This document shows, in pieces, positions 1-14,208 of a stretch of DNA of 14,208 nucleotides (positions within the stretch are counted from its first letter, which is position 1; the number at the start of each line of letters is the position of its first letter). Source of the stretch: a virus. Lineage: Duplodnaviria; Heunggongvirae; Uroviricota; Caudoviricetes. The notes under the pieces were generated by a model. It had not been told where the DNA came from. It searched no databases and saw only the letters and a program-made list of their open reading frames with translations. The DNA is taken from the IMG/VR virus record IMGVR_UViG_3300024270_000054. One strand, written 5' to 3'. The translations under genes were made by a program, and so were the position numbers.

Positions 1-269
1 ACCTCAACCGTTGTTGTTGATCCATTACCGTAATCTTCCCCATCCATTTCGATTGTTTCGCCAACTTTGGTTCCACCAACATAAATGGACATATAGCAAC
101 TTCCTGAATACACTCTGAAATTCGTAAAAGTAACATACGCGCTATTTACAGTACCATTAGAAACAACACCGCTATGGCTTGTTGAACTAGAATAGTATAT
201 ATAATCGCCATCAGTAAGTGTTGTATAAGTAGGACTTGTAAGACTGGCTGATATTGTTCTTGTTGCCAT
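1..269 (-). CDS. Partial gene (runs off the left edge): Ser/Thr/Tyr/Gly-rich, beta-rich protein, probably virion/fibre-related
   Basis: Not in the ORF track. ATG at 269-267 overlaps the upstream TAA (TAATG coupling). Frame is open to the window edge: MATRTISASLTSPTYTTLTDGDYIYYSSSTSHSGVVSNGTVNSAYVTFTNFRVYSGSCYMSIYVGGTKVGETIEMDGEDYGNGSTTTVE. Confidence 0.65.
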   Translation of the reverse strand, partial: MATRTISASLTSPTYTTLTDGDYIYYSSSTSHSGVVSNGTVNSAYVTFTNFRVYSGSCYMSIYVGGTKVGETIEMDGEDYGNGSTTTVE

Positions 270-649
270 TACGCATACACCGCCCCAACAACTTTATCTG
301 CCGTAATCGTTCCTGTGGCTGTCACAGAGGCGAAGGTTGGCCTGCTTGTTGTTAATAACCCTTGATTGACACGACTAAGCAACGAATTCAGATTGTTTTT
401 ATCGGTTTTGGACATAAAGCCAGCAGCCGATGTAGTTGCGACATCATGAGTGTGAACCGAAATAGCTGCGCCAATATCATCTGGTGTAATAGTGATATTG
501 CCGTTTTCGTCTGCAACTAGCGTTTTATTAATCGTTAAAACAACATAATACTTTTCGCCCTGAGTTATACTATCCAGCTTTTCTCGTGCAGTATCATCAA
601 CAACCTCGTATGTCTTATTACCAATAGTAAGCGTCTTCATTTCTGTCAT
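269..649 (-). CDS. Short tail-fibre-related protein (126 aa)
   Basis: GAGGTG RBS upstream. N-terminal KTLTIGNKTYEVVDDTAR, a HTH(D) motif and ATTSAAGFMSKTDKNNL resemble recurrent phage fibre shaft motifs. Confidence 0.7.
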   Translation of the reverse strand: MTEMKTLTIGNKTYEVVDDTAREKLDSITQGEKYYVVLTINKTLVADENGNITITPDDIGAAISVHTHDVATTSAAGFMSKTDKNNLNSLLSRVNQGLLTTSRPTFASVTATGTITADKVVGAVYA

Positions 650-678
650 ATTTTTTCACCTCTGCTTATCTCAAAATG

Positions 679-707
679 AAAGAGCCACGTAATGTGGCTC
701 TTTTTGT
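679..707. terminator. Intrinsic terminator-like hairpin, possibly bidirectional
   Basis: aaagagccac-gtaat-gtggctcttt (10-bp stem). T-tract follows on the + strand and TTTCATTTT on the - strand. Confidence 0.65.
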
Positions 708-743
708 ATTTTTTGTTCCCAATCCCATATACTTTTCGGGACA

Positions 744-1421
744 TTACTCATGATGCATCATATCCTCAACAAACGAATGGCTGATCGTTCTCTTCTCATA
801 GGCCGATCTCACAATATCCATATTCATGTCAATCTCGCCGTTCTCCATGTCATTCTCTGCAAGCAGTTTTTCATATGCATCATACAGCTTGAAAATCCTG
901 TTGAACTCCTCGCGCGTAAGTGGAACACTGTCATCTGCTGCCATCCTCGCAAAATTGATGATCGCATTTCTCATCTGTTCCACGCGCACCATCACAAGCT
1001 GGACTCTGAGCTTTTCAATCAGCTCTGCGAGGCTCTCCCAAATGACGTGAATCTCAGCGCGATCTTTCTTGCTTTCCGCAAGATCATCGTCTACACTGTG
1101 CATCCAGTTATTGCGCTTTTGCAGGCTTTCCTGACTGACATGCGGCCTAATCTCGACAAACAGCGATTTAACATCGCGCATTTCATTCACAAGATCATCG
1201 CATGTTTCAACGATCTCTGCCGCCTTGAGCAATGCTTCTCGTTCCTTTTTCTTTCTCGCAAAGTATTTGCGCACCTTCATAATCTCAGGCACGGCGATCT
1301 TCGTCTTAAACTCCACAAGTTCACCGATTGCCTGCATTAAAAGGAATACGCCAATCAGAAATGTCACCCAAGCAGCAGGCATTCCGATATGCCCGCTCAG
1401 GTATTCAATGAATTCAACCAC
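744..1421 (-). CDS. Phage hypothetical protein with an N-terminal transmembrane helix and coiled coil (225 aa); possibly lysis-associated
   Basis: AAGGAGG RBS before GTG 1421. Hydrophobic AAWVTFLIGVFLLMQAIGEL followed by basic KVRKYFARKKKER. C-terminal RNAIINFA..TREEF..YE..NG pattern resembles a common Bacillota phage family. Function unproven. Confidence 0.75.
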   Translation of the reverse strand: MVEFIEYLSGHIGMPAAWVTFLIGVFLLMQAIGELVEFKTKIAVPEIMKVRKYFARKKKEREALLKAAEIVETCDDLVNEMRDVKSLFVEIRPHVSQESLQKRNNWMHSVDDDLAESKKDRAEIHVIWESLAELIEKLRVQLVMVRVEQMRNAIINFARMAADDSVPLTREEFNRIFKLYDAYEKLLAENDMENGEIDMNMDIVRSAYEKRTISHSFVEDMMHHE

Positions 1422-1447
1422 GTCCCCAAACCTCCTTATAGTAGGGA

Positions 1448-1477
1448 GGCGGGGAAGAGATCCCCGCCGTATTTTTT
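1448..1477 (+). terminator. GC-rich hairpin, possible + strand terminator
   Basis: ggcgggga-agaga-tccccgcc (8-bp perfect stem) followed by gtatttttt. Confidence 0.45.
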
Positions 1478-1486
1478 GTTGTAATT

Positions 1487-1511
1487 AAAAAGACCGGCAA
1501 TTAACCGGTCT
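1487..1511 (-). terminator. Intrinsic terminator after the aspartyl protease gene
   Basis: Minus strand AGACCGG-TTAATTG-CCGGTCT then TTTT, starting at the stop codon. Confidence 0.65.
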
Positions 1512-1941
1512 AAGTTTCAGCGCAAAAATCTATCGCACCTTTGGACGGATATCTAATTGAAAAGAACACACGCCCATTTTCTGAACTGATTACAGAATCG
1601 AAGTGTCTTATCACATCCATACCAAGAATCATATCCTCAGTATTTTCAGGACTCAGTTTTCTAACCAAAACGTCTTCAAATATAGCGAAGTCGAAAACCT
1701 GTATTGTTACAATGTGCCTCGTTGTAGAATAACAATTGGACGCACTTGTACACATAGAAACACCATAATCTTTGAGCAATAAGGCGTTGACGGCTGTCTC
1801 TGATATATGAGACGATCCTGCGCCTGTGTCCCATAAAGCTTTCGCATCATAATACCTTTCACCTGCATACAAGCGGACATCTACATAAATTCTATCCGCC
1901 TTTCCGGGCAAGACAAGCGTACAAGCATTGCTTTGAGACAT
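1510..1941 (-). CDS. Retropepsin-like (single-domain, retroviral-type) aspartyl protease, 143 aa
   Basis: Catalytic ALWDTGA motif, C-terminal ILGMD motif and GGAG RBS. Hand-counted GC 37% in 1561-1740. Confidence 0.85.
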   Translation of the reverse strand: MSQSNACTLVLPGKADRIYVDVRLYAGERYYDAKALWDTGAGSSHISETAVNALLLKDYGVSMCTSASNCYSTTRHIVTIQVFDFAIFEDVLVRKLSPENTEDMILGMDVIRHFDSVISSENGRVFFSIRYPSKGAIDFCAET

Positions 1942-1956
1942 GGTTTTCTCCGATAA

Positions 1957-2094
1957 TTAGTCTTCGGTGTAAATCCTGTAATCGTGATCTATTTCTGGAT
2001 ACTCCCATTGACTGCAATCAATTACAGGTATGTTTTTCCATGATGGATCAAGATCGGCAATCAAGCCAGTTTTAGCAACTTCTTCTTTCTTCAT
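1957..2094 (-). CDS. Small acidic hypothetical protein (45 aa)
   Basis: Not in the ORF track. MKKEEVAKTGLIADLDPSWKNIPVIDCSQWEYPEIDHDYRIYTED*, with GAGAAGGGTG upstream. Stops 15 nt before the protease start. Confidence 0.45.
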   Translation of the reverse strand: MKKEEVAKTGLIADLDPSWKNIPVIDCSQWEYPEIDHDYRIYTED

Positions 2095-2124
2095 AGCATA
2101 CACCCTTCTCAGTTGGTATGTCAA
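2095..2124 (-). promoter_or_regulatory. Putative sigma70/sigmaA promoter
   Basis: Perfect TTGACA (2124-2119), 18-nt spacer, TATGCT (2100-2095), pointing at the protease gene. Confidence 0.45.
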
Positions 2125-2128
2125 TTGA

Positions 2129-2147
2129 ATTTTACATAGCCTGTAAA
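2129..2147. promoter_or_regulatory. Palindromic operator-like site
   Basis: atttaca-tagcc-tgtaaat, a 7-bp inverted repeat 4 nt upstream of the putative -35. Confidence 0.3.
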
Positions 2148-2168
2148 TGCCGGAATGAAAAGAATGTT

Positions 2169-2291
2169 TTATTGCGCCTTAATTTCATCCCCGCGTGTCG
2201 CCGCTGCACACATGCATGTCGCAAGCACTCCGGCAAATGCTCCCACAAGAAATGCGGGAATCAAAAAGCTCCAATGAATCACTGGAATCAC
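2169..2291 (-). CDS. Small single-pass membrane protein (40 aa), DUF3789-like
   Basis: Not in the ORF track. GTG start, MIPVIHWSFLIPAFLVGAFAGVLATCMCAAATRGDEIKAQ*. One hydrophobic helix with a G..GV....C pattern. Confidence 0.55.
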   Translation of the reverse strand: MIPVIHWSFLIPAFLVGAFAGVLATCMCAAATRGDEIKAQ

Positions 2292-2310
2292 CTTGCCTTA
2301 TCTGTGCGGA

Positions 2311-2718
2311 TTATTCCTTCACAGTCCACAGCGCTTCAGTGCCGACCGCACCCGGCTCCCATACGTTGTTGTCAACAGCGCTCTCATAGGTCACGCCATT
2401 ATGCGTCACAACGTCGCCCTTCATATACGGGTTTGTGCTGCCCGGCTGCTCCCACTCAGGAACAATATTCTCGTCCGGAATGAGCACCTTCGCCCAAAGG
2501 CTCGGCGCAGCATCCGGAGTCCATGTCTCCTGAGACGTATGCGCCGTCAGGCAACGATAAAGGACGCCTGCGTACTTCACGCGAGCGTCCACCGCGTATT
2601 CAGTTTCGTTTGCCCATTCTGGGAAAAGTGTTACGGCGGTCAGTGCAATCTTGTCTTCAACGGATTGCATCGCCTGTTCAATAATTCTGCGGTAGTGCAG
2701 TGCCTGTTCTCTTGTCAT
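2311..2718 (-). CDS. Carbohydrate-binding protein with two CBM5/12 (chitin-binding type 3)-like modules
   Basis: FPEWANETEYAVDARVKYAGVLYRC..HTSQ..WTP..APSLW and PEWEQP..NPYMKGDVVTHNGVTYES....NVWEPG....LW. AAGGAG RBS. Confidence 0.85.
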   Translation of the reverse strand: MTREQALHYRRIIEQAMQSVEDKIALTAVTLFPEWANETEYAVDARVKYAGVLYRCLTAHTSQETWTPDAAPSLWAKVLIPDENIVPEWEQPGSTNPYMKGDVVTHNGVTYESAVDNNVWEPGAVGTEALWTVKE

Positions 2719-2721
2719 AGC

Positions 2722-3045
2722 TTACTCCTTTTCGCCCATGAGGACGGCCAGCGCTTCCTTGGCGTTGTGACCTTCCTGCAGCATTTCTGTCGTAATCTCA
2801 ATATCCGCTTCAAGGGATACGCAGACGGATTCCGTGCCGTGCATAGCACCCTGCGTAAAGACGAATACGCTGTCGTCCAGCACCATGCCAACCTCGTCCA
2901 TCTCCTCGTGCACCTTGGCGCAGATACCCTCTGCCTGCTCCTGCGGGCATGCGACGTAGCAGCCGTTCTTGTGCAGTCGGATGTATCTGATCGCATCCGT
3001 GTAAAGTGTCTTGTCTTCTGTCATAATCCTGAACATGCTGATCAT
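2722..3045 (-). CDS. Phage hypothetical protein (107 aa; start may be ATG 3036)
   Basis: ATGA overlap with the upstream stop. AAAGGA RBS is better spaced for the ATG at 3036. Stop abuts the RBS of the CBM gene. Confidence 0.75.
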   Translation of the reverse strand: MISMFRIMTEDKTLYTDAIRYIRLHKNGCYVACPQEQAEGICAKVHEEMDEVGMVLDDSVFVFTQGAMHGTESVCVSLEADIEITTEMLQEGHNAKEALAVLMGEKE

Positions 3046-3455
3046 CCTTTCATAATTAGTTTTCTGATATATTCAAGATCGCTGATTTCAGCGTTGTAAA
3101 AATCGTAGTTCCAAACCCAGTCGTCTTCATGCTCCGGGCGCTTGTATTTAAGGCACGTTTCGTCCTCCCAAATCTTGCCCCATACATGAGCATACCTGCT
3201 GTCGCTGACTTTAAGCTTCCTGAGTCTTTTCAAAATGTCCTGCGTCAGTTCGCCGCGTTTAAGGCCGCTTCCGTCATCATTCTGCGCGAAGTAGTCGTAG
3301 GCATTCTGGCTCGTAACGCTGCAAATGCGTCCCTGCGGGAACAGGATGAATCCGTTTACGGCATGCACCTTTGCCCCATAGGGCAGGGCAATGTCGCCGC
3401 AGATGGCTCGTCCTTCAAATTTCTTGATGACAATATAAGTATCATATTGTTTCAT
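3042..3455 (-). CDS. Hypothetical protein (137 aa) overlapping the 3' end of the DGR RT
   Basis: AGGAG RBS 6 nt before ATG 3455, 14-nt overlap with RT. Distinctive ICSVTSQNAYDYFAQNDDGSGLKRG and KYKRPEHEDDWVWNYDFYNA segments. Confidence 0.8.
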   Translation of the reverse strand: MKQYDTYIVIKKFEGRAICGDIALPYGAKVHAVNGFILFPQGRICSVTSQNAYDYFAQNDDGSGLKRGELTQDILKRLRKLKVSDSRYAHVWGKIWEDETCLKYKRPEHEDDWVWNYDFYNAEISDLEYIRKLIMKG

Positions 3456-3461
3456 ATTGTT
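3442..3461 (-). repeat. Perfect 10-bp tandem duplication (AACAATATGA x2)
   Basis: + strand tcatattgtt at 3442-3451 and 3452-3461. One copy carries the downstream ATG, the other the RT stop. Confidence 0.9.
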
Positions 3462-4842
3462 CTCCTGTGTGATAATCTCTGCGAATTTCCCGCAGTTTGT
3501 CGTATGCTCTTGCGCGTCTGCTTCTCGGTCTGCATCCTTCTCGTTTAATCACCGGGATAAATGATGCGGTTTTCTGGCTTTGAAGCTGCCTGATCTTGTC
3601 AAGTAGATCCTGTTTGGAATCGGAATATACCCATCCGAATTCATTGTGCCATGTTCCGCGAAGCGTACACTTGAAAGCAAGTCTGTATTCTGAAAGTTCT
3701 TTAGCGAAGATAGAGCAAAACAATTGGTCTGTTGAATGAAGCGTGCGAAAGCTGTTGCATCGTCTGGCGTGGGCTCTCCATGATTGATAAGAGGCAAAGC
3801 AGTCATCTGTGTCGAATCTTCCTGCGTCCATCCATCCTCTGAAAATGTGAAGCTTTCTGCGTATAGCGCGGATGCTTTGCCTGCTCAGTTTCATCGTCAC
3901 TTTGCCGTTTTCCTCAAGCCGTATGCGCAGCTTGAGAAATCGGAAACTGTGGCTTTTCAGCGGAGTGATTTTGCACTTCTTTTCGTTCAGCTCCATGCCG
4001 ATGGACTTTGTAAATTCCGTCAGCCTACGATGAAGCTCTTTGAGCTTATCGATGGATTCGCAGATCACATATCCGTCGTCCATGTATCGCGCATAATGCT
4101 TGAACCCAAGAACGTCTTTGATAAAGTGATCGACCGGACTGGCGTAATCAAGTGCAATATTCTGCGATACCTGACTGCCAAGCCCAACGCCGCATGACTG
4201 TCCATCGATATAAATCACGTCGCTCATCTCCCTGAAATCGTCGATGAGCTGACAGCCGAGCTTTTGCAGCCGCTCGTCCCAAATGTGTTCTTTGAGTCTT
4301 TCCTTTGCATGCTCATGGGGAATAGAGCCGAAATAGTTCTTGAAGTCAAACTGATAAATGCCGCCGTTAAGTCCATGCTTGCGGTAGTGCTTTTGCAGAT
4401 GACTTTTGAGCCTGCGCAGCGTCATGTCCATACCCTTACCGGGCAGGCTTGCGCTGTTGTCGTAGATGAAGCTTCTGGAATATGCCTCCGTCATAATCTG
4501 GTCACAGAAGCATTTCTGCACCGTGCGATCCTGTATCGTCAACGCATTGATGCTTCTCAGTTTTCCGTGTTCAACGGTGTTAAAGTGCTTGAATCCTTTG
4601 AATTTGTAGGTATCATTGTGCAGCGCGTCATAAAGCTTCTGCGTCTCGCGCACAAGATGGGTTTCAAAGTGGATCGTCGATGCTTTCCATCTGACGCCCT
4701 TGCAGCATCCCCTTGCTGCGTCCAGCAGGTTTTCAAATGTGAATACTTCGTCAAATGTTTTCCCGCAGACTGTTGCTGCCTTTTTCATTCGTTTTGCTTT
4801 TCGCCGCTGATAGCGGCGCTCATGTCTCTCTTCGCTGTTCAT
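3442..4842 (-). CDS. DGR reverse transcriptase (466 aa)
   Basis: RT motifs IQDRTVQ, DNSASLPGKG, FDFKNYFGSIPH, GVGLGSQVSQ, RYMDD (YMDD at 4086-4075), GMELNEKK and FRFLK. Lies directly downstream of avd and TR. Confidence 0.95.
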   Translation of the reverse strand: MNSEERHERRYQRRKAKRMKKAATVCGKTFDEVFTFENLLDAARGCCKGVRWKASTIHFETHLVRETQKLYDALHNDTYKFKGFKHFNTVEHGKLRSINALTIQDRTVQKCFCDQIMTEAYSRSFIYDNSASLPGKGMDMTLRRLKSHLQKHYRKHGLNGGIYQFDFKNYFGSIPHEHAKERLKEHIWDERLQKLGCQLIDDFREMSDVIYIDGQSCGVGLGSQVSQNIALDYASPVDHFIKDVLGFKHYARYMDDGYVICESIDKLKELHRRLTEFTKSIGMELNEKKCKITPLKSHSFRFLKLRIRLEENGKVTMKLSRQSIRAIRRKLHIFRGWMDAGRFDTDDCFASYQSWRAHARRCNSFRTLHSTDQLFCSIFAKELSEYRLAFKCTLRGTWHNEFGWVYSDSKQDLLDKIRQLQSQKTASFIPVIKREGCRPRSRRARAYDKLREIRRDYHTGEQYETI

Positions 4843-5238
4843 ATATAAAGTAATCTTCCTGTATAGCTGTATTCTGGCTTGTAACTACGTAACTCAGCGC
4901 CCATGAAACCTAAGCCGCCAGTGGCATAAGGCCATGCAAGAAGCGTCCGGACGCTGGTATCAGAAAGCTGTTTTAGGGTTGCCTTTCGGCAAGCGCCAAG
5001 GTGTATGCCCTCCCTCTGTCAAAGGATATGGTTTTCGCTCATCGCTACTCAGTCGAATCCTCGGTCTGTATACCATAGACACAGGCCGTGCCAAGAGTCT
5101 GTCGCCACGCCATTGCAATTGTTCGCGTTGTTATTGTTCGCACTGCCGTTGGTGTTCACATTGCAGAAATTGTTCGAGTTGGTCGCATTCGTCGAACGCA
5201 GCCACCAGTTAGCGGTAACAGGGCATAACCTGAAGAAG
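4843..5238 (-). ncRNA. Putative DGR template RNA (5' leader + TR + 3' spacer)
   Basis: Non-coding avd-RT interval containing TR, a leader/spacer complementary helix (5220-5231 with 4999-5011), a TTGCC-GAAA-GGCAA hairpin (4979-4992) and a 14-bp palindrome (4942-4955). Exact ends unknown. Confidence 0.75.
5096..5216 (-). repeat. DGR template repeat (TR)
   Basis: Aligns without gaps to 5778-5898 (offset 682). In the VR frame it reads TANWWLRSTNATNSNNFCNVNTNGSANNNNANNCNGVATD, with 15 AAC/AAT codons. Confidence 0.97.
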
Positions 5239-5685
5239 TCATTTCGTGTATTGTCTGTATCTTTCGATATCGGAGGTCATGACGGCTTTGATCAAAACAG
5301 ATTCCTTGTTGAGATATTCAGCCCATGCTTCAAACACCTTCGCAGCGTCTTCCTTGCTTCCAAAGAAATTGTTTCCTTCAAGCAGGAATGTCAGCGTCAC
5401 GGTAAGCAAACTGCTCATTGAGAAAATTGCCGAACGCGCTTTGATCAGGTGTTCTCTTCGCATGTTAAATTCCATTTCGGATATGCCCTTGTGGACATAG
5501 ATGGAATTGGCACGCATAATATTGTCGTGTATTTCAATAGATAGCCGCAGGATTTCATCTGCAAAGATAAATCGCTGCGCTTTGGGGAATTTCTTGATTT
5601 GCCTTGCCGTATATACGGTTAAATCCTGTGCAACTTTCAGAAATTCCACCTTGGATTCTTTTCGTTTGGATGCATAAACCGACAT
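5239..5685 (-). CDS. avd: DGR accessory variability determinant (Avd-like four-helix-bundle protein, 148 aa)
   Basis: Position between target and TR, size, helical character and MSVYASKRKESKVEF...FPKAQRF start typical of Avd homologues. Confidence 0.85.
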   Translation of the reverse strand: MSVYASKRKESKVEFLKVAQDLTVYTARQIKKFPKAQRFIFADEILRLSIEIHDNIMRANSIYVHKGISEMEFNMRREHLIKARSAIFSMSSLLTVTLTFLLEGNNFFGSKEDAAKVFEAWAEYLNKESVLIKAVMTSDIERYRQYTK

Positions 5686-5710
5686 GATATTTTCCTTTCG
5701 TTCATGTCCA

Positions 5711-5751
5711 CATCCCTCCCGGTACAGGCTCCCGCCTATACCTTCGGGATG
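5711..5751 (-). promoter_or_regulatory. DGR target-recognition hairpin/cruciform downstream of VR
   Basis: Minus strand GGTATAGGC-GGGA-GCCTGTACC (5742-5721; 9 bp with one G-T) plus outer stem CATCCC/GGGATG. No U-tract. Confidence 0.75.
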
Positions 5752-5766
5752 GGGTAGATCAGTAGA

Positions 5767-7203
5767 TTAGACACAGAAGGCCGGCGCCACGCCAAAGCAA
5801 CCGGTCGCGCCGGTAGCGGACGCACTGCCGGCGGTGTTCACAAGGCAGAAATAGGACGAGTAGGTCGCACGCGTCGAACGCAGCCACCACGGAGCGGTCG
5901 ATGTATTCGCGCTGTGTCGATAGAACACTCTGCTGTTACCATTTGCGTAGTACGCATATCTCTGCTGATAGTTTTGTTCTGCGCTGTTTGCATAAGTTCT
6001 AGCACCTTGTACTTCCCATTCGGAAAGCAGCCAGAGATAATCGGTCGTCGCCGTTACATAGGAAGCAGTATCCTTACCGCCGCCTGTATTGTCGGAATAC
6101 TTGGTGCATCCACGCATGACGCCACGCAGTTCTACGGGGAGTGCGGCCAGCAGGCTTCCTTCAAGCGGTTCAGATGGGAGATAATTGCTGCCCAGAAGGA
6201 CAGTGCGCATCTTACTTGCATTCCATCCGCCGCTATTGGAGTTGGTGTAGTTCATATTGAAGTAACCAGCCGTGTTGCTGACGGAAGAATTGTATTTGGA
6301 GTCGATCAGGCACAGATTCTTACCGGAAGTCTGCGCAGACTTGCCGATCTGGAAGTGAATTGTTCCCTCACCCTCATAGGTCGGATTATGATCAAAACCA
6401 AGGATGAACGCCCAGATGGACAGATTATCAAATGTCGTCAGGCCAACAGTTCCGTTGATGATAATCTCCTTCGTATCGCCGACTGCAAAATAGTTCGCAG
6501 CAAGACTGGAAGCGGACAGAACGGAAATGGTTGTCCAGTCGTTGTCGTTGAGAACGGGCTGAACCTCACCATTGAAGATTTCAATATACTTTGCTTTGTG
6601 CGTCTGAACGCCAGCATTGTACGTCCATTCCTGACCGTCAATCTCGCAGCTCACAGTCCACGTGCCGCGCTCATAAACGGTGAAATAATGTGCGCCCGTG
6701 CCTGTAGATGTGTAGGTCTTCGTGCCATTGGTACACGTAACCGTGGTGGAAACGTCGCCCATCACGTAGCAGCCAACGGTCGCTTCAAAGAAGATGAGCT
6801 TCACGTTGTCAGCGCCCTTCAGGTTGCCCGTACCCTCGTCTGCAACACGATCTCCGCTTGTACCGTTTACCGTCCAAGTGCCGTCGCTTGGCACGCTCAG
6901 GAATACTTCGCCATTTGACAGTGTACCCGTCACGGTATCCGTACCGTTCGTCGCGGTAACAGAGCCAGTCTGAAGGTTAGAGGAAACAGACAGCAGCAGG
7001 CTATCCGTGTGATGCGGCCTTGTGCCTGTTACGCCAAAAATCTGTACGCCGTCAGCGATGTTGCTTGGGATGAAGTCTTCGTCGCCAGCTTCAAGGATGG
7101 CGTTCATCTCTACCGGCGTCATTTCATCCGTTGTGCCAGTCAGCTTCCTCATGCCGTCCGCCCATGCGGTCAGGGTATCTTTCTGAATCAGATAAGCATC
7201 CAT
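5767..7203 (-). CDS. DGR target: tail-fibre/receptor-binding protein with C-terminal DUF6273 (CLec-like) domain, 478 aa
   Basis: N-terminal YLIQKDTLTAWADGMR and PSNIADGVQIFGVTGT fibre motifs. Two tandem beta-sandwich repeats (VTATNGT..GTWTV, VTCTNGT..GTWTV). Then ILGFDHN..GGWNASKMR..LWLLSEWEV..WWLRS..GVAPAFCV. VR lies at the extreme C-terminus. Confidence 0.92.
   Translation of the reverse strand: MDAYLIQKDTLTAWADGMRKLTGTTDEMTPVEMNAILEAGDEDFIPSNIADGVQIFGVTGTRPHHTDSLLLSVSSNLQTGSVTATNGTDTVTGTLSNGEVFLSVPSDGTWTVNGTSGDRVADEGTGNLKGADNVKLIFFEATVGCYVMGDVSTTVTCTNGTKTYTSTGTGAHYFTVYERGTWTVSCEIDGQEWTYNAGVQTHKAKYIEIFNGEVQPVLNDNDWTTISVLSASSLAANYFAVGDTKEIIINGTVGLTTFDNLSIWAFILGFDHNPTYEGEGTIHFQIGKSAQTSGKNLCLIDSKYNSSVSNTAGYFNMNYTNSNSGGWNASKMRTVLLGSNYLPSEPLEGSLLAALPVELRGVMRGCTKYSDNTGGGKDTASYVTATTDYLWLLSEWEVQGARTYANSAEQNYQQRYAYYANGNSRVFYRHSANTSTAPWWLRSTRATYSSYFCLVNTAGSASATGATGCFGVAPAFCV
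5778..5898 (-). repeat. DGR variable repeat (VR)
   Basis: Encodes TAPWWLRSTRATYSSYFCLVNTAGSASATGATGCFGVAPA. 28 mismatches to TR over 121 nt, 27 of them at TR adenines. Confidence 0.97.
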
Positions 7204-7781
7204 CAGAAGCTCACCTCCTCAGCATTTTCAAGCGCCTGCGCAGCCCACGCGCCGGAGCTGTTCACGCACAGGAACTTGCCTGCGTCGCTTGCGGTAACGC
7301 TTGGCAGCAGTTTTGCGCGGATGTCGCTGTGCGCACTGGTATTTGTGTTGTGCGCGGAAACAGCAGAAGATGCCGTGCCGGATGCATCAGCGCCGACTTC
7401 ACTTGCTGTATAGCTCGGCTTGCTCGCCGCTTTCGCCCAAGATGGAACGGTCGGGTCGGTTTCCGTGTGCCCCGTAATAAACCCGCTGTCGTTTGTAAGC
7501 TGGCTCGTTTTGCTTGGAATCGTCGGCAGGTTTTTAAGATCGCTGTATTCGCCGCTCAGTGCAACCTCGGCAAGAGCCGCCATTACAGCGTCATCGCAGA
7601 ACGGAAGCGCATTCACGTTCTTTGTTCCGTCGCCGATCTTCATACGCTCGTAGTCGTAATCGGCATCGATATCATAGATGATCACTTCGCCCTTGAGCGG
7701 CGTGAAGTTCGTGGCCTTTGCCCAGTTTGCAGCGGTGTCATGCTTGCAGACCAAGCGGCCATAGATTCGTTTTTCACTCAT
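7203..7781 (-). CDS. Tail-fibre protein with Mtd_N/hyaluronidase-N-like N-terminal domain (192 aa)
   Basis: RLVCKHDTAANW..PLKGEVIIY..KIGDGTKNVNALPF, then shaft motifs SGEYSDLKNLP, TSQLTNDSGFIT, ETDPTVPSWAK and AHNTNTSAHSDIR. TGATG coupling to the DGR target. Confidence 0.8.
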   Translation of the reverse strand: MSEKRIYGRLVCKHDTAANWAKATNFTPLKGEVIIYDIDADYDYERMKIGDGTKNVNALPFCDDAVMAALAEVALSGEYSDLKNLPTIPSKTSQLTNDSGFITGHTETDPTVPSWAKAASKPSYTASEVGADASGTASSAVSAHNTNTSAHSDIRAKLLPSVTASDAGKFLCVNSSGAWAAQALENAEEVSF

Positions 7782-7825
7782 AGAATATACTCTCCTGTAA
7801 ATCTTTCTTTTTCAAAACTGAGGAG

Positions 7826-7857
7826 AAAAGCGTGCCGTCATTTCAGGCACTTCTTTT
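7826..7857. terminator. Weak hairpin flanked by A/T tracts
   Basis: gtgcc-gtcatttca-ggcac (7832-7850), with gaaaag on the left and ttcttttt on the right. Confidence 0.3.
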
Positions 7858-7862
7858 TCACA

Positions 7863-7896
7863 TAGAGAAAGAGGAGGGAGGATAAGACCCCTCCTC
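7863..7896 (-). terminator. Intrinsic terminator-like hairpin after the 114-aa gene
   Basis: Minus strand GAGGAGGG-GTCTTATCCT-CCCTCCTC then TTTCT. Confidence 0.55.
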
Positions 7897-7917
7897 CTGT
7901 GCGATAAAATTGGTCTT

Positions 7918-8262
7918 TTACTGAAGCTTCAAAAGGATCGCTTCAAGCATGGTTTTCATGGACGCCATCTCATTGCGCAGACTCACGTTTTCCTGCTGCG
8001 CGATGGCGAATTCCGTTGACAGCCTGCCAAACTCCTCTTCGGAAATCTTGATCACTTCAACGGATTTAAGCTCGGTGTCAAACGTATACGGCCTGCCGAC
8101 AAGGTGATAGACAGTGTTGTGATCGCTGCCCATCACGCCGTTGGCACTCTGGCTGTCCGTCTTGATCATTCGCTTTTGCTTCGGAAGATACCTGACCCAC
8201 TGAACATCGGTCAGCAGGTCAAGCAGCATATTGTTGTGTAGCACCTTGTAAAACATGTTCAT
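7918..8262 (-). CDS. Phage hypothetical protein with C-terminal coiled coil (114 aa); possible fibre assembly factor
   Basis: GAGGTGA RBS, 15 nt after the giant gene stop. C-terminal heptad-like QQENVSLRNEMASMKTMLEAILLKLQ. Confidence 0.75.
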   Translation of the reverse strand: MNMFYKVLHNNMLLDLLTDVQWVRYLPKQKRMIKTDSQSANGVMGSDHNTVYHLVGRPYTFDTELKSVEVIKISEEEFGRLSTEFAIAQQENVSLRNEMASMKTMLEAILLKLQ

Positions 8263-8277
8263 TCACCTCATTACGCA

Positions 8278-11200
8278 TCAGATACAGAATCCAAAGGCGA
8301 TGCCAAGGTTCTGAGCAGACGCGCCAATGTTGCTCGGATCGCCCATAGAACCGATGTACCTATAATAGTGCATCATTTCAAGTCCCGTTGAGCGCGTCCA
8401 GTAGCTCTTCAGTCCGCCGCCTGCATTCTGCTTCTTGCGGCTTTCTGCGTTGGTGTATACTGGATACGGTTCACCCTGTCCAACCATAACGGAGTTGGCA
8501 ACTTCCGCATTCAGCTCTCGGTCGGATGGGAGCCACAGCGTATCCGTGGTTTCGTTAAGCGCCTTGTCATAGAAGCCAAGGTCGCTGACCTTGATGACGG
8601 GCTTAATCACCTGCTGCAGTTCCGCTGGCATTGCGGCAAACAGCGTCTCCTGCATCCATGTGCGAAGGTCTGCGCTTCCCCAGCCGCCGACGTTCAGCGC
8701 CTTGGAACCCGTAGCCTCAGAGACATGCTGCGTCTGGTTCATGATGCGTGCCGTGTTGCCCATGATCTTGCAGATAAACGTCAGCGCAGCGGTATCTTTG
8801 CCGCCGTTGTAGCTGTCGCTCACGGTCGCCAGCTTGTCGTGGTTGTGACCGACAATTTCCATCTCAACTTTGTTTTCAACGCCGCCCACGGTGTAAGTCA
8901 TTACCTTGCGTCCGCCAAGGCCGTATGCGCTCACATCGCCGTTTTGCGCAGCCGCCGCAATGGTCGCCCAATCATCGTTAATGTAGCCGTCAAAGGCAAA
9001 CTGCGCATAGTAATACGTAATGCCCGTGATCGGCACGTCGGGGGATGGAGACCAGCCGGAGAATTCATGATACGGAGAAGCGGTTTCACCGATCATCTTG
9101 TAAATCTGCGTCGTGTCGCCTACAAACACCGGGCATTCTCCGTAGAATGTCATGCACTCCTGCTCAAGCTTGTTATCGTTGTAGAAATAGCACTTGTAGC
9201 TGCGCAGAATCTCTTCAAATACCGGCTTGAGGACAAGCGGGGTAGTGACAACGCTGAAATCGCGATCCCACTTGGTATACTCGTAGGTATATTGAGCAGT
9301 CTCCTTCTTCGTCGGCTTTGCCATCGTTCCAGCAAGAATCGGGTCGGTAGCCGCATTTCCTTCGACAATCCATTGAGACTCAGCAATCTCGCCGTCATTG
9401 TCACAGAAATCAACGCGATATGTACCGGTGTACTTGGCGACAATGTGATACGGCTTGGTGACACTTGACGGCATCTCAGACCAACCGGCATACACATACG
9501 TTGCCGTCTCCGTATCCGGACGAACAGGCTGCGTAATGTGACCAGCGGTAATCGGGTTAATCGCCGCATCGCCCTCATTACAGATGTAGCGATACAGAAG
9601 CTTGTTGTCGTAGTTCACATAGCGAACAAAGAACTTCGCTGTGCCTCCGGCAACGACAACCAAAGCGGGGAATACGTCGTTGATCTCTTCAAGCAGCGCA
9701 TCGGAAATGCTGTCCACATATACACGTCCTTCGACCACGGCGAGATCCGTGTTGTTGCCGATAGCGTCCATACCGATGCATTCCTTGAGCTTTTCATACG
9801 TTGTGCGCAGTGTTTCTTCGCTTGTCGCGTTCCATTCAACGCCGGACAGACGTACGCGGTCGAGGAGAGGTGCGTTGCATACAATGCTCTCAATGTCAAT
9901 TCCCGGCGTATTCTCAATGCGAAGCGTCGTCAGGTTATCGACACCTTCAAGCACGACGGTTTCAAGATTCTTCTGGTTCTGGATCGTCAGGTTCGCCAGC
10001 GTCGCCGGAAGCTCGATGCGCTTGAGGTGTCCGCCGTTTGGCAGGCTGATGCCCGTCAGCTTCGTTCCTTTTGCCAGAATGGTTTCAAGGCCGTGGCATC
10101 CAGAGGCGTCGATTGTCGTCAGCTTTTCGCTTGTACAGTTCTGGATGTTGATCAGCGTCAGCAGTTCGTTGTTGCCGACATCAAGGGAATAGAGGTTCGG
10201 ATTTTCATATCCTTCTGCATCGGAGCCAAGAATGATTTCCTGAAGCTTTGTTGCAGAGGAGAAGACGGCGAGACCTACCATGAGATGAGAAAGGTCGCCA
10301 ACGGAAGCGATGCGGTCTGCGGAATAGATGTAGACTTCAGTATCGTTCATCTGATCCAGCGGACATTCCATCGTGTAGGTTTCGTTGCGGTATCCTCTGT
10401 TGGTTACGGTCGCGCTGCCGAACTTGATGCGCGGCCAGATGTGGCTGTATGGGGTAACATCGATATTGCCCGTATCATAGCAGCGCAGGGTGATGTAGTT
10501 GGTATTTGCTTCACCCGCCTGATGTTTGCTATCGCGGAACTTAAAGCCATTGAAGAGCCAGAAATCACGCTGCGCATCCTTGTCGCCCTGAAGCATTTCG
10601 AGGTAGTTTTCGCCTTTGACAAGGAACGGCTCAAGCCACTTCTTGTAGGCATCCTCGTTCCAGATTGCCTGCGGCCAAGTCTGCTGATGGTTGCGCATCT
10701 TGTCGCGGATCGTTTCATAACTCAGCGTTCCGGCATTACGAAGGGTCTGATACATTTCGGTGATTTCGTTCTTAAACGCATCGCGCACGTTGCACCAAAG
10801 AGCGCTGTGCTGTCCGTTGAAGACGTCTTCACCATTCACGGTATCTGTGTCTTCGAGGTTGTAGTCAAAGACAAGCTGTCCTTCGTTGTTGATACCAATT
10901 GCGGTATCCCAGTCGTAGGGGATAGGGAACCAGTGCTGACCGTCGAATGTGGTCAGGAACATGTTCTTCGCGCGGTTGTCAACCATCAGGAAGATTTCTG
11001 TGAAAAGGTAGTAGAACACGCAGGCGTCCTTGATCAGATACTGATCGAATTCATCCTTGAACTTCGCAAGACGCGCGGCCTTTTCTTCTTCGCTGTCCAC
11101 CAGCTCGCGGTTGCATTCAACCAGCCAATCGGTCAGGCGCTTAAACTGCGCGTAATCGCGGTACGGGTCGTCGAGGTCGGGGAAGCGTGCTTCAAAGTCG

Positions 11201-14118
11201 TCCGTCCAAGCCGGATATTCTTCACCCTTTTCGTCAATCGCCATCTGCTCGAATTCAGATTCCTTGAAGATCACGCGGTTGCTCGTATTGTTGCAGAATT
11301 CCCAGCATTCGCAGTTTGGATATACGTCGCGGTCAAAGCCGAATACGTTTTCGTTGCTCTTGTCGTCATTGAAATTGTACTTGGCGATGAACGTCACTTC
11401 GCCAGTGTTCGTATTCTGCCAGAATACGCAGCACGGGAAACCACGAACACCCTGACGCACACGATCATCAAGCTCCTGCGGCGGCGTCTTGTATGGGCAG
11501 TTCTGCTCGTAGTAGTCAACCAGCATAACGTTGTTCGCGCTCTCGCTGGAAGCGAAGTCTGCCTTCAGACAGATCGTCTCTCCCGGAAGACCGCCCTCAA
11601 AAATCGGGAACCCGTCTGTACTTTCTCCGGAGTTGGTATAAATCAGTCCGCTCTTGAGCGATACCTTATAGTTCTTCACCGGATACCCAGCAGAAGACGT
11701 GCCCTGAACGTCAAGCTGAACGCCGCTCGCAGTAAAGCTTCTTTCTGGATTCATCTGATCCACGAACGTCACAGATTTATTCTTTTTCTTGTCACCCTTA
11801 AACTGCGGAAGCTCCTCACACTCGATAATCATATAGGGGATGTTCATCGGAAGAGCACCAACCGTCACGTTCTTGTTTTCATCAAGGACGTCGTTGCGCT
11901 CATGCAGCGCCTTGCGCTCCGCCAGCGTAGAACGGTCGCAGATATAGTTATTGAGCTGTTCGTGACGGGTCAGACCCTTGTTGTAAATGCGCAGCACATA
12001 CAGGTCAAGACCGCAGCTCTCCGCACCAATAGTGATACCGACCGGGTTGCTCTGTGCAAAGTTGTCCGTGTCGGTGTACTGCGTCACGCCGCACATCACG
12101 CCGTTGATGTACACATACACAAAGCGGGAAAGGCTCTTCTGCTCAACGACAAACGTAATGCGTACCTTACTGTCTTCCTTAAACTGAACGGATACGCTGG
12201 ACTGCTCGGAGGAGAGCATCGCCTGTTGGCTCTTGATCATAAAGCCACGTCCACCGTTATAGGAAGTTGCCACGATAGAATCGTAGTCGCGCACGTTATG
12301 CGTCGCAAATTCTGCTTCAATGGTGTAACCGCTGGTGCGGAAGTCCTTTTCAAACGGCTTGTACGGAATAGTCATGAAGTCGTCTGGCAGGAAACGAAGC
12401 ACGGTATGTCCGTCCTTGTCTTCTACCCATCCGTCAGCGCCAGCCCAGCCAAATCCGCTGAATTCCGCTTCAATGTCGCCCTGAACCCAGCTATCCGGAT
12501 TGGCTTCGGAATTGCTGCGCCCAGCAGCAGTGAATTCAAGTGTCATGCTGTCCGTCAGAATCGTGCGGTCAAAGCTTGATTCGGACACCTGAACAACGAT
12601 GCTTTCCTTGGCATTGCCGCAGGAAATCTCAAATGTCGTTGCGCCGACAGGATAATCCTGTGTCACCCAAGTCTTTGGCGTTTGATCAATTTGAATTGTC
12701 TTTTCGCTGTATACAATACTGCCCTCGCGCAGAATCTTGAGCGTTACGTCCATGTTCTGTGAGAACGGATCATAGCACATGTAAGGGATAGTCAGCGTTT
12801 CTCCCTGTTGGATGCTTCCGCCGTCATGGTTAATCAGAACGGCCTGATCTGTCATCGTAGAAGAGTAGTACATCATGCCAATTCTCAAACGATTGGATTG
12901 AATGGTCAGCCCATCCGTCGTTACCTCAGCGTACATTTCAAAGATGTGTCCGCCGTCATATTGTGCGGGAATCGTATATGTACGACTTGAGTCAACAGCA
13001 GAAACGCTTTCTGTGCCAAGCTCATAACCGTCCATAATAAAATGAACTGTCTTCACACCTTGACCAGTCAGAACATAGGGGAGATAGACCGTTCCGGTAT
13101 ACAGATCCATATCGGCAGCGGTCGTGGTGATCGCCAGCGCAATAACGGTAACTTCGTATACCAGCGTCTTGCTCGTTCCCTCAGAGTTTTCAACGGTCAG
13201 CCTTACGTTATTAAGGCCATTGGAAAGATGGTTGGTGATGTCAATGGAGCTGCGTCCCTGTGCCACAGAAATAGATGCTTTCTTGACAGAGTTGACGGTA
13301 ATCGTACCAATACCGGCTCCATCGTCGATACCTTCGCTGTCGGTAGAAATATACTGAACATCCAGCACAACGTTTTCACCTTGAGCAACGGAAATGATAC
13401 GACTGTCCAGCATGTTTGTCAGCGTAACTGCATACATGCCGTCAGATCCCGTTCCGCCACCGCCGCCAGTGATCGTCACCGGATCGCCAACAGTCTCGCC
13501 TCCGCTTGTCAGCCATAGCTGGCTGTTTTCATATTTAAGACCGTCAACCATCTCGCCGACAAGGAAATCGCCAAGATTGTCTTTCAGGTCTGAAACTTCT
13601 TCGCCGATTGCGCGTACAGCGTCACCGGCAGTTGGATATGTCGTCCCGTCATGACCTGTGCGGATGTCAATCAGCTCAACATTGTCAGCAGGCGTACTTC
13701 CTTCAATCAGGGACTGTAAACGAGCTTCAAGCAGCGCAATATCGTCTTCAAGCTCAATTGTTTTCGTGTCAATCAGGTCTGCATTGGCGTTCAGGATTGC
13801 AACGTCAATCACGTCAGTATAGGCGGGCTTGGTCAGCATAAGCCTTTCCGTCGTTCCTGCGGCATCTCCCTCAGTCTTTCCGGAAATCCCGCCCCAAGTC
13901 TGAGCGGCGCTTTGTGCAGCGCTTCCGGCAGTCACATAAGCAAGGTCTTTCCAAGGAGTTTCGCCGTCGCCCACCTTTACTTTGGTCATATCAGAAGCAA
14001 ACTCAACGCCAATTTCGCCCCTCATCAGAACGACGGTTTCTTCAACCGCAGCCCAGTTCGCACTCGTGTCATTTCGCACAATAATGCGAGTGGCTAATTC
14101 ATTGATATTCATCGGCAT
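8278..14118 (-). CDS. Giant multidomain virion/adhesin protein (1946 aa): Mtd_N-like, Ig-like stalk, LamG-like, CotH-kinase-like, LRR, 3x InlB-B-like repeats, C-terminal DUF6273/CLec-like
   Basis: AAGGAG RBS. RNDTSANW..GEIGVE..KVGDGETPWKDLAY (about 14090-13932). LamG-like VYVYING..ITIG..LRIYNKGLT (about 12535-11970). LKADF..E, VDNRAKN and IPYDWDT (about 11800-10800). LRR-like run (about 10310-9820). Three repeats (9633-8998). IVGHNHD..GGWGSADLR..LWLPSDREL..YWTRS..GIAFGFCI (8986-8281). Confidence 0.9.
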   Translation of the reverse strand: MPMNINELATRIIVRNDTSANWAAVEETVVLMRGEIGVEFASDMTKVKVGDGETPWKDLAYVTAGSAAQSAAQTWGGISGKTEGDAAGTTERLMLTKPAYTDVIDVAILNANADLIDTKTIELEDDIALLEARLQSLIEGSTPADNVELIDIRTGHDGTTYPTAGDAVRAIGEEVSDLKDNLGDFLVGEMVDGLKYENSQLWLTSGGETVGDPVTITGGGGGTGSDGMYAVTLTNMLDSRIISVAQGENVVLDVQYISTDSEGIDDGAGIGTITVNSVKKASISVAQGRSSIDITNHLSNGLNNVRLTVENSEGTSKTLVYEVTVIALAITTTAADMDLYTGTVYLPYVLTGQGVKTVHFIMDGYELGTESVSAVDSSRTYTIPAQYDGGHIFEMYAEVTTDGLTIQSNRLRIGMMYYSSTMTDQAVLINHDGGSIQQGETLTIPYMCYDPFSQNMDVTLKILREGSIVYSEKTIQIDQTPKTWVTQDYPVGATTFEISCGNAKESIVVQVSESSFDRTILTDSMTLEFTAAGRSNSEANPDSWVQGDIEAEFSGFGWAGADGWVEDKDGHTVLRFLPDDFMTIPYKPFEKDFRTSGYTIEAEFATHNVRDYDSIVATSYNGGRGFMIKSQQAMLSSEQSSVSVQFKEDSKVRITFVVEQKSLSRFVYVYINGVMCGVTQYTDTDNFAQSNPVGITIGAESCGLDLYVLRIYNKGLTRHEQLNNYICDRSTLAERKALHERNDVLDENKNVTVGALPMNIPYMIIECEELPQFKGDKKKNKSVTFVDQMNPERSFTASGVQLDVQGTSSAGYPVKNYKVSLKSGLIYTNSGESTDGFPIFEGGLPGETICLKADFASSESANNVMLVDYYEQNCPYKTPPQELDDRVRQGVRGFPCCVFWQNTNTGEVTFIAKYNFNDDKSNENVFGFDRDVYPNCECWEFCNNTSNRVIFKESEFEQMAIDEKGEEYPAWTDDFEARFPDLDDPYRDYAQFKRLTDWLVECNRELVDSEEEKAARLAKFKDEFDQYLIKDACVFYYLFTEIFLMVDNRAKNMFLTTFDGQHWFPIPYDWDTAIGINNEGQLVFDYNLEDTDTVNGEDVFNGQHSALWCNVRDAFKNEITEMYQTLRNAGTLSYETIRDKMRNHQQTWPQAIWNEDAYKKWLEPFLVKGENYLEMLQGDKDAQRDFWLFNGFKFRDSKHQAGEANTNYITLRCYDTGNIDVTPYSHIWPRIKFGSATVTNRGYRNETYTMECPLDQMNDTEVYIYSADRIASVGDLSHLMVGLAVFSSATKLQEIILGSDAEGYENPNLYSLDVGNNELLTLINIQNCTSEKLTTIDASGCHGLETILAKGTKLTGISLPNGGHLKRIELPATLANLTIQNQKNLETVVLEGVDNLTTLRIENTPGIDIESIVCNAPLLDRVRLSGVEWNATSEETLRTTYEKLKECIGMDAIGNNTDLAVVEGRVYVDSISDALLEEINDVFPALVVVAGGTAKFFVRYVNYDNKLLYRYICNEGDAAINPITAGHITQPVRPDTETATYVYAGWSEMPSSVTKPYHIVAKYTGTYRVDFCDNDGEIAESQWIVEGNAATDPILAGTMAKPTKKETAQYTYEYTKWDRDFSVVTTPLVLKPVFEEILRSYKCYFYNDNKLEQECMTFYGECPVFVGDTTQIYKMIGETASPYHEFSGWSPSPDVPITGITYYYAQFAFDGYINDDWATIAAAAQNGDVSAYGLGGRKVMTYTVGGVENKVEMEIVGHNHDKLATVSDSYNGGKDTAALTFICKIMGNTARIMNQTQHVSEATGSKALNVGGWGSADLRTWMQETLFAAMPAELQQVIKPVIKVSDLGFYDKALNETTDTLWLPSDRELNAEVANSVMVGQGEPYPVYTNAESRKKQNAGGGLKSYWTRSTGLEMMHYYRYIGSMGDPSNIGASAQNLGIAFGFCI

Positions 14119-14134
14119 TGCTCCTTTTACAATG

Positions 14135-14170
14135 AAAAAATAGGCCGACCGGCATTACTACCGATCGGCC
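14135..14170 (-). terminator. Intrinsic terminator immediately upstream of the giant gene
   Basis: Minus strand GGCCGATCGG-TAGTAATG-CCGGTCGGCC (10 bp, one G-U) then TATTTTTT. Confidence 0.75.
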
Positions 14171-14208
14171 ATAAATGGATTTAGTTTTTACTCAACCACA
14201 TTAGATGG

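What the first reader, a model, noticed from the sequence alone, without database searches (positions are those of the whole stretch)
5096..5898. Complete and apparently functional DGR diversifying a phage receptor-binding tip
Seen: TR 5096-5207 versus VR 5778-5889 differ at 25 of 112 positions, all TR adenines (coding strand A>C 10, A>G 8, A>T 7), and at 0 of 77 non-A positions. RT (YMDD) and Avd are uninterrupted and the downstream hairpin is present. The 14 AAY codons in the core alone allow 15^14 (about 3e16) protein variants without stops. Established: mutagenic retrohoming as in BPP-1 mtd tropism switching. Zero non-A drift suggests recent activity. The system class is known, but this instance may be undescribed.
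Basis: partly seen in the sequence, partly recalled or inferred. Interest (0 to 1): 0.82.

Follow-up and report, generated by a model that had tools for sequence, protein, structure and literature searches.

The report
Active phage DGR rewriting a lectin-like tip
This is a complete diversity-generating retroelement in a gut phage or prophage. Near-identical copies from other metagenomes differ only at the adenine-templated codons of its target gene, so it has been active recently, but it is a well-known kind of system.

Summary
TR 5096-5207 and VR 5778-5889 differ at 25 of 112 positions, and all 25 are TR adenines on the coding (minus) strand (hypergeometric p about 3e-17).

Three corrections apply.
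- The diversified stretch runs further 5', to 5892 (codon 438).
- That extension contains one non-A mismatch, at 5890.
- The three 3'-most A differences (5784, 5782, 5780) are fixed in every natural VR. They look like an IMH versus IMH* difference, not mutagenesis.

All parts of a DGR are present on the minus strand: a 478-aa target with a DUF6273 / C-type-lectin-like end, a GC-rich IMH, a 9-bp hairpin with a GRNA loop, a divergent Avd, the TR, a structured spacer RNA and the RT. The spacer matches Rfam RT-2 and carries a covarying duplex that closes the TR into a loop. The RT has LGSQVSQ and YMDD.

I found 10 distinct VR peptides and 8 distinct VR DNAs on near-identical backbones. In one pair 21 of 21 differences over 1,647 nt lie in the VR, and in another 16 of 16 over 8,262 nt do.

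One VR allele is nevertheless shared by many samples of what looks like one campaign.

This is a new member of a known kind. Its nearest named relatives are the DUF6273-target DGRs of Faecalibacterium phages. The scan has already noted a near-identical copy on other DNA (e1-5429170).

The parts
5767..7203 (-). DGR target gene, 478 aa. It has an N-terminal helix, two beta-sandwich (Ig-like) domains at aa 67-213, and a C-terminal DUF6273 / C-type-lectin-like domain at aa 214-478.
   Evidence: Pfam DUF6273 scores 43 bits against a cutoff of 23.5; phrog_37900 E 1e-87. AlphaFold models have pLDDT 87 for the full protein and 93.6 for the C-domain. Fold matches include TvpA 2y3c (Z 6.1, 139 residues aligned, rmsd 4.3) and many C-type lectin domains at Z 4-5; the best match is 9qa6_A at Z 15.7. 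The start codon overlaps the stop of the upstream 192-aa gene.
5778..5898 (-). Variable repeat (VR) as a homology block, covering aa 436-476. The part seen to vary in nature is about 5795-5892 (aa 438-470).
   Evidence: Among 8 natural VR DNAs there are 37 variable columns, 33 of them at TR adenines. All 18 variable residues lie in A-containing TR codons, and every residue observed can be reached by changing only adenines.
5779..5793 (-). GC-rich 3' end of the VR (GGCGTGGCGCCGGCC), a candidate IMH. The TR counterpart at 5097-5111 reads GGCGTGGCGACAGAC (IMH*).
   Evidence: The three A-to-C/G/C differences are invariant in all natural VRs. Assignment as IMH is by analogy with BPP-1 (Guo 2011, PMC3240598).
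5721..5742 (-). Hairpin downstream of the VR and the stop codon: a 9-bp stem (GGTATAGGC / GCCTGTACC) with a 4-nt loop. An outer imperfect stem spans 5708-5754.
   Evidence: The inner stem is identical in three strain backbones, while the loop reads GGGA, GGAA or GAAA. All three fit the 5'-GRNA loop consensus of phage DGR hairpins, which have 7-10 bp stems and lie 4-34 bp from the VR (PMC3240598). Here the hairpin starts 35 nt after the end of homology. The fold z-score alone is weak (-1.55).
5239..5685 (-). Avd-like accessory gene, 148 aa, divergent.
   Evidence: PHROG 3206 'Avd protein of DGR' E 3e-9. NCBIfam DivGenRetAVD scores 22.6 bits, below its cutoff of 80. Pfam 23S_rRNA_IVP E 0.005, below cutoff. 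Atlas feature hits of 0.90-0.91 go to four-helix-bundle and Avd-like clusters. The position between target and TR is conserved in relatives with about 38-56% identical RTs.
5220..5231 (-). 5' strand (AGGTTATGCCCT) of a long-range duplex, lying just upstream of the TR.
   Evidence: It pairs with 4999-5011. Across 6 elements 70 of 72 cells are paired, against 11-42 when the partner is slid. Three different sequence versions occur, with compensatory changes at 6 of 12 pairs.
5096..5216 (-). Template repeat (TR), non-coding, between avd and the RT. It holds 38 A and 15 AAY codons in the VR frame.
   Evidence: The TR is identical in the same-strain contigs. A second strain carries GGTGGT instead of GGCAGT at 5144-5145, and that strain's VRs carry the same two bases, so non-A positions are copied faithfully.
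4834..5062 (-). Structured spacer RNA that fills the TR-to-RT gap; it matches Rfam RT-2 (RF03077).
   Evidence: 106.7 bits against a gathering score of 40, full-length model match. The same motif lies directly upstream of the RT in L019 and in the 56%-RT relatives L001, L006, L007, L028 and L030.
4999..5011 (-). 3' strand (AGGGCATACACCT, one bulged base) of the long-range duplex. Together with 5220-5231 it encloses the TR.
   Evidence: It matches the 'cPRT Stop' avd:Sp duplex of the Bordetella phage DGR RNA: 11 bp with one unpaired base, followed by a stem-loop and adenosines (Handa et al. preprint 10.1101/2023.10.23.563531).
4968..4992 (-). Stem-loop TTGCC-GAAA-GGCAA (4979-4992) followed by CCCTAAAACAG. 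These are the candidate stem-loop and adenosines of the cPRT Stop element.
   Evidence: Sequence and coordinates. The helix is part of the RT-2 consensus. The functional assignment is by analogy only.
3442..4842 (-). DGR reverse transcriptase, 466 aa.
   Evidence: Pfam RVT_1 65.9 bits; phrog_1423 E 5e-82. LGSQVSQ at aa 221 fits the DGR motif [ILV]GxxxSQ, and YMDD is at aa 253. Relatives with 56% identity also have TR/VR pairs with A-only mismatches.
8278..14118 (-). Context: a giant 1,946-aa tail-fibre-like protein whose C-terminus is a second DUF6273 domain that this TR does not template.
   Evidence: Sub-threshold Mtd_N at the N-terminus, sub-threshold Laminin_G_3, and DUF6273 at aa 1800-1929 (35.9 bits against a cutoff of 23.5). 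PHROG tail-fibre hits. Non-A identity to the TR is at noise level, 42%.
7203..7781 (-). Context: a 192-aa protein whose N-terminus carries the same weak, sub-threshold Mtd_N match as the giant protein's N-terminus. Its stop overlaps the target's start codon.
   Evidence: Pfam Mtd_N E 3.6e-4, below cutoff; phrog_19976 'tail assembly protein' E 1.5e-5.

Best explanation
A complete diversity-generating retroelement of a temperate gut phage or prophage, probably of Oscillospiraceae. It rewrites 18 or more codons (aa 438-470) on the C-terminal C-type-lectin-like (DUF6273) domain of a 478-aa virion-associated binding protein.

Shown here:
- The TR/VR pair has adenine-only mismatches.
- The RT is intact and carries the DGR motifs.
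- An Avd-like gene sits in the conserved position.
- A GC-rich IMH-like end and a GRNA-loop hairpin lie 3' of the VR.
- An RT-2-class structured spacer RNA fills the TR-RT gap, and a covarying duplex brackets the TR.
- Natural near-identical genomes differ only at A-templated VR positions.

Inferred from the Bordetella phage BPP-1 system:
- An avd-TR-spacer transcript binds RT-Avd.
- The spacer primes cDNA synthesis in cis, and the upstream:spacer duplex stops it at the 5' edge of the TR.
- Adenines are copied unfaithfully.
- The cDNA replaces the VR, with direction set by IMH/IMH* and the hairpin.

Also inferred: the varied surface binds a host-cell receptor, so the element shifts or widens adsorption specificity.
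For: 1. A-only mismatches: 25 of 25 in the core, 27 of 28 over 121 nt, p about 3e-17 to 4e-17.
2. The 90%-identity cluster of the target protein has 13 members with 10 distinct VR peptides. All 18 variable positions fall in A-containing TR codons, and none of the 19 codons without A varies. All 15 residues reachable from AAY are seen, with Tyr, Asn and Ser commonest.
3. At DNA level there are 8 distinct VRs. 33 of 37 variable columns are at TR-A (p about 5e-20). One further column follows a TR allele, which shows faithful copying of non-A bases.
4. Backbone identity: window versus L018 has 21 of 21 differences inside the VR over 1,647 nt. L019 versus L024 has 16 of 16 over 8,262 nt. L019 versus L027 has 13 of 14 over 8,434 nt.
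5. RT motifs LGSQVSQ and YMDD. Gene order target-avd-TR-RT is conserved in relatives, and relatives have A-only TR/VR pairs.
6. RT-2 RNA match at 106.7 bits spanning the spacer. The duplex closing the TR is paired in 70 of 72 cells and has compensatory changes, matching the cPRT Stop described for BPP-1 and predicted in 207 of 278 DGRs.
7. The hairpin stem is conserved while the loop varies only within GRNA.
8. The target's C-domain has a C-type-lectin-like fold, including a match to the DGR variable protein TvpA. The neighbouring genes look like tail fibres.
Against: - The same VR allele occurs unchanged in six JGI contigs from six samples and in the contigs of three Logan runs. Turnover is therefore not visible at consensus level within that campaign.
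- No raw reads were available, so within-population polymorphism was not measured.
- Avd does not reach the curated cutoffs of Pfam or NCBIfam, and a profile search of solved structures found no Avd.
- L015 pairs a strain-2 TR with the window's VR, which gives non-A mismatches. This is most simply a chimeric assembly or a recombinant.
- No promoter or terminator signal rises above chance.
- Nothing here shows that the protein sits on the virion or binds a receptor.
Confidence: 0.9

Rival explanations
1. The element is intact and was active in the lineage's recent past. In the population this window comes from it is quiescent: a passively replicating prophage with a VR allele that is fixed or held by selection.
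For: The VR is identical in L012-L017, six JGI samples, and in contigs of runs X1, X2 and X5. The exact target protein sits on 12 contigs. Other alleles are also shared between samples: P0003 in 3 samples and P0004 in at least 2.
Against: L018 has a backbone identical to the window over 1,647 nt but a VR differing at 21 positions. Its JGI identifiers suggest the same sample series (my inference from the numbering). Contigs hide minor variants. Strong selection can mask ongoing diversification, a point also made in PMC8144416.
Confidence: 0.2
2. The DGR is real, but the target is not the host-receptor-binding tail tip. It could be a decoration or adhesin protein (Ig-like domains plus a lectin-like head) that binds something else, such as mucus glycans or other cells, as has been debated for tentaclins and Hoc-like DGR targets.
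For: The target lacks the weak, sub-threshold Mtd_N match that the two neighbouring fibre-like proteins give at their N-termini. It has two Ig-like beta-sandwich domains. The phage already carries a giant fibre with its own non-diversified DUF6273 tip. The best structural match of the head is the N-terminal domain of a gut-bacterial IgA peptidase. Alternative roles are discussed in PMC10743442.
Against: The gene sits inside the tail-fibre block and is translationally coupled to a fibre-like gene. Viral DGR targets are mostly tail proteins (PMC8144416). The closest named homologues are the DUF6273 targets of Faecalibacterium phages.
Confidence: 0.25
3. The VR diversity arises without reverse transcription, by recombination or gene conversion between strains or paralogous DUF6273 domains, and the TR is merely a degenerate pseudo-copy.
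For: Several strains co-occur in the same metagenomes. A paralogous DUF6273 domain exists 2.4 kb away. L015 looks recombinant or chimeric.
Against: Recombination cannot confine 33 of 37 variable columns to positions that are A in a non-coding repeat (p about 5e-20), and it cannot produce 8 unrelated VRs on backbones that are otherwise identical over 8 kb. The paralogue shows no nucleotide similarity to the TR or VR. The TR is conserved while the VRs vary.
Confidence: 0.01

Closest known systems
DGRs of Faecalibacterium phages Taranis / Pioen / Roos (DUF6273-domain targets; PMC11792537)
   Same: Both are gut Bacillota temperate phages. The target ends in DUF6273 with the VR at its C-terminus, and the order VR-bearing target then RT is seen in the tblastn hits to those phages. 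The target C-domain is 47-49% identical and the RT 36%. The paper reports the same architecture.
   Different: It is only distantly related: no nucleotide-level match and RT identity of 36%. The N-terminal part of the target differs, since only aa 213-478 align. This phage has a 1,946-aa fibre with a second, untemplated DUF6273 tip.
Bordetella phage BPP-1 DGR (mtd-avd-TR-brt), the prototype
   Same: Gene order is target-avd-TR-spacer-RT. Mutagenesis is adenine-specific. There is a GC-rich IMH at the 3' end of the VR and a hairpin with a 4-nt GRNA loop downstream. An upstream:spacer duplex with one unpaired base is followed by a stem-loop and adenosines. The variable domain has a C-type-lectin fold.
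   Different: The target is not an Mtd homologue by sequence: it has no Mtd_N domain, and Mtd was absent from the listed fold matches. The spacer RNA belongs to Rfam RT-2, whereas BPP-1's TR-RT region carries RT-10. Avd is 148 aa and too divergent for the curated models. The hairpin stem is less GC-rich (5 of 9 pairs) and lies 35 nt from the end of homology.
Treponema denticola TvpA (2y3c), a DGR variable protein
   Same: The C-terminal domain of the model superposes on TvpA with Z 6.1, 139 residues aligned and rmsd 4.3. The VR lies in the C-terminal strands of a C-type-lectin / FGE-like fold.
   Different: Sequence identity is 12%. TvpA is a bacterial lipoprotein, not a phage protein. The structural similarity is at fold level only.
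Tentaclins (phages nd4 / nd12; PMC10743442)
   Same: They are DGR-diversified C-lectin plus Ig-like domain proteins of gut phages, with a Tyr/Ser-rich selected repertoire. Phage nd12's RT is 34% identical.
   Different: The topology is reversed. [quoted passage not shown] Here the Ig-like domains come first and the lectin-like domain with the VR is C-terminal.
Rfam RT-2 RNA motif (RF03077; Weinberg et al. 2017, PMC5737381)
   Same: Full-length match at 106.7 bits immediately upstream of the RT gene.
   Different: The original paper tied only RT-10 to a DGR and left the other RT motifs as possible retron or DGR parts. Here RT-2 is the TR-RT spacer of a DGR with natural evidence of activity. A stretch that is unpaired in the Rfam consensus pairs with the leader upstream of the TR.

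Membership tests
Diversity-generating retroelement (DGR) | A TR/VR repeat pair whose mismatches are confined to TR adenines | tested here: met
   25 of 25 in the core and 27 of 28 over 121 nt; p about 3e-17.
Diversity-generating retroelement (DGR) | An RT of the DGR clade, with [ILV]GxxxSQ in motif 4 and a YxDD catalytic motif | tested here: met
   LGSQVSQ at aa 221 and YMDD at aa 253; RVT_1 and phrog_1423. No phylogenetic placement was made.
Diversity-generating retroelement (DGR) | The VR lies at the 3' end of a target ORF on a C-type-lectin-type fold | tested here: met
   The VR covers aa 436-476 of 478. DUF6273 is above its cutoff. The fold matches TvpA at Z 6.1 and many CTLDs at Z 4-5.
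Diversity-generating retroelement (DGR) | An accessory protein (Avd or HRDC type) next to the TR | tested here: inconclusive
   PHROG Avd E 3e-9, but NCBIfam scores 22.6 bits against a cutoff of 80 and Pfam is below cutoff. No solved-structure match by profile. The position is conserved. Atlas hits are leads only. No structure prediction was made for it.
Diversity-generating retroelement (DGR) | Target-site elements: a GC-rich IMH that differs from IMH*, and a downstream hairpin with a 4-nt GRNA loop | tested here: met
   IMH 5779-5793 versus IMH* 5097-5111, with differences fixed in all VRs. The hairpin is conserved with loops GGGA, GGAA and GAAA, fitting the consensus in PMC3240598. Function was not tested.
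Diversity-generating retroelement (DGR) | A DGR RNA with a structured spacer and an upstream:spacer duplex (cPRT Stop) | tested here: met
   RT-2 match. The 12-bp duplex is paired in 70 of 72 cells and has compensatory changes at 6 pairs. The priming adenosine was not identified.
Diversity-generating retroelement (DGR) | Actual mutagenic retrohoming (VR turnover) | tested here: met
   Natural variants: 8 VR DNAs and 10 VR peptides on near-identical backbones, with differences confined to the VR. This is comparative evidence, not an experiment.
DUF6273 (PF19789) DGR-target family | A Pfam model match above the gathering score, with the VR at the C-terminal end of the domain | tested here: met
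   43 bits against 23.5, aa 369-478. More than 4,000 homologues carry PF19789.
Mtd (BPP-1 major tropism determinant) family | An Mtd_N domain and sequence or fold similarity to Mtd (1YU0) | tested here: inconclusive
   The target has no Mtd_N hit. The profile search of solved structures found nothing. Mtd is not among the listed fold matches, which does not exclude it. I do not file the target as an Mtd homologue.
Tentaclins | An N-terminal C-lec domain bearing the VR, followed by Ig-like domains with a C-terminal anchor Ig domain | tested here: not met
   The domain order in the model is the reverse: Ig-like at 67-213 and lectin-like at 214-478, with the VR at the C-terminus. The definition is from PMC10743442.

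The most novel reading that the evidence does not exclude
The Rfam RT-2 motif, whose function was left open when it was described, is the accessory (spacer) RNA of a large clade of gut Bacillota phage DGRs. Its nominally unpaired linker forms a covarying 'cPRT Stop' duplex with the leader just upstream of the TR. This gives a second DGR RNA architecture, independent of Bordetella and supported by sequence covariation, that could be tested biochemically.
Probability: 0.75. Interest if true: 0.45.

Novelty: new member of a known kind. Interest (0 to 1): 0.4.

Why it matters
This is a clean natural example of a working DGR. The same phage backbone, identical over up to 8 kb, carries unrelated binding-site sequences in different gut samples, which is the signature of targeted hypermutation of a binding protein.

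It adds little conceptually, because DGRs with DUF6273 targets are common in gut phages and have been catalogued at scale.

Two things are useful to specialists. First, it links the orphan Rfam RT-2 RNA to a DGR with evidence of activity. Second, it supplies covariation support, in a phage distant from Bordetella, for the TR-enclosing duplex recently seen by cryo-EM. The set of natural VR alleles also gives a small selected repertoire (Tyr, Asn and Ser rich) for a lectin-like domain whose ligand is unknown.

Tried and rejected
- **Phage records:** megablast of 3400-7300 found nothing.
- **Whole genome:** none is held for this window.
- **Exact-pattern scans:** a VR-flank 31-mer and a TR 35-mer gave no hits in viral contigs or metagenome contigs, although exact-protein look-ups later found many carriers.
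- **Run X7 in read laying:** contigs stop at 5757 and resume at 5877, leaving the VR uncovered at low depth. This could reflect VR heterogeneity, but a hole proves nothing, so I do not use it as evidence.
- **Extra depth over the TR in read laying:** the high summed depth over 5120-5207 comes from other contigs with 14-18 differences, which are other DGR repeats in the same metagenomes and not variants of this VR.
- **Second VR:** no second VR for this TR exists in the window. The giant protein's DUF6273 tip matches non-A TR positions only at noise level. A remote VR elsewhere in the phage genome could not be searched.
- **Whole-protein Foldseek:** it returned only Ig-like and pilin matches for the middle domains. 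A domain-level model was needed.
- **Profile searches of solved structures:** nothing useful for the target or for Avd.
- **Promoter and terminator scan:** counts were at chance level.
- **The 137-aa ORF overlapping the RT stop:** it is not conserved next to the RT in relatives, apart from one partial match, so I do not count it as a DGR part.
- **Literature search for 'RT-2' together with DGR:** no paper found.
Full report
**Anatomy**

All genes in the window run on the minus strand. In coding order they are:
- a 1,946-aa tail-fibre-like protein (8278-14118)
- a 114-aa ORF
- a 192-aa protein with a fibre-type N-terminus (7203-7781)
- the 478-aa target (5767-7203)
- an Avd-like gene (5239-5685)
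- the non-coding TR (5096-5216)
- a 253-nt spacer
- the reverse transcriptase (3442-4842)
- small ORFs, including a 135-aa protein with a double CBM_5_12 domain

**The observation**

An ungapped comparison of 5096-5207 with 5778-5889 gives 25 mismatches in 112 positions. All 25 are at TR adenines on the coding strand (A>C 10, A>G 8, A>T 7), and none of the 77 non-A positions differs. With 35 A in 112 positions, the chance of this is about 3e-17.

The repeat finder reports the pair independently as 121 nt, 5096-5216 / 5778-5898. The extra nine bases add two A>C changes and one C>G, at VR 5890. No other place in the window matches the TR at its non-A positions; the best other site reaches 42-49%, which is noise.

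**Is it active? Evidence from natural relatives**

Run contigs:
- The 6-kb region is held almost whole by seven 2018 animal faecal metagenome runs.
- Their contigs cover the VR without a single difference in three runs.
- Contigs hide minor variants, so this shows only that one allele dominates there.

Same-strain contigs:
- An exact-protein look-up found the Avd on 24 or more contigs.
- Six of these, from six JGI samples, carry exactly the window's VR.

Protein cluster:
- The 90%-identity cluster of the target protein has 13 members.
- These members carry 10 different VR peptides.
- All 18 variable residues lie between aa 438 and 470, in codons that contain A in the TR.
- Every residue observed can be reached by changing only adenines.
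- None of the 19 codons without A varies.

DNA fetched for eight alleles:
- Among the 8 VRs there are 37 variable columns, and 33 of them are TR adenines (p about 5e-20).
- One of the other four columns follows a TR polymorphism. A second strain's TR reads GGTGGT instead of GGCAGT, and its VRs carry the same two bases, so non-A positions are copied faithfully.
- The remaining three columns are single changes in single alleles.

Backbone comparisons are the strongest result:

| Pair | Shared nt | Differences | Inside the VR |
|---|---|---|---|
| window vs L018 | 1,647 | 21 | 21 |
| L019 vs L024 | 8,262 | 16 | 16 |
| L019 vs L027 | 8,434 | 14 | 13 |

The element has therefore rewritten its VR on a time scale over which the rest of the phage accumulated essentially no substitutions. 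Single alleles can nevertheless persist across several samples.

**Boundaries**
- The A at 5898 never varies.
- At the 3' end, the A differences at 5784, 5782 and 5780 are the same in all alleles. They sit in the GC-rich block GGCGTGGCGCCGGCC (5779-5793), whose TR counterpart is GGCGTGGCGACAGAC.
- This is the arrangement expected of IMH versus IMH* in BPP-1.
- The repertoire rests on 15 AAY codons plus five other A-containing codons, and no substitution at A can make a stop.
- At the AAY sites, all 15 possible residues occur among the natural alleles: Tyr 20%, Asn 18%, Ser 16%.

**Target-site hairpin**

Thirty-five nucleotides after the end of homology, and after the stop codon, lies a 9-bp stem (5742-5734 / 5729-5721) with a 4-nt loop, inside a longer imperfect stem. 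Its folding z-score is unremarkable (-1.55).

In three strain backbones the stem is unchanged while the loop reads GGGA, GGAA or GAAA. All three fit the 5'-GRNA consensus that Guo et al. found for phage DGR hairpins, which have 7-10 bp stems and 4-nt loops and lie 4-34 bp from the VR (PMC3240598).

**Enzyme and accessory protein**
- The RT has RVT_1 and a strong PHROG match. It carries the DGR-type LGSQVSQ motif and YMDD.
- The 148-aa protein between target and TR matches the PHROG 'Avd protein of DGR' (E 3e-9).
- That protein stays below the curated cutoffs of Pfam and NCBIfam.
- Its position is conserved in relatives whose RTs are about 38-56% identical.
- I call it a divergent Avd, with its fold untested.

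**The RNA**

The whole TR-RT spacer matches Rfam RT-2 (RF03077) at 106.7 bits. So do the spacers of five related elements. Weinberg et al. linked only RT-10 to a DGR and speculated about the other RT motifs (PMC5737381).

A consensus fold of six elements predicts a 12-bp duplex between the leader just 5' of the TR (5231-5220) and a spacer segment (5011-4999) that the Rfam model leaves unpaired.
- 70 of 72 cells are paired, against 11-42 when the partner is slid.
- Three different sequence versions occur.
- Six of the 12 pairs show compensatory changes.
- The elements represent only about three independent lineages, so the covariation is real but shallow.

The duplex has one bulged base and is followed by a GAAA-capped stem-loop and an A-run. 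This matches the 'cPRT Stop' seen by cryo-EM in the Bordetella phage RNP and predicted in 207 of 278 DGRs (preprint 10.1101/2023.10.23.563531).

**The target protein**
- The full model (pLDDT 87) shows an N-terminal helix, two beta-sandwich domains and a C-terminal domain.
- The domain model has pLDDT 93.6.
- Further matches are the DGR variable protein TvpA (Z 6.1), FGE-like proteins and dozens of C-type lectin domains.
- The family is large: more than 4,000 homologues, all with PF19789.
- The closest named proteins are the DUF6273 DGR targets of Faecalibacterium phages Taranis, Pioen and Roos and of Dulem virus 34, at 47-57% identity over aa 213-478. Their VRs map to the same place (PMC11792537).
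- Binding of a host receptor is inferred from the fold and the tail-module context only.

**Host and setting**
- RT relatives at 56% identity lie in MAGs labelled Oscillospiraceae and Oscillibacter, plus one bin labelled Desulfovibrio, and in IMG/VR contigs.
- Carriers are animal gut and faecal metagenomes.

**Verdict**

This is a genuine, complete and recently active DGR. It is a new member of a well-known kind. Large catalogues show such elements to be common and broadly active (PMC8144416). This scan has already noted a near-identical copy on other DNA (e1-5429170) and dozens of DUF6273-type DGR targets.

I rate interest at 0.4. The credit is for the clean natural evidence of activity and for tying RT-2 and the TR-enclosing duplex to a working DGR.

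Noticed in passing
window 8281-9102 (-), C-terminus of the 1,946-aa protein: There is a second DUF6273 domain, paralogous to the DGR target's head, with no nucleotide match to the TR. The phage therefore carries one diversified and one constant lectin-like tip.
   Followed up: partly
target aa 214-478 (window 5767-6564): The best structural match of the DUF6273 head is the N-terminal domain (residues 32-282) of the Thomasclavelia ramosa IgA peptidase, 9qa6_A (Z 15.7, 21% identity). This suggests the protease carries a DUF6273-like binding domain.
   Followed up: no
window 5929-5931 (codon 425 of the target, AGA): One ENA contig encodes a 424-aa version of the target (P0012). It is identical up to residue 424 and has unchanged gene spacing, so it is probably an AGA-to-TGA nonsense change that removes the whole VR. 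No DNA was available to check.
   Followed up: partly
L015 (JGI 3300018494), equivalent to window 5144-5222: This contig combines the strain-2 TR allele (GGTGGT) with the window's VR and avd. Strain-2 alleles run from 5222 downstream into the RT. It is either an assembly chimera of two co-occurring strains or a natural recombinant with a breakpoint between the TR leader and avd.
   Followed up: partly
window 3477-3766 (3' part of the RT gene): L012 and L013 differ from the window at about 30 clustered positions here, including a compensating +1/-1 indel pair at 3602-3604, while the rest of the locus is identical. RT relatives align only to aa 1-406, so the C-terminal tail of about 60 aa is variable.
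   Followed up: no
window 1510-1941 (-): A 143-aa ORF has sub-threshold matches to retropepsin-type aspartyl protease families (gag-asp_proteas E 1.4e-5).
   Followed up: no
window 2311-2718 (-): A 135-aa protein with two CBM_5_12 carbohydrate-binding modules lies two genes downstream of the RT. A 49% identical homologue follows the RT in L006.
   Followed up: no
L001, L005-L007, L009, L028, L029, L031, L032: All nine related loci tested (RT identity 38-56%) have their own TR/VR pair, with 10-16 A mismatches and no non-A mismatch in a 70-nt window. The whole clade therefore appears to hold intact DGRs.
   Followed up: partly

Follow-up and report, generated by a model that had tools for sequence, protein, structure and literature searches.

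A CotH-type kinase-fold domain in a giant tail-fibre-type phage protein adjoining a DGR

Analysis of a 14,208-nucleotide stretch of Caudoviricetes DNA (hereafter the window) indicated that the giant tail-fibre-type protein P0001 carries a CotH-fold domain that most probably works as a nucleotide-dependent phosphotransferase, a reading to which we assign a probability of about 0.6 from residue conservation and the predicted structure. The catalytic residues of this domain are conserved near-absolutely, pointing to some enzymatic role, and the domain is among the most conserved parts of the protein in very many gut and rumen phages. To our knowledge, neither a function nor a substrate has been characterised for the tail-fibre CotH domain of any member of this class. 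The features that bear on this reading are as follows.

8278..14118, minus strand: giant tail-fibre-type gene P0001, 1,946 aa (ORF list; PHROG families of giant phage proteins)
13957..14085, minus strand: Mtd_N-like N-terminal tail-fibre anchor, residues 12-54 (Pfam and PHROG)
11974..12471, minus strand: ConA-like/LamG-like jelly-roll domain, residues ~550-715 (Pfam, model and Foldseek)
10519..11844, minus strand: CotH-family kinase-fold domain, residues ~759-1200 (fold and Pfam matches of homologues)
11563..11565, minus strand: K852, a beta3-Lys-like position where the beta strand before the N-lobe helix ends in the model
10963..10980, minus strand: catalytic loop D1047-N-R1049-A-K1051-N1052 (motif alignment to ...QNFDGFVHN... 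of 5jd9)
10906..10917, minus strand: Y1068-D1069-W-D1071 (aligned to P-W-D-Y-D of 5jd9)
9913..10272, minus strand: LRR-like repeat block, residues ~1283-1402 (weak Pfam matches, model and repeats)
8332..8721, minus strand: C-terminal DUF6273/C-type-lectin-like tip, residues 1800-1929 (Pfam DUF6273, E 9e-9)
5767..7203, minus strand: 478-aa gene with VR (5778-5898), in which 27 of 28 TR/VR mismatches fall at TR adenines
3442..5685, minus strand: DGR core, with RT (3442-4842), TR (5096-5216) and Avd (5239-5685), given for context

Domain layout of the giant protein

Among PHROG families, P0001 matched phrog_14959 (E 3e-151) and phrog_24896 (E 8e-77), both made up of giant phage proteins. A terminator-like hairpin and an RBS lie ahead of its gene, which gave no megablast match in the phage collection. 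At the N-terminus, residues 12-54 matched Pfam Mtd_N with an E value of 1.5e-5 and a score of 25.3 bits, narrowly missing the cut-off of 26.3, while residues 8-71 gave PHROG tail fibre and tail assembly matches; the same N-terminus is found in the adjoining 192-aa ORF. We infer that P0001 is a virion fibre, in which the Mtd_N-type N-terminus would hold the protein on the tail and the C-type-lectin-like tip would contact the ligand.

The placement of the kinase-like domain between lectin-like and LRR domains, as proposed in an initial annotation of this DNA, was borne out by the modules found on either side of it. The upstream region matched Pfam Laminin_G_3 below the cut-off (E 2-3e-4), formed an all-beta sandwich in a 971-residue predicted model, and gave Foldseek matches at E~1e-10 to chains with jelly-roll lectin-like domains. 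Downstream, the LRR-like block of P0001 showed weak Pfam LRR matches, with LRR_4 found in five of 48 homologues (best E 7e-5), and consisted of short, regularly spaced strands in the same model and of ~22-residue L-x-x-L repeats in the sequence. The model, which spans the ConA-like, CotH and LRR-like domains, had a pLDDT of 92.7 and a pTM of 0.88, suggesting that the three domains may form one rigid mid-shaft unit.

CotH fold and active-site residues

Structural comparison confirmed residues ~759-1200, as modelled, to be a CotH-type kinase-fold domain, divergent but complete. The AlphaFold (AF2) model of residues 740-1200 had a pLDDT of 94.6 and matched Bacillus cereus CotH (5JD9/5JDA) with a Foldseek E value of 1e-11 and a TM score of 0.70. 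VIA-align against 5JD9 gave a Z score of 30.6 with 336 of 358 residues aligned at an rmsd of 3.4 and both lobes covered; the next VIA entry after CotH was CtkA (Z 11.1), and Fam20C structures were weak fold matches (Z 7-9). The top matches among Swiss-Prot AlphaFold models were B. subtilis CotH (E 3e-11) and Rhizopus CotH proteins (E 1e-9 to 3e-8). The initial annotation was therefore right to place a CotH-like domain in a giant virion-type protein, and its extent of 10800-11800 does lie within the domain, but the full domain is wider, at 10519-11844.

At the level of sequence, the relationship to CotH was more distant. Neither whole P0001 nor residues 740-1200 matched Pfam CotH (PF08757), even at E<=10, and searches of PDB sequences with phmmer and with the family profile gave no match. 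Pfam CotH was matched by 47 of 64 homologues (40-62% identity) at E<=1, with a best E value of 8.3e-13, and by 30 of 48 homologues at E<=0.01. Because P0001 lacks a direct Pfam match, its sequence-level membership of the CotH family is transitive, by way of these homologues. Profile-profile comparison of the P0001 family with canonical clostridial CotH proteins was weak (E 0.0047, probability 7.5%), and hmmsearch of the P0001 family profile against the same proteins gave nothing significant.

The motifs on which the kinase proposal was based all lie in one reading frame at the positions first given for them (K852 of the LKADF motif, 11565-11563; E859, 11544-11542; DNRAKN, 10980-10963; YDWD, 10917-10906). 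Residues 1043-1075 of P0001 correspond motif for motif to 5jd9 in the pattern D-x4-N-x16/17-P-[WY]-D-x-D-x3-G, and by this alignment D1047, N1052 and D1069 are the equivalents of the catalytic Asp, the catalytic Asn and the metal-binding Asp, for which PKA D166 and N171 (and D184) are the reference positions (PMC12189002). D1069 aligns with D251 of B. subtilis CotH, and mutation of either D228 or D251 inactivates that enzyme (PMC7821199). Adenine in CotH is sandwiched between the aromatics Tyr142 and Trp245 (PMC7821199, PMC12189002), and Y1068 of P0001 aligns with the Trp of the 5jd9 P-W-D motif, the predicted adenine-stacking aromatic position.

Conservation of these residues was examined in 151 family representatives sharing 41-62% identity with the P0001 CotH domain. 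Mean column identity across the domain was only 45%, yet the catalytic loop was kept nearly throughout (D1047 in 150, R1049 in 148, and K1051 and N1052 in all 151), as were Y1068, D1069, D1071 and the tallied residues of the Q-G-T-S-S loop (Q, G, T and the last S), each present in 151 of 151. Thus, the D-x4-N catalytic loop and the metal-binding Asp had been identified correctly, with D1047, N1052 and D1069 found in 150, 151 and 151 of the 151 representatives. The proposed K852-E859 ion pair fared less well: K852 occurs in all 151 representatives, but E859 gives way to Ser or Thr in 24 of them. Moreover, alignments to canonical CotH place K852 in conflicting positions, and hhalign of the N-lobe alone (E 7e-4) places it differently from the motif alignment.

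This pattern bears on the reading that the domain is a non-catalytic pseudo-enzyme, retained for a structural or binding role in the shaft of the fibre or for adhesion, on the model of the Mucorales CotH invasins. The Rhizopus invasins rank high among the fold matches, the remaining modules of P0001 (ConA-like, LRR-like and CLec) are binding modules, and an extracellular location speaks against the use of ATP. Nevertheless, retention of the Asp/Asn/Asp set and the nucleotide-stacking aromatic in 150-151 of 151 representatives, within a domain otherwise at ~45% identity, is the pattern expected of catalysis and not of a scaffold, and we regard a pseudo-enzyme as rather improbable. The Mucorales proteins (Rhizopus CotH2/3/7) have a surface-exposed CotH fold and a part in host recognition, as P0001 may have, but they are eukaryotic cell-wall proteins that bind a host receptor, with neither a phage nor a fibre context and no ConA, LRR or CLec flanks.

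Comparison with the Bacillus enzyme, a Ser/Thr kinase (5JD9/5JDA; Q45535; PF08757), revealed both shared and distinctive features. The fold is common across the whole 358-residue enzyme, as are the catalytic Asp, the Asn, the metal-binding Asp and the aromatic beside it. In contrast, identity is only ~11-12%, the P0001 domain contains ~100 residues of insertions, and, whereas Bacillus CotH is a free 42-kDa coat protein, the P0001 domain is one part of a phage protein of 1,946 aa. The P0001 catalytic loop also carries the additional invariant residues R1049 and K1051, and K852 is a further invariant residue, which may or may not have a counterpart in the Bacillus enzyme.

Beyond the canonical kinase motifs, R888, K920, W939-E940 and N915/N917 are likewise invariant. 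These extra residues would fit a kinase-fold enzyme that is active on a non-protein substrate, such as an envelope glycan, teichoic acid, lipid or small molecule, or that carries out another nucleotide-dependent transfer. Kinase-fold catalytic residues can serve other chemistry, as in AMPylation by SelO, and non-protein substrates occur within the fold, as in the glycan kinases Fam20B and POMK. CotH has relatives in the Fam20 group, some of them glycan kinases, and it is Fam20C that gave the weak fold matches noted above. Also in keeping with this alternative are the enzymes usual on phage fibres and the rigid packing of the domain between a carbohydrate-type ConA-like module and the LRR-like block. 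However, there is no known supply of ATP at the cell surface, and the sole characterised CotH enzymes phosphorylate protein Ser (PMC7821199); we consider a non-protein substrate unlikely.

On the favoured reading, the domain is a working phosphotransferase. ATP is scarce outside cells and P0001 (1,946 aa) lacks a signal peptide; for these two reasons we place its probable action in the cytoplasm of the infected cell, late in infection, where candidate substrates would be the fibre itself, other virion proteins or a host protein. After acting there, the enzyme would travel on the particle. A virion-borne kinase has no obvious source of ATP outside the cell, an observation that counts against the phosphotransferase reading. 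So do the lack of a direct Pfam CotH match for P0001, the weak profile-profile result, the conflicting placements of the N-lobe Lys and Glu, and the other chemistry or non-protein substrates that kinase-fold residues can serve.

Family distribution and possible roles

Searches at E<=1e-3 found 2,838 cluster representatives, in gut and rumen phages that include Hankyphage, itself common worldwide, and P0001 was 40-74% identical to many metagenomic members. The CotH domain of P0001 aligned to the Hankyphage protein over 428 residues (BLASTP E 2e-43, 30% identity) with the catalytic motifs all kept, and tblastn gave matches in 22 Bacteroides phage records. The Hankyphage homologue (BK010646.1 31489-38226, 2,245 aa) comes after the baseplate hub and minor tail protein genes, and tail proteins were detected by mass spectrometry of Hankyphage particle preparations (PMC12135933 S6 Table).

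Giant CotH-domain fibres have already been described as a class in at least five papers, by Wu 2018 (PMC5758913), Roux 2020 (10.1101/2020.04.01.020958), Benler 2021 (PMC8008677), Macadangdang 2024 (10.1101/2024.11.15.621889) and Ye 2014 (PMC4159848). The class has been named category f1 (Wu 2018, PMC5758913), PC_00012 (Roux, 10.1101/2020.04.01.020958) and domain group 3 (Macadangdang 2024, 10.1101/2024.11.15.621889), and Roux et al. suggested that the kinase and the CLec tip may interact (10.1101/2020.04.01.020958). P0001 resembles the Hankyphage members in its length of ~2,000 aa and in the order of its domains, carbohydrate-binding/ConA-like, CotH, LRR and C-terminal CLec tip (10.1101/2024.11.15.621889, PMC5758913). 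P0001 is homologous to the protein of Hankyphage p00, which is a DGR target and occupies a tail-module position in that phage. P0001 is therefore an additional member of a described class and not a new kind of system; of its initial billing as the best candidate for an undescribed system, the lack of a characterised function stands but the novelty of the architecture does not.

The distribution of the family also bears on whether the kinase is aimed at spore-coat proteins or sporulating hosts, as had been suggested when the domain was first noticed. In Bacillus, CotH acts as a kinase of the spore coat (PMC7821199), and many carriers of the domain are Clostridia. On the other hand, the same domain and motifs recur in phages and prophages whose hosts do not sporulate (Bacteroides, Segatella, Parabacteroides and Coriobacteriia), and therefore the conserved function would not be spore-specific. 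Judged from this sequence distribution, a spore-specific role appears unlikely, and a kinase directed at spore coats or sporulating hosts very improbable indeed.

A further possibility is that the fibre brings the working kinase to the host, where it would alter some constituent of the cell surface or envelope, or the receptor-binding apparatus of the phage itself, in the control of adsorption or tropism. We hold this role to be distinctly doubtful; if true, it would represent an unrecognised step in phage-host recognition across gut phage lineages numbering in the thousands, Hankyphage among them. Because Hankyphage is inducible and can be manipulated in Bacteroides thetaiotaomicron (PMC12135933), the question of a tail-fibre kinase is testable.

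The adjoining DGR

A DGR adjoins the giant gene, as the initial annotation stated, and it is complete, with RT, TR, Avd and VR all located. The link drawn between this element and the kinase protein was not upheld: the TR matches the 478-aa gene and not the giant gene. Comparison of the TR with the 3' end of the giant gene by a local aligner gave a background score of 29.5, against 145-213 in relatives. Sequence comparison therefore indicates that P0001 belongs to the protein family without being a DGR target at present, its own tip being fixed, and that the adjacent DGR instead diversifies a second, smaller fibre gene, that of 478 aa.

The tip of P0001 is paralogous to the C-terminal end of the 478-aa protein that the DGR diversifies (31% identity, E 3e-14). 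This arrangement differs from that of the Hankyphage class, since the P0001 tip lacks the VR of the local DGR and a separate gene with a paralogous tip is diversified. P0001 likewise resembles Mtd of Bordetella phage BPP-1 in its Mtd_N-type N-terminus, its CLec-fold C-terminal fibre tip and its adjoining DGR, but Mtd is small, lacks an enzyme domain and has a diversified tip, whereas the P0001 tip is not diversified. Of 17 relatives that have an RT downstream, 14 carry the VR inside the giant gene itself, and P0001 provides an example of a giant fibre uncoupled from the DGR.

The CotH-type domain of the giant protein

Comparison of the giant tail-fibre-type protein, P0001, with Pfam revealed three matches only, and residues 740-1200, which span a proposed CotH-like kinase domain, matched no Pfam family of any kind, even with the cut-off relaxed to E<=10. 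Searches of PDB sequences with the domain and its family were also empty. The features of the gene, including the motifs quoted in the initial annotation, are:

14118 to 8278, minus: giant gene P0001, the largest ORF of the window (1,946 residues)
Residues 12-54: Mtd_N (Pfam); PHROG tail-fibre families also match the N-terminus
11974-12471, minus: ConA-like jelly roll; Laminin_G_3 Pfam match (sub-threshold) at residues 591-717
10519-11844, minus: CotH domain, residues ~759-1200, assigned from the predicted model
11565-11563, minus: K852, in LKADF
11544-11542, minus: E859
10980-10963, minus: D1047-N-R-A-K-N1052
10917-10906, minus: Y1068-D-W-D1071
8332-8721, minus: DUF6273/CLec-like C-terminal tip (Pfam), residues 1800-1929

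Residues 740-1200 were then used as the query of an exhaustive HMMER search, which returned 2,838 cluster representatives at E<=1e-3, and most homologues among the matches listed were ~2,000 residues in size. Alignment A1 was assembled from 64 domain segments with 40-62% identity to the query; scanned one by one, 47 of these matched Pfam CotH (best E 8.3e-13), as did 30 of 48 longer homologue segments at E<=0.01. In Foldseek searches of the PDB, the AlphaFold model of the domain derived from A1 (pLDDT 94.6, pTM 0.93) matched Bacillus cereus CotH (5JDA and 5JD9) at the top (E 1e-11, TM 0.70), followed by PI3-kinases at E>4e-3 only. VIA-align covered 336 of the 358 residues of 5JD9 with a Z score of 30.6, compared to 11.1 for the next entry, the kinase CtkA, and 7-10 for HipA, PI4K and Fam20C, and the top matches among Swiss-Prot models were B. 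subtilis CotH, four Rhizopus CotH proteins and the B. subtilis CotH-like protein O06723. The proposed fold was thus borne out by the structural comparisons and by the Pfam matches of homologues, and on the predicted model we consider its assignment secure, with the domain somewhat wider than originally proposed.

The expectation that lectin-like and LRR domains flank the kinase domain also held. A model of residues 550-1520 (971 residues) showed the CotH domain together with an all-beta jelly roll and a block of short, regular strands; weak matches of LRR models to P0001 and its homologues correspond to this block. Because this model was confident as a whole (pLDDT 92.7, pTM 0.88), it suggests that the three parts form one rigid unit. 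The jelly roll matched chains with lectin-like jelly-roll subdomains (Foldseek E~1e-10), the best being those of clostridial neurotoxin binding domains and NTNH proteins, a resemblance of fold only.

Conservation of the active site

Every motif quoted in the initial annotation was found in the P0001 frame exactly as described. B. subtilis CotH is inactivated by either D228Q or D251A (PMC7821199); CotH retains equivalents of PKA D166, N171 and D184, and its adenine is stacked between Tyr142 and Trp245 (PMC12189002). The C-lobe sequence of 5jd9, read from the HMMER output of a canonical clostridial CotH profile (Q-N-F-D-G-F-V-H-N ... I-P-W-D-Y-D-A-T-W-G), aligned with P0001 (M-V-D-N-R-A-K-N ... 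I-P-Y-D-W-D-T-A-I-G) with one single-residue gap. This motif alignment identifies D1047 as the catalytic Asp, N1052 as the Asn, Y1068 as the equivalent of the stacking Trp, D1069 as the metal-binding Asp and D1071 as the second Asp. The two essential Asp residues lie 22 residues apart in P0001 and 23 in Bacillus, a compatible spacing.

Across all 151 available representatives, aligned to the family HMM, D1047 was kept in 150 and R1049 in 148, and K852, K1051, N1052, Y1068, D1069, D1071 and each of Q805, G806, T807 and S809 of a Q-G-T-S-S loop were kept in 151/151. These motifs are near-invariant at a mean column identity of 45% in A1, and the same catalytic motifs are retained in the Hankyphage protein, which is just 30% identical, a pattern that points to selection on catalysis and upholds the proposed catalytic loop and metal-binding Asp. 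Conceivably, the domain could instead be purely a structural or binding module, or its substrate could be something other than a protein.

The proposed K852-E859 ion pair fared less well and is unproven. K852 is invariant and, in the predicted model, lies at a strand end immediately before the N-lobe helix, which is the topological site of the protein-kinase beta3 Lys. However, E859 was replaced by Ser or Thr in 24/151 representatives, and the counterpart of K852 in canonical CotH differed between alignments, falling in a helix region by hhalign but opposite an Asn in a by-eye motif alignment.

Proposed role and distribution

Taken together, fold, homology and the conserved active site show that this is a real CotH-type domain, and it is probably an active enzyme. 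P0001 lacks a signal peptide, and ample ATP is available only in the cytoplasm, so we propose that the fibre would be made in that compartment and the enzyme would act there, late in infection. It would modify a host protein, the fibre or further proteins of the virion, and would then be carried on the particle. A spore-coat target had also been suggested; since this domain is present in Bacteroides phages too, a role confined to spores is unlikely.

Relatives were found in genome assemblies with labels such as Clostridia, Bacteroidales and Coriobacteriia, the majority of them MAGs from gut and rumen, as well as in isolates (e.g. Segatella copri, Parabacteroides hominis and Zongyangia hominis) and in IMG/VR contigs. 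The best-known carrier among named phage records is Hankyphage p00, in which the gene for the 2,245-aa DGR target comes after those for the baseplate hub and the minor tail protein. Hankyphage studies name this protein a putative tail fibre and leave the kinase unaddressed. In Hankyphage particle preparations, mass spectrometry listed tail proteins, including one entry in the >250 kDa fraction (PMC12135933), which, from gene order and size, is probably the giant CotH-domain protein.

The label of an undescribed system could not be retained: the class was noted by Ye 2014 (PMC4159848), is category f1 in Wu 2018 (PMC5758913) and PC_00012 in Roux et al. (10.1101/2020.04.01.020958), is termed 'currently unstudied' by Benler 2021 (PMC8008677), and corresponds to domain group 3 of Macadangdang 2024 (10.1101/2024.11.15.621889), comprising CotH (5JDA), carbohydrate-binding motifs and LRRs. 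P0001 is therefore one more member of a class that is known, widespread and as yet unstudied.

Among viral sequences, the giant gene is closest to 16644-19561 of L088 (the 174-kb contig IMGVR_UViG_3300029305_005108), which encodes a CotH domain 74% identical to that of P0001. A PurZ-like gene (phrog_1211, E 2e-33) lies a few kb downstream, as does one for a NinI-like Ser/Thr phosphatase; L088 may represent a large phage whose DNA contains 2-aminoadenine.

The neighbouring DGR and fibre genes

All components of the DGR reported beside the giant gene were found, with TR/VR mismatches biased to TR adenines (27/28):

3442-4842: RT
5096-5216: TR
5239-5685: Avd
5778-5898: VR, within the 478-aa gene (5767-7203, minus)

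Alignment of TR to the 3' end of the giant gene gave no TR-like match. Since VR lies in the 478-aa gene instead, P0001 is a family member with a fixed tip, and a second fibre is diversified. The two tips are paralogues (31% identity, E 3e-14), and from sequence the giant-protein tip (8332-8721) could be a fixed or former DGR target. RT was present within a few kb downstream in ~20/70 complete related loci, and in 14 of 17 relatives tested with RT downstream the giant gene ended in a VR (its final ~130 nt) with adenine-biased mismatches.

Among family loci L001-L094, C-terminal modules differ (DUF6273 in some, BspA-type LRR_5 in the homologue P0017), and of the complete loci only about one in three has RT downstream; across the family, members seem to pair a conserved core with tips that can be exchanged. 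A 192-aa ORF (7203-7781, minus) has an Mtd_N-type N-terminus in common with the giant protein, and its stop overlaps the start of the 478-aa DGR target at 7203; together they look like a two-gene fibre, anchor plus diversified tip.

Three further minus-strand ORFs were observed. A 137-aa ORF overlapping the RT stop (3042-3455) belongs to a conserved phage family of unassigned function (phrog_29409, E 2e-42). A 135-aa protein (2311-2718) carries two CBM_5_12 carbohydrate-binding modules (E 8e-22), with PHROG matches that include tail-fibre families, and a 143-aa ORF among late genes (1510-1941) showed weak matches to retropepsin-type aspartyl proteases (gag-asp_proteas, E 1.4e-5).
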